A stretch of DNA of 57,349 nucleotides, taken from NCBI GenBank assembly GCA_964645825.1, contig CAZXZY010000002.1:1-57349 (forward strand). The letters are read 5' to 3'. Source of the DNA: an uncultured Gammaproteobacteria bacterium. GTDB lineage: Bacteria > Patescibacteriota > Patescibacteriia > UBA1558 > GWA2-36-10. The position numbers were made by a program, and so were the translations under genes. Below, piece by piece: positions 1 through 57,349 of this stretch; the stretch's first letter is position 1, and each line of letters begins with the position of its first letter. A model generated the notes under the pieces. It did no database searches. It was not told the DNA's origin and worked only from the letters and a program-made list of their open reading frames with translations.

Positions 1-22
1 TATGCCTGACGGCAAGCATTTA

Positions 23-62
23 ATCCCCGCTCTCGAGCAACAGCTTGAGACGGGGGTTTTTA
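23..62 (+). terminator. Rho-independent terminator, copy 1 of a repeated ~40-nt hairpin module
   Basis: ATCCCCGCTCTCGAG-CAACAG-CTTGAGACGGGGG followed by TTTTTA. A near-identical copy lies at 3902-3942. Confidence 0.75.
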
Positions 63-220
63 TTTACTTTGATCCCCTCTTTACAAAACATCAAAAACAT
101 GGTAAAGCTAAAGTATCAAAAGTACGTTGAAAATTTAATGAATAAGAAAGGAGAAAAAAAGCTAAGAAAATTGATGTTTACGGTATTTTTAGTGGTATTA
201 ACGTATCTTGGAGGCACAAA

Positions 221-2581
221 ATGAAGTACAGATTTTACCTGATTATCGCCATGCTTTTGATCGCCATCAATGTCATGGCTCAAGATCAAAACTGGGAATG
301 GATTGGATTTGATGCCAGTCCAGCACAAGAAGTTGAAGTCCAATATTCTAGCAATGTTGTTCAGATTCACATGTCTGGATTTTATGTTCAGACAGACTCT
401 ATCTACAGCAAGCTACAATTTGCAGATGAAACTTCTTATCTTTGGGAAGAAGGAAAAGCAGAAATGCCAGTCATTCAAGTTCCTTATGCAACGTCAGCCA
501 CTGGTGGCGTAAATGTTGTAGTGGAAGTTGCTGACTCAACTGTTTTTACAAACTTCCTAATAGCCCCACAACAACCCGACAGAATGTTGGATGATTCAAC
601 TAAGGTATTGCCTTTTGTTATTGATGAGGAATTTTATGCTAGCGATGAATTTTGGCCAGTTAACAAATTCCACGTCACTGACCCGGTCATTTCCGGATAT
701 GTACGATCAGTCACGGTTACCACTCATCCATTTCGTTGGAATCCTACAACCGGAGATCTGATCGTCTATCATGATTTTGCTGTAGTGATTACAGAAGAAG
801 GCATTGGAGAAAATCCCATGACCTTTATTCCTGACCCTACTACCAGCCAAGACATGATGTACGGCACACTCTTTCCTAACTATCAACCGATGGTTCGGAC
901 TGAAGCACCATTTTATCCTTCGTTGCTGGTTGTCGTTCCTGAAATATTTTCAGAACTACCTGCACTAGATGACTGGATTAAATGGAAAAGACACATTGGC
1001 TATGCCCCTGTCGTGGAAATAGTGTCAAACAATGTGACCACTCAAGAAGTCTATGATGTAATCCACGAAAATTACACCAGCGACAATTTGTTTGGCTATG
1101 TCCAATTAATTGGTGGCCATGAACATATTCCCATGATTGCCGACACTCTTCGTCATGGTGGTATGTGGGATGAAATCTATTCTGATCACTGGTACACCAT
1201 GCAAAATGGTCAAGACGAATCACCGGATGTAAACATTGGGCGTTTCTCAGCTGAGCCGACCGACACTGTTTTAACTGTTCAACAACAAGTTGAGATCCAA
1301 TTGATCAAAAGCATGTTTGTAGAACAAAATCTGCTTCCAGATTGGAACGCACAAGCTGTCGAGCTAGTAACTCATCGAGAGTATGGCCCGAATAATCCTT
1401 ACGAATTTGTCAAATGTGCTCGGATTGTACAAGGTTTGATCGACAACAACAGCAATGGCTTTTTCTCAGTAGATACCGTTTTTGGTATGCATAGTAATGG
1501 CACTAAAGAACGAGCTATTATACTGATGGAAGAAGAGTCCGGTCGTTGCGATGTTTTCTACAATGGACATGGTGGACACTGGTGCTGGTGGCATTGGGAT
1601 AATAATAGTGAATCCTTTGAATCCTGGGAGGCTCGTTCGTTGGAAATGAATGAGAAACCGCCTCGTATGTACGGCTTCGCTTGTAACAACAGCCCCATTC
1701 AAGATGCTCGCCTTACTATTGCTGAAGCATCCTGTTTTAACCCCAATGGCGCCTTGACCTATCTAGGTGGAACCGCTAGCACAAGCTACAGTGGTAATTA
1801 TCACCACCAAATCTATCTGTCACAGGCACTGTATCAATTTGATATCTGCCAGAATTACACCGATCTTGGCTCTGTGCTTTACCATGGCAAAATTAGACTG
1901 CAACAAAACGGCAATTTTACTTGCCGCAAAAATGTTGTCTGGTACATCTTGCTTGGTGACGTTACTTCAAAGATTCGACATCGCCCTAATCCACAACCAC
2001 TGACTGTTGATGCCTATGAATTTTATTGTGAAGGACAAGAACCCAAGATCATGTCCGTCAACTATGGCGGCTTACCCATGGAAGGAGCAATTGTCACTCT
2101 ACTGAATGCCACGGACTCTTCATTTGTGGCCCAACAGACCACAAATGGAACTGGTCAAATACAAATCTACGGTGACATTCCTCGTGGTGAATATCTGGTC
2201 ACTGCTTCACGACCTGATTATTGGCACGATACCGCCGTTATCACTGTTGGTTCGGCTCCTGCTCCGGTTTTAAACCCAATTCAATTTTCCTATCAAGGAC
2301 ACGTGCATCTAGGCTGGTTCATGCCACCAAACGATTGTTTTAATGGTAATATCACTTATCGAGTTTACATCAGTGAAAATCCCTATGAACTCGGCGAAAT
2401 ATTAGCCGATATCACAGAAACCTGGTATGTGCACACACGCGTATGGATAGACTATCCTAATGGAGCATTTTACACAGTACGGGCTCACGACGGCAGTCTC
2501 CCACATCCAGATCGCACCGTACCTAGTGGGCCTTATCCGGACAGACTTTTTTCGTATCCACCACAAAGATCAACTGAATGA
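221..2581 (+). CDS. Secreted peptidase C25 (gingipain-like) family protein with C-terminal CarboxypepD_reg-like/FN3-like domains
   Basis: Signal-peptide-like MKYRFYLIIAMLLIAINVMAQ. His/Cys dyad context YNGHGGHW ... YGFACNNSP, about 38 aa apart as in gingipains. Beta-sandwich segment GAIVTLLNATD...GEYLVTASRPDYW. GGAGG lies 6 nt upstream of the ATG. Confidence 0.6.
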   Translation: MKYRFYLIIAMLLIAINVMAQDQNWEWIGFDASPAQEVEVQYSSNVVQIHMSGFYVQTDSIYSKLQFADETSYLWEEGKAEMPVIQVPYATSATGGVNVVVEVADSTVFTNFLIAPQQPDRMLDDSTKVLPFVIDEEFYASDEFWPVNKFHVTDPVISGYVRSVTVTTHPFRWNPTTGDLIVYHDFAVVITEEGIGENPMTFIPDPTTSQDMMYGTLFPNYQPMVRTEAPFYPSLLVVVPEIFSELPALDDWIKWKRHIGYAPVVEIVSNNVTTQEVYDVIHENYTSDNLFGYVQLIGGHEHIPMIADTLRHGGMWDEIYSDHWYTMQNGQDESPDVNIGRFSAEPTDTVLTVQQQVEIQLIKSMFVEQNLLPDWNAQAVELVTHREYGPNNPYEFVKCARIVQGLIDNNSNGFFSVDTVFGMHSNGTKERAIILMEEESGRCDVFYNGHGGHWCWWHWDNNSESFESWEARSLEMNEKPPRMYGFACNNSPIQDARLTIAEASCFNPNGALTYLGGTASTSYSGNYHHQIYLSQALYQFDICQNYTDLGSVLYHGKIRLQQNGNFTCRKNVVWYILLGDVTSKIRHRPNPQPLTVDAYEFYCEGQEPKIMSVNYGGLPMEGAIVTLLNATDSSFVAQQTTNGTGQIQIYGDIPRGEYLVTASRPDYWHDTAVITVGSAPAPVLNPIQFSYQGHVHLGWFMPPNDCFNGNITYRVYISENPYELGEILADITETWYVHTRVWIDYPNGAFYTVRAHDGSLPHPDRTVPSGPYPDRLFSYPPQRSTE

Positions 2582-2592
2582 CAGGAGGTAAT

Positions 2593-3891
2593 ATGAGAAC
2601 GCTCTTCTTGCTTCTACTGTTGCCTCTGATGCTTGAGGCACAGTGGACGCTAATTCCTGGCACGACCAACTTTGAACTTTGCGGAGTTCACCCCACCATC
2701 CCTGAACTTATCTTTGAACGTAATTTAATGACAACGAACAACGGCGAGGATTGGTTAAATGTTTATCCAGCTCCTCTATCCAGCATTCATTGTCATCCAG
2801 GCTCTCCGGACACATTATTTTTTGTCGGAGATACCTTTCGTTCTGAAACTGATCACCCGGTTTATCACAGCTTTGATGGAGGTCAAAGTTGGACATTTCT
2901 TGGAACTTCTGAAAGCTGGCTTTTTCCAGAGTATAGTTTTATTACTGATATGGAGATAGTCAACGATGTGATTCACGCTTCAATGAATAACGGTGGCTAC
3001 ACCTATTCTGAAAACTGGGGAACAAGCTGGCAAAGCCACAACAACACTAGTTCACCAAACAACTTTGAAATAGAAGTTGATGCTAGCACCACGCCACCGA
3101 CTATTTATATCGGCAGTCGAGCTTTTGGTGATTTAGGCAAAGTCGAGCGTAGCACTGATGGCGGACAAACTTGGGAAGTAATTCTTGGTAATCAGGAATC
3201 TATTGATGTGCTTGATTTAAAGATTGATCCCGTCAATCCAGCTATTGTCTATGCCGTATGCATGGAGATCTGGACAGAAAAAACCATTGTTTATCTATTG
3301 AACCAATCTAACAAGGAGATAATCTTTGAAAGTGAAGCTCAATCTGGTGATCGTGGACACATTTGGATCAATCAAGAAAATCCTAATTGGCTATATTTGG
3401 CCATTGGATGCCAGGAATCAATCTATGTTTCTCGAGACAATGGTCAGACTTGGAGCAGTTTACTTTGGAATCTAGAATTCGAACCGAACTTCCAATTTGT
3501 GGACAACGCCAATCTTCGACTATCCCAACCAAATCATCTGGTGGTTAGTGCTCAAATTAATGGCACGCGTTATCTTTATCAGTTGACAGACACCGGTCAA
3601 GAAGATGTACTTACCTTGATCACTCAAGCAAACTCTCTGTTACTGACTAGCTACCCAAATCCTTTCAACCCTGAAACCAAGATTAATTTTTATCTGCCAC
3701 GAGCTGAGAAAGTTGATCTCACGATTTACAATTTGCAAGGTCAAAAAGTAATCACCCTCAAGACTGGTTATTGTACTGCTGGAGCCCACACCGTGGACTT
3801 CGACGGCACTAACTTGCCATCTGGGACTTACTTCTACACCCTGCAAACCAAAAACTCCACCACAACTCGCAAGATGTTGTTGGTGAAGTAA
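2593..3891 (+). CDS. BNR/Asp-box repeat (sialidase/sortilin-like beta-propeller) protein with T9SS-type (Por/FlgD-Ig-like) C-terminal sorting domain
   Basis: Asp-box motifs SFDGGQSW, STDGGQTW, SRDNGQTW and SENWGTSW. C-terminus LTSYPNPFNPETKINFYLP...LTIYNLQGQKV...GTYFYTLQT is typical of the TIGR04183-like tail. I prefer the ATG at 2593 (AGGAGG-taat-ATG, then signal peptide MRTLFLLLLLPLMLEAQ) over the track start at 2578. Confidence 0.7.
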   Translation: MRTLFLLLLLPLMLEAQWTLIPGTTNFELCGVHPTIPELIFERNLMTTNNGEDWLNVYPAPLSSIHCHPGSPDTLFFVGDTFRSETDHPVYHSFDGGQSWTFLGTSESWLFPEYSFITDMEIVNDVIHASMNNGGYTYSENWGTSWQSHNNTSSPNNFEIEVDASTTPPTIYIGSRAFGDLGKVERSTDGGQTWEVILGNQESIDVLDLKIDPVNPAIVYAVCMEIWTEKTIVYLLNQSNKEIIFESEAQSGDRGHIWINQENPNWLYLAIGCQESIYVSRDNGQTWSSLLWNLEFEPNFQFVDNANLRLSQPNHLVVSAQINGTRYLYQLTDTGQEDVLTLITQANSLLLTSYPNPFNPETKINFYLPRAEKVDLTIYNLQGQKVITLKTGYCTAGAHTVDFDGTNLPSGTYFYTLQTKNSTTTRKMLLVK

Positions 3892-3901
3892 CACACTCCA
3901 A

Positions 3902-3942
3902 ATCCCCGCTTTTAAGCAACAGCTTGAAACGGGGGTTTTTTA
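3902..3942. terminator. Rho-independent terminator, copy 2 of the repeated module; bidirectional between convergent genes
   Basis: ATCCCCGCTTTTAAG-CAACAG-CTTGAAACGGGGG followed by TTTTTTA. It differs from copy 1 by stem changes that preserve pairing. Confidence 0.75.
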
Positions 3943-4743
3943 TTTTGTCTCGGGCAATGCTTTGCCTTTGAATTTTTTTAAATATTTTATAAAGCTAGAA
4001 ATATGATAACGAGCCGATCTATTAAATATGGCTTTCAAAAAACTATTCTGTGCTGACTCTCTTTTATGTAAATGAATAACCTCAGCCTCACCTACATAGG
4101 CTACTTTAAAATCATTTTCCCAAAAACGTCGCGACCAATCTAGGTCTTCCAAATACATAAAATAACGCTCATCCAATAAGCCAACTTGCTCTAAAACGCT
4201 ATGGCGAATAATCAAGCAAGCACCAAACAAAACCGGCACATAAAAATTATGAGCATGATTTACATCTTTCATTAGATAATCATCTAGCCACCTTCTGCCC
4301 ATTTTAGTTTTACCTAAAAAAGTACGGCGATAAAAAGGCAAACGCCAATCAGGAAAACCAGTGCAGGAATATTGCAAACTTTTGTCTGCATTGATTAAAC
4401 GCGGTCCAGCCAATCCTACTTCCGGATGCGTTTCCATGTATTGATGCAAAATTTGAAAAGCATCCGAAAATATTGCTAAATCCGGATTGCAGATCATGAT
4501 GTATTTTCCACTAGCCACTCTAATGCCAATATTATTTCCAGCAGCAAAACCATCGTTGGTTTTATTTTGAATAAATGTAACTTTACTATTATTTTTGACA
4601 ACACCCCCTACTCCATCATAAGTACCATTATCGATAACAATAATTTCATACTCAAAAGGCAGAGATAAATTATTAATATTAGCTAATAATTCTCTAACTA
4701 AATCTTTTTGCTTATAATTTAAAATAATAATTGATAACTCCAT
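3940..4743 (-). CDS. GT2 family glycosyltransferase (rhamnosyltransferase-like)
   Basis: GT-A motifs SIIILNYKQ, IVIDNGTYDG, NDGFAAGNNIG, NPD and YLEDLDWSRR. Confidence 0.85.
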   Translation of the reverse strand: MELSIIILNYKQKDLVRELLANINNLSLPFEYEIIVIDNGTYDGVGGVVKNNSKVTFIQNKTNDGFAAGNNIGIRVASGKYIMICNPDLAIFSDAFQILHQYMETHPEVGLAGPRLINADKSLQYSCTGFPDWRLPFYRRTFLGKTKMGRRWLDDYLMKDVNHAHNFYVPVLFGACLIIRHSVLEQVGLLDERYFMYLEDLDWSRRFWENDFKVAYVGEAEVIHLHKRESAQNSFLKAIFNRSARYHISSFIKYLKKFKGKALPETK

Positions 4744-4744
4744 A

Positions 4745-5740
4745 TTATTTCCACCAATTACGCATGTCTTCAGGATTAGTTTTTCTATTGTTCTTTATAT
4801 ATTGTCTTTTTTTCTTAAGTTTCTTTTTTAACTTTAAAAATTCTACTAAGCCTTGCAAGGTTTTTGCTTCAAAAATAATAAAATAAAGAATTTTTTTTAA
4901 TTCATAAAATACAATATAAAAAAAATCGCGCCAAATATTAGAGACAAAAGAATTTTTGTATAGCGTAGCTAAATGATTACGGTAAGATAATTTATTAGTG
5001 ATCCCTCTGTTTTTACGATCTGATCTACTAGACTTTGCCTTGGAAATACTACGATGATGATAAGCTACGGTAGAAGTAACTAACCAGTTTTCATAGCCAG
5101 CCAAACGAAAACGCCAGGCCAAATCTATATCTTCTTTATAAGAAAAATAATCTTCATCAAAATATTCAAACTGGTCATTATTTTTTGGCAACCTTACAAC
5201 TTCTAAAGCGGCTCGTCTGACTAACAATGCCGTACCTGACAGACCAAATACTTCCTTGTCATCTAATGAGTAATCTGCTTTACCTTGTTGCCAATCTATA
5301 ACTTTACGATTTTTATTTATCTTTAAACCAAAAGAATCAATAATTTTTGTGGTGTTTGATTGCTCAAAATCCCAATACAAAAGTTTACCAGAAACACTGG
5401 CCACGTTAGGATTTTTATCAAGAAAATCAATAGCGTCTTCCAAATAATTAGGCGCCAACATTAAATCTTGATTGAGAAATAGTATATAATCTGATTTTGA
5501 CCAACTAACAAGTAGATTGTGTCCTTTAGCAAAACCAAGATTTGTTTTTTGTTGAATAACTTTGGCTGGTGGATAATATTCTTTGACTGTAGCCACTGAT
5601 TGATCATTTGAAGCATTATCCAAGACCAAAAGTTCCCAATCTTTATAAGTTTGATTTTCTAAACTTTTTAATAACCACGGTAAATAACGCGCGCCATTCC
5701 AAGTCAATAAACTAATTGTTATTTTTGGTCGATCGCTCAT
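4745..5740 (-). CDS. GT2 family glycosyltransferase
   Basis: ISLLTWNGARYL, LVLDNASNDQS, NLGFAKGHN, LNQD and KEDIDLAWR. Confidence 0.85.
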   Translation of the reverse strand: MSDRPKITISLLTWNGARYLPWLLKSLENQTYKDWELLVLDNASNDQSVATVKEYYPPAKVIQQKTNLGFAKGHNLLVSWSKSDYILFLNQDLMLAPNYLEDAIDFLDKNPNVASVSGKLLYWDFEQSNTTKIIDSFGLKINKNRKVIDWQQGKADYSLDDKEVFGLSGTALLVRRAALEVVRLPKNNDQFEYFDEDYFSYKEDIDLAWRFRLAGYENWLVTSTVAYHHRSISKAKSSRSDRKNRGITNKLSYRNHLATLYKNSFVSNIWRDFFYIVFYELKKILYFIIFEAKTLQGLVEFLKLKKKLKKKRQYIKNNRKTNPEDMRNWWK

Positions 5741-6612
5741 TATTTTTTATAATAATATTTTACGCTAAAAGCATAAATAGCTGTTAATAAGATATTTATT
5801 GGAATAATCAAAACAATGGCAAGGGTTTCCCAAACAGGACGATGTTTTAAAAAGTATCTTAATAAACTAAAATTAAAAAACATTTGTTTACGCATAATCC
5901 TCTGCTTAGCGAAGCTAGTTCCACTATGGTGTACAATAGAAGCAGTTGGTAAATAACGAACAATTATATTTTTCTTTTTAGCCCTCTGACAATAATCTAC
6001 TTCTTCAAACCAAACAAAAAATCTTTCATCTAAAAAACCTAGTTTCTCAAAAGTAGCCCGGGTAATAACCATGGCTGCACCCATGATCTGTTCGGCATTT
6101 TGCTCTTTATTATAATTAAAATCATCAGCAAAATAACTTCTAAAAATTTTATTTTTGGGTACTAAATTGCGTATTTTAAATAATATTAATAATTGTGATA
6201 ATAGTTTTGGAAAACGACGGATAGACTGTTGCAAACTATGATCAGAATTTAAAATTCGTGGTCCCAAAATACCGACTTCAGAATGCACATCCAGATAGCT
6301 AATAATTGTTTTAAAAAAACCCATCTCCACTTCAGTGTCAGGATTTAATAAAAATAAATATCTACCCTTAGCTTGCTTTAGAGCAATATTATTTGCTTTA
6401 GCAAATCCATTATTGGAAGACAGGGTGATCATGGTCACTTGTGGAAATTGAGCCATAACCATCTCTGGCGTACCGTCACGTGAATCGTTATCCACTACAA
6501 AAATTTCAGTAGTAAAATCTGCTGTATCGGCAATAATGGAATCTAGGCATTTTTCTAATAATGGCCTAACTTTCCAATTAACAATGACAATGGAAATATC
6601 TACTTTATGCAT
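5740..6612 (-). CDS. GT2 family glycosyltransferase with C-terminal membrane anchor
   Basis: SIVIVNWKV, VVDNDSRDGT, NNGFAKANN, LLNPD and EEVDYCQR, with a hydrophobic C-terminus. Confidence 0.85.
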   Translation of the reverse strand: MHKVDISIVIVNWKVRPLLEKCLDSIIADTADFTTEIFVVDNDSRDGTPEMVMAQFPQVTMITLSSNNGFAKANNIALKQAKGRYLFLLNPDTEVEMGFFKTIISYLDVHSEVGILGPRILNSDHSLQQSIRRFPKLLSQLLILFKIRNLVPKNKIFRSYFADDFNYNKEQNAEQIMGAAMVITRATFEKLGFLDERFFVWFEEVDYCQRAKKKNIIVRYLPTASIVHHSGTSFAKQRIMRKQMFFNFSLLRYFLKHRPVWETLAIVLIIPINILLTAIYAFSVKYYYKK

Positions 6613-6613
6613 A

Positions 6614-7783
6614 TTAACTTAATTTTGTATTAATCAAATCCATCATTTTATCAACTACACTAATCCAAGAATGTTTTTTGGCCAATTCTTGTCTAGCTTG
6701 TTGCTGCTCTACACTGTCTGCTTTTAATAAATTATTTAATTTGTTATTAAAATCTTCATAATTATCGGCTACTGCGATCATATCATCAATATTATCAGTA
6801 CCAGAATTTTTAGTGGCCACAACTGGCTTACCACAAGCTAAATATTCGTACATTTTCATTGGGTTAGTACTAGAGCTGAATTCCGCTTGTTGATGTGGAA
6901 TAATCCCAATATCAAATTGCTGAATATACATCGGTGCTTCACTGTAAGCTTTGTAGCCTAGGAAATAAATGTTTGGTAAATCATTAACGCTTTTTCTTAG
7001 TTCATCCTGCTCACTCCACACTGGGCCTACTAAGGCAATGGATTTTTTAGGATTTTCCTTAGCTAAGTGTTGAATTAATTTAAGATCTACTCTGTCTTGA
7101 ATGACACCGATATATCCAATGATCGGCCGTGGAACATCTGCTACATCACGATTTACCAAAGGAAATTTTTGATTATAATGTTTATAATCTACACCATTTG
7201 GTATCCAATAAACATTTGGTTGATCATCAAAAAAATGAACCAACTTTTGAGAAACAGTAAAAATGACATCAGCTTGATTTTTAAAAATATTATAAGCGTC
7301 GGTCAAGCGTTGTTTATATTTTTGATAAGAAGAATGACTCAGCCAATTATCAACGGCATCAAAGATGGTCAATTTTTGTCCTAAATTATTTAGATATGGA
7401 GCAATAAAAGGAAAAAATGACCAAACTGCTATATCGCCAAAATTTAAATCCAGGGCCACTTTTTTAATATTATTTAAGGTATGATTTGGTCGTAACCAAA
7501 AATTAACATCCGAATAAACATAAAGCTTATCAGAAACCTTAGTGACTTTACTGGTTAATTTTCTTTGTGTAACTTTACCTTTTTTTAAATTTAAAACAAT
7601 ATTCTCTTTATAATTACGAAGAGATCTTTTCCAGTTTAAAGGCAGATAATCAACAGCTAAAATCTTACCTACCTGTTCATTTTGCAATAACTGTTGTAGG
7701 ACATGATAATTACGGTTAGATACGCCCTCTTCCCATTCAGAAAAGTTGGACATATTAAACATGATTACATCAAATTTTTTCAT
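6614..7783 (-). CDS. GT-B fold glycosyltransferase (GT1/GT4-like, TuaH-like)
   Basis: C-terminal GT-B signature IGYIGVIQDRVD ... ALVGP ... NPMKMYEYLACGKPVVAT. Confidence 0.7.
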   Translation of the reverse strand: MKKFDVIMFNMSNFSEWEEGVSNRNYHVLQQLLQNEQVGKILAVDYLPLNWKRSLRNYKENIVLNLKKGKVTQRKLTSKVTKVSDKLYVYSDVNFWLRPNHTLNNIKKVALDLNFGDIAVWSFFPFIAPYLNNLGQKLTIFDAVDNWLSHSSYQKYKQRLTDAYNIFKNQADVIFTVSQKLVHFFDDQPNVYWIPNGVDYKHYNQKFPLVNRDVADVPRPIIGYIGVIQDRVDLKLIQHLAKENPKKSIALVGPVWSEQDELRKSVNDLPNIYFLGYKAYSEAPMYIQQFDIGIIPHQQAEFSSSTNPMKMYEYLACGKPVVATKNSGTDNIDDMIAVADNYEDFNNKLNNLLKADSVEQQQARQELAKKHSWISVVDKMMDLINTKLS

Positions 7784-7792
7784 AATTTTATT

Positions 7793-8887
7793 CTATAAAC
7801 AATCAGCTAATTTTTTACTCTGTTCTTTAGCCGAAGGAAATTCTTGACTACGCTTGTAAGCATTTTGTGCTAATTTCCAGCTCGTCTCACAATCAGTAGC
7901 AAATAATCTAATAGCACTAGATAATTCTTCTAAATTATCAGCTTCCACTAATAAAGCATTTTCTTGGTTAGTTAAAATTTCTTTTACTCCTCCACTGTTT
8001 CCTGCAATGATAGGTAATTGGCAAGTAGCTGCTTCTAAGAAAACAAGTCCGAATCCTTCAACGTCAACATTGCTCAAACGGTGCGGAGTAACAAAAATAT
8101 TAGCTAATTTATAATAATATATCAAGTCAGAATCCGCAACATGACCAGCCCAAATTATTTTGTCAGTTACTTGTCGTTCCTCAGCTAATTTTAGTAAATT
8201 TTCTTTCTCCTCGCCAAAACCTACTACTAAATATTTAAGCGGTAAATCAGAGTTAGCCTTTAGCGCCTCAATAACTAAATCATGTCCTTTACGTTTATTT
8301 AAACGACCAACCGTTAATAACACCAAATCATCATCAGTAATACCAAGTTTTTTCTCTAAATCAAGTAATTTTTCTTGACTAATGTGGGTTTGTAAATCAA
8401 AACTTGGATATAAAACTTTTAATTTACTTTCTGGTAAATTTAGATGCTTTATTAAATTAGCTGTATTTTGACTATTAGTAATAATCAACTTTGCATTAAA
8501 TAAAATTTGCTTGGCTAATCTAGGTTTGTTTTTCAAAGCTAAATTTATATCTAAACCATGTAAAGAAATAATATATGGAATTTTATATAATTTAAACAAC
8601 AAATAGCTCAAACTACCAAAAGGTAAAATATTTGGAGTAAAAATCTGCTCTATTTTGTGCTGCTTAATTAATTTTTTTATTTTGAAAAAACTAAATGACC
8701 AACTTGGTTTAAAAAAATTACTAATTAAATTTAAGTGCAAAATATTATCTTGCGTCTTAACCTGTTTATTGTCAGTAACAACCAAATATTTATCTTGTGG
8801 TAAATGTTTAAACAAATTATAAACATAACGAGATACCCCGCCAGGAAAAGGAAAATATTCATGAGTAAGTACTAAAGTTTTTTTCAT
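7793..8887 (-). CDS. GT4 family glycosyltransferase
   Basis: GRLNKRKGHD ... VEGFGLVFLEAATCQLPIIAGNSGGVKEIL (E-x7-E region). Confidence 0.85.
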   Translation of the reverse strand: MKKTLVLTHEYFPFPGGVSRYVYNLFKHLPQDKYLVVTDNKQVKTQDNILHLNLISNFFKPSWSFSFFKIKKLIKQHKIEQIFTPNILPFGSLSYLLFKLYKIPYIISLHGLDINLALKNKPRLAKQILFNAKLIITNSQNTANLIKHLNLPESKLKVLYPSFDLQTHISQEKLLDLEKKLGITDDDLVLLTVGRLNKRKGHDLVIEALKANSDLPLKYLVVGFGEEKENLLKLAEERQVTDKIIWAGHVADSDLIYYYKLANIFVTPHRLSNVDVEGFGLVFLEAATCQLPIIAGNSGGVKEILTNQENALLVEADNLEELSSAIRLFATDCETSWKLAQNAYKRSQEFPSAKEQSKKLADCL

Positions 8888-8896
8888 GACTATAAT

Positions 8897-10336
8897 TTAT
8901 TCTTTATTAAATAAAGAATTTTTTAAATAAATAATTTCTTTGTAGCTTAATGTTTTGGTGACAAACATAATAGCAAAATAAACTGCGCCGCCAACTAAAA
9001 TAGTGAGTGGCCACCAAATAATATCTTTAAAATAAATAACTGCGTAAGCCATTAATATGCTTGCCAATAAGGACATTATTAAAGATTTGATAACTTGAAA
9101 ATTTATTTTTATTAAGCTATTGGCTGCTTTTAAATTGAGTGTGAATAAGATAAACGTACTAATAGAAGAAGCCAGCGCTGCACCCCAAACACCCCAATAT
9201 TGAATAAAGATGATATTAAACACAATATTTAAAATCATTGTTATCCCTAGATTTCTGGTATTTACTAACTGTTTGTCGCAAGCATTAAGCATGCTAGACA
9301 AAGCAAAATTCATAAATAAAAAGGCAATTGAAGCAATCAAAACTTGCAAAGGTAAAATGGCAGCTGAAAACTCCTTGGTGTAAACTTGGTTAATTATTTC
9401 TGGTGCCAAAACAATGATGCCAACACTAAGTGGCAAAGCAATGAAGCCCAGATAAGCAAAACCTTTACTAAACACCTTCTTTAATTCATCACGATCATGT
9501 TTAAACAAATGAGAAAAAGCTGGATACAAAGCAGCTACAAAAGCTAGTGGAATAAACTGCCAAGCAAAAGTTATCTTATAAGCAACACTATAAAAACCAA
9601 CTGCGGCATCGTCTAAGAATAACTTAATTAAAAATGTATCGATATAGGCATAGACTTTAGCAAAAATAGCGGCCGCAGCAAAAGGCCAGGCAATCCAAAG
9701 TATTTTTTTGATCAATCCTCTATTCCAAACAAAAAATGGTTTGACTTTATATTTGAAATACAAAATTAATCCAGAATAAATTAGATTAAATAAACTAGCT
9801 ACAAACAAAACACCAACAATCAAAAACAAATTATTTGTAAATTGTAACAAGCTTAGGCCGACAGTCATGACAATAAGTTGAAAAATGATTGTACCGCCGG
9901 CTTCAAATTTTAAATTTTGCTGTCCACGAACAAAAGCATAAAATAACAAAGTAAAACTATCGATCACTACAATCATAGTAGTCAGATATATTAGCTCTCT
10001 AACTGCATCACCAGCAAAAACAAAAGTATTTAGCACTAACAAAAAAACAACAGCCGCTAGGGTAGCTATTAGTTTAAGAGAAAATATTTGTTTGAACCAC
10101 AATTTACTATCACTATCATCTTTGGCTACCTCTCGAGTCAACACTGGTGACAAACCAAAATCCATCAAAACAGCAAACATGGTAGCAAAAGAAATAGCAA
10201 AAAAATATTGACCAATAGATTCAGCCCCTAGAGTACGGGCTAAAATAGTGAAATATACAAAAGAAAGCACCTTTTGCAGTACTAAAGCGGTCAAGAAAAA
10301 TGAGGAATTTGCAGTGATTTTCCGGGTAGTTAACAT
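8897..10336 (-). CDS. wzx: Wzx-like polysaccharide/oligosaccharide flippase (MOP superfamily)
   Basis: 479 aa and hydrophobic throughout (about 12-14 TM helices). The N-terminus LQKVLSFVYFTILARTLGAESIGQYFF is typical of polysaccharide biosynthesis (PST) flippases. Confidence 0.7.
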   Translation of the reverse strand: MLTTRKITANSSFFLTALVLQKVLSFVYFTILARTLGAESIGQYFFAISFATMFAVLMDFGLSPVLTREVAKDDSDSKLWFKQIFSLKLIATLAAVVFLLVLNTFVFAGDAVRELIYLTTMIVVIDSFTLLFYAFVRGQQNLKFEAGGTIIFQLIVMTVGLSLLQFTNNLFLIVGVLFVASLFNLIYSGLILYFKYKVKPFFVWNRGLIKKILWIAWPFAAAAIFAKVYAYIDTFLIKLFLDDAAVGFYSVAYKITFAWQFIPLAFVAALYPAFSHLFKHDRDELKKVFSKGFAYLGFIALPLSVGIIVLAPEIINQVYTKEFSAAILPLQVLIASIAFLFMNFALSSMLNACDKQLVNTRNLGITMILNIVFNIIFIQYWGVWGAALASSISTFILFTLNLKAANSLIKINFQVIKSLIMSLLASILMAYAVIYFKDIIWWPLTILVGGAVYFAIMFVTKTLSYKEIIYLKNSLFNKE

Positions 10337-10398
10337 GAAATAAGTATAGCAAAATTAGGTAAAAAAGCTAGTAAAATCAAGGAAAAATAATAAGCTGT

Positions 10399-12630
10399 TT
10401 ACTTATGGGATAATATGGTATCAACAACCTTTTGGGCAGTGTTTTTCCAAGCAAATTGACTAAGCCTTTTAGAACCCTTTTCCACTATCGTTCTTCTTGC
10501 TTCCTCGTCATTGAGTAATATTTCAATATTATCGGCTAGAGAAGAAATCTTATTTGCCTCAAAATAAACAGCCGCATCATCACATATCTCCTTCATAACT
10601 TGAGTATCAGCAACAATGGCTGGTATATTTGCATCCCATGCCTCAAGCACTGGAATCGATGCCCCTTCACTTGCACTTGGGTGCACATAAATCATAGCCT
10701 TGGTCAAAAATTCTTTTTTGCTTTTATCATCTATGTACCCAGTTAATTCTACTTGGCTAGATAGATTATTTTTTTTAATAAGTGAGATAATGTTTTCATA
10801 AGCATCACCAGCTTTACCAATAAGTTTCAGCTGTAATTTTGGATATTTAGAACCAAGCAAAGCCATGGCCTGCAATAACACGTCAACTGATTTCTTATTT
10901 TCAATACGACCAATATACACAATCATTAACTCTCTGCAATGATTACGATCGATATCTTCCCAATTATCATGAGAAGCTGGCGCAAGTGAAACATTGTGGC
11001 GATCAAGATGAAAATAACGCACAATATCATTTAGTGATTGTTGCGAAACTGTAAAAATATGTAATGCTCGTTTAATGTTCCAATGAGTCACTAAATTTTG
11101 CCACACTCTTTCACGAAATGAATATTTATTTTTATCTTTTTTAAATAATACATCATGAATAACTGCAAAACTTTTTTGTGGAGCAGTACGAGGAATAAAA
11201 TAACCGGGTGTAAAAAAATATGTTGGTGTATTTTTCTTTAATTCACTTGCCAATGCTCTAATGGTCCATCTTCGTTTAGATGGTATAATCCTTTGATAAA
11301 TTGGATCTATGCCGTCAATTAATTTAGGAGAATAAAGTCTAATGCGTGTATCCTCTTGCAAAAGTGGCAACATGTGAGTAATGAGCTCTCTAGTATAAAC
11401 TTCTACGCCCGTGTGTATATTTTTACCTGGTTCACGAGGATCTTCACATCGTGAAGCGTCTATACCAAAAATGGGTAAATCTGGACTATTCTTCGCCACA
11501 ATATCACGAATTTTGCTATCAAAAATAGATCGATCAAACTTTTTAGCATGTTTAATACAATCTTCTTTGCGCTCCAAACACCATTCCTTAGTCATTATTT
11601 GCATGCCCTTAATAACGTCGTCAATACTAGGATCAGATTTAATTTTGATGCCTGTGACATTATTAATGACACTTTCAGATAAACCACCCTCATCGACAGC
11701 CAGCACTGGTTTTCCGGCAGCATTTGCCTCAATTTGAGTCATGCCTGCATCTTCATCAACGGGGATATAAACTACGGCAATACAATTACCAACTAACTGT
11801 TTTAACTTGTCTTCACTTTGCCAACCAACAACACTAATATTTGGATACCCCTCTGCCATATCACGCACATGTTGCAAACGACTTCCACCAGAAGCAACGA
11901 TAAGCTTTTTATTGGGCATTTTTTGAAAAGCCTGAACAACCATCTCAACACGTTTATGTTCATCAACTCTAGCCCAGGAAAGATAATAGTCTCCTTGGCT
12001 TAGCCATAAAAACTGCCTTGTTTCAATCGGAGGCCATAAAACAGTATTCACTTCCCGCTTGGTAAAATAATGAAAACGTTTTTTTATATTTTCAGAGTTT
12101 GCAATATTTACATCAATTTTACGAATAGCTCGCATATAAAGACAACGCCAAAAAATAACAAACATGGTAAACAATGGTCTTAAAAACCATTTATAATTAG
12201 CCCTACTTGATTTGTAGAGATCAAAAATACGACGTGGTGGTGTATGAGTATAAACTATGCGGACTGCTTTCGAGTTAGCATGATTAGCCACCGCTTCTGT
12301 TGCTGCCTGACCAGAGGCAATCAAAATATCATATTGTCTTAATTGACGACGATAACGCCAAAACATCAAGCGTGTCCAAAAAAACCGTAGTACTTCTTTA
12401 TCTACTACGTCTAGTTTTTTAGTAATAATTTTTAAACGACCACCAAGTTCTTTTTGGTATTCTGGATAGGTATCTGGATGTGCATACACAGTAACAAAAT
12501 CTGCCCCAATAGCCAAAGCAATACTGAGGGCAGTTCTCTCTCCACCACCACACCAACCTAAGTGGTCATGAACAACAGCTATTTTTAACTTTTTGATACC
12601 TGTAATTTTAATAGTAAAGTCATAATACAA
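10399..12630 (-). CDS. Fused double GT4 glycosyltransferase (two GT-B modules)
   Basis: Two E-x7-E-type regions: EDAGMTQIEANAAGKPVLAVDEGGLSESV and SEGASIPVLEAWDANIPAIVAD. The track start codon is TTG (plus-strand caa at 12628-12630), so the 5' end is uncertain. Confidence 0.75.
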   Translation of the reverse strand: MYYDFTIKITGIKKLKIAVVHDHLGWCGGGERTALSIALAIGADFVTVYAHPDTYPEYQKELGGRLKIITKKLDVVDKEVLRFFWTRLMFWRYRRQLRQYDILIASGQAATEAVANHANSKAVRIVYTHTPPRRIFDLYKSSRANYKWFLRPLFTMFVIFWRCLYMRAIRKIDVNIANSENIKKRFHYFTKREVNTVLWPPIETRQFLWLSQGDYYLSWARVDEHKRVEMVVQAFQKMPNKKLIVASGGSRLQHVRDMAEGYPNISVVGWQSEDKLKQLVGNCIAVVYIPVDEDAGMTQIEANAAGKPVLAVDEGGLSESVINNVTGIKIKSDPSIDDVIKGMQIMTKEWCLERKEDCIKHAKKFDRSIFDSKIRDIVAKNSPDLPIFGIDASRCEDPREPGKNIHTGVEVYTRELITHMLPLLQEDTRIRLYSPKLIDGIDPIYQRIIPSKRRWTIRALASELKKNTPTYFFTPGYFIPRTAPQKSFAVIHDVLFKKDKNKYSFRERVWQNLVTHWNIKRALHIFTVSQQSLNDIVRYFHLDRHNVSLAPASHDNWEDIDRNHCRELMIVYIGRIENKKSVDVLLQAMALLGSKYPKLQLKLIGKAGDAYENIISLIKKNNLSSQVELTGYIDDKSKKEFLTKAMIYVHPSASEGASIPVLEAWDANIPAIVADTQVMKEICDDAAVYFEANKISSLADNIEILLNDEEARRTIVEKGSKRLSQFAWKNTAQKVVDTILSHK

Positions 12631-12666
12631 TGATATTGTGAATTGATAAAAAGGTCAAATACATAC

Positions 12667-12695
12667 AAAAAAACCCGCTGTAAAAGCGGATTTTT
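12667..12695 (-). terminator. Intrinsic terminator after rpsI (bidirectional geometry)
   Basis: Minus strand reads AAAAATCCGCT-TTTAC-AGCGGGTTTTTTT. Confidence 0.7.
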
Positions 12696-12711
12696 GAATA
12701 AGTAATATAAT

Positions 12712-13125
12712 TTAACGTTTTGACCATTGTGGTGCACGACGAGCCTTTTTCAAACCTGGCTTCTTTCTTTCCTTTCTTCGAGAATCACGAGTCAAGAAAC
12801 CTTCTTTCTTTAAGTTTGGTCTCAACTCTTCATCAGAAATAAGTAAGGCACGGGCAATGCCATGACGAACACCTTCAGCTTGACCTCTTTGGCCACCGCC
12901 TAAAACCTTAACGGAAATAGCAATGTTCTCACGTCCTGCTACTTTTATAGGCGCTACAACAGCTTCTTGCCATTCAAAGTAAGGAAAGTATTCTTTATAA
13001 TCTTTACCGTTGATAATAATTTCAATACCTTTGACGCTCTTTTTCAAAAGGCGTACACGGGCAATTGCTCTTTTTCTTCGTCCAACAGTTGGAATATAAT
13101 CTTTGTTGTCTTTATCTTTTGTCAT
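12712..13125 (-). CDS. rpsI: 30S ribosomal protein S9
   Basis: GRRKRAIARVRL ... GGGQRGQAEGVRHGIARAL ... C-terminal RAPQWSKR. Confidence 0.95.
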   Translation of the reverse strand: MTKDKDNKDYIPTVGRRKRAIARVRLLKKSVKGIEIIINGKDYKEYFPYFEWQEAVVAPIKVAGRENIAISVKVLGGGQRGQAEGVRHGIARALLISDEELRPNLKKEGFLTRDSRRKERKKPGLKKARRAPQWSKR

Positions 13126-13129
13126 GAAT

Positions 13130-13477
13130 TTATTTGATAATTAACCTTTTCAACATATTAGGTCGCAATTTATTTTTTGGTAACATATTATAAATAGTCT
13201 TACGTAAAGCTTCACCGGGATCATTTGCCATCAAATCAGATAATTTGGTAGTTCTGATACCACTTGGATAGCCAGTATTACGATAATAAACTTTAGTATT
13301 TAATTTGTTACCTGTAATTTTTACTTTAGCAACATTGGAAACTTCTACAATATCACCACAATCTGTGTGTGGCTGATAAGTAGCTTTATTTTTTCCTTGC
13401 AACAAAACGGCTAGCTCTGAAGCTAAACGACCAAGAACTTTGTCAGTTGCATCAATTTGGTGTGTTGTTCTTTCCAT
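13130..13477 (-). CDS. rplM: 50S ribosomal protein L13 (short form, 115 aa)
   Basis: DATDKVLGRLASELAVLLQGKNKATYQPHTDCGD ... ITGNK ... KVYYRNTGYPSG. Sits in the conserved rplM-rpsI pair. Confidence 0.9.
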   Translation of the reverse strand: MERTTHQIDATDKVLGRLASELAVLLQGKNKATYQPHTDCGDIVEVSNVAKVKITGNKLNTKVYYRNTGYPSGIRTTKLSDLMANDPGEALRKTIYNMLPKNKLRPNMLKRLIIK

Positions 13478-13479
13478 AA

Positions 13480-13830
13480 TTATACTAATTCAATTTGTGC
13501 CATGGCTGCACCGTCACCTTGACGAACACCCATCTTAATAATACGACAATAACCACCTTTTCTTTCTTTGTAACGTGGTCCTAAAACATCCAAAACTTTT
13601 TGAACGGCTTTTTTATCAGGTAAAACTCTAGCTAAGCGTTGCTTGTTGTGCACTGTTTTTACTTTGCCTCTAGTGATAAGTTTTTCAACCAAAGGTTTCA
13701 TTACTTTAGCTTTAGCTTCTGTAGTTTTGATTTTCTCATACAAAATTAAAGAAGTAGCTAAATTTTCCAACATAGCTTTACGTGGAGCTTTCTTTCTATC
13801 TAAAATTTTTGTTACTTTACGGTGTCGCAT
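13480..13830 (-). CDS. rplQ: 50S ribosomal protein L17
   Basis: MRHRKVTKILDRKKAPRKAMLENLATSLI..., located downstream of rpoA. Confidence 0.9.
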   Translation of the reverse strand: MRHRKVTKILDRKKAPRKAMLENLATSLILYEKIKTTEAKAKVMKPLVEKLITRGKVKTVHNKQRLARVLPDKKAVQKVLDVLGPRYKERKGGYCRIIKMGVRQGDGAAMAQIELV

Positions 13831-13839
13831 GATTTTTTC

Positions 13840-14616
13840 TTACTTTTTATCTTCTTCGTCTTCAACTTCCTCTTCTGAAGCATCAACTTCTTCTACAACT
13901 TTTTCATCAGTAGTCTTAACTTCGGCCCATAGATTGAAGTGATGAGCTAAAACAGTAGATGCTTTAGCAATAGCGTCTTCAGCTGTAATAGTGCCGTCAG
14001 TTAAAATATCGAAAGTTAATTTTTCATAATTGGTCATTTTACCAACACGAACGTTGGATACATCAAAGCCTACATTTAAGATTGGAGAAAAACTAGAGTC
14101 AAGTGAAATTGTACCAATTTCCATCTTTTCTTTTTCACGTTGTTCTACGGTGACATAGCCTAAGCCTTGTTCAACTGTAATCTCCATATTAAAACTGCTG
14201 CTTTTATCAGTCAAAGTAGCAATTACTAAATCTGTATTTGATACTTCTACATCAGAATTTTTTGTAATATCTTTACCTGTCAAAACTTTTTCACCTTTAG
14301 CGGATAATTCTAGCTTAACTGGTTCATCAGAATAAACCTTTACTCTTAATTTTTTTAAATTAAGCATAATCTCTACTACATCTTCTTTGATGCCGTCAAT
14401 AGCATCAAACTCATGTTGCACACCGTCAATTTTGAAAGAAGTAACAGCTGCACCTTCTAAAGATGATAGTAAGACACGTCGCAAAGCATTGCCAACGGTC
14501 ATACCAAATCCAGGATAAAAAGGCTCGACCACTACTCCGTAGCGATTGTCTTTTTTGTCCTCGATATTTATTTTTTCTGGTAAAGAAATTTGATTGATCA
14601 TAAAATTCTGATTCAA
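13840..14616 (-). CDS. rpoA: DNA-directed RNA polymerase alpha subunit, N-terminal domain only (no alpha-CTD; acidic tail)
   Basis: PFYPGFGMTVGNALRRVLLSSLEGAAV is the alpha-NTD signature. The protein has 258 aa and ends in DEKVVEEVDASEEEVEDEEDKK. rplQ follows 9 nt later. Confidence 0.9.
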   Translation of the reverse strand: MNQNFMINQISLPEKINIEDKKDNRYGVVVEPFYPGFGMTVGNALRRVLLSSLEGAAVTSFKIDGVQHEFDAIDGIKEDVVEIMLNLKKLRVKVYSDEPVKLELSAKGEKVLTGKDITKNSDVEVSNTDLVIATLTDKSSSFNMEITVEQGLGYVTVEQREKEKMEIGTISLDSSFSPILNVGFDVSNVRVGKMTNYEKLTFDILTDGTITAEDAIAKASTVLAHHFNLWAEVKTTDEKVVEEVDASEEEVEDEEDKK

Positions 14617-14627
14617 TTTTTATTTTA

Positions 14628-15242
14628 TTATCGAGAGTAAAACTCAACGATTAAGTTAGTTTGAATATTTTGTGGTAGATCATCATCATTTGGCAAGCTA
14701 TTTACTGTGATGGTCATGGCTTTTTTGTCTAAAGCTAACCAACTAGCAGCCTCTATTGTATCTATGGTTTCTAACAAGTTTGTCCAATAAGGTTTTTTCA
14801 ACTTGTTTTCTTTTACTTTAATAACTTGTCCGGCCTTTACTTTAAAAGAAGGAATGTCTGTTTTGATACCATCAACTTCAAAGTGGCCATGATTAACTAA
14901 TTGACGAGCTAAACGATGAGTATTAGCTAATCCTGATCTAAAAACAACATTATCTAAACGCATTTCTAGTAAGGTCAACATGTTTTTACCAACATCGCCT
15001 GGCATTTTTTGAGCTTTTTTAAAGGTCAAAGAAAATTGTTTTTCCAATAAACCATAAATAGCCTTAGCTTTTTGCTTGGCTAATAATTGACGGCCATATT
15101 CAGATACCTTAGCAAAGGTCTTTTTTGGTCCGTGTTGCCCTGCTGGATAAGGACGTCTGTCCAACGGTGATTTTACTGTATCAGCAACATTCTCGTTGAA
15201 ACGGCGACTAGCTCTATGTTTTGGTTTAAGATTTCTACCCAT
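14628..15242 (-). CDS. rpsD: 30S ribosomal protein S4
   Basis: Conserved position between rpsK and rpoA. S4 domain LDNVVFRSGLANTHRLARQLVNHGHFEVDG. Confidence 0.93.
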   Translation of the reverse strand: MGRNLKPKHRASRRFNENVADTVKSPLDRRPYPAGQHGPKKTFAKVSEYGRQLLAKQKAKAIYGLLEKQFSLTFKKAQKMPGDVGKNMLTLLEMRLDNVVFRSGLANTHRLARQLVNHGHFEVDGIKTDIPSFKVKAGQVIKVKENKLKKPYWTNLLETIDTIEAASWLALDKKAMTITVNSLPNDDDLPQNIQTNLIVEFYSR

Positions 15243-15254
15243 ATCTAATTTAAA

Positions 15255-15638
15255 TTAAACTCTTCTTACTTTCTTAGGACGACAGCCATTGTGTGGAATT
15301 GGTGTCACATCTTTGATAGAAGCAACGGTAACGCCATTTGCATGTAAAGATCTAACTGCGGCTTCACGACCAGCACCAACACCTTTTACAAATACGTCAA
15401 CTTCTTGTAAGCCATATTCTTTAGCTTTTTCAACAGCATTTTTAACAATAATACCAGCGGCATAAGGAGTAGCTTTTTTTGGTCCTTTAAAACCGTTGAT
15501 ACCGGCTGAAGACCAAGCCAAAACATTACCATTAGCGTCAGTTAAACTGATAATAGTATTATTATAAGTAGCCTGAATGTGGGCTTGACCACGACTTACT
15601 TTCTTTTTTAACTTCTTTTTTCTACCAATTGTTTTCAT
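15255..15638 (-). CDS. rpsK: 30S ribosomal protein S11
   Basis: [27 protein letters not shown] ... [13 protein letters not shown]. Confidence 0.95.
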
Positions 15639-15647
15639 ATTTCAAAA

Positions 15648-16037
15648 TTATGTTTTCTGAGCGGCGTTAGTTTTACCACTACCCATAGTTAATCTTTTGT
15701 TACCGCGTACAGTACGTGAATTTGTTTTGGTACGTTGCCCTCTGGCTGGTAAGCCTTTGGCGTGACGTGTACCACGATAAGCTTTAATTTCTTTCAAACG
15801 TTTGATGTTTGAAATTTTCTCACGGCGTAATTCACCTTCAACTGTTAAATCTTTTTCAATGATTTGTCTTAATTTATTGATATCCTCTTCTGAAATATCT
15901 TTGATACGAGCATTTTTATCAAGTTTCAATGAATTCAAAATCTTTTGAGAAGTTGTTAGACCGATACCATGAATATAAGTCAATGCAATTTCTGCTCTTT
16001 TATCACTTGGAATGTTTACTCCGGAAATTCTTGCCAT
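15648..16037 (-). CDS. rpsM: 30S ribosomal protein S13
   Basis: [34 protein letters not shown]... Confidence 0.95.
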
Positions 16038-16064
16038 AATTTTTACTTTAAAAATTCTAAGGTA

Positions 16065-16178
16065 TTAACCTTGTCTTTGTTTATGTTTAGGATTTTTACA
16101 ATTACAAACTACTCGGTTTTTACGACGAGTAACTTTACAATCTTTACACATTTTTTTCACTGAAGCTCTTACTTTCAT
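16065..16178 (-). CDS. rpmJ: 50S ribosomal protein L36 (37 aa; absent from the ORF track)
   Basis: Hand translation of the minus strand gives [37 protein letters not shown]. It has the CxxC...CxxxxH zinc-ribbon pattern and the canonical infA-rpmJ-rpsM position. Confidence 0.9.
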
Positions 16179-16187
16179 TTCTTGATT

Positions 16188-16424
16188 TTACTTTCTAAAA
16201 ATAATACGACCCTTGGTCATGTCATAAGGACTTAACTCAACAGTCACTTTATCGCCTGGCAAAATTCGGATCTTATACATTCTCATCTTACCAGATAAAT
16301 GAGCCAAGATTTCTTGGTCGTTTTCTAAAACAACTTTAAAAGTAGCGTTAGGTAATAATTCCATCACCTCTCCGTCTAGTTCTAAAAATCCTTTTTTATT
16401 GACCTTAGTGTTATTTTCGCTCAT
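16188..16424 (-). CDS. infA: Translation initiation factor IF-1
   Basis: [64 protein letters not shown] (S1-like fold signature). Confidence 0.95.
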
Positions 16425-16522
16425 TTACAAATGAATAATAAAAAATAAATTAATTATATAGTTTTGACCATATAACTAATCTAGCTTTTATGTTTTTATT
16501 TATCTATAATTTACGCCCCTTA

Positions 16523-16550
16523 ATTATACGGATTTTTTTTGATTTGTCAA
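16523..16550 (-). promoter_or_regulatory. Sigma70-type promoter of the infA-r-protein-rpoA operon
   Basis: Minus strand reads TTGACA (16550-16545), a 16-nt spacer, then TATAAT (16528-16523), about 100 nt upstream of infA. Confidence 0.65.
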
Positions 16551-16664
16551 CCCATAAGGGCCCTTTTTTGCCTATAATTACTGCCTATTTTAAAATAATC
16601 AAGAAAAAGTCAATGAAACCAGGCTTTTTTATAATTTTTAAGCTGCGAGCCTGTACTTGATTAC

Positions 16665-16693
16665 TTGACAAATTGCTATATTTATGCTATATT
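16665..16693 (+). promoter_or_regulatory. Sigma70-type promoter with extended -10
   Basis: TTGACA (16665-16670), a 17-nt spacer ending in TGC, then TATATT (16688-16693). AGGAG SD and the ATG at 16734 lie downstream. Confidence 0.65.
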
Positions 16694-16733
16694 TATCTAT
16701 TAAATATGTACGTTGTAAATTTAGGAGAACATT

Positions 16734-17495
16734 ATGTCTAAGAGGTGGTTTATTTATCTGATCAGCCTGATGGCTGTCGTCGCTGTTGGTGCTTACTTCT
16801 TACCTCAAGCATTGGAATGGTACAATGCTCTGGGAGTAGTAAACCAAATGGATATATATAGTGATTTACTTGGTAGCTTCATTGTCAGTGCGATGATCGG
16901 CATGGCAGTTGGCCTTATTATAAGACAATTGGATGCTGTCATCCTTATAGTCATCGTAGGTTCAGCCATGTCCCTACATGCTAGCTTACCAGCAGCATTA
17001 ATGTTCTGTACCGGCTATCTGCTTTTATTTTTTCCGACCTACCTAATCAGAACCCGTCACATATCTTGGAATGATCAGTACGTTGAAAGACCAACTGTAC
17101 CTGGAAACTGGGCCATCTATTGGCTCAGCCTGATGATAGTTGTTGCTCTTGGCAGCTATTTCTCACACCAAGTAATAGAGTGGTGCAGTAACTTGCATCA
17201 AGGCATCCAAACAGTAATAGCTTATTTATCAATTTCTGCCACAATCACTAGCATAATTTTTGCCATCATCATTGGACGACTTGAAAAAAATGATGGAGCC
17301 ATTATTGCTACAGTCTGTGTTTTCGCTGTCGTACTTCTCACTGTGTTATTCGGCATCAAGATGATTCGTGTTCCGACGAATATAGCTCGCTTAGCTTTTG
17401 GAGCGTCATTCTTGATCAGCTATCTTATTGCCTTTTTCCCGACCTACTTTATTAAAAAGTCTCGGGAACCGAAAGTTTTCGAGAGGGTTGCCTAA
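16734..17495 (+). CDS. Polytopic membrane protein of unknown function with an internal tandem duplication
   Basis: The two halves align: KRWFIYLISLMAVVAVGAYFLPQALEWYNAL versus GNWAIYWLSLMIVVALGSYFSHQVIEWCSNL, and YLLLFFPTYLIRTRH versus YLIAFFPTYFIKKSRE. Confidence 0.6.
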   Translation: MSKRWFIYLISLMAVVAVGAYFLPQALEWYNALGVVNQMDIYSDLLGSFIVSAMIGMAVGLIIRQLDAVILIVIVGSAMSLHASLPAALMFCTGYLLLFFPTYLIRTRHISWNDQYVERPTVPGNWAIYWLSLMIVVALGSYFSHQVIEWCSNLHQGIQTVIAYLSISATITSIIFAIIIGRLEKNDGAIIATVCVFAVVLLTVLFGIKMIRVPTNIARLAFGASFLISYLIAFFPTYFIKKSREPKVFERVA

Positions 17496-17508
17496 TCCTC
17501 GCTCCTTC

Positions 17509-17554
17509 AAAAAAACCTGACCCTTGTTTGCATCCGCAAATGAGGGCTTTTTTT
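17509..17554. terminator. Bidirectional intrinsic terminator between convergent genes
   Basis: AAAAAAA-CCTGA-CCCTTGTTTGC-ATCC-GCAAATGAGGG-C-TTTTTTT. The stem is 11 bp including G-U pairs. Confidence 0.7.
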
Positions 17555-17557
17555 ATT

Positions 17558-18478
17558 TTAAATAACAAATTGCACTTCTTCCATTAATTGCACGCCATAC
17601 TTATCACGAATTTGTTGTTTTATTAAACTAGTGAGCATAATTACGTTCTCGGCTGTAGCATTATCGGTGTTAATAATATAGTTAGCATGTTGCTCAGAAA
17701 CTTGAGCGCCACCTATTAATTTACCTTTTAAACCAGCTTTTTCTATTAAATAGCCAGCGGGGATCTTTTTGTGAGCAGAAAACTTCTCTATTTCTATTCC
17801 GCGTTTAGCTAAATCATCAATATCAACTGTGGAAAAATCAATATTCTTAAAAATACAGCCAGCTGATGGTTTATTTGGATGATTGGCTTGTCTGGTTGCT
17901 AATCTTTCTTTAACTAAATTTTTAACCTCTTCTATATCCCCTTTTTCTAGATTTAAAGTAGTTTCTAAAATAATATATTTTTTTTCTTTAAAAATGCTAT
18001 GACGATAAGCAAAATTTGCTTGTTCATTAGTCATTTCTTGTAAATCAAAATTTTCGTCTAGATACTTTATGCTGACAACTACATCATTCATGCCTTTACC
18101 GAAAGTTCCAGCATTACCGCGGACCGCTCCGCCAACTGTGCCGGGAATGCCAGCAGCAAATTCTAAACCAGTTAAATTTTTAGCTAATGCTTGATTTAGT
18201 AAAAAAGCTAAAATTACTCCAGCACCTACTTTGACCTCTGCATCTTGAAAATCTATCTTATCTAAATCTAATTTTATTACCAAGCCTTTGATGCCGTCGT
18301 CTGAAATTAATAAATTACTGCCACCACCCAAAATAAAGATTGCTAAACTATTTTCTTTGGCAAAACTAATTGCTTCTTGCACTTCCTCAATACTTTTGAC
18401 TACAACAAAATTTTCAGCCGGACCGCCAATTTTAAAAGTCGTATATTGAGCAAGTGAAATATTTTTTTGAATATCCAT
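17558..18478 (-). CDS. murB: UDP-N-acetylenolpyruvoylglucosamine reductase
   Basis: TTFKIGGPAENFV ... ILGGGSNLLISD ... AGIPGTVGGAVRGNAG ... SAGCIFKN. Confidence 0.92.
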   Translation of the reverse strand: MDIQKNISLAQYTTFKIGGPAENFVVVKSIEEVQEAISFAKENSLAIFILGGGSNLLISDDGIKGLVIKLDLDKIDFQDAEVKVGAGVILAFLLNQALAKNLTGLEFAAGIPGTVGGAVRGNAGTFGKGMNDVVVSIKYLDENFDLQEMTNEQANFAYRHSIFKEKKYIILETTLNLEKGDIEEVKNLVKERLATRQANHPNKPSAGCIFKNIDFSTVDIDDLAKRGIEIEKFSAHKKIPAGYLIEKAGLKGKLIGGAQVSEQHANYIINTDNATAENVIMLTSLIKQQIRDKYGVQLMEEVQFVI

Positions 18479-18481
18479 ATT

Positions 18482-19846
18482 TTAATCAACTAATTCTCTA
18501 GCTAAATCATCAATATCTCCAGCGCCGATAAATAATAACACAGCATCGACTGGATTTATTTTTTTGATTTTATTTTTAATAGCCGCAAAGTCTGCAGCGT
18601 AATGTTTACGTGGATGTTGCATCTTATCTATCAAATCTTGACTACTAACCTCTTCATGCTCTTTATCTTCTCGCCCACCAACTTGATAAATCTCAGAAAT
18701 AATAACCTGATCAGCCAAATCAAAACTAACTGAAAATTCATTTAACAAAGTTTTAGTTCTATTATGATGATGCGGTTGAAAAATTGTGATCAATTTTTTG
18801 TCAGGATAAAAATCTTTAGCCGCTTTTAATAAACCTTTTATTGCATCAGGATGATGAGCGTAATCAGAAATAACTAAATTACTTGTGAACTTGCCCAATA
18901 CTTCAAAACGACGCCAAGTACCTGTGAATTCATTTAAGCCATTCCAAATTTGATGTTTATTAGCCTCTAAATGCCCGGCAGCTGTTGCTGCAGCTGTTGC
19001 ATTATAGACATTGTATAAACCTGGTAGAGCTAAAGAAAATTGCATTTTATCAGCGTTGATTTTACTAATATCAAAATTTTGTTTACCGGGTTCTGTCTTT
19101 AGATCACTAAATAAATAATCAGCTGATTGTTGACCACCAAAAGTTAAAATATTTTTGGCTTTAATATCAGCACTGTTTATGTCGTCGATGTTTTTGATCA
19201 ACACTCCGTCCTCTGGTAATTTATCGACAAACTTTTGAAAATGTTTTTTGATATCATCTAGGTCTTTATAAAAATCTAAATGATCTTCAGCTATATTTGT
19301 GAGTACAATTACATCAGGATCGATCTCTAACATATGAGCTTGCCATTCGCAAGCTTCAACTACTAAAATATCAGATGAGCCTGCTCTGAAATTACTATTC
19401 CATTGTGGCACTAAGCTTCCGACGATCACCGTGGGATCAAGACCGGCTTTTTCCAAAATCAAGCCCAACATCGCTGTAGTGGTTGTTTTGCCGTTAGTGC
19501 CAGTGACAGCGATAGTTTTATAGCTCTTGCTCAAATGTCCAAGAAATTCAAAATAACTCAAAATAGGAATGTTTAATTCCCGGGCTTTGATGAGTTCTGG
19601 ATGATCACTTGGTAAAGCAGAAGTATAAACAAATAAATTAACTTTATTATTTATATTGTCTGCTTTTTGAATATAATTTATATAAACTCCCCTATCTTCC
19701 AAACGCTTGGTTACTTCGGATTTTACATTATCCGAACCTTCTACTTCTTTTTGTTGGTGCAAAAAATAATAGGCAATAGCAGACAAACCAATGCCGCCAA
19801 TGCCAGCTAAATAGACTTTATTTACTTTGCTTAAATCTAAATCCAT
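18482..19846 (-). CDS. murC: UDP-N-acetylmuramate--L-alanine ligase
   Basis: GIGGIGLSAIA, P-loop VTGTNGKTTTTAM, and Mur ligase middle and C-terminal domains. Confidence 0.92.
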   Translation of the reverse strand: MDLDLSKVNKVYLAGIGGIGLSAIAYYFLHQQKEVEGSDNVKSEVTKRLEDRGVYINYIQKADNINNKVNLFVYTSALPSDHPELIKARELNIPILSYFEFLGHLSKSYKTIAVTGTNGKTTTTAMLGLILEKAGLDPTVIVGSLVPQWNSNFRAGSSDILVVEACEWQAHMLEIDPDVIVLTNIAEDHLDFYKDLDDIKKHFQKFVDKLPEDGVLIKNIDDINSADIKAKNILTFGGQQSADYLFSDLKTEPGKQNFDISKINADKMQFSLALPGLYNVYNATAAATAAGHLEANKHQIWNGLNEFTGTWRRFEVLGKFTSNLVISDYAHHPDAIKGLLKAAKDFYPDKKLITIFQPHHHNRTKTLLNEFSVSFDLADQVIISEIYQVGGREDKEHEEVSSQDLIDKMQHPRKHYAADFAAIKNKIKKINPVDAVLLFIGAGDIDDLARELVD

Positions 19847-19855
19847 TATTTTTGC

Positions 19856-20878
19856 TTATTTAAGCACATCTTCTATTAATTTAATATACTTGTCAACTGG
19901 ATTTTTGGGAAATAAATTATACAAGTTTTCACCTAAAGCTTGCTGAAATTTTTTGTTGGGTAACAATTTATTTAAATAACGATCCAAAATTTGGCGACTA
20001 CCTTGTCTTACCATAATGGCAGCGTTGTTTTGAGCAAAAAACTTAGCATTATCTTCTTGGTGACTATCTGGAATAGGAATAATGATTAAAGCTTTTTTTA
20101 AGGCTGCCGCTTCTGTGGTCAAAGAAAGTCCAGCTCGAGAAATAATAATATCAGCCTGACTTAATAATTCTGTCATGCCTTCTGCTAAAAATTTATAAGC
20201 TTGATAATTTGGCAAGTCTAAAGCTTGATCATAATTTTTAGCTCCTACTATATGATATACCTTGTGTGTTTCTGTAAGCCGCGGAATAAATTCTTCTAAA
20301 AATTGATTGAAATTCCTAGCACCCAACCCTCCGCCAGTAATAACTATAGATGCTTGATCAGTTTTTTTCTCATCACCAACTCTAACTGGGTTTCCAGTGA
20401 CAATAACTTTTTCTGCTTTAAACAAATGTTTACTAGCATCAAAAGTAACGGATATTTTTTTGGCTACTGGTGCCATTAATTTATTTGCTAAGCCAACTCC
20501 AATATCTTGTTGATGAACAATAACCGGAATCCGTAAAAGCCAAGCAGCCCAGACTACTGGCACAGCAACAAAACTTCCAGCAGTAAGTACGATGTCTGGT
20601 TTAAATTTTATTAATAAAAATAGACTTTGCCAAAAAGCTAACTTTATTTTAAAAATATCTACAAAATTTTGCCAAGAAAAATAACGACGTAGTTTACCAC
20701 TAACAATTTCTTTAAATTCTAAACCAACTGAGGCTACAACATTTTTTTCTGGACCGTGGCTTGTGCCAACAAATAAATAATCCGCTGGATATTTCTCAGC
20801 TACAGCTAAAAGTGGGCTAACAGAACCCAGTGTTCCGCCGCCAACTAATAATATTTTTTTGTATTTATTCTGTTTCAT
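19856..20878 (-). CDS. murG: Undecaprenyl-PP-MurNAc-pentapeptide GlcNAc transferase
   Basis: ILLVGGGTLGSVSPLLAVAE ... ISRAGLSLTTEAAALKKALIIIPIPDSHQEDNAKFF (GT28). Confidence 0.88.
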   Translation of the reverse strand: MKQNKYKKILLVGGGTLGSVSPLLAVAEKYPADYLFVGTSHGPEKNVVASVGLEFKEIVSGKLRRYFSWQNFVDIFKIKLAFWQSLFLLIKFKPDIVLTAGSFVAVPVVWAAWLLRIPVIVHQQDIGVGLANKLMAPVAKKISVTFDASKHLFKAEKVIVTGNPVRVGDEKKTDQASIVITGGGLGARNFNQFLEEFIPRLTETHKVYHIVGAKNYDQALDLPNYQAYKFLAEGMTELLSQADIIISRAGLSLTTEAAALKKALIIIPIPDSHQEDNAKFFAQNNAAIMVRQGSRQILDRYLNKLLPNKKFQQALGENLYNLFPKNPVDKYIKLIEDVLK

Positions 20879-21843
20879 TAATTTAAATCATATTCTCCTG
20901 TAAGAGGAACAAAATAGTTGTGTCTATTTCCACCCCAAGGGCTCCAGCCCGTACCTCCATCATCACACCCAGCGCCAGTGCCACCTGGAATGGCGCCATC
21001 TGGACCCTCATAACAATCTTTACCCCTAAAAAAGTATCTTTTAAAATTGAAAAACATATCTGGGTCACTTTCTTGGGTAGGGCAAAAAGAAAGTACATTA
21101 TCAATTCTCTCCTCTGGTCTTGATTCATTCTCTAAATCAGCAGCCAAAAGAACTAAAGTACGATCACTATCTACGCCATAACACCATTTAGAGAAAGAAT
21201 TTGTGGAATCAGCTATCCAATACAAAGTTGGGTGAATGTAGTCACAGTAAGCATCCAAGCAGCCGCCATTATTACAACAAGTATCCCAACCACTACAAGT
21301 ATCCGGAGGTGGCTCGGGACAGGCTACGTCCCAAGTCATAGGAGGCCAATCACTGGTATCAAAAATTAAATAAATTGGACCCCAATACAGATAAACATGA
21401 TGATGATTTATGGGCTCTGCATCACTATCGGAAGTCCAGCCATTAATATCATTAATAGGATCTTCAATATAATCATCCAGATAACCACCTTGCACTGTGA
21501 CGTTTCTGGTCACAAGGCCAGTAGAGGTTCTGTAAACTAAGTCCAAGTCTCCTCCTTCCACTAGCACTGGCAACATCGTTTCATCGGCGTCTGTTGACCA
21601 ATCAACACCACTATATTCTTGTGCGCTATAATAATTATTAGGCGGATATTGACCGTGATCAGCCTTAAAAAGTTCCAAGGCTCTAGCTAACTTATGCAAA
21701 TCAGCCCGACGCTTATTATCTCTGACGGTCTGTCTGATCTCTGAAATACCAATATAAGCGACACTCGATAATATAGCCATAATTCCTGTGACTATTAAAA
21801 GTTCAACTAAAGTGAAGCCTAATTTTTTGTTAAAAAATTTCAT
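20878..21843 (-). CDS. Type IV pilin-like / pseudopilin protein with large Cys-, Trp-, Asp- and Pro-rich C-terminal domain
   Basis: Class III signal peptide MKFFNKKLG/FTLVELLIVTGIMAILSSVA (G-F cleavage, Glu5). Cys cluster CPEPPPDTCSGWDTCCNNGGCLDAYCDY. Its stop overlaps the murG start (TAATG). Confidence 0.8.
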   Translation of the reverse strand: MKFFNKKLGFTLVELLIVTGIMAILSSVAYIGISEIRQTVRDNKRRADLHKLARALELFKADHGQYPPNNYYSAQEYSGVDWSTDADETMLPVLVEGGDLDLVYRTSTGLVTRNVTVQGGYLDDYIEDPINDINGWTSDSDAEPINHHHVYLYWGPIYLIFDTSDWPPMTWDVACPEPPPDTCSGWDTCCNNGGCLDAYCDYIHPTLYWIADSTNSFSKWCYGVDSDRTLVLLAADLENESRPEERIDNVLSFCPTQESDPDMFFNFKRYFFRGKDCYEGPDGAIPGGTGAGCDDGGTGWSPWGGNRHNYFVPLTGEYDLN

Positions 21844-21847
21844 ATTT

Positions 21848-23014
21848 TTAATTTCTAAGTTCTGTAAATCTAGATATATTTGCTAAAATGCCAATGCCTA
21901 ACAAGGTAACCAACAAATTGGTTCCACCCAGAGACACAAAAGGCAGTGGCACGCCAGTCAATGGCAATAAACCAATGATGGAGGCAATGTTGATGAAAAT
22001 TTGAGCTGATAACCAAACAACAATGCCCAAGGCTATTAGTTTACCAAAATTATCGGTGGTATGACGAATAATATGAAAACCACGAATCATTAATATAACA
22101 AACAATAAAACAAATAACACGGTAAAAATAAAACCAATTTCTTCGGCCACAATGGCAAAAATACTGTCGCCAGCTGGTTCGGGTAAATAATTAAATTTTT
22201 GTCTAGAATATCCCAAGCCCAAGCCCCACCAACCACCAGAACCTACAGCTATTAAGGCTTGGCGAATTTGATAAGTAATGCCTAGTGGATCTTTTTCTGG
22301 ATCTAAGAAGGCTATAAAACGATTTAAACGATATGGAGCGGCTTTGACCATAAGCACCAAGGCTAATAAACCAGCACTTATAATCGCTAATAAATGTTTA
22401 ATATTGGCACCAGCTACAAAATACATAGCCAGCGAAGTCAAAATAATGATACTAAGTGTGCCAATGTCTGGCTGTAAAACTATAAGAGTAGAAATGATGA
22501 CTAAAAAAATGATAAATGGCCAAGCACCAAATTTCCAACTTTTAGTGCGTAAACCCGTTTTACTTAACCAAGCAGCTAAGAATATAATGAAACTTAATTT
22601 TACTAATTCACTTGTTTGTAAAGAAAAATTACCTAGCTGAATCCAAGATTTAGCTGAGGTGCCTTCTAGCTGCAATCCCGGAATAAAAACCATTAGCAAC
22701 AAAAAAATTGAAGCGAAGAAAAATAACTTAAAATATTTTTGATAAACTTGATAATTGATGCGCAAAGCAAAATAAAAAACAATCAACCCCGGAATCAAAC
22801 CATGCAAAATTTGTTGTCTAACAAAAAAATAAATATCCTGATCATGTTGATGAAAGGCTAAAGATGACGAAGTAGAAGATAAAAATAGTAGGCCAAAAAA
22901 TAAAAGCAGCCCAACCACCGTCAATAAAATGACATCTGGCTTATGTGATTGACGATCATCCAGAAAAGGAGCCAATAATAATTTCTTAATTTTATTTTGT
23001 TTTTTTCTGATCAT
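21848..23014 (-). CDS. ftsW: SEDS family peptidoglycan glycosyltransferase FtsW/RodA
   Basis: About 10 TM helices. PEPAGDSIFAIVAEEIGFIF and GLLPLTGVPLPFVSLGGTNL motifs. Confidence 0.9.
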   Translation of the reverse strand: MIRKKQNKIKKLLLAPFLDDRQSHKPDVILLTVVGLLLFFGLLFLSSTSSSLAFHQHDQDIYFFVRQQILHGLIPGLIVFYFALRINYQVYQKYFKLFFFASIFLLLMVFIPGLQLEGTSAKSWIQLGNFSLQTSELVKLSFIIFLAAWLSKTGLRTKSWKFGAWPFIIFLVIISTLIVLQPDIGTLSIIILTSLAMYFVAGANIKHLLAIISAGLLALVLMVKAAPYRLNRFIAFLDPEKDPLGITYQIRQALIAVGSGGWWGLGLGYSRQKFNYLPEPAGDSIFAIVAEEIGFIFTVLFVLLFVILMIRGFHIIRHTTDNFGKLIALGIVVWLSAQIFINIASIIGLLPLTGVPLPFVSLGGTNLLVTLLGIGILANISRFTELRN

Positions 23015-24404
23015 TTTTGACTAATGTTTCAAATACCCTTGCTCGTTCAAATTCATTAATAAACATATTAAAACTAGAAGCAGCTGGCGAAAATAAAATT
23101 ACTTCTTTAGCTTCAATATTTTGCTTGGCTAATTTCCAAGCAGTCGGCAAATCTTTTACATTAAAAATAATTTGCTTGTTATTATATTTTATTTTTTTTA
23201 ATTCATCTAACAACTTCTTACTACCAGAGCCAGATAATAAAATTAATTTGCTAACTTTTTGTTTAATTAGTTTAGCAAGTGGTTTATAATCTAAAACTTT
23301 ATCTTCACCACCCGCAATTAATAATAAATTTTTATCATTCATGGCACTTATAGCGGCCATAGCTGCATCCGGTGTAGAAGCAGTAGCATCATTAAAAATT
23401 TTTATATTTTTATATTTACCTAAAAATTGTAAACGATAATCTATGCCTTTAAATTTATTTACTACTTGTTCTATTTTTTTATTAGAAATTTTCAAAATTT
23501 TGGCTACACAAATAGCAGCGGCAATATTTGCTAGATTATGATACCCTGGTACTTTTATTTTATTAATTGGCATTACTAGCTCAATTTTTTTATTATTATA
23601 AAAATAAAAATTATTATTTTTTAAATACACGCCTTTAGCTTTTTTAGTCAAAGAAAAATAAAAAACCTTGGCTTTTGTTTTAGAGGCTAGATTTTTGGTA
23701 TGAATGTTATCAGCGTTTAAAATCGCATAATCTTTGACCGTTTGATTAGCGATAATAGCAATTTTAGCCTGTTTATATGCATTAAAATTTTTGTAGCGAT
23801 TGAGATGGTCAACTAAAACATTTGTAATCACTGCAATATGTGGCGATATTTTATATTCAGTTAAACCCTCTAAATGCCAACTAGACAACTCTAAGACTGG
23901 TAAGCTATCTTTTTTTAACTTATCTAAAACTGCAAACATTGGTGTGGTAGAAATATTACCAGCTACGACATTACTTGCTATTTTAGTTTTTAAGATCTGA
24001 TGTAACAAAGTTGTAACAGTGGACTTTCCTCTTGTGCCGGTGATACCGATAGAATCTCCAGCATATAAACCAAAAAACATTACTGCTTCATTAACGATCG
24101 GAATATTGTGACGACGAGCTTCTTGTAAGTATTTGGACTGCGGTGGTACACCAGGATTTTGAACAATTAAATCTTGATCTCTAAAATCTTCCAAATTATG
24201 CACACCGAGAATGTATTTGATATTTTTAGAGTTTTTTAATTTTGCCAACTTATTTAAAGTAGACTGAAGTTGTGTCTTAGTTTTTAAATCAGTGACTGTA
24301 ATTTGTGCTTTTTGTTTTAATAGCCAAGTAACAACTTGCAATCCTCCACCTTGCAAACCTAGACCCATTACTAAAACTTTTTTATTGTGCCAAGCTTTTA
24401 CCAT
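22992..24404 (-). CDS. murD: UDP-N-acetylmuramoylalanine--D-glutamate ligase
   Basis: VMGLGLQGGG Rossmann N-terminus, P-loop ITGTRGKSTVTTLL, and position between mraY and ftsW. Confidence 0.9.
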   Translation of the reverse strand: MVKAWHNKKVLVMGLGLQGGGLQVVTWLLKQKAQITVTDLKTKTQLQSTLNKLAKLKNSKNIKYILGVHNLEDFRDQDLIVQNPGVPPQSKYLQEARRHNIPIVNEAVMFFGLYAGDSIGITGTRGKSTVTTLLHQILKTKIASNVVAGNISTTPMFAVLDKLKKDSLPVLELSSWHLEGLTEYKISPHIAVITNVLVDHLNRYKNFNAYKQAKIAIIANQTVKDYAILNADNIHTKNLASKTKAKVFYFSLTKKAKGVYLKNNNFYFYNNKKIELVMPINKIKVPGYHNLANIAAAICVAKILKISNKKIEQVVNKFKGIDYRLQFLGKYKNIKIFNDATASTPDAAMAAISAMNDKNLLLIAGGEDKVLDYKPLAKLIKQKVSKLILLSGSGSKKLLDELKKIKYNNKQIIFNVKDLPTAWKLAKQNIEAKEVILFSPAASSFNMFINEFERARVFETLVKNDQKKTK

Positions 24405-25456
24405 AAACCAAGATCAATAATAGCTAAAATTAAACCAATAACGGCAGTCACACCAGAAATAATCCAAAAACGCATAACAATTTTTGGCTCCGACCAACCC
24501 TTGGCTTCAAAATGATGATGGATTGGTGCTGATAAAAATACTTTTTTCTTGCGAATTTTTTTGGATAAAAGCTGAATAATCACAGAAAGTGACTCTATTA
24601 ATAATAAGAAACCAATAATTGGTAATAACAGTGGATATCCAGTCAACATAGCAACAATACCCAGTGAAACACCCAGCGACATAGCGCCCGTGTCACCCAT
24701 GAAAAATCGAGCAGGATTAATATTGAACCACAAGAAGGCTAGTAAGCCACCACTAATGACTCCACAAAAAGCAGCTAAGTTGTAACTACCTTGCATAAAA
24801 GCAATGGTGCCATAAGTCGCAAAGGCAGCTAAAACAATGCCGCCAGCTAATCCATCAAGACCATCAGCTTCATTGACTGAAAAAGCAGTGGAAACAATGA
24901 CGAACACAAAGAAAGGAATAAACCACCAGCCCATACTAAATAGACCAACAAAAGGTACACGCACTACATCCCAATCTAATTTAAAATAAAACCACCAAGC
25001 GCCAAATAAAGCGATTAAGGTATAAATAACCAAACGATGTTTAACATTTAAACCACCACCTTTACCGCCACCTTGACGAGTAACATTAAACCAATCATCC
25101 AATAATCCAACTAAGGCTGAGGCAACTAAAGCACCCAGAGGTAAATAAGTTTCCGGACGAGTAAGAAAATTAAAAGCGGCTAAATAAGAATGAGGCCATA
25201 ACTGTGATATCCAAAAAAATACTAAGGCCAAAATCAAAGCCGTGAACCAAATCAAAACTCCGCCCATAGTTGGCGTGCCTGATTTTTTTTCATGCAGCTT
25301 TGAAAATATGGGCGTACTACCAGAATTACGAATATTTTTACCTAAACGATATTTGTATAGAAAATGAGTAAGTGCCGGCGTTAATAAAATAGCGACAATA
25401 AAAGCTAATGATGTAAGACTCAAGATCTTGATTACCATGAAATTTATCGGCATCAT
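24398..25456 (-). CDS. mraY: Phospho-N-acetylmuramoyl-pentapeptide transferase
   Basis: TPTMGGVLI ... LDDWFNV ... NEADGLDGLAGG ... FMGDTGAMSLG ... PIHHHFE. Confidence 0.95.
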   Translation of the reverse strand: MMPINFMVIKILSLTSLAFIVAILLTPALTHFLYKYRLGKNIRNSGSTPIFSKLHEKKSGTPTMGGVLIWFTALILALVFFWISQLWPHSYLAAFNFLTRPETYLPLGALVASALVGLLDDWFNVTRQGGGKGGGLNVKHRLVIYTLIALFGAWWFYFKLDWDVVRVPFVGLFSMGWWFIPFFVFVIVSTAFSVNEADGLDGLAGGIVLAAFATYGTIAFMQGSYNLAAFCGVISGGLLAFLWFNINPARFFMGDTGAMSLGVSLGIVAMLTGYPLLLPIIGFLLLIESLSVIIQLLSKKIRKKKVFLSAPIHHHFEAKGWSEPKIVMRFWIISGVTAVIGLILAIIDLGLW

Positions 25457-25812
25457 AAATTGTAGTTTAAGATATTAAAAAGATATATAAAAACCATAAA
25501 ATTAAGTAAAAAATTCAAAGTCAACAAAAAATAGCTTAAAACGCTCTCTTTAGTCCATAGACAAACTGCTAATAATAGATTTATTAAAGACGCTAACAAG
25601 ACTATACTTGGAACCAAAATCAGCCAAATCCAGTTTCCGACCACATCAAAGCCAAAATAAACATTATAGTGCAAAATAGCCAAAGGACTATGAACAATAG
25701 GCTTAAATAAAAACAAAACCCAACTAGCCACTAATAATAGCGCTGTTAGGTTGAGTAACCAAAAATTTAACCGGTCTTTATAAAAAACCTTGAAGTTCTT
25801 TAAATACAGCAT
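25453..25812 (-). CDS. Small integral membrane protein (3-4 TM), first gene of the mraY operon
   Basis: Hydrophobic 119-aa ORF with a 4-nt overlap onto the mraY start. No recognisable family. Confidence 0.5.
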   Translation of the reverse strand: MLYLKNFKVFYKDRLNFWLLNLTALLLVASWVLFLFKPIVHSPLAILHYNVYFGFDVVGNWIWLILVPSIVLLASLINLLLAVCLWTKESVLSYFLLTLNFLLNFMVFIYLFNILNYNL

Positions 25813-25903
25813 ATTTTTCTTTATTTTAACATAAATGGCTCAAAAAATCCATTCCCTAAAAAACCAAAATATTGTATAATTAAATAAACGTAAAATAAAC
25901 AAT

Positions 25904-26770
25904 ATGACTAAAAGCGCAACTCTAACCTCTTTAATCAAATCTAAGTCGTCATCTGCCAAAAACATTTTAGATGCTATTTTAAATGAGGCCATAAAAAAGA
26001 AGGCCACTAGTATTCATCTAGAAAGTTTTGACGATAAAATAAACTTACGTTATCGGATTGAAAATAAATTACAAAAAATAAAAGATTTACCAATAGCTTG
26101 GATGGAGATATTGGATAAACATCTAAAAAAATTGGCCAATCTAAGTGACGAACAAGATTTGCCACAAGAAGGTAAATTTAAAATAAAAATTGGCAAAGTT
26201 GATAAAAATTTGATTATTGGTTTCTGGCCAAAATTTGAAGGCAATAAAATAATCATCAAAATACTTGATGAGCATCTGTTAAACCAGCTACCTTTTAGCA
26301 AACAAGATATTACTTGGCTACATGATAATTTGTTACAAAAAAACGGCCTAGTCTTATTAACCCAGGTAAAATTATTAGATAAAAATAAAATCCTCTACTC
26401 TCTCTTGCGTGAAGTACAAAATGAACACTTAGACATTTTTACTCTAGAAGATTTTATTGAATGTCCATTGCCTGGCATTCACCAACAGCAACTAGACAAC
26501 TGGGAAGATGAAAAGGTGTCTCGACACCTGCAAGCTTTACTTAGACATAATCCCGATGTAATAATGATATCAAAAATCACTGGTCCAAAACTGGCCAGAG
26601 ATATTATTGATGCCGCCATGACTAATCAAATTGTTTTTGCTTATTTGCCAAGTAGTGACCTGCAAGATGGCTTAGATTATCTGGCCAGCTGTGGCATTGA
26701 CCCTTATATCTTAGAAAGTGCCCTGACTGCAACCATTATTCAACAAGGTGATAAATATAAAATTGCTTAA
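25904..26770 (+). CDS. GspE/PilB-like secretion ATPase homologue with degenerate catalytic motifs (probable pseudo-ATPase)
   Basis: ATSIHLESFDDKINLRYRIENKL and LPQEGKFKIKIG...GNKIIIKILD match the GspE core. The Walker A position reads LLTQVKLLDKNKILYSLL, Walker B reads DVIMISKI, and the His-box region reads FAYLPSSD. Confidence 0.6.
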   Translation: MTKSATLTSLIKSKSSSAKNILDAILNEAIKKKATSIHLESFDDKINLRYRIENKLQKIKDLPIAWMEILDKHLKKLANLSDEQDLPQEGKFKIKIGKVDKNLIIGFWPKFEGNKIIIKILDEHLLNQLPFSKQDITWLHDNLLQKNGLVLLTQVKLLDKNKILYSLLREVQNEHLDIFTLEDFIECPLPGIHQQQLDNWEDEKVSRHLQALLRHNPDVIMISKITGPKLARDIIDAAMTNQIVFAYLPSSDLQDGLDYLASCGIDPYILESALTATIIQQGDKYKIA

Positions 26771-26775
26771 AAAAG

Positions 26776-26997
26776 TTAAACTGCTCGAACTTCCTTAACT
26801 TCAGGGAGTTCTTTTTTTATTTCTTTGGCAATAAAATCTCGCAAAGTAAATTGAGCCATCGGACAACCTTTGCAGGCGCCCTCTAATTCTAACTCGACCA
26901 CACCTTTTTCTCTGTCGTAGTTTACTAATTTCATGTCTCCTCCGTCAGCTTGTAACCCAGGACGAATTTTATCTAAAACTTTATTTAATTTATCCAT
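26776..26997 (-). CDS. NifU-like (Nfu C-terminal domain) Fe-S cluster protein
   Basis: IRPGLQADGGDMKLV ... LEGACKGCPMAQFTL. Confidence 0.8.
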   Translation of the reverse strand: MDKLNKVLDKIRPGLQADGGDMKLVNYDREKGVVELELEGACKGCPMAQFTLRDFIAKEIKKELPEVKEVRAV

Positions 26998-27001
26998 AAA
27001 T

Positions 27002-27724
27002 TTATTTGTTTCTTAATTCCGCAACTTTGTTTGCAGCTTCTAGTAAAGTATCAAATGTGCCGGTGTCTAACCAAAAGCCACCATATTTAACAACATCTAA
27101 TTGATTATCAGCCAAATATAAATTATTTACATCTGTAATCTCTAGCTCACCACGAGCCGATGGTTTTATGTTTTTGGCTTTTTCTATTACGCTTGAATCA
27201 AAAACATACAACCCAGTAACTGCAAAATTACTCTTTGGCAAGCTAGGCTTTTCTTCTATGCTAATAACCTGATTATTAGCATCAAATTCAGCTATACCAA
27301 ATCTTTGTGGATCAGGCACTTGTTTTACAAAAATTTTACCGCCCGTTTTAAATGAAGTAACCGCTTCTTTCAATGCTTCATCTTGACCAATAAAAATATT
27401 ATCGCCCAAAATCATGGTAACATCATCATCACCAATAAAATCTTTACCAATTATAAATGCTTGGGCTAAGCCTTCTGGTTTTTCCTGTACTTTATAAACT
27501 ATGCTAATATCAAAATCTTTTCCATCGCCTAATAGTTTTTTAAAATTATCAATATTCATTGGATCAGAAATTATTAAAATCTCTTTGATGCCGGCATTAA
27601 TCAAAGTTTCTAAGGGATAATAAATCATTGGCCGATCATAAACAGGCAATAATTGCTTGCTTGTTACTTTGGTTAGTGGATGTAATCTGGTACCTGCTCC
27701 ACCAGCTAAGATAATTCCTTTCAT
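27002..27724 (-). CDS. rmlA: Glucose-1-phosphate thymidylyltransferase (short form)
   Basis: [38 protein letters not shown]. Confidence 0.85.
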
Positions 27725-28551
27725 AATGATTTTTTATATTTTTCTAATGTATCTCTGAGCGCTTCTTTGATGGGGCGCATTTTTATATCTAATTTTTCTA
27801 AATTAGCTGACTGCATAATATTATTAGACCTTTTCTTTTTTGCTAACCCACAACTCACTAATTCTCCTTCTCTAATCCAAGTGTTGGAATGCTTAGGATC
27901 AACTATTTCTTTATACATAGCTATAATTTCTTTGTGAGAAATTACTCCTGGATTTACTACATGAAAAATACCAGTAGCTTTTTTATTTAATAATTGATAA
28001 AAAACATCAACCATGTCTTCTACTATGGTGACGCTATTTTTAACATCAATAATTTTTTCGTATTTTGCTAATTTATTTATTAAATTTTTATCAGAAGGAA
28101 TATTGTCAATTGGCATGCGTATTCTGGCAATGCCAATATTGGGCAAGGTAGATAAAACTAAATCAGCTGCATATTTGGTCCTGGTATAAACTGCTACTGG
28201 ATTTGCTGGATCACTTTCAGTCCACGCTCCTCCATGTGGTGATTGACCATAAAAAATACAGCCAGTACCCATGTGCAATAAATAAATATTTTTTTTCTGA
28301 CAAGCTTCAGCAATAAGCGTAGGTAAAACTGCATTACCTTTTATGGTTTCTAATTGATGATCTTCGCACCAATCAACATTTGGCTTACCGACAATGCCAG
28401 CCGCATTTAAGACAGCGTCCGGCTGATATTCTGCTAATAATTCTAAAACATCATCGACTGTTTCTATGTGTTTATCTGATATTATAGAATCACTCCAAGA
28501 TTCATGACAACGTTGTCCAAGATAACCTGCTCCTAAAATCAATATTTTCAT
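27721..28551 (-). CDS. NRS/ER-type NDP-4-keto-6-deoxyglucose 3,5-epimerase/4-reductase (rhamnose synthesis)
   Basis: [21 protein letters not shown] ... MGTGCIFYG ... RIRMPID ... [24 protein letters not shown] ... [20 protein letters not shown] closely follows my recollection of the plant NRS/ER (UER1) sequence rather than bacterial RmlD. Confidence 0.7.
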
Positions 28552-29522
28552 TATTTATTTTTTAATTTTTTCCACCAATTATTATTTTTTGTATACCACT
28601 CTACTGTATCGGCAAGTCCAGTAACAAAATCTATTTTTGGCTTCCAAGCCAGCGCCTTGTTTATTTTTTGATTGCTAATGGCATAACGATAATCATGTCC
28701 TAATCTATCTTTGACATACTCTATCGTATCTTCATTTTTATGCATAATCTGCAAAATATTTTTCGCTATATCTATATTGCGTATTTCATTCTCTCCACCA
28801 ATACAATAAGTCTCTCCAATTTCCCCCTTATGCATAATAAAATCAATAGCTGCACAGTGATCAACGACGTGAATCCAATCTCTGATATTTTCTCCTTTAC
28901 CGTAAATCGGTATTTTCTTGTCTTCTAATAAATTAGTAATCAATAAAGGAATTAATTTTTCTGGAAATTGATATGGACCGTAATTATTTGAACAATTACT
29001 TATCGTAATTGGTAGCTTGTAAGTGTGATAATAAGCGCGCACCAAATGGTCAGCGCTTGCCTTGGAGGCACTATAAGGACTACGTGGATCGTATGATGTC
29101 TCTTCATTAAAGATTCCATCTTCGCCTAAGCTACCATAAACTTCATCAGTAGAGATATGATGAAATCTAATATTTCCATTTTCTTTAGCTATTCTCAATA
29201 GATTATGTGTGCCTAAAATATTAGTCTTTAAAAATACATCCGGATCATCTATTGATCGATCGACATGAGATTCAGCGGCAAAATGCACTATCATGTCTAT
29301 CTTATTTTTTTTGACAATTTTAGAGACTAAATCATAATCACTTATATCACCTTTAATAAACTTATAATTTGCTAATTCTGAAATTTTATCTAAATTTTCT
29401 AAATTACCAGCATAGGTCAAGACGTCTAAATTTATAATATTATAATCAGGATATTTTTCTAAAATATAATAAATAAAATTGGAGCCAATGAATCCAGCGC
29501 CACCTGTAATCAATAAATTCAT
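28551..29522 (-). CDS. rmlB: dTDP-glucose 4,6-dehydratase
   Basis: LITGGAGFIGSNF ... ISTDEVYG ... YSASKASADHLVRAY. Confidence 0.92.
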   Translation of the reverse strand: MNLLITGGAGFIGSNFIYYILEKYPDYNIINLDVLTYAGNLENLDKISELANYKFIKGDISDYDLVSKIVKKNKIDMIVHFAAESHVDRSIDDPDVFLKTNILGTHNLLRIAKENGNIRFHHISTDEVYGSLGEDGIFNEETSYDPRSPYSASKASADHLVRAYYHTYKLPITISNCSNNYGPYQFPEKLIPLLITNLLEDKKIPIYGKGENIRDWIHVVDHCAAIDFIMHKGEIGETYCIGGENEIRNIDIAKNILQIMHKNEDTIEYVKDRLGHDYRYAISNQKINKALAWKPKIDFVTGLADTVEWYTKNNNWWKKLKNK

Positions 29523-29523
29523 A

Positions 29524-29958
29524 CTATAGTTTATTTTCTAATTTACTAAACACTTCGTCTATTCTGTTTTTAGCAACCTGAACTACATTTTTATGATCAG
29601 CCTTAATTCTTTCCCTCAATCCTTTTGGTAAGCCATCATCTTGATAACGTGGGATAATGTGCCAATGAACATGCTCAATAATTTGTCCAGATACTAGACC
29701 ATTATTTAATCCTAAATTATAAGCATCAGCTTTTAATATTTTTATTATTTTTGGCGCTAGCTTATGAATAACGGCTGATAAATCAGCCGCTTCTTGATCT
29801 GATAAAACAGTAAAATTATCAGCATGTTTTTTTGGTATCACCAAGGTGTGTCCTAGACTTACCGGATCAATGTCTAAAAAAGCTAAATACTTATCATCTT
29901 CATAAATAACTTTAGCTGGAATTTCTTTATTTATAATTTTACAAAAAAGACAATCCAT
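29524..29958 (-). CDS. HIT family (histidine triad) nucleotide hydrolase/transferase
   Basis: CLFCKIINKEIPA ... GHTLVIPKKH ... HVHWHIIPR. Confidence 0.88.
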   Translation of the reverse strand: MDCLFCKIINKEIPAKVIYEDDKYLAFLDIDPVSLGHTLVIPKKHADNFTVLSDQEAADLSAVIHKLAPKIIKILKADAYNLGLNNGLVSGQIIEHVHWHIIPRYQDDGLPKGLRERIKADHKNVVQVAKNRIDEVFSKLENKL

Positions 29959-29962
29959 ATAT

Positions 29963-31600
29963 TTATTGATTAATTAATTGTATTTTATATAAATTAAAAT
30001 CCTCATTAATACCTGCTAATTTTATAATATCTAAATTATATTCAGCCGCTTCTAGTTGTGTGGTGATAATTCTATCTTCTGATAAACTAGAGTAATAAAA
30101 AATATCTGTTGCCTGTGCTAGTTTTTCTAAACGAGGCCATAAAGGCAAATCCCCTTGCGGTACAATCACTTTGTAATAAGGAAAAAATAATTTATCACTA
30201 CGCTCCGTTAACATCACGGAACCGGCTGGCACTATCTTTTGTACTTTATCAAATTGCTGATAATAACTCAACAGAGTTATTTTGTTTTGTTTTAAGCCAT
30301 CATGAGGGCTCAAAAAAGCTAAGTGCAAAGAAAAGATACCCAAAATAATTACTACGCCTGTTTTAATAATAAGAGCTTGTTTTTTATTTTTAAAACTAAA
30401 CAAAAATTGGATAGCCAAAGCCACAACAGGCATGGCTAAAATATATAAAGGCAAAAAATATCTAACATAAGAAATACTAATGGTGTTGTATTGTTTGACT
30501 AGTGGATCGATCAAGTCCCAGCTGGCATAATAAATCAATAATAATATGCCAACAATTTTAGAGACAATAAAATATTGCCGCCAAATTTTATTAGTTTTTC
30601 TTTTTTTAAAAAATAGCCAGCTAGTTGCTATGATCAGTAACCAATAAGGCCATAATATCTTAATAAGATATTCCCAAGTGTTCAATATAAAAACCTTGGT
30701 ATTCCAGCCAAAAGGTAAAATAAACAATTTTAACCAAGCCCAAATATTATTTTCTTGATTATTTAATTCACTTGTAAAAGAGTTGGCTTGCAAGTTTAAA
30801 TAACCGAAATTAAACCAACCGCCATAAACTAATTTATTTAGCCATAAAGTTAAAAAAGCAAATATAAATAAAATAGCCAAAAAAATAATTATTTTAGTAT
30901 GGGCTATTTTTTTATAATTAAAATAATATAAAGCACTCAACATAGCTGCCACCCAAATAAATTCCGTTGGTCGAACAACTAAGGCTAAGGCGGTTAATAA
31001 ACTGCTAAGTAAAAAAGTAAGATTAGAGTTATGTTTGATGCTAACAACTAAGGCTAATAAGCCACTGCTTAACAAGAAAATAAATAAAACAGTTGGCAAC
31101 ATTACAACATTGGCAAAAAATAGCCATGGTCCTAAAGGTAACAACAATAAAGCTGTGATAAATGCAATTTTTTGATCAGCAAAAATGTGAACAAATAACT
31201 TGTACAAAATAAATACAGTAGCACTAGCTAATAATGGAGTAAGAAACAAGATTAATCCTCCACCGAAAACTTTGAAGATGGAACCAAAAATAATTATTGG
31301 CCATAAAAAAGTCATCGGCACCAACCAGCCATCTAAAACATTTATACTACGAGTGTGTAATAAATTATCGGTAACATGATTAAAAACTTCTAAAATAGAA
31401 AATTGTCCCTGGCTAGCAAATAGCTGACTAAAAAAATAATTAGCGTTGGCATCTGGCCAATTAAAAATCAAATGTCCAGTGGCTAAAAACTGTGGCCACC
31501 AAACTGACAGCGTAGTAAAACTATAAACAAAAAAGAATACTACGCAAGTTAACAAGATTATTAAAGAATATTTATTTTGCTTTATTTTCATTAATTTCAA
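29963..31600 (-). CDS. Large polytopic membrane protein, possibly a GT-C-fold glycosyltransferase
   Basis: 545 aa with at least 12 hydrophobic segments. Acidic loop motif NWPDANANY follows the first TM. It is embedded in a glycosyltransferase locus. No family signature that I can name with certainty. Confidence 0.4.
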   Translation of the reverse strand: MKLMKIKQNKYSLIILLTCVVFFFVYSFTTLSVWWPQFLATGHLIFNWPDANANYFFSQLFASQGQFSILEVFNHVTDNLLHTRSINVLDGWLVPMTFLWPIIIFGSIFKVFGGGLILFLTPLLASATVFILYKLFVHIFADQKIAFITALLLLPLGPWLFFANVVMLPTVLFIFLLSSGLLALVVSIKHNSNLTFLLSSLLTALALVVRPTEFIWVAAMLSALYYFNYKKIAHTKIIIFLAILFIFAFLTLWLNKLVYGGWFNFGYLNLQANSFTSELNNQENNIWAWLKLFILPFGWNTKVFILNTWEYLIKILWPYWLLIIATSWLFFKKRKTNKIWRQYFIVSKIVGILLLIYYASWDLIDPLVKQYNTISISYVRYFLPLYILAMPVVALAIQFLFSFKNKKQALIIKTGVVIILGIFSLHLAFLSPHDGLKQNKITLLSYYQQFDKVQKIVPAGSVMLTERSDKLFFPYYKVIVPQGDLPLWPRLEKLAQATDIFYYSSLSEDRIITTQLEAAEYNLDIIKLAGINEDFNLYKIQLINQ

Positions 31601-32777
31601 CTAAAACTTTTTCTACATATTTAGACAATAAATATGGCTCAACACTATGATGACAATTAGGAGCCAATAAACGTAACTTATCTCTTTGTTTATAAATACT
31701 AATAATTTTTTTATCCAAAGTTTTGAAATCTCCAGCTGGATATATCCAGCCATTTTTGCCTTCGGTAATTAACTCGGCTACTCCACCAATATCAGCCGCT
31801 AAAACTGGCATGCCCAGGGCTAACATTTCATAAATAACTGTTGGTGAATTTTCATAACATAAAGACGGAACTATTAATATGTCCATTTTAGCTAATAATG
31901 GCATCATCTCTTCATGCCGTAGCCAGCCATAAAATTTTATTCTTTTATCCTTAGCTGCTAATTTCTTAGCTTTTTCTAATTCTGGGCCAACGCCAACAAT
32001 ATTTAAACGTAAAGCTGGTAAATTTATTTCTTTAATTGCTTCAATCAATTCTAATACGCCCTTAGCTTTGTGTACTTGCCCTAAATACAATAATTCTAAA
32101 TTATAACTTTCTTTTTTCTCTAATTTTATAAGTTGTTTAATTGGATTAGGCAAAACTATTTTTTTTGATTTTGAGAAAAACTTTAAATCTTTATAATAAT
32201 TTAATAAAAAACGAGATGGTGACAAAACCACATCCGGTGACTTCCAAAGCCAACGCATCAACTTGGCGTAGCCTAAAAACTTAAACACTTTATGTGACCA
32301 AGAATTTTCTTTATTAAAAACAATCAAGCCAGAAGGCGTACCTAATTGGACATCGTGCAAAGTATGAATGTGTTTTATTTTTAATTTGCGTAATAATCTA
32401 GGAATCAAAAAACCTATACCCATCAGATTATGAGTAATAATAGCGTCAGGTTTTTCTAGCTTTAATATTTTCTTAATTTTAAAATAAGAAAAAATATTGA
32501 AACTATCAAATAGATGCCAGATCAAACGAATAAAAGCAGGATATCGAAAATCATTTAAATAATAATAAATATTTAATGGATAAAAACGATAAACTGGAAT
32601 GTCTGCATTCTCATTTTTACTAATTGATAAAGATTTAAATCCACCGTAGGGTCGTGAGCTAATCACAAAAACATGCTGCCAGGCTTCCTTTAGACCTTGA
32701 GCTTCTAGAGCAGCTATGACCTCTGCTCCACCTCGAATCAATGGTGGATATAAATTGGAAATTATTCCGATCTTCAT
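31572..32777 (-). CDS. GT4 family glycosyltransferase
   Basis: MKIGIISNLYPPLIRGGAE ... PSLCYENSPTVIYEMLALGMPVLAADIGGVAELI. Confidence 0.85.
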   Translation of the reverse strand: MKIGIISNLYPPLIRGGAEVIAALEAQGLKEAWQHVFVISSRPYGGFKSLSISKNENADIPVYRFYPLNIYYYLNDFRYPAFIRLIWHLFDSFNIFSYFKIKKILKLEKPDAIITHNLMGIGFLIPRLLRKLKIKHIHTLHDVQLGTPSGLIVFNKENSWSHKVFKFLGYAKLMRWLWKSPDVVLSPSRFLLNYYKDLKFFSKSKKIVLPNPIKQLIKLEKKESYNLELLYLGQVHKAKGVLELIEAIKEINLPALRLNIVGVGPELEKAKKLAAKDKRIKFYGWLRHEEMMPLLAKMDILIVPSLCYENSPTVIYEMLALGMPVLAADIGGVAELITEGKNGWIYPAGDFKTLDKKIISIYKQRDKLRLLAPNCHHSVEPYLLSKYVEKVLVEINENKAK

Positions 32778-32780
32778 CTT

Positions 32781-33932
32781 TTACTTGCAACAACTTTTAA
32801 GAACATTATCTAGCTTGTATCCAATGGAATCCCAAGTATATTTTTCTAATACTTTTTTTCTACCATTTTGTCCATATTCTTTTGCTTCCTGTGGATTTTT
32901 TAATAAATATTCAATCATGTCTACTAAATTATCTACACTACCCGGTTTTACCAATAAACCGGTTTCTTTTTTATCAACTACTGAACGCACACCAGGTAGG
33001 TCAGAAGCAATAACTGGAACTCCGGAAGACATTGCCTCCAAGGCCACTATACCGAAAGCCTCAGATTTATCTACTGATGGCAAGACCAACATATCAGCTA
33101 GGTTATAATACTTCGGTAACATATTATCTTTGGTGTAGCCAGTAAAAATAATCTTCTTACCCAGACCCAAGCTATCAGCTAGACCTTGATAAGTGCTTTT
33201 CAATTCACCATCACCAACTATCACACAACGAACTTTATCACCATCAGAAAATTTCTGCATCGCTTGAATAAGAATATTAATACCCTTGAAATAATGCGCC
33301 TTATCCAAACCACCGACAAACAAAATAACTTTTTTGCCATAAAGATCATGTGTCTTCATCAATTCTTTGTCTTTGGGACGAGGCTTGAATAATAAATGAT
33401 TAACGCCACATGGTATTTCCACAAATTTTTCTGGCTCTATTTGCAAACGATCTTTAATGTTTGATCTTTCAACATAATCTCTGGAGGTAATAACTATGCG
33501 ATCTGCTCGATCTAAAATCTTTGGTAAAACATATTGAGTATGCCAACGAAAAAATTTAGCTATCAAACCAGTGCCAATCACATCCATATGATAAGTGACA
33601 ACTAGCTTTATATCTTTTATCTTATCTAAAAAATAAATTGTTTCAGCACCACCAAAAAAAGGATAGTGCAAATGAATAACATCAAACTTTGGTAAGTGCC
33701 ACCATAATTGTGGCAAGATGCCAGCGTTTCCATATTTGAACCACGGATAAAGCCTCTTTACTGTAAAGGGTAATTCTTCATTATTTTTAATTCTTTTATA
33801 ATGTGGCGTAAACACGGTTACGTCGTGACCCAAAGTCGCCAAAGACCAAGCATTATAATAAGCAACATTGCCCATGCCGGCTTTATAAGGTGGAAAAGTG
33901 GATGTAACTACTGCAATTTTCATAATTACCAA
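32781..33932 (-). CDS. GT4 family glycosyltransferase
   Basis: KIAVVTSTFPPYKAGMGNV ... PSVDKSEAFGIVALEAMSSGVPVIASDLPGVRSVV. Confidence 0.85.
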   Translation of the reverse strand: MVIMKIAVVTSTFPPYKAGMGNVAYYNAWSLATLGHDVTVFTPHYKRIKNNEELPFTVKRLYPWFKYGNAGILPQLWWHLPKFDVIHLHYPFFGGAETIYFLDKIKDIKLVVTYHMDVIGTGLIAKFFRWHTQYVLPKILDRADRIVITSRDYVERSNIKDRLQIEPEKFVEIPCGVNHLLFKPRPKDKELMKTHDLYGKKVILFVGGLDKAHYFKGINILIQAMQKFSDGDKVRCVIVGDGELKSTYQGLADSLGLGKKIIFTGYTKDNMLPKYYNLADMLVLPSVDKSEAFGIVALEAMSSGVPVIASDLPGVRSVVDKKETGLLVKPGSVDNLVDMIEYLLKNPQEAKEYGQNGRKKVLEKYTWDSIGYKLDNVLKSCCK

Positions 33933-34978
33933 ATAATAAATAATCTTATGACTTGAAAGTAAGCATCTAAAATAGAGTTCGCTATTTTTAATAAAAATGA
34001 CTCTAGTGGTTGAAACAAAATTTTACCAGAAAATCTCATTAAAATCTGCCGATCATTAATTACTCTTTTATTCTGGATATCTTGTCTTTTACTTAACAAT
34101 ATTTTTAATTGCTGAATAGAGAATAAAAATTTGTAAGCTTTAAATTTATTTTTCAAATATTTATTGCGCCAAGCAAAATAAATCTGCCCCAATTCCATCA
34201 ACAACCAAGCCGGTAAAAATATCAATAAAGTTAATAACTTATAATTTTTTAGCATCACCCATAAACGATTACGTTCAAACCAGTACACTTGCTTGATGCT
34301 GCGATCAAATTCGTATTTATGAAAAACTACGCTATCTGGTATGAGATAATTATCATAACCCAATAACTGCAAAGACCAACCCAAGTCTAAATCTTCTAAG
34401 TAGGCAAACATGGTTTCGTCAAAGAGGTAGCCTAAGTCGTCTAAGGCTTCCATATTTATGAAAACTCCAGCTCCGGAAGCGTAATTTATTTTCTTAATTT
34501 TTGCTTGTTTATTATCTATTTGCTCACAAGCACGGCTATAACCAAAACCTAAATAGTGAATGACATTGCCTAAAGAATTTATCTTATGTGTTTCCGGAAA
34601 CAACTTCAACTTTGATTGTAGGCTACCAAACTGATTAGTCATAGCAAAACTATACAAAGGCTGGAGAAAACCTCGAATAATTTCTGTATCTTGATTTAAT
34701 AAGTATATAAATCTAAAATTATTTTTCTTGGCATATTCATAGCCAATGTTATTAGCGCCGACATAGCCAGTATTTTTTGTATTCTCCAATAAAGTAAGAT
34801 GTGAATAGTTTTCTTTGATAAAATCTACTGACTTATCACTAGATGCATTATCAACAATAATTATTTCCAAATCAAAATCTTCGTAGCTTTCTTGAGCTAA
34901 TTGCGGCAACAAACTAGTCAAATAATCTAGTCCATTGTAACTAGGGATTATAATAGCAATTTTATTCTTTTCTGACAT
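33926..34978 (-). CDS. GT2 family glycosyltransferase with C-terminal membrane region
   Basis: IAIIIPSYNGLDYL, IIVDNASSDKS, NTGYVGANNIG, LNQD and YLEDLDLGWS. Confidence 0.85.
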   Translation of the reverse strand: MSEKNKIAIIIPSYNGLDYLTSLLPQLAQESYEDFDLEIIIVDNASSDKSVDFIKENYSHLTLLENTKNTGYVGANNIGYEYAKKNNFRFIYLLNQDTEIIRGFLQPLYSFAMTNQFGSLQSKLKLFPETHKINSLGNVIHYLGFGYSRACEQIDNKQAKIKKINYASGAGVFINMEALDDLGYLFDETMFAYLEDLDLGWSLQLLGYDNYLIPDSVVFHKYEFDRSIKQVYWFERNRLWVMLKNYKLLTLLIFLPAWLLMELGQIYFAWRNKYLKNKFKAYKFLFSIQQLKILLSKRQDIQNKRVINDRQILMRFSGKILFQPLESFLLKIANSILDAYFQVIRLFIIW

Positions 34979-35291
34979 TTTTTATGGCATCCTCTCTGAC
35001 TACTTTAGTGATTTCTTTCTCTATTTTATTGATGCGAACAAATATTTTAAACAATAGATAAAATATAACTACTACTGACAAATAAACTATCAAATCTGCT
35101 CCTCGGCCGATACCTAAAAAATTCGCTAAATAAGAAGCAGTAGCTGGCTGCCAAAAAACAACCAACATAATCAACCACAAAATTAACCAAGCAAAAAAAC
35201 TAGACAATGATATTTTATCAGCTTGCCTTTGTTTGAATAATTTAAATAGTACTATTACTACAAAAAGAGTAATTAAAATTTGTAACCACAT
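34962..35291 (-). CDS. Small 3-TM membrane protein (DUF2304-like partner of GT2 enzymes)
   Basis: 109 aa with three hydrophobic helices and a charged tail. Overlaps both flanking GT2 genes. Confidence 0.45.
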   Translation of the reverse strand: MWLQILITLFVVIVLFKLFKQRQADKISLSSFFAWLILWLIMLVVFWQPATASYLANFLGIGRGADLIVYLSVVVIFYLLFKIFVRINKIEKEITKVVREDAIKNVRKE

Positions 35292-35974
35292 TATTTTATT
35301 AATTTACTAAATAATAAATCTTTCAAAATTTGCAAGCCACTTTGACCTCTACCTCGACTAGCAAATAGTGACTGGCCGAAACGTTTATACAACACAGTCA
35401 CTGAAACCTCTTTCCATTTTAATTTATTATGAAAAGCTTTGGCTAATATTTCACTACAATGAGCGCCACCATCTTGATTGATGGTAATTTTTGGAGCAAC
35501 GGTAGCTAAAAATGCCCTAAAACCATTTTGCGGATCACTAGTCTTGATATTAAAAAATAAAAAATTAATAATCCTAGCTGTCGGCAAGATAAAATTTTTC
35601 TTAAAAAAATAAATATCTGATTTAATATCTAAAAAACGAGAACCAAAAACGATTTCTGCTTCTGATTTTTCTAAAGGCTCAATAATCTTCTTGATTTCTT
35701 TGACTAAAAATTGTCCATCAGCATCAAAGTGCACAATAATATCGGCTGCTTTAGAGATAGCGTAATCCGTTCCCGTCCTCAATGCTGCACCTTGACCACG
35801 ATTTATTTTATGTTGTAAAACAGCAACTTGAAATTGACTAGCCACTTGGCTAGTTTTATCACTTGAAGAGTCATCAACAACCACAACTTGATACGAAAAA
35901 TTAGATAATTCTGTTAAAACTTGCGCAATTCTTTTCTCTTCATTAAAAGCTGGTATAACAACAAAAATTTTCAT
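35291..35974 (-). CDS. GT2 family polyprenyl-phosphate glycosyltransferase-like enzyme
   Basis: FVVIPAFNEEKRI, VVVDDSSSDKT, NRGQGAALRTG and HFDADGQF. Confidence 0.8.
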   Translation of the reverse strand: MKIFVVIPAFNEEKRIAQVLTELSNFSYQVVVVDDSSSDKTSQVASQFQVAVLQHKINRGQGAALRTGTDYAISKAADIIVHFDADGQFLVKEIKKIIEPLEKSEAEIVFGSRFLDIKSDIYFFKKNFILPTARIINFLFFNIKTSDPQNGFRAFLATVAPKITINQDGGAHCSEILAKAFHNKLKWKEVSVTVLYKRFGQSLFASRGRGQSGLQILKDLLFSKLIK

Positions 35975-35976
35975 AA

Positions 35977-37011
35977 TTATTCACCCTTTTGACCATCTTT
36001 ATCAAAAAATGGTCTATATAATCTAGACCTTGAACGTAAATAATCTATGGTCTGTTTTAGACCATCATCTAAAGAAACCAATGGCATCCAAGATAAGTCT
36101 GTTTTGGCTTTAGAAATATCAGGAATAGCTGGTTGATTAATATAAGCAAAATTGTCTTTGTATTCAACCTTAGCTTTGGAATTAGTTAATTCTATAATTT
36201 TTTGAGCTAAATCACCTAATGTATAAGCACGATCATCGCCTAAATTAACTGGCTCCTGTACATCAGACTTCATCAAAGCAATAATCCCCTCTACTGTATC
36301 TTTGACATAACAAAAAGTGGAGCTAAACTTCTGATCACCGGCAATAACCACCGCATCTCCATTTAAAGCCTCTTGAATATAGTCTGGAATACGACGACCA
36401 GCATGCTCTAACATCCTAGGACCATAAGTCGCAAAGATACGAGCAGTTCTAGTGTCCATCTTATAAAAATCACGATAAGTACTGACTAGAGTTTCCGCAA
36501 ATCTCTTGCCTTCATTGTAACAAGCGCGTGGCCCCAAAAAGTCTAACAAACCATAATAATCTTCCTTAACTTTGCTATTGTCTTTTGGTGGCTGTCCATA
36601 GACTGCAGCTGTGGAAGCTAATAAATATTTAGCTTTAAATTTTTTGGCTAATTCCAAACTATTAATGACACCAACAGAATTAGCGATAGCTGTTTCCACT
36701 GGTAGCTTGGTGTAGTCTCTAGCTGAAGTAGGACAAGCAAAATTATAAATTTCTTTAAAGCCGTAAACTTCTACTCTAAATTTTTGTAACTCTGGTAAAG
36801 ATTCTAAATCTATCTCTTCAGTGATATCATGTCGAACAAATTCAAAATTTGGATATTCCAAAAGTCTTTTAATATTTTCAACATCTGAAGAGATAAAATT
36901 ATCAACACAAACTACATTGTTGCCTTTTTTAACTAAGGCTTCACATAAATGAGAACCAATAAATCCAGCTCCACCTAATACTAAAATATTTTGATTATTT
37001 GTGTCTGTCAT
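35977..37011 (-). CDS. UDP-glucuronate decarboxylase (UDP-xylose synthase)-like SDR
   Basis: ILVLGGAGFIGSHLCEALVKKGNNVVCVDNFISS ... CYNEGKRFAETL. Confidence 0.7.
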   Translation of the reverse strand: MTDTNNQNILVLGGAGFIGSHLCEALVKKGNNVVCVDNFISSDVENIKRLLEYPNFEFVRHDITEEIDLESLPELQKFRVEVYGFKEIYNFACPTSARDYTKLPVETAIANSVGVINSLELAKKFKAKYLLASTAAVYGQPPKDNSKVKEDYYGLLDFLGPRACYNEGKRFAETLVSTYRDFYKMDTRTARIFATYGPRMLEHAGRRIPDYIQEALNGDAVVIAGDQKFSSTFCYVKDTVEGIIALMKSDVQEPVNLGDDRAYTLGDLAQKIIELTNSKAKVEYKDNFAYINQPAIPDISKAKTDLSWMPLVSLDDGLKQTIDYLRSRSRLYRPFFDKDGQKGE

Positions 37012-37030
37012 AATATTTTTTTAATTTTAT

Positions 37031-37729
37031 TTATTTGTATTTATTTAATAAATGATTTATACGGACTTTGAAAACCTGGCATAGTGTTTGGAAATAAGCT
37101 GCTGTGGTCACACGCGAATTAGCATTATTAGTCCAAGACACTGGAACTTCTTTAATTTTGAAATTGTGTAATTTTGCAATAAACAATAATTCAAAATCGA
37201 AAGCCCAACGATCAATAGTCAGTTTATCAAATAAGCTCAAGGCGCTATGCCGAAAAAGTTTGAAACCACATTGAGTATCGCGAATCGGTAATGATAAAAT
37301 AGATCTAATCAACAAATTACCCAAACGCCCTAATGTAACTTTCAAAAAATTCTGACTTTTGTGGATCCTAGATTGACTCATGGCTCGTGAAGCAATAACT
37401 ATCGGGTATTGATCAAGGTGTGGCAACAATTTCTCTAATTCTTCAATACTTGTCGAATTATCAGCATCCATAAATAATGCCATCTCTCCCCTGGTTACTC
37501 TCATGCCTTTGGCTACTGTATAGCCTTTACCGTGATTGGTCAAATTACGTAATACCTTGATATCTGGTATATTTCTGATGATTTCTAAGGTACTATCACT
37601 AGATGCATCGTCCACTACAATAATTTCGAAATTCTTAAACCTTGCTGTAAGCCAATCACTAATCTTAGCAACTGTATCGACAATGGTCTTAGCCTCATTA
37701 AAAACTGGAATCACCACGCTTAGCTGCAT
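37031..37729 (-). CDS. GT2 family dolichyl/polyprenyl-phosphate glycosyltransferase (DPM1/DPG-synthase-like)
   Basis: LSVVIPVFNEAKTI, IVVDDASSDST, NHGKGYTV, FMDADNS and QCGFKLF. Confidence 0.85.
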   Translation of the reverse strand: MQLSVVIPVFNEAKTIVDTVAKISDWLTARFKNFEIIVVDDASSDSTLEIIRNIPDIKVLRNLTNHGKGYTVAKGMRVTRGEMALFMDADNSTSIEELEKLLPHLDQYPIVIASRAMSQSRIHKSQNFLKVTLGRLGNLLIRSILSLPIRDTQCGFKLFRHSALSLFDKLTIDRWAFDFELLFIAKLHNFKIKEVPVSWTNNANSRVTTAAYFQTLCQVFKVRINHLLNKYK

Positions 37730-37730
37730 A

Positions 37731-38159
37731 TTATTTTACTTTAAAGGTCCAAAATTTTTGTAACCAAAAATTCCAATTAATAACAATAATAATGGTAAAT
37801 AATTTAGCCCATAAATCATGCCAAAAAAACTTATCCACTAATATATATAAAAAGATCATGGTTAATAATAATCCACCAGCAGCTACTAAAATAAATTTAC
37901 TGTACTCTTTAGCTGACAGTTTATGCTCTAATTTAAAAGTCCAATAACGATTGAGTAAAAAACTAGAAGTCACCGCTAATAAAAAAGCTAAAAAGGCGGC
38001 AAGTAAATAATGCCAATGAATAACTCGGGTAAAAAAGACATAAGCTACAAAATCAACAATAGTATTCAAAACGCCGATTAAACTAAATTTAATAAACTGT
38101 CTTAAAACTGGTCGGCTATTCAAAAATTTTATAATAAAAGTATCTTGGTACCATTCCAT
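37731..38159 (-). CDS. GtrA family membrane protein
   Basis: QFIKFSLIGVLNTIVDFVAYVFF with 4 TM helices, adjacent to a DPM1-like GT2. Confidence 0.8.
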   Translation of the reverse strand: MEWYQDTFIIKFLNSRPVLRQFIKFSLIGVLNTIVDFVAYVFFTRVIHWHYLLAAFLAFLLAVTSSFLLNRYWTFKLEHKLSAKEYSKFILVAAGGLLLTMIFLYILVDKFFWHDLWAKLFTIIIVINWNFWLQKFWTFKVK

Positions 38160-38162
38160 AGA

Positions 38163-40178
38163 CTAATAATTCAAAACTTCAATCTGATAACCGTTTTTAT
38201 CAACTGCATCGCGCAAATAAAAACTATCTTTTTCTAATCCTAAATGATCATAAATTTTTAATAATGTTGCAGATCCCTTATGTGGGATGGCTAAAATCTC
38301 TGGCCAACCATCTCCCGATAAATCACGGACCGCAATCTCAAGCCCAGACCTAAGGCTACTGGTAAAGCCAGTAAATTGCCCTTTTAGCCTGCCTTTCATG
38401 CTAAACATTTTAATATCAGCAATTTGACTTTCAGCTGGCACAGTCACTATCTCTTGCCAGCCATCATTATTGACATCGCCAATACTTATATTCACCGCGT
38501 GATTAGTCTCGTAAGGTATAAAGCTGCCTTTGATACGACGATATTGATCAAAAACTTTGACCTCACCTACTCCGATACTATTCACAGTTACTATTTCATC
38601 TTTATCATCATTATTGACATCACCAACCGCAATATTCACACCACCAAAATAATCATCATCATAAGCAAAAAATTGTCGGCGCAAATTTCCTTGCCAATCG
38701 AAAACTCTAATATGTGGCCCACCATTTGATAAGGGCGCAGTAATAATATTGAGCTGTCCATCACCCGTCACGTCACCAACCGCAATGTTAATGCCTCCGG
38801 AAAATCTATGGTCATAGGCCATAAACTCAGACAAGACATTGCCACTTTCATCAAAAATACGAATATGTGGTCCACCGCCAGCTTTTGGAGCAGTAACTAT
38901 TTCTTTGACATCATCACCCGTCACATCACCAACCGCAATGTTAACACCGCCAGTAAATTTTTCAGCGTAAGCTAACCAACTATCCAACTCTTCTCCATCT
39001 TCATTTAAAATAAAAATCTGTGGTGCAAGACCTTTGTCTGGTGCTAAAATAATATGTCGAGCTTGATTATAACGACTAGCTGCTAAATTTAATGCTCCGC
39101 CAACATCAATGGAGCCGGCTCCTAAATCTAAGTAAGTTAGTGGATTAGCTGATTGCAAACTCTGAGCACTAGATTTGATAATATTGTAAATATCATATGG
39201 TCTGAATTGTGGATACTGCATTTTAATCAAGGCAGCAGTGGCTGCTACTACTGGAGCCGCTACCGAAGTCCCCGACCAACCACCAGCATAATATTCAGTA
39301 AATTGATCATCATTGTTGTCTTGATAAACAGTAGAATAAAAATGCTTACCAGGCGCGGAGATATCAATGCAATTTTGTCCAAAATTAGAGAAATCAGCTA
39401 ACACGCTATTCTGATCAACAGCAGCTACACCCAATACCCTATTAACATCATCTATTTCACATACTGGATAACGTGGGTCAGCATCCAAATCTATGCCCAA
39501 TGCTGCTTCATTACCCGAAGCTGCTACAATGACTACACCACTATCATAAGCATCTCTAATAGAACCTTTTAATGTTTCATCATAACTGGAACCTACCAAA
39601 CTTAAGTTGATAACATCTGCTCCATTTTCTACAGCATAGTCAATCGCCTGAGCTAATACCAAAGTATTTCCCTGACCATTTGGATCTAAAATACGTAAAG
39701 GCATAATTTTTACTTGTGGCGCAATGCCAACTATACCATTGTTATTCCTACTAGCTGCAATTACACCGGCGATAACGGTCCCATGATTAACGGCTACTCG
39801 ATCATATCCAGGGATTATTTCTGGTTCAGGAATATTATCGCTATCTATAAAATCCCAACCAACATTATCATCAATATAACTATTAAAATCATCATCTAAG
39901 CCATTACCCGCCACTTCACCATGATTTGACCATAAATTGTCAACTAAATCCGGATGATTTAAGTCAACGCCAGAATCCAAAACAGCTACTACTACTTCTT
40001 TGTTTGTTTGCAAGTCATTAGACCAAGTCGGCTCAATATTTATCAAATTAAAATAATCTTGATAAACCCGACCAGGATCTAAAGGCACATAATCTTGGCT
40101 AAAAGCCTGAGTTTTATGAGCATAAAATACGCATAAACTAAAACTAATAAAAGTTAGAAATAAAATTCTTTTAAACAC
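38163..40178 (-). CDS. Secreted subtilisin-like (S8) serine protease with five C-terminal FG-GAP/VCBS-like repeats
   Basis: Catalytic triad contexts VAVLDSGVD, NHGTVIAGVIAA and SGTSVAAPVVAATAAL. Five repeats of GG(V/I)NIAVGDV(T/N)GD..EI(V/I)T(A/V)P..GGPHIR(I/V)FD. Confidence 0.88.
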   Translation of the reverse strand: MFKRILFLTFISFSLCVFYAHKTQAFSQDYVPLDPGRVYQDYFNLINIEPTWSNDLQTNKEVVVAVLDSGVDLNHPDLVDNLWSNHGEVAGNGLDDDFNSYIDDNVGWDFIDSDNIPEPEIIPGYDRVAVNHGTVIAGVIAASRNNNGIVGIAPQVKIMPLRILDPNGQGNTLVLAQAIDYAVENGADVINLSLVGSSYDETLKGSIRDAYDSGVVIVAASGNEAALGIDLDADPRYPVCEIDDVNRVLGVAAVDQNSVLADFSNFGQNCIDISAPGKHFYSTVYQDNNDDQFTEYYAGGWSGTSVAAPVVAATAALIKMQYPQFRPYDIYNIIKSSAQSLQSANPLTYLDLGAGSIDVGGALNLAASRYNQARHIILAPDKGLAPQIFILNEDGEELDSWLAYAEKFTGGVNIAVGDVTGDDVKEIVTAPKAGGGPHIRIFDESGNVLSEFMAYDHRFSGGINIAVGDVTGDGQLNIITAPLSNGGPHIRVFDWQGNLRRQFFAYDDDYFGGVNIAVGDVNNDDKDEIVTVNSIGVGEVKVFDQYRRIKGSFIPYETNHAVNISIGDVNNDGWQEIVTVPAESQIADIKMFSMKGRLKGQFTGFTSSLRSGLEIAVRDLSGDGWPEILAIPHKGSATLLKIYDHLGLEKDSFYLRDAVDKNGYQIEVLNY

Positions 40179-40300
40179 GGTAATTTACTATTAATTTTTA
40201 TTTTTTGTGATTAAATTATAACAGAATAAGCCTTGAAAAACAAGAAAAAACTGAATTTTCAAAAACCCAGTTTTTTACTATCTATAATATAAAATATTTA

Positions 40301-41293
40301 CTAAAAAAGCTGCTTAGCCAAGTTCCAATAACTATCATCTCCATTGATCTTTCTCAAATACCACCACTCCACTCCCCATAAATAATTTTTAGAAAAATTA
40401 ATCTTTTGAGCAAATTGTAAGTTAGATTCCATTTGTCTAAGATCGAAAGACTTATTTATTTCATTATCAGGTAACTCAGCCAAAGTGCCGTTTGGCACCC
40501 AAGGCTCAGCCTGTAATTCACTAATAATCATTTGTTCGCCAACTTTATCTACTCGTTCAGCTTTCCAATTATAAAAACTAGCTGGCAATGGATAACGGAA
40601 ATACTTAAACCATGGATTCCATACTACTCGATAAAGAGTTGTCGCTAAAACATCACCAATCTCAGCTTCACGTTTCCACATACTTAATTCACCTGATGCA
40701 GAAATAATAATTGGTCGATCATCTAAGCTTTTTACAAGTTCTACTTCTTGTTTTAAAAATTCTTCATCTCCGGCTGGACAATCACCAAACCAATCAACTA
40801 AAGGCTCATTTTCAATTTGCCAAGCTACTATTTCTGGATGATCTTTATAATGATCAATAGCTATTTTGAGCATAGAAAAAGTTTTATTTTGAATATCCCC
40901 TATCGGCATATCTTGTGTCCAAGTTGGCGCATGACATTCTGGCCAACGCGGTAAACGCCAACCTAAATTAGCTACAAATTTCACATCTCGTTCTACGCCT
41001 TCTGCTAAAAGCTCATCAAAAACCGAAAAATTAAATTCCCCCTCATTTTTTTCTATTTGATCCCAATAAATAGGCAAACGTATTTGTTTAACTTGCAAAT
41101 CATCCAACATGGCTGTATAAACTTCATTTACATTCAAACCTAACTCATCAACAAATTTAGTGGAAAAAGTAACGCCCCATACATCGGCATTTCTTTTTAG
41201 CTCGCCATTATGAGCATAATGTTTGGCAAACTTTACAAACCAAATTGCCCAGGCAATAATGAATATTAAAATTAAAATTTTCAACAATTTCAT
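40301..41293 (-). CDS. Membrane-anchored TIM-barrel glycoside hydrolase (clan GH-A, GH5-like)
   Basis: N-terminal TM helix. Acid/base motif VAWQIENEP and candidate nucleophile IISELQAEPW. Confidence 0.5.
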   Translation of the reverse strand: MKLLKILILIFIIAWAIWFVKFAKHYAHNGELKRNADVWGVTFSTKFVDELGLNVNEVYTAMLDDLQVKQIRLPIYWDQIEKNEGEFNFSVFDELLAEGVERDVKFVANLGWRLPRWPECHAPTWTQDMPIGDIQNKTFSMLKIAIDHYKDHPEIVAWQIENEPLVDWFGDCPAGDEEFLKQEVELVKSLDDRPIIISASGELSMWKREAEIGDVLATTLYRVVWNPWFKYFRYPLPASFYNWKAERVDKVGEQMIISELQAEPWVPNGTLAELPDNEINKSFDLRQMESNLQFAQKINFSKNYLWGVEWWYLRKINGDDSYWNLAKQLF

Positions 41294-41295
41294 GA

Positions 41296-42225
41296 TTAGA
41301 TAATAAAATATAAGCCCATGCTAATTAAAATCACGGCTAAGATTTTTTGAATAATAATCATTTTAGACACATTTTCTTTTAATAATTTTGGAAAGAAAGC
41401 TGAAATCAAACCACCCAAGACTAACAAAAATGCATACTGCACGCCTTGCAAGGCATTTACTATGGCAACCGAGCCTAAGAAAATAGCATAATTTTGTAAT
41501 AAAAATCCTATAGCCGCAATACCTTGATTAGAAAAAAACAAGGCGCTATTTTTATGTTTCAAAGATTTTAGGCCATGAAAAATCTCTTTTCGTACTTTTC
41601 TAGGAATAAGTAAAGATAAAGTAGCTAAAAATGTACCAATTCGGATCCAAATAAAACTACTCAAAAATGGCTGACTATCATACAAAAATTTACTACCGAC
41701 GAAAAAGATAGCAAAAACTATACCGGCAGCAATGGCAGTGATGACTGCTGTTTTATTTTTTGTTCCCTTCAATCCAAACCAATGCAACATCTTGGACCAC
41801 AAAGTATTACTAGCTGGTAAATAAGCTAACATAACTGTACCTAGCAATAAATAAATAATAGCTACCCATTGCATGGTCAAAAATCTTTCTCCTAAAAATA
41901 GATAAGCTAACAAGATGGTAAAAATTGGCACTACACCGCCAATTAATGGGATAATTTTGGAAGCATCACCAATTTTAAGTGATCGATATAATAACAATAA
42001 AGCTCCTGGAAATAAAGCACCAACTAAAAGATTGCCTAACAACAGGGAAACTCCCGGCCAAGTTAAAAACCACGGAGCAATAACAATGACTATCAAGCCC
42101 ATGGCACCCACTAAAAAAGTGTAAGTTTTAGCACTAGGAACTACATTTTCTAATAAAAATTTATCTGCAAGATTTACAACTGCTAAAATCAAATAAGCAG
42201 CAATGGCAATGGCTAACCAATCCAT
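41296..42225 (-). CDS. EamA/DMT superfamily transporter
   Basis: 309 aa with about 10 TM helices in two similar halves. Confidence 0.6.
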   Translation of the reverse strand: MDWLAIAIAAYLILAVVNLADKFLLENVVPSAKTYTFLVGAMGLIVIVIAPWFLTWPGVSLLLGNLLVGALFPGALLLLYRSLKIGDASKIIPLIGGVVPIFTILLAYLFLGERFLTMQWVAIIYLLLGTVMLAYLPASNTLWSKMLHWFGLKGTKNKTAVITAIAAGIVFAIFFVGSKFLYDSQPFLSSFIWIRIGTFLATLSLLIPRKVRKEIFHGLKSLKHKNSALFFSNQGIAAIGFLLQNYAIFLGSVAIVNALQGVQYAFLLVLGGLISAFFPKLLKENVSKMIIIQKILAVILISMGLYFII

Positions 42226-42274
42226 AAAATTTTTGTTTAATGATTGTTTATATTATATCATTTTTTGCCTAACT

Positions 42275-42303
42275 TTGACAAAAAAATCTCATCATTTTAT
42301 AAT
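42275..42303 (+). promoter_or_regulatory. Unit 1 promoter
   Basis: TTGACA (42275-80), 17-nt spacer, TATAAT (42298-303). Confidence 0.7.
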
Positions 42304-42387
42304 TATATTAATTATAGTTCTTTCAGGGATTTAAAATCCCTTATTCATATATCCTGGTCTTTTTATTTCAACACATGAGGTGATATT

Positions 42388-42435
42388 ATGAGAAAACTAC
42401 CACTGATCATCACTCTGGTAACGAACACTGGGTAA
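42388..42435 (+). CDS. Unit 1 sORF, 15 aa (MRKLPLIITLVTNTG), apparently a truncated paralogue of the unit 2 peptide
   Basis: GAGGTGA SD (42377-83) 4 nt from the ATG. A terminator follows 17 nt after the stop. Confidence 0.4.
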   Translation: MRKLPLIITLVTNTG

Positions 42436-42452
42436 AAAATCGATGGCCGTTA

Positions 42453-42484
42453 AGCCCACCTAAAGGAAGGTGGGCTATTTTTTT
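42453..42484 (+). terminator. Unit 1 intrinsic terminator
   Basis: AGCCCACC-TAAAGGAA-GGTGGGCT-ATTTTTTT. The T-run merges into the next -35. Confidence 0.8.
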
Positions 42485-42511
42485 GACAAAAAAGTAGGTT
42501 CTTTATATAAT
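42483..42511 (+). promoter_or_regulatory. Unit 2 promoter
   Basis: TTGACA (42483-88), 17-nt spacer, TATAAT (42506-11). Confidence 0.7.
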
Positions 42512-42603
42512 TAATATATTAATGTACTCTCAATTTTTTACATCAGAGGTAAAGTAGCCTCTAGATGCATCCTGGTAACTTTTTATAAAGAAAGGAGCTT
42601 CCT

Positions 42604-42732
42604 ATGAAGCGCTTACTTATTCCTCCACAGATCAAGATGATCGTCACCAACGCCGCAACGAAAAATGCCGCCGCCAACACACCGAAGCTGGACGTGGATG
42701 TAGCTGGCCGAACGCAGAGCGCGAATTGGTAA
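42604..42732 (+). CDS. Unit 2 sORF, 42 aa (MKRLLIPPQIKMIVTNAATKNAAANTPKLDVDVAGRTQSANW)
   Basis: AAGGAG SD (42592-97) 6 nt from the ATG. The ORF is GC-rich. A terminator lies 18 nt after the stop. Confidence 0.5.
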   Translation: MKRLLIPPQIKMIVTNAATKNAAANTPKLDVDVAGRTQSANW

Positions 42733-42750
42733 CAGCCCAAGCAGGACCTT

Positions 42751-42777
42751 GCCCGTCAAAAGGAGACGGGCTTTTTT
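42751..42777 (+). terminator. Unit 2 intrinsic terminator
   Basis: GCCCGTC-AAAAGGA-GACGGGC-TTTTTT. Confidence 0.85.
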
Positions 42778-42814
42778 ATTTGACTTTTCGACTTCGCTCA
42801 AGGTCTGCACAAAT

Positions 42815-42843
42815 TTGACAAAATTTTAAAGCCTAGATATACT
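42815..42843 (+). promoter_or_regulatory. Unit 3 promoter
   Basis: TTGACA (42815-20), 17-nt spacer, TATACT (42838-43). Confidence 0.65.
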
Positions 42844-42849
42844 TTATTC

Positions 42850-43034
42850 ACATTGATCATTCTTACGTCCACTTGGCTGGACACGTCACTTCTGCCGTAT
42901 ATTAAGTAACATTCACTTAACACTTCCACTTTGACCACTACTTCCTACTTAGGCAGAAGCAAGCATCCCTACACCCATTAGGTGTAATCAAACGTCATGC
43001 GCCCGTTGAGAAATCGATGGGCGCTTATTTTTTT
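42850..43034 (+). ncRNA. Unit 3: candidate ~185-nt structured small RNA (no SD-preceded ORF)
   Basis: Hairpins GTCCA-N6-TGGAC (42868-83) and ACACC-N5-GGTGT. Long-range stem CTTCTGCC (42889-96)/GGCAGAAG (42952-59) encloses a C/U-rich stretch. Terminator GCGCCCGTTGA-GAAA-TCGATGGGCGC plus T-run (42999-43034). Confidence 0.5.
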
Positions 43035-43042
43035 CAAAGCTC

Positions 43043-43071
43043 TTGACAAAAGCTGAGAAATAGTGTAGATT
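43043..43071 (+). promoter_or_regulatory. Unit 4 promoter
   Basis: TTGACA (43043-48), 17-nt spacer, TAGATT (43066-71). Confidence 0.6.
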
Positions 43072-43077
43072 ATCATT

Positions 43078-43206
43078 CTTCGCTCCTTACTTACCCATAT
43101 GCATCAGATCCTGGTGACTCTCCTGATAGCTGTGTGTGACAAAGATGCAGCCAAGTGCTTGCATCGCTGTGCTTACCCGCTGAACTAGATTCGGCGGGTA
43201 TTTTTT
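43078..43206 (+). ncRNA. Unit 4: candidate ~130-nt small RNA with 5' anti-SD motif; contains an SD-less 29-aa ORF (43099-43188, MHQILVTLLIAVCDKDAAKCLHRCAYPLN)
   Basis: 5' CGCTCCTTACTT. Hairpin GATGCAGC-CAAGT-GCtTGCATC (43144-65). Terminator TACCCGCTGAA-CTAGA-TTCGGCGGGTA-TTTTTT (43174-206). Confidence 0.5.
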
Positions 43207-43255
43207 ATTAAAATAGCTAATATTAGCTAAAATAATAAGGTAGTACCTAATGGAC

Positions 43256-43284
43256 TTGACAAATTATGCATAGTATGCTTAATG
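43256..43284 (+). promoter_or_regulatory. Unit 5 promoter (extended -10 type)
   Basis: TTGACA (43256-61), a 17-nt spacer ending in TGC, then TTAATG. The TATGCATA palindrome lies in the spacer. Confidence 0.5.
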
Positions 43285-43331
43285 TTCTATTAAGCTCATT
43301 GATACAATCACATCCATTTAGGAGTAGCCTC

Positions 43332-43451
43332 ATGATTAACTGGTTTCTGACCAGGCTTTTCCGGCCTACTTCTGGATGTTCGACCCACTTGCCGGGCCCT
43401 CGCCCAAACAGCAAACCGCGCATTGATTTGCGCTACGAACATCCGGATTAG
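43332..43451 (+). CDS. Unit 5 sORF, 39 aa (MINWFLTRLFRPTSGCSTHLPGPRPNSKPRIDLRYEHPD)
   Basis: AGGAG (43320-24) 7 nt upstream of the ATG. The longer track ORF would start inside the promoter. Confidence 0.4.
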   Translation: MINWFLTRLFRPTSGCSTHLPGPRPNSKPRIDLRYEHPD

Positions 43452-43645
43452 TTAAGTGATCTGACGACAATCCTTCAAATTCCCTGGAGAAGTCAATGCG
43501 ACACCTTTACCCTCCGTAGATCTACAAGGAGAGCCAAGACTCTCTGTAAGTAATTCACTGAGGCACCACAAGGTCGCCACTCCAACTCAATCCAGACAAC
43601 GCCGGAGGCAAAATGCCCCACAGGAAAATCGCCCCCCTGAATCTT

Positions 43646-43680
43646 GCCGCTGTGTACGACGTACGCAGCGGCCTTTTCTT
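43646..43680 (+). terminator. Unit 5 intrinsic terminator
   Basis: GCCGCTGTGTAC-GAC-GTACGCAGCGGC (12-bp stem) followed by CTTTTCTT. Confidence 0.8.
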
Positions 43681-43691
43681 ATATTTAAAAC

Positions 43692-43727
43692 AAAAACAGC
43701 CCTGAATAATATAGGACTGTTTTTTTA
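43692..43727. terminator. Bidirectional terminator (serves the OLD gene on the minus strand)
   Basis: AAAAACAGcCC-TGAATAATATA-GGaCTGTTTTTTT. Confidence 0.55.
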
Positions 43728-43778
43728 TTTAGGCACCACAAATACATGATTCCATGATCTTTATGACTAATGATTGAA

Positions 43779-45116
43779 TTATAAAGCTTGAATTACCTCT
43801 TTGAGGGGTCGCATTATTTTAGAATTAAAATCCGTTTTAGTGATAGCGGTTGCGGCATACAAAGCATTTAGTGTTTTCTTATCATCACGTTGATATTTTT
43901 TTGGATAATGCCTTTCAATAGAGCCAGATGGTAAAACAAAAACTTTATGTTCTTTAAGTTCTATGATTATATCATTAGCCTTATGTGCTTTAAGTTTTAT
44001 ATCTAAACGGCTTACCACTCTATCTAGTTGATATTTTATAATATCTCTATCCGCTAAAATAATATAGTTAATATTAAAAATTTTTAATAAATCTACATAC
44101 AAAGCGATGTTGCCTTTACCATGTGTCTGGACGACTTTGATATCTCTATCTCCCTGATAAAAACGATCTATTAAACCACGTAATAATATACGATCTGAAA
44201 TACCTTCTACTAAAACTGCTGTATCAGCAAATAACATTTCAACATTATCAGCGTTTAATTCTTGTATCAGACGCTTGTAACTATAGTGCTGTTTTTTAAT
44301 TGGCAAACCAAAGGCTTTGGTGCTGTCAGCATCTTTTATTACTCGCAATACTTGCGGCAAAGTAACAGAGTTGATAAATAAAGGTGAATGAGTAGAAAAT
44401 AAAATTTGTCCTCCACCCTCGGCATTTTGCATGGCCCACAAAAGTTTTTTGACCAAAACTGGATGAAGATGAGTCTCCGGTTCATCCAAAATAACTATCT
44501 GATAGTCAGGATGAAAAATATATAATAGTATAACAAAAATCCTTCTAAACCCAGAACCCAGGTGATCAATGGTGGCTTTACGTGTTCCTTCTTTGATGCC
44601 AGCATGCTCATAATGAATATCTAGTGCGTTTTCTTTGGCACTGATTTTTGGAAAATGATTTTTCAAATGTTGCTTAAATAAATTTAAACTTTCTTTGTGT
44701 TCTTGTAATGTCTTCCAATCTCTATCTATATCATCAAGATCATTAAAAGCATCATAATTAAGATGTTTTATTTTAGTTGATAATAATGCTTTTAATTCTC
44801 CTCTATAATTTGTAATCTGATTTGGAAATGCTAATTTTCTTTGTTCATTTTTGATAGTTAGGCTAGCTTTCCTGGCTGGCAGATTCCATTCGTTAGCCTC
44901 TTCCTCAGTAAAACTAAGTTCTGCCTCTATATCGGCTTCTGGGTACTCCAAAATCGGACTGACTCCCTGCACATCAAAAAGATAATCAATGGCATATAAA
45001 ATATTACTCTTACCACAATTATTTTGACCAATCAAAATATTAACCGGTAGCGTAGAAAAACTGATCGGCTGTTTAATACTTTTGTACAAATTAATATGTA
45101 GAGTAGTAATTTTCAT
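43779..45116 (-). CDS. OLD-family ATP-dependent endonuclease (ABC/AAA ATPase + Toprim)
   Basis: Walker A ILIGQNNCGKSNILYAI, Walker B VILDEPETHLHP, FSTHSP, Toprim Glu AVLVEGISDRILL, and acidic ILADRD. Confidence 0.8.
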   Translation of the reverse strand: MKITTLHINLYKSIKQPISFSTLPVNILIGQNNCGKSNILYAIDYLFDVQGVSPILEYPEADIEAELSFTEEEANEWNLPARKASLTIKNEQRKLAFPNQITNYRGELKALLSTKIKHLNYDAFNDLDDIDRDWKTLQEHKESLNLFKQHLKNHFPKISAKENALDIHYEHAGIKEGTRKATIDHLGSGFRRIFVILLYIFHPDYQIVILDEPETHLHPVLVKKLLWAMQNAEGGGQILFSTHSPLFINSVTLPQVLRVIKDADSTKAFGLPIKKQHYSYKRLIQELNADNVEMLFADTAVLVEGISDRILLRGLIDRFYQGDRDIKVVQTHGKGNIALYVDLLKIFNINYIILADRDIIKYQLDRVVSRLDIKLKAHKANDIIIELKEHKVFVLPSGSIERHYPKKYQRDDKKTLNALYAATAITKTDFNSKIMRPLKEVIQAL

Positions 45117-45124
45117 GAAAATAA

Positions 45125-46450
45125 TTAGAGCAATTGAATATCTTCAATTTCTTGCACTTTATTATGCAAAACAATATTTTCAATATGATAAGTACCCATT
45201 TTTGGAGCATCCAAATATCCTTGCATAGCTGATTCTGCCAACCAACCAGAGTCTAGCCAGTCAAAAAGCCATTCATCAACATATTCTGGATCCTGTGAAT
45301 CAATACCAGCACCCAAGGCTTGTAACCAATCTCGATTATAATCTTCTTGTGAGCCAATTGGTGGCGCCATGATGATTGGTAAGCCTAGGCCACTATAAAA
45401 AGTAAGTTCAGATGGTTTAGTCCACAAAATATCTGTCGTTCTCAAGGCTTGATTAAATACTTTGAAATAATTAGTTTTGTTTTCAGCAAAAAGAATATTT
45501 ACATTACTAGCTTTGGATAAACCATTCTTTTTAACAGCTTGTTCAAAAAATGTATAAATATCATTACGCACACCAGCAACTAAATTGATATTAATCCGTC
45601 CAGCTTGAATGTGTTTTTTAAGCACTCGTAATAAAGTAGCACCAATTTCTCTTTGCGCTCCAGCTCCACCAACCGCAAAAGTAATAGTCACGGATTTTGA
45701 TTTGGCTCGTAATTCACTAACTGGACATAAATATTCTCCAATTAAATTTTTGTACTTATGCCGATAAATGCCTTTAGGGTCCAAATTACAAATGCGTCTT
45801 TTAAGATCAGCCTTTAAGACCTTTTGTTGTAAGCCACCAATGTTTTCTTTAGGTAGCGGAAAGCCAGTTACATAAATCTTACTAGCCCGCACTCCATAGA
45901 GCTGTAAACGCTCTTTAACCCGCTTGTTTGGCGCTAAATAGATGATTTTACTATGTCTAGCATCATAAGGTGCCCAGGCGCGAGCTACGTCAGCGTCACA
46001 AACTACACAGTATATTGGTCCTTGATAATTATAGTATTCAGCAAAATAAGCCGGCACAAAAAATGTCGTCACTAGCGGCGCTGGTTTTTTATTTAGGGCA
46101 TTAATCAAGTCTCTTCCTAAGCCTTGTTTAACTTTTTTATAGAAATATCTTTGTTGAGAAGATGTCTTGGATAGATCACGACGCGGATAAAAAGGTTCAA
46201 TTTTTTGAAAATTATCCATGACAGCAAAAGCGATCGTGCCTAAAATAGGCACTTTTTTAAAACGAGAAATCACCTCGTACCACCTACGTCCTTCTTGCCA
46301 TGAACGCTCTTCTTTTTTGGAGATTCCTTTGTATTGATTAGCATTAATCACTCCTCCGGTGCTAACCGAAGCTAAGGGATAAGCTGCTCGTTGATGTCCG
46401 TAACCCATGTCGACTGTAACGACATGCATTTTTTGATTTTTATTTTTCAT
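45125..46450 (-). CDS. GT28 MGDG-synthase/UgtP-like diacylglycerol glycosyltransferase
   Basis: VVTVDMGYGHQRAAYPL (compare UgtP ANYGNGHVQVAKTL), VTGFPLPKE, and WTKPSELTFYSGLGLPIIMAPPIGSQEDYNRDWL (compare ITKPGGITLTEA..PVPGQEKENA). Confidence 0.65.
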   Translation of the reverse strand: MKNKNQKMHVVTVDMGYGHQRAAYPLASVSTGGVINANQYKGISKKEERSWQEGRRWYEVISRFKKVPILGTIAFAVMDNFQKIEPFYPRRDLSKTSSQQRYFYKKVKQGLGRDLINALNKKPAPLVTTFFVPAYFAEYYNYQGPIYCVVCDADVARAWAPYDARHSKIIYLAPNKRVKERLQLYGVRASKIYVTGFPLPKENIGGLQQKVLKADLKRRICNLDPKGIYRHKYKNLIGEYLCPVSELRAKSKSVTITFAVGGAGAQREIGATLLRVLKKHIQAGRININLVAGVRNDIYTFFEQAVKKNGLSKASNVNILFAENKTNYFKVFNQALRTTDILWTKPSELTFYSGLGLPIIMAPPIGSQEDYNRDWLQALGAGIDSQDPEYVDEWLFDWLDSGWLAESAMQGYLDAPKMGTYHIENIVLHNKVQEIEDIQLL

Positions 46451-46454
46451 AAAA

Positions 46455-46535
46455 CTAACGATAGCGAATATTCGCTATTTCTTTATTGCGCTTGCGACGA
46501 TGTTTTTTGAGCGCAATTTTTCTTTTTTTATTCAT
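46455..46535 (-). CDS. 26-aa highly basic sORF (MNKKRKIALKKHRRKRNKEIANIRYR), absent from the ORF track
   Basis: Very strong SD AAGGAGGAGGG directly before the ATG. The stop lies 4 nt before the UgtP-like start. Contains the palindrome ATAGCGAATATTCGCTAT (46461-78). Confidence 0.45.
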   Translation of the reverse strand: MNKKRKIALKKHRRKRNKEIANIRYR

Positions 46536-46561
46536 CCCTCCTCCTTTATTAACTTATCTTT

Positions 46562-46570
46562 ATTATAGCA
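46562..46570 (-). promoter_or_regulatory. Extended -10 promoter element for the sORF/UgtP-like/OLD operon
   Basis: Minus strand reads TGCTATAAT (TGnTATAAT consensus) about 25 nt upstream of the sORF SD. Confidence 0.5.
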
Positions 46571-46574
46571 TAAA

Positions 46575-46760
46575 TTAACGTCTCGAGATATTAATAAATT
46601 TTATGATCAAAGCAAATAATAATAAAAAATAAAAACAATACTCTAAATTAATAAAACGATGGACTGTGCCAGGACGGATAAATTCTAATAACAACAAAAA
46701 TAACCACAAAAACAAACTAGTGCGAAATAAATCTTGTAATATTTTTCTAAAAATTGTCAT
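46575..46760 (-). CDS. Small 2-TM membrane protein, unknown function
   Basis: 61-aa hydrophobic ORF that overlaps the upstream gene by 14 nt. Confidence 0.35.
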   Translation of the reverse strand: MTIFRKILQDLFRTSLFLWLFLLLLEFIRPGTVHRFINLEYCFYFLLLFALIIKFINISRR

Positions 46761-47247
46761 TGTTTAGAATTAATTTCAAATTTTTTATCTTTACTTCGTC
46801 TTGGTTATTTAAATTTGGCAAAGAAAAAATAAGCTGCATTTTTTTACGTTGTAAATAAACGTCAGCTAAATAAAAATTAACAGAAAAATTTTCACTAGCT
46901 ATTTTTTTCCATTGCCAAGTGCCGTCCATTTGCTTTAAACCTAAATCTAAAATTTGCTCACCCAAAACTAAGTCTCCCGTTACTGTAAGATCTGTAAAAT
47001 TCCCTGGTAAATAAGCTTGCAAATATAGTGGCTCAGCCAAAACATTGAGCTGACCATCATACAGAACTCTAGTCTGAGGATATGGCCCCTCAATCTCAGT
47101 CGTCATGGCTCGACTTAAATCAATTTGATAAATGATTTGTTGAGTATTAATCACATTTTTATTGATAATAAAAACAATCGCAGCTATTGCTAATAGCAGC
47201 CATAAATAACGAAAAAAGAGAACTAAATATTTATCATCCCAAGTCAT
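46747..47247 (-). CDS. Membrane-anchored hypothetical protein
   Basis: N-terminal TM helix YLWLLLAIAAIVFII followed by a soluble domain. No recognisable family. Confidence 0.45.
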   Translation of the reverse strand: MTWDDKYLVLFFRYLWLLLAIAAIVFIINKNVINTQQIIYQIDLSRAMTTEIEGPYPQTRVLYDGQLNVLAEPLYLQAYLPGNFTDLTVTGDLVLGEQILDLGLKQMDGTWQWKKIASENFSVNFYLADVYLQRKKMQLIFSLPNLNNQDEVKIKNLKLILNNDNF

Positions 47248-47292
47248 ATACTTATTTTAACAAAAAACTCAAATTGTGTTAAACTGAGAGCG

Positions 47293-49401
47293 ATGATTAC
47301 TCTTGATAGAAGACAACATTTAGGCTTACAGGCCTTGTCCTTAGTCTTAATAATAGCCAACTGGCAATTCCTGCATTGGCCGCTTTTAGGTATCATAACC
47401 AGTATAATATTTTTTGCTTTAAATAGTAAAAAATTAGGTGACTTATTATTTGAACAAATTTCTACTAGCTTCCGTAATGTTCTTGGTTTACTGACAATAC
47501 TATTATATTTAAGCATTATTTACACTCTATTTTATCAAGTTTGGCAGATTAATGACGTTACTTTTTTATGCTCACTGATTAGTATACCACTTATTATTGA
47601 ATTTTGGTCTTGGCGTTTAAATAAACGACATTATTTCTTTGCATCTTTAGATATACCAAATATTCGTTTGGCTAATATCAAAAATATCATCATCCCAATC
47701 GCTTTTTTTATTACTGAAATATTGACTCTGATCTTATTAGTTAGACGAGCAAGTACTGATATTATTCGCTCCCCCTGGGAATTGTTAGGCTATAAATTTT
47801 GGACGCTCGTTATCATCTCTAGTATTTTACTTGTCATATACATATTCCAAAACAAAAAATTACGAGCAAGCTTGTTTATGACTAGCCTGCATTTTTTTGT
47901 ATTATCTAGTATTACTTGGCTAGTTTACCCCTTGGGCTTTGGCTATGACCCATTTTTGCATCAAGCTGCGATGAACGTCATCCAAGACACTGGCACTATT
48001 CAGCCCCGCCTTTTATTATACTTGGGCCAATATGCCTGGACCTTCTTTTTGAGCTCTTCTTGGCAAATATCTATTGTTAGTATTAATAAACTAATATTAC
48101 CAATTGCTTTTAGTATTTTGTGGCCACATAGTCTGTATTATGGCCTAAGAAAAGGATTTCGCTGGCCTAATAAAATTAGTTTATTAGTTGTATTATTAAG
48201 TCTGTTTATTGGATTTAATTTTGCTATCATGACCACACCACAAAATTTAGCCTTTTTACTAGTAGCTATTTTTATCTTTTTATTACCCATTATAAAAAAA
48301 CATAAACAATGTCTATATTTTGGCTGGATAATTGGCTTGGGTACTTTGGCCATCCATCCTTTGGGAGGCATACCTATTTTATATATGACGCTACTAATGT
48401 CTATCCGCTATTGGAAGATAAACAAAAAGTATAAAAAATATATTTCTGCTGTCACTATATTCTTATCTGGCATTAGCATCCCGACTGCCTTAATAATTTA
48501 TCAAAAATTATCTGGTCAAGTTTGGTCACAAATTTTTACTTGGTATCCTTGGCCTTTAGTCGATTGGCACTGGTCAAAACTAATTTATAGCTACAATTTT
48601 CCACTAGACCTACTGCACAATATTTGGAACAATCAAGCCTTCATCTTTAGCTTTGTTGTCTTGATTGGCTGGATAATCATTGTCAGAAAACATAAATATT
48701 TATTTTTTGATAAACACTGGATATTTCTGGCTTTGTTGTTAAGTAATTACATTTTGTCTCGTTTATTTATTTCTTTTTCTGAGCAAATAGACTATGAACA
48801 AAATTCTTATTTAATCAGGATCATTTACTTGGTTGGCTTGAGTGCCTTGCCAATATTTTTGACTACTTGGTATTTTTGGTGGCATGATTTTGTAGAAAAA
48901 AGAAAAAACCTTAGCCACAAAGTATGGCTGACTGTCATTATTGTATTAATCATGGCTACTAGTACTTACTTTAGTTATCCAACTTATGATCGCCATACAA
49001 ATAGTAAAAGTTTTAATATTACTCAAACTGATCTAGAAACCGTACAACTGATAGAGCAACTAGCAGCTGACCAACCATATATCGTATTAGCTAATCAAAT
49101 GGTCGGTGCAGCCGCTATTAATACCTATGGTTTTGCACATTACTACAATGATAATTTTTATTATTCCATGCCTCTGGGCAACGGCAATATTTATCAAAAC
49201 TATCTTAACATGATAGAAAAACAAGCTAGTGTTGAAGAGGCTGTTGCTGCTATGAAAAAAGCAGGAGTTAAAAAATTATATTTTGTGGTCAATCATTATT
49301 GGCACTCAGCAAAACAAGCTATAAGCCAAGCCAAAGAAACTACTGATGATTACTTTGTAGTCGATCAAGATAAAAACTATGTCTTTGTTTATAATTTATA
49401 A
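47293..49401 (+). CDS. Very large polytopic membrane protein with C-terminal soluble domain, possibly GT-C-like
   Basis: 702 aa with at least 14 hydrophobic segments. Loop motif YPLGFGYDPFLHQAAMN. The last ~140 aa are hydrophilic. Confidence 0.4.
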   Translation: MITLDRRQHLGLQALSLVLIIANWQFLHWPLLGIITSIIFFALNSKKLGDLLFEQISTSFRNVLGLLTILLYLSIIYTLFYQVWQINDVTFLCSLISIPLIIEFWSWRLNKRHYFFASLDIPNIRLANIKNIIIPIAFFITEILTLILLVRRASTDIIRSPWELLGYKFWTLVIISSILLVIYIFQNKKLRASLFMTSLHFFVLSSITWLVYPLGFGYDPFLHQAAMNVIQDTGTIQPRLLLYLGQYAWTFFLSSSWQISIVSINKLILPIAFSILWPHSLYYGLRKGFRWPNKISLLVVLLSLFIGFNFAIMTTPQNLAFLLVAIFIFLLPIIKKHKQCLYFGWIIGLGTLAIHPLGGIPILYMTLLMSIRYWKINKKYKKYISAVTIFLSGISIPTALIIYQKLSGQVWSQIFTWYPWPLVDWHWSKLIYSYNFPLDLLHNIWNNQAFIFSFVVLIGWIIIVRKHKYLFFDKHWIFLALLLSNYILSRLFISFSEQIDYEQNSYLIRIIYLVGLSALPIFLTTWYFWWHDFVEKRKNLSHKVWLTVIIVLIMATSTYFSYPTYDRHTNSKSFNITQTDLETVQLIEQLAADQPYIVLANQMVGAAAINTYGFAHYYNDNFYYSMPLGNGNIYQNYLNMIEKQASVEEAVAAMKKAGVKKLYFVVNHYWHSAKQAISQAKETTDDYFVVDQDKNYVFVYNL

Positions 49402-49421
49402 TACTAATTTAGACTAAAAAT

Positions 49422-49447
49422 AAAAAGCTCCCAAATGGGAGCTTTTT
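49422..49447. terminator. Bidirectional intrinsic terminator
   Basis: AAAAAGCTCCC-AAAT-GGGAGCTTTTT. Confidence 0.8.
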
Positions 49448-49469
49448 ATGTTGTTAAATTTACAACAGT

Positions 49470-49751
49470 TTACATCACAGCTTCTTTAGCTGCCTTAGCT
49501 ACGCGGAATTTCACTACAGTTTTTGCAGGAATATGAATCGACTCTCCAGTAGCTGGATTACGACCTTCACGTGCTTTACGATTAACCTTTACTAACTTAC
49601 CCAAACCTGGTAAGGAAAACTCTCCGTTGTTAACAACTTCTTTGTAGGCCATTGCTGTCCACACTTCTAAGAAGTTCTTTACGTCTTTTTTGCTTAATTC
49701 TGTAGCTTCTGATAGAGCATTAAGCATCTCTGTTTTTGTCATTTTTGCCAT
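49470..49751 (-). CDS. hup: HU family DNA-binding protein
   Basis: MTKTEMLNALSEATELSKKDVKNFLE ... GRNPATGESIHIPAKTVVKFR. Confidence 0.92.
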   Translation of the reverse strand: MAKMTKTEMLNALSEATELSKKDVKNFLEVWTAMAYKEVVNNGEFSLPGLGKLVKVNRKAREGRNPATGESIHIPAKTVVKFRVAKAAKEAVM

Positions 49752-49792
49752 ATTGTTTGACTTAATTTATTAATTATTAAGTTTACTCTAGC

Positions 49793-49821
49793 ATATTAAC
49801 ACATATATTTAATTTTGTGAA
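49793..49821 (-). promoter_or_regulatory. Candidate hup promoter (extended -10)
   Basis: Minus strand reads TTCACA, a 17-nt spacer ending in TGT, then TAATAT. An alternative TTGACT-18-TATGAT lies at 49846-49875. Confidence 0.45.
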
Positions 49822-49885
49822 CATTTACTAAGGAAAATAGACCAAATCATATGCACAGTTAAAAATTAAAGTCAAGAAAAAGCTT

Positions 49886-50893
49886 CTATTTGTTGACTTT
49901 TTTAAAAAATCCTAGTTTAGCTCGATCTCGATATTGTGGCTTATATAAGCCTAAAAAATCAATAATCCCTTGTGGTGACAAATCATATCCTGTAACTTCT
50001 ACTGTCTTTTTTCCATCCAATAAAGCTGTAGCCATAACTGGTTCCTTGTGGCCAATAGCATAAGCTAATTTAACAATAACTTCTTTTGCTTGGTATTTTT
50101 TTAAATACTCTATGGCCAAAAATCTAGCCATATAAGCTGCTGATCGATCAACTTTTGAAGGATCTTTACCAGAAAAAGCTCCACCACCGACAGGCACTTG
50201 TGGACCATAATTGTCTATGGTTATTTTACGTCCAGTCAATCCAGTGTCAGCTGTAAAACCGCCAACAACAAAAATTCCAGTTGGATTAATATGAACTTCT
50301 TCATAGTTAGGAATTATTGGATCAATTACCTCTTTAATAATCAATTTGCGCAAAACATCTTGATTAATATTTTTTGAATGCTGAGTAGATAAAACAACAG
50401 TCTTTACTTTGTCATTTTCTAAAGTGACTTGTGCCTTGCCATCTGGACCTAAAAATTGTGATAATTGATTATCCTTATCAGCTCTTACTTTTTCTAAACG
50501 ACGAATAAGCTTGGCAGCTAAAACATGCTCAAGCGGTAAAAGCTCTTTGGTCTCTGTTGTAGCATAACCAATCATAATACCTTGATCACCAGCGCCACCA
50601 ATATCAACTCCTTGAGCAATGTCTGGACTCTGATGAACCAAATTTACCGAAATATCAAGTTCGTCACTATAACCAATCTCTTGATAAACTTGCCTGGCAA
50701 TTTTAGCAACATCTATTTTGGCTGTGGTGGTCAACTCACCTATAATAAATAATTTTCCATGCCCACCTACAGTTTCCACAGCTACACGACTATTTAGATC
50801 TTGTCGCAAACACTCATCTAAAATAGCATCTGATATTTGATCACAAACTTTATCTGGGTGTCCCCAAGTCACATTCTCTGCTGTTTTTAACAT
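49886..50893 (-). CDS. metK: S-adenosylmethionine synthetase (short, 335 aa)
   Basis: GHPDKVCDQISDAILD ... GAGDQGIMIGYA ... GGGAFSGKDPSKVDRSAAYMAR. Confidence 0.92.
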   Translation of the reverse strand: MLKTAENVTWGHPDKVCDQISDAILDECLRQDLNSRVAVETVGGHGKLFIIGELTTTAKIDVAKIARQVYQEIGYSDELDISVNLVHQSPDIAQGVDIGGAGDQGIMIGYATTETKELLPLEHVLAAKLIRRLEKVRADKDNQLSQFLGPDGKAQVTLENDKVKTVVLSTQHSKNINQDVLRKLIIKEVIDPIIPNYEEVHINPTGIFVVGGFTADTGLTGRKITIDNYGPQVPVGGGAFSGKDPSKVDRSAAYMARFLAIEYLKKYQAKEVIVKLAYAIGHKEPVMATALLDGKKTVEVTGYDLSPQGIIDFLGLYKPQYRDRAKLGFFKKVNK

Positions 50894-50910
50894 AAATTTT
50901 CTTTAAAAAT

Positions 50911-51048
50911 TAAAAAATCTTTCCCCAATGGAGAAAGCTAATGTGACTAAATATTATCTTCCCCGCGGGGTTGGACTTAGCACCTTGTCTAATAGATAGG
51001 TTGCTGGCGGATCAACAAGCCAATTCTCTCCCCGCACTCTTGATAATT
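50911..51048 (-). promoter_or_regulatory. SAM-I (S-box) riboswitch with terminator expression platform
   Basis: Minus strand reads UUAUCAAGAGUGCGGGGAGAGAAUUGGC...CCGCCAGCAACC...GGUGCUAAGUCCAACCCCGCGGGGAAGAUAA. It matches the S-box core (P1 UUAUC/GAUAA, AAGAG, GCAACC, GGUGCUAA.UCC). Next comes CTTTCTCC-ATT-GGGGAAAG-ATTTTTT (50937-50911). Confidence 0.85.
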
Positions 51049-51067
51049 ATTATTCAATTGTTTGATT

Positions 51068-51096
51068 ATTATAAACTAATTTTTTAAATAAAGCAA
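51068..51096 (-). promoter_or_regulatory. metK/riboswitch promoter
   Basis: Minus strand reads TTGCTT (51096-91), 17-nt spacer, TATAAT (51073-68). Confidence 0.6.
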
Positions 51097-51120
51097 AAGC
51101 ACCCCGTACTACGAGGTGCT
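51088..51120 (-). terminator. Intrinsic terminator of the FN3-repeat gene
   Basis: Minus strand reads AGCACCtCGTA-G-TACGgGGTGCT followed by TTTTGCTTT. Confidence 0.65.
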
Positions 51121-51134
51121 TTAATACATATTAT

Positions 51135-52706
51135 TTAACGCATAGTAGTTCCCGTATGATAAGCATCCAAATGGGTATTACTTAATTCTACGATGTCGCT
51201 CCAGTTATACCCATTATTTTCAAAAACTGAAGGAGAGGCAATGGGACGCTTCATACCACTTTCTAACAAATAAACAGTCGAACCATCAATAGCTTTTACT
51301 AAACTAACATCATTATAAGAGGTTAATTCCTCAGTATCGATAGCAACTACCTTATCCCAACTATTAGACGCATATGATCCAAAAACACTAGGAGATGGAA
51401 TATCAATCTTTAACCAACGCGCATCACCTTTTTTGGCTAAGTAATAGATTTTATCAGTTGTCGGATCTTTAACTAAATTAACTTCTGATAAATTACTCAA
51501 AAAAGATGAACTAACTTCTTGAACATTACGCCAAGAATATCCATAACGTTTAAAAACTTCCGAATTGGCAATGTAATGTTTTTGATTATTAACTACGGCA
51601 TAAACCTTTTCACTAGCTACGTCTTTATATAAAGCACTAGCCTGGGTAAACAATCGTCTCAGGGCACTCAGTGATCTAAAAATAACACCATCGTTAGAGC
51701 TGGCTTGCTGTAAATTATCTGGCATAGCTTTAGTTACAAAACTATAAATATTTGACTTAGCCCTATCTTTAAAGATATCTCTAGTATCAACACGGAAATA
51801 ATAACGTGTACCTGGTTTTAAATTAGTCAAACGTAGTGTTTGATCCAAGCTTTTCCAGTCTTGTTCTGGATAAGCACGTTTATACAAGCGAGTAGACTCG
51901 GTACCATACTTGACTACACCATCAGCTAATTTATTATTACGCCAAGAAATAGTAGCGGCAGTATAAGAAATATCTTGATCATTATCATCAACTGGTTTAA
52001 TACGCGTAATGTCTAACAACATATCATCAGGCTCAGTATCCACATGAGTTTTAAAATCTCCAAATTTAGATCTTTTGTTTCCGTATTCATCAACAGCTTC
52101 AATTTTATAATAATAAACCGTATTAGGAGTTAAGCTTTTTACAGTATATTCAAATGAAGTTCTGCGACTACCAATTCTTTTGCTTTTACCAAAATCTTGA
52201 GTGGTGCCATAGTAAATTCTACTAGTGGCTTTTTCATCGGTAGTAAAATGAATAGTAGCTGTATTACCAGTAACATAAGCTACGCTAAAATCTTCAATCT
52301 CTGGTTTTTCACCATCATTAAAATCAGAAGTATCAACAATAATATCGAAACTGGAAACAGTTTGACCATTGGCACTAGATGTTACTTTAAAATGATAAGT
52401 TTCTTCTGACAATAAGTTTGATAAGGTAAGTTCATGTAATCTATCATTGGCATTGTTATTATAGACATAAGTACCATATTCAGAACTTAAACCATAATCA
52501 ACTCTAGAGCTAGATCTGATATTAGTACTCCAAGTGACAATCGCACTACCATTTTCAATCTCAATATCAACATTACTAATCTGTAAATCCTCGGTAGCTA
52601 AAGCTTGAAATGGCAAAAATAGACCTAAACTGGTCAATAAAGCTAGTTTGGCAATCATTTGGGTAAAAACTAATTTTCTGCTAATATTAGCAATTTTCTT
52701 AAACAT
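51135..52706 (-). CDS. Secreted/surface protein with three FN3-like (purple-acid-phosphatase-N-like) domains and repeated C-terminal modules
   Basis: Signal/anchor LALLTSLGLFLPFQALA. FN3-like GSAIVTWSTN..SRVDYG, NTATIHFTTD..SRIYYG and TAATISWRNN..GVVKYG. C-terminal repeats F(K/E)..GY.W..(V/I).E(V/L)S. Confidence 0.55.
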   Translation of the reverse strand: MFKKIANISRKLVFTQMIAKLALLTSLGLFLPFQALATEDLQISNVDIEIENGSAIVTWSTNIRSSSRVDYGLSSEYGTYVYNNNANDRLHELTLSNLLSEETYHFKVTSSANGQTVSSFDIIVDTSDFNDGEKPEIEDFSVAYVTGNTATIHFTTDEKATSRIYYGTTQDFGKSKRIGSRRTSFEYTVKSLTPNTVYYYKIEAVDEYGNKRSKFGDFKTHVDTEPDDMLLDITRIKPVDDNDQDISYTAATISWRNNKLADGVVKYGTESTRLYKRAYPEQDWKSLDQTLRLTNLKPGTRYYFRVDTRDIFKDRAKSNIYSFVTKAMPDNLQQASSNDGVIFRSLSALRRLFTQASALYKDVASEKVYAVVNNQKHYIANSEVFKRYGYSWRNVQEVSSSFLSNLSEVNLVKDPTTDKIYYLAKKGDARWLKIDIPSPSVFGSYASNSWDKVVAIDTEELTSYNDVSLVKAIDGSTVYLLESGMKRPIASPSVFENNGYNWSDIVELSNTHLDAYHTGTTMR

Positions 52707-52835
52707 ATAATTTAATTAATGCTTTATTTAATATAGCATTATACTACAAAAATAGAATTTTGTCAAGAATATTATTTACAATGCTCACTCACCTCAAAAA
52801 TAGCATATTTTCTGTTTTTTATCTATAATACTAGT

Positions 52836-53474
52836 ATGCCTCGCGCAAAATTAATAAAATTCGCTGCTCTAGATAAACTATCCAACGTGGGACAGGTATC
52901 TTTGGATAATATTCAAGAAAAATTAGATGCTTTTGTTAACCCTGAAAAATGTTTAATTTTAGAACTAGGTTGTGGCAAAGGCGAATACACCTTAGCTTTA
53001 GCTGAGCAATTTCCAAATAGCCAATTTATTGGCGTCGATATCCAAGGAGAAAGATTACTACCTCCAGCAAAATTTGCTGTGGAAAACAAATTAGACAATG
53101 TCTTATTTTTAAGATTTCAAATAGAAAATATTCTAGAATACTTTACTAAGCATACTGTATCAGAAATTTGGTTAACTTTTCCTGATCCACGACCAAAAAA
53201 GAAAGATATTAAAAAAAGACTGACCTCTCCCCGCTTTCTAAATCTCTATAAAAAAATATTAGAACCTGACGGCCTTATTCATTTAAAAACTGATGACAAA
53301 ACTTTATTTGAATATAGTCTAAAAATAATCGATGAAGAAGATGGTAATATTTTGGAAAGTCATAGTGGCATAGAAGAGCAACTAGAAAATAACCCAACTT
53401 TGAAAATCCAAACAACATATGAAAAAAAACAAATAGCTGGTAACACTATTTATTATATAAGGTTTCAACTATAA
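52836..53474 (+). CDS. trmB: tRNA (guanine-N7)-methyltransferase
   Basis: LELGCGKGEYTLALAEQFPNSQFIGVDI ... LTFPDPRPKKK..KRL. Confidence 0.9.
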   Translation: MPRAKLIKFAALDKLSNVGQVSLDNIQEKLDAFVNPEKCLILELGCGKGEYTLALAEQFPNSQFIGVDIQGERLLPPAKFAVENKLDNVLFLRFQIENILEYFTKHTVSEIWLTFPDPRPKKKDIKKRLTSPRFLNLYKKILEPDGLIHLKTDDKTLFEYSLKIIDEEDGNILESHSGIEEQLENNPTLKIQTTYEKKQIAGNTIYYIRFQL

Positions 53475-53500
53475 AACTCTCGGCTGACCGAGAGTTTTTT
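53473..53500. terminator. Bidirectional intrinsic terminator
   Basis: AAAACTCTCGG-CTGA-CCGAGAGTTTTTT. Confidence 0.8.
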
Positions 53501-53550
53501 GTTTAGTGGCTAAGAGGCTTGTCAGTGAATAGATAATCTTTTAACTCTTT

Positions 53551-53769
53551 TTAAAAAACCGCATCATTTCGACGAAGCCATTCAATCAACATCGCTGCGT
53601 GTTCTTTTTCTTCATCTCTATTGTGCTCTAAGACTGCTTTGAGCTCTTTGTCTCCTGTCACATCAGCTCGTTGTTGATATAAATCTATTGCGTCTAATTC
53701 TTCTCGCAAAGATATAATTGCCTTGTGCTGATCCAAAGTAAATTTGGACATCTTACTTACATCTAACAT
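53551..53769 (-). CDS. Encapsulated-ferritin (EncFtn)-like ferritin-like protein, 72 aa, without targeting tail
   Basis: SLREELDAIDLYQQRADVTGDKELKAVLEHNRDEEKEHAAMLIEWLRRND matches my recollection of the EncFtn core (EELEAxDxYxQR ... HNRDEEKEHAAM..EWLRR). Confidence 0.6.
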   Translation of the reverse strand: MLDVSKMSKFTLDQHKAIISLREELDAIDLYQQRADVTGDKELKAVLEHNRDEEKEHAAMLIEWLRRNDAVF

Positions 53770-53776
53770 ATTTTAT

Positions 53777-54526
53777 TTAATTAATAATAACTTTGGTGCC
53801 AACTTGCGACCAATCATAAAGTGGCTCCATATTTTCATAATCTACATTAACACAACCGTGACTCATAGGTTGGCCAAAATTATCATGCCAATAAGCCCCG
53901 TGAATCCAATAACGATAATAGCGAGTGGTAAAATGCATGTTCCATTTGGTATTAGGATAATCATAATCCCCGCCACCATAATGCTTGACTGGCTGCTTAT
54001 CTAAAACAGTAAATTGACCCTCTGGCGTGTCCATGCCTGACACGCCACTAGAAATAGCAAAACCGTCAATCAATTTATCGCCAAAATAATAGCTCAAATA
54101 TTGATCAGCAATATTAACTTGAATGAGTCTTTCTTTGATCTCTGCGCTATCATCTAAAGGATCATGACTAGTAGCCATTTCTACGCCATCAGCATATGAA
54201 TCACCATCGGTATCAGCTTGCATCAAATCTGTGCCCATTTTGAGCTCCCAATAGTCATTTAATTCATCACTATCACTATCCACATCAATAAACCTCTTAT
54301 TTTCTCCATGACGTGGTGAATAGCCATTTTCTACTTCTACGCCATCACTAAATCCATCACCATCTGTGTCAGCGTTTAGTGGATCAGTATAATAAATATC
54401 TGTCTCTTGGCCATTAGTTAGACCGTCATTATCTGTGTCACAAGGACCAAAAAAACATTCTTCAGCAGCAAAAGCTGTTGTTGATAACAAAATAAAAGTA
54501 AATAATACAGTAAATACTATTTTCAT
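53777..54526 (-). CDS. L,D-transpeptidase (YkuD) with N-terminal thrombospondin type-3-like Ca-binding repeats
   Basis: DTDNDGLTNGQE, DTDGDGFSDGVE, DSDSDELNDYWE and DTDGDSYADGVE. Catalytic IHGAYWHDNFGQPMSHGCVNV. Confidence 0.85.
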   Translation of the reverse strand: MKIVFTVLFTFILLSTTAFAAEECFFGPCDTDNDGLTNGQETDIYYTDPLNADTDGDGFSDGVEVENGYSPRHGENKRFIDVDSDSDELNDYWELKMGTDLMQADTDGDSYADGVEMATSHDPLDDSAEIKERLIQVNIADQYLSYYFGDKLIDGFAISSGVSGMDTPEGQFTVLDKQPVKHYGGGDYDYPNTKWNMHFTTRYYRYWIHGAYWHDNFGQPMSHGCVNVDYENMEPLYDWSQVGTKVIIN

Positions 54527-54540
54527 ATTTTAAGTATATC

Positions 54541-54566
54541 AAAAAATCGCAGATTATGCGATTTTT
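54541..54566 (-). terminator. Intrinsic terminator after rlmN
   Basis: Minus strand reads AAAAATCGCA-TAATC-TGCGATTTTTT. Confidence 0.7.
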
Positions 54567-54569
54567 AAG

Positions 54570-55574
54570 TTATTTCTTTTTCTTTTTATTGGCTAGTTGT
54601 CCACAGGCAGCATCTATGTCTTGTCCTAATTCAAATCGCTGAGTAACTTCTACATCGTGGTGTTCTAAATATTGTCTAAAAGTAGTAATAGTCTTTTTAT
54701 CTGATGGCAAATACACACCAGTTGGATTGTAAGGAATCAGATTAACCATGAATAATGGATGTTGCATTAGGCCAGCTAATTGCTCAGCGTGTTTGATAGA
54801 ATCATTTACACCTTTGATCATCAAATATTCAAACATTACTTTGCGACCAGTTTTTTCTACATAATCATGGACTAGTTGTAATATTTTATTTAATGGCTGT
54901 CTTTTGTTAATCGGCATTAATTCACTACGCAATTTATCGTTAGGTGCATGAAGTGAAATAGCTAAATTAATTTGTAGTTTTTGTTGAGTAAACTTTTTGA
55001 TTCCATCCAAAATACCACAAGTGGAAACGGAAATACGACGAGCACCAATATTTAATCCCTTAGAATCATTTAGATAATCAATGACCGACATGACATTGTC
55101 ATAATTTGCAAATGGCTCGCCCATGCCCATGAAAACGACATTAGAAACTCGCTCGTCTTTTTCTTTTAGTAATCTTGCAAAAAATAAAACTTGTTCTAAC
55201 ATTTCACTGACTGTTAGATTTCTTTTGAAACCAAGTGTACCAGTAGCACAAAATTTACAAGCCATAGGACAGCCAACTTGAGAAGAAACACAAACAGTGT
55301 GACGACCATCTTTGTGTGACATCAAAACAGTTTCAATATGCTCACCATCCTCTAGTTTAATCAAAGTCTTAATAGTATCTTTGTCTCTAGATTGAGAAAT
55401 ATCTGTGTTGATCTCTAATGGACATTCTTTATTTAATTTTTCTTTCAGGTCTTGAGGTATATTACTTGCTTCAGACCAATTTTTTATCAAAGTCTTAAAA
55501 ATAGCTTCTTTCACTTGGGTAGTGCGAAACTTTGGTTGATCAGCTAAAATTGTGTAGAGATTGTCTAAATTCAT
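54570..55574 (-). CDS. rlmN: 23S rRNA/tRNA adenine-C2 methyltransferase (radical SAM)
   Basis: VSSQVGCPMACKFCATG ... NVVFMGMGEP ... ISLHAP. Confidence 0.92.
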   Translation of the reverse strand: MNLDNLYTILADQPKFRTTQVKEAIFKTLIKNWSEASNIPQDLKEKLNKECPLEINTDISQSRDKDTIKTLIKLEDGEHIETVLMSHKDGRHTVCVSSQVGCPMACKFCATGTLGFKRNLTVSEMLEQVLFFARLLKEKDERVSNVVFMGMGEPFANYDNVMSVIDYLNDSKGLNIGARRISVSTCGILDGIKKFTQQKLQINLAISLHAPNDKLRSELMPINKRQPLNKILQLVHDYVEKTGRKVMFEYLMIKGVNDSIKHAEQLAGLMQHPLFMVNLIPYNPTGVYLPSDKKTITTFRQYLEHHDVEVTQRFELGQDIDAACGQLANKKKKK

Positions 55575-57347
55575 TTATTTAACTTTTTTACGCATATTCT
55601 CTTGTAAAACTTGTTTGCGTAAACGAATATTGTGTGGAGTAATTTCTAAGTATTCATCATCGGACATCATTTCTAAACCGCGCTCAATAGTAATCTCAAT
55701 TGGTTTGGTCAAATTGATGGCCTCATCGGCTCCAGAAGAGCGCATATTGGTCAATTGCTTACCTTTGGTAGGATTTACAGTCATTGCTTCACCTTTGGCT
55801 GTATTACCAATAACCATGCCTTCATAAACCTCTGTATTTGGAGCAATATATAGCTCTCCTCTGTCTTGAAGATTAAATAAAGCAAAGCCCAAAGCTTTTC
55901 CAGTGATCATAGAAATCATAGCGCCAGTATCTTTGTGATCAATCGGACCGGCGTGTTTTTTGAATCCTAAACCATGAGCGGCAATAATACCTTCGCCTTT
56001 GGTATCTACTACAAATTCTCCTCGGTAGCCTAATAAACCACGCGTAGGAATTTCAAAATTCATCTGAGTAGTGGCTTCAGTTTGAATATTAGTCATAATA
56101 CCTTTACGACGAGAAAGTTTTTCAATAACTGCACCAGACATATCATGTGGCACATCAACAACTACTTCCTCATAAGGTTCTAGTTTTTCACCATTTTCTT
56201 CTTTGATAATAGCATGTGGCTGAGAAACTTGCACTTCATAACCTTCACGACGCATTTGTTCAAGCAAAATAGCAATGTGCATTTCACCACGGCCATAGAT
56301 TTTGTAATAATCTCCAGCGTCAAAATCAATCTTCAAACCAACATTAACTTCTAATTCTTTTTCTAAACGTTCTTTGATTTTGGAATTAGTAACGTATTTG
56401 CCATCACGACCAGCAAAAGGAGAATTATTAATCATCAAATCCATAGAAATAGTTGGCTCATCTACATGAATAGCCGGCAAAGACTCTTGATCTTCATTTT
56501 GGCAAATAGTTTCACCAATATCAATATCAGCAATTCCAGCGATCATAACCAATTCACCAGCTTCCGCTTCTTTTACTTCTTGGCGTTCAAAACCATGAAA
56601 AGTATAAAGCTTAGTAATTGAGCCTTGGCGTAAATCTCCAGCTACATTTTTGATGAAAAGTTTTTGTCCGTGTTTAATAACACCTTCATAGATACGACCA
56701 ATAGCTAGTCGTCCTAAATAATCATCATAAGCTAGATTAAAAGGCTGCATTCTTAATGGTGTATCAATATTGTGTGGCGCAATCGGCACATGTTCTAAAA
56801 TAGAATCTAACAACGGAGACAAATCTGTAAATTCATCTTCCATGTTTCGTTTAGCGACACCTTGAATACCGATAGCATAAACTGTATGAAAAGCTAATTG
56901 CTCATCATCAGCGCCAAGATCCATGAATAATTCCAAAACTTGATCTTCAACTTTGACAACATCAGCGGCTGGTTTATCTATTTTATTAATAACTACAATA
57001 GGTTTTAATCCTAGCTCTAAAGATTTTTTCAAGACAAACTTAGTTTGCGGCATTGGGCCTTCTTGAGCATCAACAACCAATAGTACTGAATCAATAGATC
57101 GTAAAACACGCTCTACTTCAGAACCAAAATCAGCATGACCAGGAGTATCAACGATATTAACTTTGGTATCTTTATAGACCAAAGAAGCATTTTTAGCATA
57201 AATAGTAATACCACGCTCTTGTTCTAGAGCGTTTGAGTCCATACTTTGACCATCTTCTACCATGCCTGTTTGACGCATCATAGCATCAGTTAGAGTAGTT
57301 TTTCCGTGATCAACGTGAGCAATAATAGCAATATTACGAATATCCAT
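55575..57347 (-). CDS. typA: Translational GTPase TypA/BipA
   Basis: IRNIAIIAHVDHGKTTLTD ... DTPGHADFG ... NKIDK. 590 aa, full length (ATG at 57347). Confidence 0.93.
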   Translation of the reverse strand: MDIRNIAIIAHVDHGKTTLTDAMMRQTGMVEDGQSMDSNALEQERGITIYAKNASLVYKDTKVNIVDTPGHADFGSEVERVLRSIDSVLLVVDAQEGPMPQTKFVLKKSLELGLKPIVVINKIDKPAADVVKVEDQVLELFMDLGADDEQLAFHTVYAIGIQGVAKRNMEDEFTDLSPLLDSILEHVPIAPHNIDTPLRMQPFNLAYDDYLGRLAIGRIYEGVIKHGQKLFIKNVAGDLRQGSITKLYTFHGFERQEVKEAEAGELVMIAGIADIDIGETICQNEDQESLPAIHVDEPTISMDLMINNSPFAGRDGKYVTNSKIKERLEKELEVNVGLKIDFDAGDYYKIYGRGEMHIAILLEQMRREGYEVQVSQPHAIIKEENGEKLEPYEEVVVDVPHDMSGAVIEKLSRRKGIMTNIQTEATTQMNFEIPTRGLLGYRGEFVVDTKGEGIIAAHGLGFKKHAGPIDHKDTGAMISMITGKALGFALFNLQDRGELYIAPNTEVYEGMVIGNTAKGEAMTVNPTKGKQLTNMRSSGADEAINLTKPIEITIERGLEMMSDDEYLEITPHNIRLRKQVLQENMRKKVK

Positions 57348-57349
57348 AG

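Follow-up and report, generated by a model that had tools for sequence, protein, structure and literature searches.

What occupies a GC-rich, ORF-poor gap between two conserved genes of an ultra-small bacterium? Genomes of the Patescibacteria (CPR) are tiny, with little room for non-essential DNA, and to our knowledge almost nothing is known of their small proteins and small RNAs. Yet here some 1.5 kb is devoted to five mini-genes with strong-type promoters, most of which are overlooked by gene callers. The gap (42226–43778, 1553 nt) lies in a stretch of 57 349 nt, which we call the window, and its five units run head to tail on the plus strand, each with its own promoter and terminator (Table 1).

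A reading made from the sequence alone had described five self-contained units, running from promoter to terminator, in a region without any long ORF. Both observations hold, the longest ORFs in the gap being of 65 aa (on the minus strand) and 61 aa (starting within a promoter). It had also taken the gap for the most GC-rich DNA in the AT-rich part of the window. The gap does have the highest 500-nt value downstream of 4500, but the margin is slight: the GC content is 0.42–0.43 at 42501–43500, compared with ~0.30–0.35 in the surroundings, and 17001–17500 reaches 0.416. The neighbors are conserved chromosomal genes (DUF6938, OLD, EamA, GH-like, S8 peptidase and glycosyltransferases) found in dozens of Patescibacteria. 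The gene order DUF6938-OLD-EamA-GH-like is conserved across the group, and the idea that OLD is here part of a mobile defense island was rejected on this ground.

Table 1. Features of the gap and its flanks, in window coordinates
Feature	Position	Strand	Details
EamA	41296–42225	minus	gap flank
Predicted EamA promoter	42252–42281	minus	consensus match; TTGTCA-18-TATAAT, TG-extended
Unit 1	42275–42484	plus	−35 42275–42280; −10 42298–42303; 5′ hairpin 42325–42341; SD GAGGTGA 42377–42383; terminator 42453–42476 + T-run
Unit 1 sORF	42388–42435	plus	15 aa; MRKLPLIITLVTNTG
Unit 2	42483–42777	plus	−35 42483–42488; −10 42506–42511; 5′ hairpin ~42545–42563; SD AAGGAG 42592–42597; terminator 42751–42771 + T-run
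Unit 2 sORF	42604–42732	plus	42 aa
Unit 3	42815–43034	plus	−35 42815–42820; −10 TATACT 42838–42843; terminator 42999–43024 + T-run
Unit 4	43043–43206	plus	−35 43043–43048; −10 TAGATT 43066–43071; ~129-nt transcript; terminator 43174–43200 + T-run
Palindrome	43205–43238		upstream of unit 5; core TAGCTAATATTAGCTA at 43214–43229
Unit 5	43256–43680	plus	−35 43256–43261; −10 43280–43285; SD AGGAG 43320–43324; second SD + ATG at 43613; terminator 43646–43672 + T-run
Unit 5 sORF1	43332–43451	plus	39 aa; MINWFLTRLF...IDLRYEHPD
Unit 5 mini-ORF	43496–43519	plus	SD-led, 7 codons; MRHLYPP-stop
A-tract/stem/T-tract hairpin	43687–43729		resembles bidirectional terminator
Remnant of Cys-rich micro-ORF	43729–43755	minus	MESCICGA; tblastn
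OLD	43779–45116	minus	gap flank, convergent with the units

Promoters and terminators

Promoters and terminators are defined here as matches to consensus. The −35 element is TTGACA in all five units, and the elements lie where the sequence-only reading had put them, except that in unit 5 homology favors TAATGT, with an 18-nt spacer, as the −10 element. The sequence TTGACAAA occurs at nine sites in the 57-kb window, five of them within the gap and each of these on the plus strand. A promoter of the same type drives the infA-rpsM ribosomal cluster at 16550. To judge from these matches, the promoters of the gap units (TTGACAAA...TATAAT) belong to the strongest type that the organism has, the one also found on the ribosomal-protein cluster. 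A promoter scan found none on the minus strand inside the array.

Each unit ends, as had been described, in a GC stem and T-run, with six to eight GC pairs, and the T-run of unit 1 abuts the −35 element of unit 2. These are five of the six strongest terminators in the window. A scan of 4 kb gave 13 terminator-like sites where 2.5 were expected; the other ~56 kb of the window has a single terminator with at least six GC pairs. Beyond each terminator comes the next full promoter or, past unit 5, a second terminator and convergent genes. The units had also been called hairpin-rich, and for the most part the hairpins are the terminators themselves. With these removed, units 1, 2 and 4 have no excess structure (minimum free energy z = +0.6, −0.3 and −0.3, respectively), whereas z is −2.7 for unit 3 and −3.6 for the ORF part of unit 5.

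Coding status of the units

The SD-preceded sORFs of 15, 42 and 39 aa that had been proposed are present in units 1, 2 and 5. Homologues of the unit 5 peptide are found in the relatives L022, L184 and L106, making four lineages with the window. Its conserved blocks have 49 synonymous and 15 non-synonymous codon differences among the four homologues, a count from four lineages and from blocks picked for being conserved. Codon positions 1, 2 and 3 have 8, 1 and 15 variable sites, respectively, and in the C-block the third position varies in all eight codons. Unit 2 has a homologue in L018, L019, L024 and L104 (DNA 77% and peptide 60% identical; TTG start in L018), from which its KNAANTP and TQSA blocks differ by synonymous changes only, in a comparison of two lineages and again of blocks chosen for their conservation. 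A single-sequence AF2 model predicts a helix and a β-hairpin for the unit 2 peptide (pLDDT 80). Unit 1, with homologues in two lineages, has an orthologue in L184 (z = 24, peptide MKRLNPPIITVTTMENAQMQS) that keeps the frame and differs in length (15 versus 21 aa) and C-terminus.

Units 5 and 2 therefore combine a conserved frame with synonymous excess, as is expected of small-protein genes. As judged from their codons, the sORF units are protein-coding genes under purifying selection, and not primarily structured RNAs. At least three units appear to encode unannotated proteins of 15–42 residues. The suggestion of new structured RNAs thus fails for the sORF units, given the purifying selection on codons and the lack of excess structure in units 1, 2 and 4; a GC-rich, ORF-poor gap in an AT-rich genome is not necessarily structured RNA. 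Base pairing is nevertheless found within the unit 5 mRNA, where the linker pairs with the C-terminal codons in a helix common to all four homologues, and the linker/C-block duplexes are stronger than those of shuffled sequences in each (P = 0.001, 0.006, 0.001 and 0.027).

The GC3 of the gap sORFs is 0.50–0.65, compared with 0.20–0.27 for host genes, and may reflect selection for stable, structured mRNA. A two- to threefold higher GC3 than in host genes is also compatible with foreign origin.

The unit peptides belong to no family in Pfam, PHROGs, the PDB, 1.8 billion representative proteins or 5.8 billion clusters. A single called homologue of the unit 5 peptide was found among those 1.8 and 5.8 billion sequences and clusters, and none of the other peptides; tblastn recovers the unit peptides only at homologous positions. 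Searches of the gap for known RNAs agree with the sequence-only reading, which had recognized no housekeeping RNA or riboswitch consensus in it: the best Rfam 15 score is 21.9 bits against cut-offs of at least 50, with no match even at E ≤ 10, and ARAGORN finds no tRNA or tmRNA. Six relatives have no Rfam match at E ≤ 0.1. The sole match at gathering level in the window is a SAM riboswitch at 50951–51049.

Relationships between the units

The view of the five units as one diverged tandem family is too broad, since only units 1, 2 and probably 4 are paralogous, while units 3 and 5 are unrelated to these or to each other. Units 1 and 2 can be assigned as paralogous small-protein genes of a family MKRLxPPxI..VTN (15 and 42 aa). 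Unit 4 has the 5′ motif ATGCAT..ATCCTGGT in common with them, and is probably a paralogue that has lost its ORF. No SD-led ORF is found in it, a 29-aa ORF at 43099–43188 being without SD, and no homologue was found in the relatives' loci that were fetched. The shared blocks lie where the sequence-only reading had located them, but they differ in weight. The block ATCCTGGT (42351, 42569 and 43108) is above expectation, with three of its five occurrences in the window where about one would be expected. The block AAATCGATGG occurs at 42437 and 43011 only, with one copy in a terminator loop, and one repeated 10-mer is close to what chance would give in 1.5 kb; taken by themselves, the ATGCAT cores have no significance. 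TRF finds just two trivial repeats of 8–9 nt in the gap, and a repeat search found no repeated unit besides pieces of promoters and terminators. A type III toxin–antitoxin (ToxI-like), CRISPR or TIGR array was rejected, there being no near-identical tandem repeat units.

Unit 3 looks like a non-coding RNA unrelated to the other units. Its transcript of ~185 nt is G-poor and C-rich, with five CACUU motifs (0.27 expected for CACTT); the ORF scan reveals no SD-led ORF, and there is no homologue in any relative locus fetched.

The palindrome and the Pro-Pro-stop mini-ORF of unit 5

The dyad center of the palindrome is 34 nt upstream of the −35 element of unit 5, and in each of the nine gap modules compared, which come from different lineages, the palindrome lies at a fixed spacing of 34–36 nt. 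It is also present upstream of other strong promoters, including those of tRNAs, and the module of palindrome plus promoter recurs across distant Patescibacteria.

An SD-led mini-ORF ending in Pro-Pro-stop is found in 7 of 12 gap transcripts against an expectation of 0.006, for a hypothesis formed after the data had been seen. There are 544 SD-led ORFs of 5–15 codons in 1.36 Mb; seven end in PP, and all seven are in this gap and on this strand. The mini-ORFs have 7–13 codons and are basic and His-rich (MRHLYPP, MPAHMHPP, MRRWRKPP). The feature recurs in distant Patescibacteria and is kept across lineages while the adjacent sequence is not, and is missing in L184, which has the closest homologue of unit 5. 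C-terminal Pro-Pro or proline slows translation termination, as in TnaC and Pro-stop tmRNA tagging, and the mini-ORF could work as a ribosome-pausing element.

Turnover of the locus in relatives

Relatives with EamA at least 79% identical have 0, 0, 1, 2, 4 or 5 units, in gaps of 103 nt (L020), 98 nt (L205), 461 nt (L018), 734 nt (L022), 1204 nt (L184) and 1553 nt (the window), so that homologous units are indeed present in related genomes. Inserts occur in 12 of 43 lineages with OLD and EamA, are GC-enriched, and have a promoter and/or terminator on the same strand; they are found in none of the 24 lineages lacking OLD, and are thus confined to loci where OLD is present. The GC content of the inserts is 0.42–0.59, compared with 0.30–0.38 for the genomes, and this richness persists in lineages down to 71% EamA identity, which argues for selection and not for recent import. 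Distant gap transcripts lack the long ORFs but retain promoter, GC-richness and SD-AUG hairpins; they are unalignable, and therefore have no common fold. The pattern marks the gap site as a hot spot for small-gene turnover.

Nature and origin of the array

Taken together, we think it probable that the gap contains independent small genes that have accumulated, specifically in this lineage, at a permissive intergenic site flanked by the convergent OLD and divergent EamA genes. Each unit would be transcribed separately from its strong-type promoter, with a strong intrinsic terminator insulating its neighbor, and the units are likely to be expressed and translated. Units 1 and 2 would be tandem paralogues, each comprising promoter, 5′ stem-loop, SD and sORF, with unit 4 a probable third copy that lost the ORF, while unit 3 would be a small non-coding RNA displaying repeated single-stranded CACUU motifs. 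Unit 5 would be an older module, common to more distant Patescibacteria, with the palindrome ~70 nt upstream of the presumed start, a position typical of an activator site. Its promoter would drive a GC-rich, internally base-paired mRNA that encodes a protein of 39–43 aa (INWFLTR...IDLRYEHP) and also carries an SD-led mini-ORF of 7–10 codons ending in Pro-Pro-stop. The array may have grown by duplication and insertion, and its products may be trans-acting, some as small proteins with regulatory or binding roles and others as sRNAs. As such, the mini-genes of this uncultured episymbiont lineage are concrete candidates for small effectors or regulators that evolve fast.

The claim that the array matches no described system was overstated, as the units, taken singly, are ordinary small genes. 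The array stands out for its local density and turnover, for its GC-rich codons and for a Pro-Pro-stop mini-ORF that recurs. Small-protein genes and dual-function sRNAs such as SgrS/SgrT, RNAIII/hld and SR1/SR1P likewise have their own promoter and intrinsic terminator, a short transcript, an SD-led ORF of fewer than 50 codons and a conserved RNA fold (here the unit 5 helix). Unlike these, the gap units are without homology to them, are packed five in 1.5 kb, and use codons far GC-richer than those of the host. Retron-Eco8 also has a GC-rich, untranslated-looking region beside an OLD-family ATPase-TOPRIM gene, but the gap comprises five promoter/terminator units and not one msr-msd RNA; the OLD protein matches NF038234 weakly (8e-15, far below the cut-off), and no reverse transcriptase domain is found among the flanking genes of the conserved neighborhood.

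Could the units be primarily structured or regulatory non-coding RNAs, with the SD-led sORFs incidental or secondary and the GC-richness a mark of RNA structure? The base composition of the inserts would fit, as would the absence of SD-led ORFs from units 3 and 4, the folding energy and repeated CACUU of unit 3, the unit 5 helix that is kept despite sequence change, a promoter module like that upstream of tRNA genes, and the loss of long ORFs from distant transcripts that retain the other features. We nonetheless regard this as unlikely, in view of the codon-position pattern and conserved peptides of units 2 and 5, the unexceptional folding of units 1, 2 and 4 without their terminators, the negative Rfam searches and the unalignable distant transcripts.

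A further reading, which we put forward as speculative and give a low probability, takes the unit 5-type module as an undescribed family of regulatory RNAs or leaders widespread in Patescibacteria and coupled to the OLD/envelope cluster, in which Pro-Pro-stop pausing would report translational capacity. The module would comprise a palindromic operator fixed at about −70, a promoter of stable-RNA grade, a structured transcript rich in GC and the SD-led Pro-Pro-stop ORF of 7–13 codons. If so, pausing would sense the status of EF-P, release factor or prolyl-tRNA in an organism whose amino acids are host-supplied, and the extra units of the window would form a fast-evolving set of sRNAs and small effector proteins that were recruited to this site. 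The palindrome–promoter module and the mini-ORF in any case offer a way into transcription-factor and translation-linked control in CPR.

It is very unlikely that the sORFs are translation-sensing leader peptides, with pausing at Pro-Pro(-stop) setting read-through into the next unit or, from unit 5, antisense transcription over OLD. The sORF stops of units 1 and 2 do lie 16–18 nt ahead of the terminator stems, in L039 the mini-ORF stop is 9 nt from the stem, and the Pro-Pro-stop mini-ORFs are confined to the unit convergent with OLD. Like TnaC and other Pro-stop stalling peptides, whose C-terminal proline slows termination, these mini-ORFs are SD-led and short and end in Pro-Pro-stop. They have no sequence similarity to TnaC or the Erm leaders, and there is no same-strand gene downstream for them to regulate: no regulated gene lies behind the terminators, and nothing on the plus strand follows unit 5. 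With a strong promoter on every unit, expression of the next one does not depend on read-through. Between mini-ORF and terminator there are anywhere from 9 to ~210 nt, and L184 has no mini-ORF. Moreover, the hairpin at 43687–43729 looks like an insulator between unit 5 and the convergent OLD gene, with counterparts as second hairpins in L184, L106, L055 and L134; a second bidirectional terminator in this position argues for insulation and not for regulated antisense transcription.

Phage morons are autonomous promoter–gene–terminator insertions of deviant base composition, and we see little chance that the units are cassettes of this kind, imported horizontally from phages or GC-richer donors. 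The layout, the deviant GC3 and the variable presence among close relatives are all shared with morons. Unlike morons, the units are chromosomal and syntenic, without phage genes; their promoters follow the host consensus, of its strongest type, and units 1 and 2 are local paralogues arising by duplication. Searches of 50 697 phage records, 72 556 plasmids and IMG/VR gave the gap no match, as seed matches did not extend, and no mobility genes, flanking repeats or att-like sites were found beyond a weak 26-nt similarity. The GC-richness down to 71% EamA identity also speaks against import.

We give a slim probability to a set like type I toxin–antitoxin systems, in which the sORF units would encode toxic peptides and units 3 and 4 would be trans-acting RNA antitoxins masking ribosome-binding sites. 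The loci ldr/rdl, ibs/sib and zor/orz are tandem and copy-number-variable, and these, like hok/sok, resemble the gap with its variable number of small peptides on structured, GC-rich mRNAs with strong promoters. A GCUCCUU stretch in unit 4 is complementary to the SD region of unit 2, and the array adjoins a nuclease gene. Yet the gap peptides are not hydrophobic: their maximum mean Kyte–Doolittle value over 15 aa is 0.2–1.1 where the ORF is SD-led and 1.7 for the unit 4 ORF that has no SD, compared with 2.6–3.2 for the classical toxins Hok, TisB, Fst and IbsC. There is no antisense RNA gene or minus-strand promoter in the array, the best inter-unit RNA duplexes are no stronger than shuffles for any of the ten pairs, and L018 holds a single sORF unit without a partner RNA. 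The toxin–antitoxin candidate raised earlier therefore fails.

Assembly support and the edges of the gap

That the region is an assembly artefact or chimera has a negligible probability: several contigs end within the gap or at its edges, but at least eleven independent metagenome contigs, assembled by JGI, ENA and Logan, cover the entire gap at 99.9% identity, so the gap is real, and one of the breaks falls at the end of a 62-nt stretch 97% shared with a co-occurring sister species, such sharing being a normal cause of assembly breaks.

At the EamA edge, 42226–42287 is 97% identical to an L018-type relative, though the flanking EamA proteins are 82% identical, and the −35 element of the predicted EamA promoter overlaps that of unit 1 on the opposite strand. 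At the OLD edge is the remnant of a micro-ORF. A conserved Cys-rich micro-ORF of 16 aa (ME-CPNCGN-PCTCGA) lies between OLD and EamA in relatives, and tblastn matches it at the equivalent position in the loci of more than 10 distinct lineages.

Organization of the gap

We favour reading the 1553 nt between the EamA gene and the OLD-family ATPase-TOPRIM gene as a conserved intergenic hot spot at which an array of autonomous small genes, with fast turnover, has expanded locally. The best reading of its content is three small-protein genes (two of them paralogous), one probable ORF-less paralogue and one sRNA candidate, whose products would be trans-acting small regulators.

The array is real, and beyond chance. 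The gap lacks a long ORF, and its GC content is 0.42-0.43 versus ~0.32 in its surroundings, in an AT-rich genome of Patescibacteria/Parcubacteria type whose best EamA relatives carry the labels Nomurabacteria, Komeilibacteria and 'Patescibacteria group'. The promoter/terminator scan places five plus-strand terminators of 6-8 GC pairs each in the gap, and just one with at least six GC pairs elsewhere in the window. The motif TTGACAAA has nine sites in 57 kb; the gap accounts for five of these, each in plus-strand orientation. Signal scan, GC counts and ORF search together bear out the sequence-only reading of five promoter-to-terminator units (units 1-5) in a GC-rich, ORF-poor gap. The infA-rpsM cluster is driven by the same promoter type, so the units appear to carry the organism's strongest promoter form.

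That reading had recognized no housekeeping RNA or riboswitch in the gap, and the searches agree. Rfam models, at gathering and permissive thresholds over the window and 16 relatives, explain none of the units as a known RNA, giving only noise-level scores for the gap and the homologous regions of six relatives, and ARAGORN found no match. A repeat array was dropped, since neither TRF nor a repeat search revealed anything array-like in the gap.

Positions of features in the window and in related loci (L-numbers)
Feature	Position	Strand	Remark
EamA gene	41296-42225	minus	left flank of gap
Stretch upstream of EamA	42226-42287		62 nt
TTGACA-17-TATAAT-type promoters, units 1-4	42275, 42483, 42815, 43043	plus	promoter/terminator scan
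Fifth TTGACA, unit 5	43256	plus	
Palindrome TTTTGGCTAATATTAGCCAAAA	43205-43238		upstream of unit 5 promoter
Palindrome TTTTGGCTAATATTAGCCAAAA, relatives	L042 4766; L184 6945		
Palindrome TTTTGGCTAATATTAGCCAAAA, relatives	L032, L055, L114, L134, L039		upstream of EamA
Palindrome TTTTGGCTAATATTAGCCAAAA, relatives	L072, L073, L097, L103, L133, L169		between tRNA genes
Pro-Pro-stop mini-ORF MRHLYPP	43496-43519	plus	unit 5
Second SD-led ORF (MPHRKIAP...)	43613-43705	plus	unit 5
Cys-rich micro-ORF, shortened to MESCICGA	43729-43755	minus	
Cys-rich micro-ORF, relatives	L018 9569-9616; L020 9932-9973; L022 1023-1070; L106 4078-4119; others		
OLD-family ATPase-TOPRIM gene	43779-45116	minus	Pfam + PADLOC
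Basic sORF	46455-46535	minus	26 codons
S-adenosylmethionine synthetase gene	49886-50893		
SAM-I riboswitch	50951-51049	minus	61.6 bits, E=6.6e-12

Small proteins and RNA structure

L022, L184 and L106 each have a homologue of unit 5, whose ORF retains conserved N- and C-terminal blocks (INWFLTRLF and IDLRYEHP). Within the blocks compared, which were picked for their conservation and cover few lineages, unit 5 shows 49 synonymous versus 15 non-synonymous codon differences, with variable sites distributed 8/1/15 over codon positions 1/2/3. In the C-terminal block the third position varies in all eight codons while the residues are constant. For unit 2, comparison of the window with L018 shows synonymous changes alone in the KNAANTP and TQSA blocks. 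Because the codon differences are mostly or only synonymous, we infer, on good but not exhaustive grounds, that units 2 and 5 are protein-coding genes. GC3 of the sORFs is 0.50-0.65 versus 0.20-0.27 for host genes, and GC-richness persists in lineages as far as 71% EamA identity.

The peptides matched only their own copies in a phmmer search of 1.8 billion representative proteins and a profile search of 5.8 billion clusters, the one non-self match in the homology searches being the unit 5 peptide of L022; none of them had a match in Pfam, PHROGs or PDB sequences. The AF2 model of the unit 2 peptide is a fairly confident helix plus beta-hairpin (pLDDT 80), for which Foldseek returned no match (best E = 4). 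That of the unit 5 peptide is of low confidence, with an N-terminal helix only.

In each of the four homologues of unit 5 the linker codons, otherwise unalignable, pair with the conserved C-terminal codons better than shuffled linkers do (P = 0.001, 0.006, 0.001 and 0.027), and some changes in the helix are synonymous on both arms. On this predicted pairing unit 5 is therefore a structured mRNA under dual constraint. When the units are folded without their terminators, only unit 3 (z = -2.7 against shuffled sequence) and the ORF part of unit 5 (z = -3.6) stand out; units 1, 2 and 4 (z = +0.6, -0.3 and -0.3) fold no better than shuffled sequence. The view that the units are purely structured RNAs is contradicted by the codon pattern of units 2 and 5, and we consider it improbable, although units 3 and 4 may be such RNAs.

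Relationships among units 1-4

Unit 1 is orthologous to unit b of L184 (alignment z=24), and unit 2 to the sole unit of L018 (77% over 205 nt). The four aligned sequences have in common the promoter, a 5' stem-loop, a ATCCTGGT..CTTTTT block, the SD and the start, and the peptides of units 1 and 2 share MKRL-PP-I..VT-N; by alignment the two units are paralogues. The octamer ATCCTGGT occurs five times in the window, three of them in the gap. Unit 4 contains an ATGCAT..ATCCTGGT block but no SD-led ORF, and hence is probably a derived, ORF-less paralogue of units 1 and 2. For unit 3 we found neither a homologue nor an SD-led ORF; it is G-poor, with five CACUU motifs versus 0.27 expected, and is a candidate sRNA. 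The earlier idea of a diverged tandem family holds for units 1 and 2 and probably for unit 4 only; units 3 and 5 are related neither to these nor to one another. Two further similarities, of unit A of L106 to unit 4 and of L027 to unit 1 (each z=4.1), consist only of short common words and were not accepted as homology.

A variable site in related genomes

The order DUF6938-(OLD)-EamA-GH-like-S8 peptidase is kept in well over 100 of the Patescibacteria loci fetched. DUF6938, which is weakly glycosyltransferase-like, EamA and the GH-like gene lie side by side in nearly all loci fetched, with OLD between DUF6938 and EamA in a subset only. This conserved order, and an OLD identity that roughly follows that of EamA, suggest long vertical residence of OLD here rather than a mobile defence island.

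In the clade with an EamA identity of 79% or more, the interval between OLD and EamA runs from 98 and 103 nt without units (L205 and L020) through 461 nt with one (L018), 734 nt with two (L022) and 1204 nt with four (L184) to the window's 1553 nt with five, the largest array seen. Gaps above 200 nt occur in 12 of 43 distinct OLD-EamA lineages, all 12 being GC-enriched with a predicted promoter and/or terminator on the window's plus strand, and none of the 24 lineages without OLD has a gap above 77 nt (Fisher P = 0.0026, ignoring shared ancestry of the lineages). In relatives, long gaps are seen only where OLD is present, a co-occurrence that the sequence-only reading had proposed to check, and homologues of units 1, 2 and 5 are present there.

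Imported morons would account for the promoter-gene-terminator architecture and the GC content. Against them stand the host type of the promoters, the local paralogy of units 1 and 2, the lack of phage context and the lack of matches in phage, plasmid and IMG/VR collections: phage and plasmid BLAST returned nothing related to the units, and IMG/VR seed searches with units 2-5 gave 17-19-mer matches at chance frequency, none extendable. We regard such an origin as quite unlikely.

The palindrome-promoter module and its mini-ORFs

The locally expanded array includes one unit with wider connections. Nine gap units from different lineages (unit 5 of the window, L022, L184, L106, L055, L114, L032, L134 and L039) have a palindrome of consensus TTTTGGCTAATATTAGCCAAAA, its dyad centre always 34-36 nt upstream of a TTGACAA -35, a -10 of TATGCTAATAT type, a GC-rich transcript of 160-450 nt and a strong terminator, in many cases backed by another that is bidirectional. 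By this shared layout, unit 5 belongs to an older, wider module. In distant Patescibacteria the palindrome precedes other strong promoters, including those of tRNAs, and it probably serves as a general site of transcription-factor or UP type. A palindrome 'regulon' within the window was rejected, the other near-matches being coincidental because they fall inside coding sequence. Distant unit 5-type transcripts are alignable only at promoter and terminator, and so yielded no covariance model or common fold.

Of 12 gap transcripts, 7 contain a short ORF (5-15 codons) that starts with an SD-led ATG and terminates in Pro-Pro-stop, versus 0.006 predicted from dinucleotide shuffles (in relatives MPHTQIPP, MRTRRQKIPP, MPAHMHPP, MLHPRSPP, MRRWRKPP and MPNSHSMRLLLPP). 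In an unbiased control scan, both strands of 1.36 Mb of non-redundant Patescibacterial DNA contain 544 SD-led ORFs of this length; exactly seven have the PP end, and all seven lie in the OLD-EamA gap on the array's strand. C-terminal Pro-Pro slows termination, and a ribosome-pausing role is therefore plausible. That the mini-ORF is a simple attenuator seems most doubtful: its distance to the terminator ranges from 9 to ~210 nt, it is missing in L184, no same-strand gene follows unit 5, and double terminators insulate unit 5 from OLD. The Pro-Pro-stop/palindrome module is the part likeliest to contain something new.

The second SD-led ORF of unit 5 matches the L022 mini-ORF MPHTQIPP-stop. Its run of six C is one too long for an in-frame TGA after MPHRKIAP, so that the ORF reads on across the terminator; every contig has this extra C.

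Other readings of the array

A toxin-antitoxin-like set had been among the first candidates, and fares poorly. As a type I system it would call for hydrophobic peptides and an antisense partner, yet the hydrophobicity of the unit peptides is far below that of classical toxins, the array has no antisense promoters, inter-unit RNA pairing is within chance (duplexfold versus shuffles) and in some relatives a single sORF unit stands alone; we give it very little credence. A complementarity of unit 4 to the unit 2 SD was likewise dropped, not exceeding shuffles by duplexfold. A retron reading is opposed by the lack of a reverse transcriptase among the flanking genes. An assembly artefact, listed earlier among the possible refutations, is excluded by at least 11 independently assembled contigs that contain the whole gap at 99.9% identity. 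The array had been said to match no described system; in our view its units are new small-protein and sRNA genes, a kind already known, and do not amount to a system of a new class.

Further features of the neighbourhood

A Cys-rich micro-ORF of 16 aa (ME-CPNCGN-PCTCGA; motif CPxCGxxPCTC), missed by gene callers, occupies the interval between OLD and EamA in the same orientation as these genes, with matches in the loci of over 10 distinct lineages. It appears to encode a conserved metal-binding micro-protein or peptide precursor. A 26-nt direct similarity between the gap ends, considered as an att or target-site duplication, is accounted for by the micro-ORF remnant and start-region sequences.

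The stretch upstream of EamA has two overlapping divergent -35 hexamers (TTGACA/TTGTCA) and matches the sister species (L018 type) at 97% identity, versus only 82% for the flanking EamA proteins; within the near-identical population, one contig breaks off precisely where this stretch ends. The highly basic sORF (MNKKRKIALKKHRRKRNKEIANIRYR) has a strong SD (AAGGAGGAGGG), contains a perfect palindrome, TAGCGAATATTCGCTA, and stops 5 nt short of the DUF6938 gene start. The S-adenosylmethionine synthetase gene has the SAM-I riboswitch immediately upstream.

Follow-up and report, generated by a model that had tools for sequence, protein, structure and literature searches.

A probable orphan small-protein gene and its putative truncated tandem paralogue in a cluster of five mini-genes of an uncultured Patescibacterium

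The DNA analyzed here, called the window, is a contig stretch of 57,349 nucleotides. Within it, a gene for an EamA-type transporter and one for an OLD-type ATPase are separated by a 1.55-kb spacer, which is occupied by five tandem units on the + strand, each running from a promoter to a terminator. Units 1 and 2 open the series. The motifs, hairpins, open reading frames and codons that an initial annotation had listed for them were all found in place. The features of unit 1 are as follows.

42275–42303, + strand: promoter TTGACA-17-TATAAT, sigma-70-type, 12/12 match, family D1
42325–42341, + strand: 5'-proximal stem-loop AGGGAT-N5-ATCCCT, which folds as 7 bp with a 3-nt loop
42351–42366, + strand: ATCCTGGTCTTTTTAT, that is, the ATCCTGGT box followed by TTTTTAT
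42377–42383, + strand: Shine-Dalgarno-like GAGGTGA, 4 nt 5' of the ATG at 42388
42388–42435, + strand: small open reading frame (sORF) MRKLPLIITLVTNTG*, 15 codons plus stop, putative paralogue of the unit 2 ORF, truncated to its N-terminal part
42453–42484, + strand: intrinsic terminator, a 9-bp stem followed by a T run

Unit 2 is laid out in the same order.

42483–42511, + strand: promoter TTGACA-17-TATAAT, sigma-70-type, 12/12 match, kept in the sister species
42545–42562, + strand: 5'-proximal stem-loop AGAGG-N8-CCTCT; in the sister species the stem is kept and the loop changed
42569–42586, + strand: ATCCTGGTAACTTTTTAT, made of the ATCCTGGTAAC box and then TTTTTAT; the sister-species box reads ATCATGGCAAGC
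42592–42597, + strand: Shine-Dalgarno sequence AAGGAG, 6 nt 5' of the ATG at 42604
42604–42732, + strand: sORF of 42 codons plus stop, under apparent purifying selection relative to its orthologue
42751–42780, + strand: intrinsic terminator, 19 nt 3' of the stop codon, with a stem conserved in the sister species

The remaining units and the genes nearby complete the locus.

42815–43034, + strand: unit 3, from promoter to terminator, in which no ORF has a ribosome-binding site; structured small RNA (sRNA) candidate, folding z −5.2
43043–43208, + strand: unit 4, promoter to terminator; sRNA candidate, folding z −2.8
43257–43682, + strand: unit 5, promoter, sORF, structured 3' part (~230 nt) and terminator
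43332–43451, + strand: sORF of unit 5, 39 codons
41296–42225, divergent from unit 1: EamA-family transporter gene (Pfam)
42281–42252, minus strand: promoter-like site of the divergent EamA gene, its −35 element overlapping that of unit 1 face to face
38163–40178: subtilase (S8) with FG-GAP repeats (Pfam)

A Pfam scan of ten neighboring genes gave an S8 peptidase, a weak glycosidase match, EamA, the OLD-type ATPase, DUF6938, HU and MetK; three of the ten had no match. The scanned 3-kb region holds 12 terminator-like sites versus 2.4 in shuffles, and five of them terminate units 1–5. The promoter scan showed no antisense promoter-like site over the ORFs. Within all five units the G+C content is raised, reaching 0.60 versus about 0.25–0.30 in the flanks. 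The sole match of the window to Rfam at gathering score is a SAM riboswitch at 50951–51049, and nothing in 42150–43850 rises above noise. Contigs of four seawater runs differ over units 1–5 only by a G>T change at 43658, so that they hold no informative polymorphism. The sequencing runs listed as containing the stretch are 20 DNA runs from 17 studies, and none is of RNA.

The sORF of unit 2 carries the clearest coding signal of the pair. A sister species (G001; loci L002, L013 and L015) has one orthologue at the same site, with an open frame of 42 codons that begins with TTG. It is preceded at the same spacing, 6 nt, by GGGAG. The two orthologues differ by 11 synonymous and 15 non-synonymous codon changes. 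Over 38–39 codons pN/pS is 0.34 (Fisher p 7e-4) and dN/dS, which the initial annotation had proposed to estimate on homologues, is 0.20. In the five control frames pN/pS ranges from 0.61 to 2.63, and none is significant (p ≥ 0.087). When the orthologues were aligned as DNA only, the gaps measured 3, 3, 3, 3 and 6 nt, every one a multiple of three. The alleles of L013 and L015 are the same as that of G001, and the selection test is therefore a single pairwise comparison. With this one independent orthologue, the sequences support coding-type, purifying selection on unit 2; the sister-species frame is intact rather than broken within a conserved RNA. The ORF was called as a protein on 12 contigs of a public collection. 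Gene callers place the start at an internal ATG (P0003), and we favor the upstream start because the N-terminal 11 codons show synonymous changes (CTT/CTC, CCA/CCT).

The search for relatives of the unit 2 peptide was wide and its yield was small. When 38 genomes of the family were searched in six frames, only G001 proved to hold a real relative. Matches in two other genomes were rejected: one (G002) lies in another frame inside a 457-aa gene, and one (G014; E 0.2) lies inside a long frame. A word search of 5.8 billion clusters returned only the query, a metagenome scan returned one locus identical to G001, and a profile search of 1.84 billion representatives returned the query and the G001 peptide, the latter called from the internal ATG. 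Three repetitive long proteins in the profile search (E 3.6e-4 or weaker) were not counted as relatives. There was no match in viral contigs, and the ESM Atlas gave only unnamed clusters (0.89–0.90). No family in Pfam, NCBIfam, PHROG or PADLOC matches both orthologues at E values up to 1. At the DNA level, a 1401-nt stretch compared with 40 relatives gave, besides G001, only matches of 20–63 nt, mostly to a palindrome at 43200–43240, and blastn of units 1–5 against their own genome found no further copy. The 5'UTR pattern matched twice in 400 genomes of the class versus two control matches, and the one match checked was an ordinary gene leader. The homology search suggested at the outset thus yielded one unit 2 orthologue and no relatives outside the genus. 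Unit 2 is very probably a real gene, for a 42-aa peptide that has so far turned up in this bacterium and its sister species only.

The third-position G+C content (GC3) of the unit 2 ORF is 0.67 versus a genome mean of 0.267 (sd 0.053), a value reached by 0.075% of random 42-codon windows from the long ORFs of the genome. This is unexpected for a native coding sequence and could reflect a constraint at the RNA level or a foreign origin. The peptide itself is conserved in its N-terminal half (K-LLIPPQ-KM, NA--KNAANTP), and the C-terminal half is more variable. Its AlphaFold model is of low confidence (pLDDT 62.7), with one helix at residues 8–24. A 5'–3' pairing (UCCUGG/CAGGA) in the minimum-free-energy fold of the unit 2 RNA was rejected, as the changed box of the sister species has, by eye, no complementary partner.

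The initial annotation had described units 1 and 2 as paralogues. None of 500 dinucleotide shuffles attains the score of the local alignment of their transcribed parts (z 4.4), and the score of the 5'UTRs alone is reached in 6 of 500 (z 3.5). The two promoters are 78% identical over 32 nt with a period of 208 nt. The 846-kb genome has 26 occurrences of the ATCCTGGT box, three of them on one strand within 42351–43115. The ORF DNA is a different matter, since 85 of 500 shuffles attain its score. Paralogy is thus supported by the sequences for the promoter and 5'UTR only, with their box and layout, and the claim does not extend to the ORF DNA. The proposed correspondence of CGATGGCCG to GGATGTAGCTGGCCG falls within the part that does not beat the shuffles.

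The peptides align better than had been suggested, as MRKL---PLIITLVTN against MKRLLIPPQIKMIVTN, with one in-frame gap of 9 nt. This alignment scores 25, a value that 123 of 5000 shuffles and 17 of 4067 random 15-mers also attain. From the shared V-T-N, encoded as GTA-ACG-AAC in unit 1 and GTC-ACC-AAC in unit 2, a coding-type pattern of substitution had been read for both sORFs. For unit 2 such a pattern does hold, by virtue of the sister-species orthologue and not of these three codons. For unit 1 the comparison with unit 2 over 15 codons gives pS 0.68 and pN 0.34 (Fisher p 0.09), which is a trend. In the aligned sequences an in-register identity, AAA AT, runs beyond the stop codon of unit 1. 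Together with the shared 5' layout, this supports in outline the earlier suggestion that unit 1 is the truncated member of the pair. Unit 1 is 59% identical to unit 2 of its own genome and 60% identical to that of the sister species, and the identity between the two unit 2 orthologues is 77%. Since unit 1 is equally distant from both, we infer that it is older than the species split. The interval 42286–42495 is skipped exactly in G001 and in one metagenome contig, so that unit 1 is missing there by the exact period of 208 nt. Unit 2 alone is kept in the sister species, which also lacks units 3 and 4.

Taken jointly, the explanation that we consider likely is that unit 2 is a small-protein gene and unit 1 its tandem truncated paralogue, both within a cluster of five mini-genes. 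Alternatively, the two could be unrelated mini-genes whose promoter type and 5'UTR signals (stem-loop, ATCCTGGT box, T-rich tract and Shine-Dalgarno sequence) are alike because one regulator or machinery reads both. The ORF DNA and codon results would fit this, and so would the recurrence of the TTTGACAAAA-type promoter at unrelated genes of the genus and the presence of the box in unit 4. Against it, the tandem period is exactly 208 nt and the sister species has a deletion of the same length. Along ~90 nt the elements are collinear and keep one order, the peptide score is rare among random 15-mers, and the in-register identity extends past the unit 1 stop codon. We regard this alternative as unlikely.

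Quite unlikely, in our view, is a non-coding nature of units 1 and 2 as small RNAs similar to units 3 and 4, with incidental frames and Shine-Dalgarno-like motifs. Raised G+C in AT-rich genomes is typical of functional RNAs, and it is seen inside all five units. The GC3 of unit 2 lies far outside the coding range of the genome, the peptide has no relatives beyond the genus, and unit 4 has the ATCCTGGT box but no ribosome-binding site; the form that it carries, ATGCATCAGATCCTGGTGAC, is related to the box of unit 2. On the other hand, the synonymous excess is confined to one of six frames, every indel is in frame, and the Shine-Dalgarno sequence and start codon keep their spacing in the orthologue. 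Neither RNA is unusually structured: 12 of 200 shuffles fold at least as well as unit 1 (z −1.6) and 24 of 200 as well as or better than unit 2 (z −1.2). Rfam has no match to either.

The initial annotation had also seen in the 42-aa product the general shape of an exported pro-peptide. Such a product (a bacteriocin, pheromone or RiPP precursor) could be processed by the S8 protease and exported by the divergent EamA transporter, both of which are encoded nearby. The N-terminus is indeed basic (MKR/MKH), and the N-terminal half is the better conserved. In a Sec-type exported pre-peptide, a hydrophobic core (h-region) follows the basic N-terminus. Neither orthologue has one: the maximum 9-residue Kyte-Doolittle means are 1.18 and 0.72, mean hydropathy is low, and there is no hydrophobic run of at least four residues. 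Among the ten Pfam-scanned neighbors there is no known RiPP maturase, be it a radical-SAM, YcaO, lanthipeptide, lasso or similar maturation gene. In 11 of the 18 relatives' loci examined, the OLD, EamA and glycosidase-like genes stand side by side, with spacers of 19–166 nt and no peptide gene, and for this reason they are not a dedicated peptide cluster. The suggestion of an exported pro-peptide thus finds no support, and we rate export of this kind as very unlikely.

A type I toxin-antitoxin-like or sRNA-controlled module, in which antisense pairing by units 3 and 4 would mask the ribosome-binding sites of the peptide mRNAs, is highly improbable. In its favor, 10 of 11 positions at the unpaired 5' end of unit 4 (GCTCCTTACTT) are complementary to the Shine-Dalgarno region of unit 2 (AAGAAAGGAGC). 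When units 3 and 4 are paired with the start regions of units 1, 2 and 5, however, the duplex energies are ordinary: unit 4 with unit 2 gives −25.8 kcal/mol, which is matched or beaten by 28 of 100 shuffled sRNAs and by 22 of 200 start regions from the genome. Nor are the peptides hydrophobic membrane peptides, so that the cluster lacks the toxin's pairing of a membrane-helix peptide with an sRNA. Units 3 and 4 are, in addition, missing in the sister species despite the presence of unit 2.

On the favored explanation, a small-protein gene with a truncated tandem copy, unit 2 would be a monocistronic gene with its own transcription, from a consensus promoter through a 5'UTR of ~85 nt, AAGGAG and 42 codons to a terminator; both its transcription and its translation are predicted from sequence. 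The stem-loop at the start of the 5'UTR may have a stabilizing role. The product would be a soluble, non-secreted peptide, presumably cytoplasmic. Unit 1 would be a tandem paralogue with promoter, stem-loop, box, Shine-Dalgarno sequence and start laid out as in unit 2, its frame shortened by a stop to 15 codons and its 3' part replaced by its own terminator. The duplication would predate the sister split, and the sister species would then have lost unit 1 through a 208-nt deletion between the repeated promoters; we infer this direction of gain or loss. On the present evidence unit 2 is an orphan small-protein gene without an assigned function, as no family, fold or relative points to one. A small binding or regulatory peptide would be our guess.

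Unit 5 shows that comparative support at this locus extends beyond unit 2. Its sORF has an orthologue in the same spacer of another genus (pN/pS 0.50, p 0.0012; control frames not significant), and the RNA folds with a z of about −5. The peptide is present in 2 of 85 genomes of the order; a word search gave no candidate, and there was no viral relative. At locus L016, unit A aligned with units 2, 3 and 4 without clear homology, and Rfam gave nothing at gathering score on the spacer. On the favored explanation, this set of mini-genes, two or three of them for peptides and the others sRNA candidates, forms a lineage-specific cluster that has grown in a normally short Patescibacteria spacer.

To our knowledge, next to nothing is known of small proteins or sRNAs in Patescibacteria (CPR), which have tiny genomes, and our literature search on the subject found no paper. 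At this locus two small ORFs (units 2 and 5) have comparative support for translation, and the sister species clearly differ by the gain or loss of one tandem copy. The spacer, about 20–170 nt long in most relatives, has expanded here to 1.55 kb filled with mini-genes. Should clusters of this kind be common, some of the coding and regulatory content of these organisms escapes standard annotation. A bolder reading, improbable as it stands in all its parts together, is that the OLD-type/EamA spacer is a hotspot where ultra-small marine Patescibacteria gain, duplicate and lose GC-rich, independently transcribed, strongly expressed mini-genes. Units 1, 2 and 5 would be the peptide genes and units 3 and 4 the sRNAs, the box ATGCATC..CCTGGTRAC of units 1, 2 and 4 would be a common control site, and the set would form one module with a role, for example, in interaction with a host cell or phages.

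Several known systems invite comparison. Like attenuator leader peptides (Thr operon leader, RF00506), the units have a short ORF with an intrinsic terminator close behind; unlike them, they have no co-directional structural gene downstream, as the next unit has its own promoter, and they show neither regulatory codon runs nor an Rfam match. A small ORF beside sRNA candidates, intergenic and near a defense-type (OLD family) gene, recalls type I toxin-antitoxin loci, but here the peptide is not hydrophobic, no antisense promoter overlaps it and the pairing tests are not significant. Tandem duplication of small-gene or sRNA loci is a general phenomenon. As in such loci, the duplicate lies head to tail with its own promoter and terminator and copy number differs in the sister species; units 1 and 2 depart from them in being only ~60% identical, one of them minus two thirds of its ORF. 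Small proteins of 50 aa or fewer from bacterial sORFs have been catalogued, for example in sORFdb (PMC11796252). Set against such proteins, unit 2 differs in its GC3 (0.67 vs 0.27), in its place within a tandem cluster of five mini-units and in being known from sequence alone. It resembles them in standing alone with its own promoter, Shine-Dalgarno sequence and terminator, in being restricted to a species or genus and free of domains, and in being recognized through the conservation of its frame in a close relative.

The spacer between the EamA-type transporter gene and the OLD-type gene (42226–43778, 1.55 kb; 1550 nt) holds five units in tandem on the plus strand. Every unit combines a match to a sigma-70-type promoter with an intrinsic terminator, and for units 1 and 2 the promoter agrees with the consensus at 12/12 positions. 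In the 3-kb region scanned, 12 terminator-like sites were found, against 2.4 (sd 1.6) in shuffles. The G+C content is 0.5–0.6 within the units and about 0.25–0.30 in the surroundings.

Features of the spacer and its flanks (units 1–4 from the promoter/terminator scan)
41296–42225, minus: EamA-family transporter gene, flanking the spacer on one side
42275 (−35 start), terminator stem 42453–42476, plus: unit 1
42388–42435, plus: unit 1 sORF, encoding MRKLPLIITLVTNTG and a stop
42483 (−35 start), terminator stem 42751–42771, plus: unit 2
42604–42732, plus: unit 2 sORF, 42 codons and a stop
42815–43034, −35 start 42815, terminator stem 42999–43024, plus: unit 3
43043–43208, −35 start 43043, terminator stem 43174–43200, plus: unit 4
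43257–43682 (~390 nt), −35 start about 43257 (read by eye), terminator stem 43646–43672, plus: unit 5
43332–43451, plus: unit 5 sORF, 39 codons, INWFLTR...IDLRYEHP
43779–45116, minus: OLD-type ATPase/Toprim gene, flanking the spacer on the other side

Rfam had no match in the spacer, and no tRNA or tmRNA genes were found. The sole gathering-score match in the window was a SAM riboswitch (RF00162, 61.6 bits, 50951–51049, minus) upstream of the S-adenosylmethionine synthetase gene (49886–50893), which is an ordinary arrangement. The −35 element of unit 1 (plus, 42275–42280) overlaps face to face with that of an EamA promoter-like site (minus, 42281–42276), and this region of divergent overlap (42252–42303) is conserved in the sister species. 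Twenty seawater/marine sequencing runs from 17 studies contain the stretch.

When 40 relatives were searched with 42300–43700, the same-genus sister species, G001, was the only one with a match to units 1 or 2 (77% identity across 42482–42684); the remaining matches were short AT-rich strings, most of them to a palindrome at 43200–43240. The G001 spacer is about 470 nt (474 nt, locus L015) and holds a single unit, the unit 2 orthologue, whose frame is open over 42 codons from a TTG start. Public gene calls start this allele at an internal ATG (P0003, 31 aa), but codons 5 and 8 differ synonymously, which speaks for the upstream start. The initial annotation had proposed a coding-type substitution pattern, and comparison with the orthologue bears this out for unit 2: of the codon differences, 11 are synonymous and 15 non-synonymous, and the dN/dS is 0.20. 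The pN/pS is 0.34 in the annotated frame (Fisher p 7e-4) and 0.61–2.63 in the five other frames (p at least 0.087). Aligned as DNA only, the two sequences show gaps of 3, 3, 3, 3, and 6 nt. Taken together, the frame-specific pN/pS, the dN/dS, the open orthologue frame, and the gap lengths make translation of the unit 2 sORF very probable. The coding call is solid for a single comparison: the selection test is one pairwise comparison, and both L013 (metagenome) and L015 (genome) share the G001 allele.

The high third-position G+C of the unit 2 ORF (0.67) speaks against a simple coding reading. The genome mean is 0.267 (sd 0.053; 597 long ORFs), and a value of 0.67 or above occurs in only 0.075% of random 42-codon windows; the values for units 5 and 1 are 0.59 and 0.53. 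Third positions are GC-rich in the G001 orthologue too (about 0.57, own codon count), which, with dS near 1, suggests that the bias is maintained and not recent. The bias could stem from RNA stability, from the translation of a message expressed at very high levels, or from foreign origin.

We consider it probable that unit 2 is a monocistronic small-protein gene with a stabilizing 5′ stem-loop, that its peptide is soluble and intracellular, and that unit 1 is an old truncated tandem paralogue. Hairpins at the 5′ end can stabilize messages, and that of unit 2 probably does so; the peptide would act with a putative partner. A type I toxin or sRNA-control module has one attraction, the complementarity of the free 5′ end of unit 4 to the unit 2 Shine–Dalgarno region (10/11 positions). 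However, the duplex energies are ordinary relative to shuffles and to 200 genomic start regions, and units 3 and 4 are absent from G001, where unit 2 is retained. A reading of units 1 and 2 as pure sRNAs is contradicted by the frame-specific substitution pattern of unit 2. The exported pro-peptide shape suggested in the initial annotation fails, since the hydrophobic core is missing, none of the ten neighbor genes scanned with Pfam is a maturation gene, and the neighbor genes adjoin without any peptide gene in most relatives.

The hairpins, boxes, Shine–Dalgarno motifs, starts, peptides, and codons first described for units 1 and 2 are all in place. Their proposed paralogy stands for the non-coding 5′ parts: the transcribed parts align with a z of 4.4 (score reached by 0/500 dinucleotide shuffles) and the 5′UTRs alone with a z of 3.5 (6/500). 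It does not extend above chance to the ORF parts, for which 85/500 shuffles score at least as high. Between the promoters, identity is 78% over 32 nt, at a period of 208 nt. The 846-kb genome contains 26 copies of the octamer box ATCCTGGT, where about 18 are expected; three plus-strand copies lie within 42351–43115, in units 1, 2, and 4. Across 400 genomes of the class, the 5′UTR pattern was at background level only. Aligning MRKL---PLIITLVTN with MKRLLIPPQIKMIVTN requires a single in-frame 9-nt gap and improves on the initial alignment; its score is reached by 123/5000 shuffles and 17/4067 random 15-mers. Over 15 codons, pS comes to 0.68 and pN to 0.34 (Fisher p 0.09). The three synonymous codons of the shared V-T-N are real, but by themselves they do not demonstrate selection.

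In G001, the sequence upstream of unit 1 runs straight into the unit 2 orthologue, so that unit 1 is missing by exactly the 208-nt period. The same joint (42286 to 42495), followed by G001-matching sequence, was present in a metagenome contig from one of four seawater runs. Over the part from promoter spacer to codon 15, unit 1 shares 59% identity with unit 2 of its own genome and 60% with that of G001; the two orthologues are 77% identical to each other. Unit 1 is thus about equidistant from both and branches outside them. Either the duplication is older than the species split, with unit 1 then lost from G001 through recombination between the TTTGACAAAAAA promoter repeats, or the divergence of unit 1 was very rapid. 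The in-register match to unit 2 (AAA AT) carries on just beyond the unit 1 TAA; this is consistent with a premature stop in a formerly longer frame and agrees with the early description of unit 1 as a truncated derivative.

Compared with shuffles, folding is much stronger for units 3, 4, and 5 (z −5.2, −2.8, and −5.3) but not for units 1 and 2 (z −1.6 and −1.2). In units 3 and 4, no ORF is accompanied by a ribosome-binding site, and no homologue of either was found in the 40 relatives. Unit 3 has a long unpaired C/U-rich stretch, and unit 4 combines the ATCCTGGT box with a free anti-Shine–Dalgarno-like 5′ end. Unit 5 has a structured 3′ part of ~230 nt. A homologue occupies the corresponding spacer in a different genus of the family (L016:4209–4337, minus; genome G006) and shares the upstream palindrome, the promoter, and the small ORF (MPTINWFLTRMLVPGCRDHKVNYPVVSTIGDIDLRHEHPRSI in L016, MINWFLTRLFRPTSGCSTHLPGPRPNSKPRIDLRYEHPD in the window). 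Between the two sORFs, pN/pS is 0.50 (p 0.0012), with no significant result in any of the five control frames. The unit 5 peptide was found in two of 85 genomes of the order and is absent from G001.

The palindrome TAGCTAATATTAGCTA or a near variant (window 43216–43231; L003–L008; L016; L023) lies about 30–45 nt upstream of a −35 TTGACA. It precedes the unit 5 promoter and, in many genomes of the order, unrelated genes or small units; most of the short matches that the spacer gave in 29/41 genomes are to it. It resembles a shared operator or promoter-upstream element. A further motif, TTCGACTNCGCTCARRGTC, lies just upstream of TTGACAAAAT promoters; in the window (42785–42815) it precedes unit 3, and in the sister species (L014, G001:C36, about 1495–1530 and 1766–1790) it is beside a small unit and a tRNA gene.

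In all 18 relatives' loci examined, the OLD-type gene is followed by further genes on the same strand. An EamA-like gene comes directly after it, with a gap of 19–166 nt, in 11 of them; L032 and L033 have a 123-aa ORF in between, and L018 has a different downstream context. Enlarged spacers are seen in L015 (474 nt), L016 (957 nt), L019 (842 nt), and L023 (434 nt), compared with 1550 nt in the window. That of L016 holds two units oriented as in the window, the second being the unit 5 homologue. In L019, the place of the mini-genes is taken by a 144-aa ORF with CxxC/CxxC motifs, encoded on the same strand as the window units. As the units differ between close relatives, the spacer appears to collect small genes that come and go. 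A Cys-rich micro-ORF (e.g., METCPNCGNDPCTCGA or MREPCTGCGTDPCTCDE) follows the OLD-type stop in 5/21 relatives' loci (L015, L016, L019, L020, and L021), with a metallothionein-like version of 45–48 aa in L019; the window has a shortened in-frame form (43730–43756, minus; MESCICGA).

At the peptide level, homologue searches with unit 2 found one orthologue, that of G001, with its frame intact. No other relative was found in 38 family genomes, in a profile search of 1.84 billion representatives, or in viral contigs; a metagenome scan gave none beyond the G001-type allele, and 5.8 billion protein clusters returned the query alone, on 12 contigs. There was no Pfam, NCBIfam, PHROG, or PADLOC family match, and the ESM Atlas gave unnamed clusters only. 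The AlphaFold model is poor (pLDDT 62.7), with one helix at residues 8–24. No paper dealing with Patescibacteria small proteins or sRNA clusters turned up in the part of the literature covered by our search. Among the known sORF-encoded small proteins of bacteria, the unit 2 peptide is a new orphan, in a family of two members.
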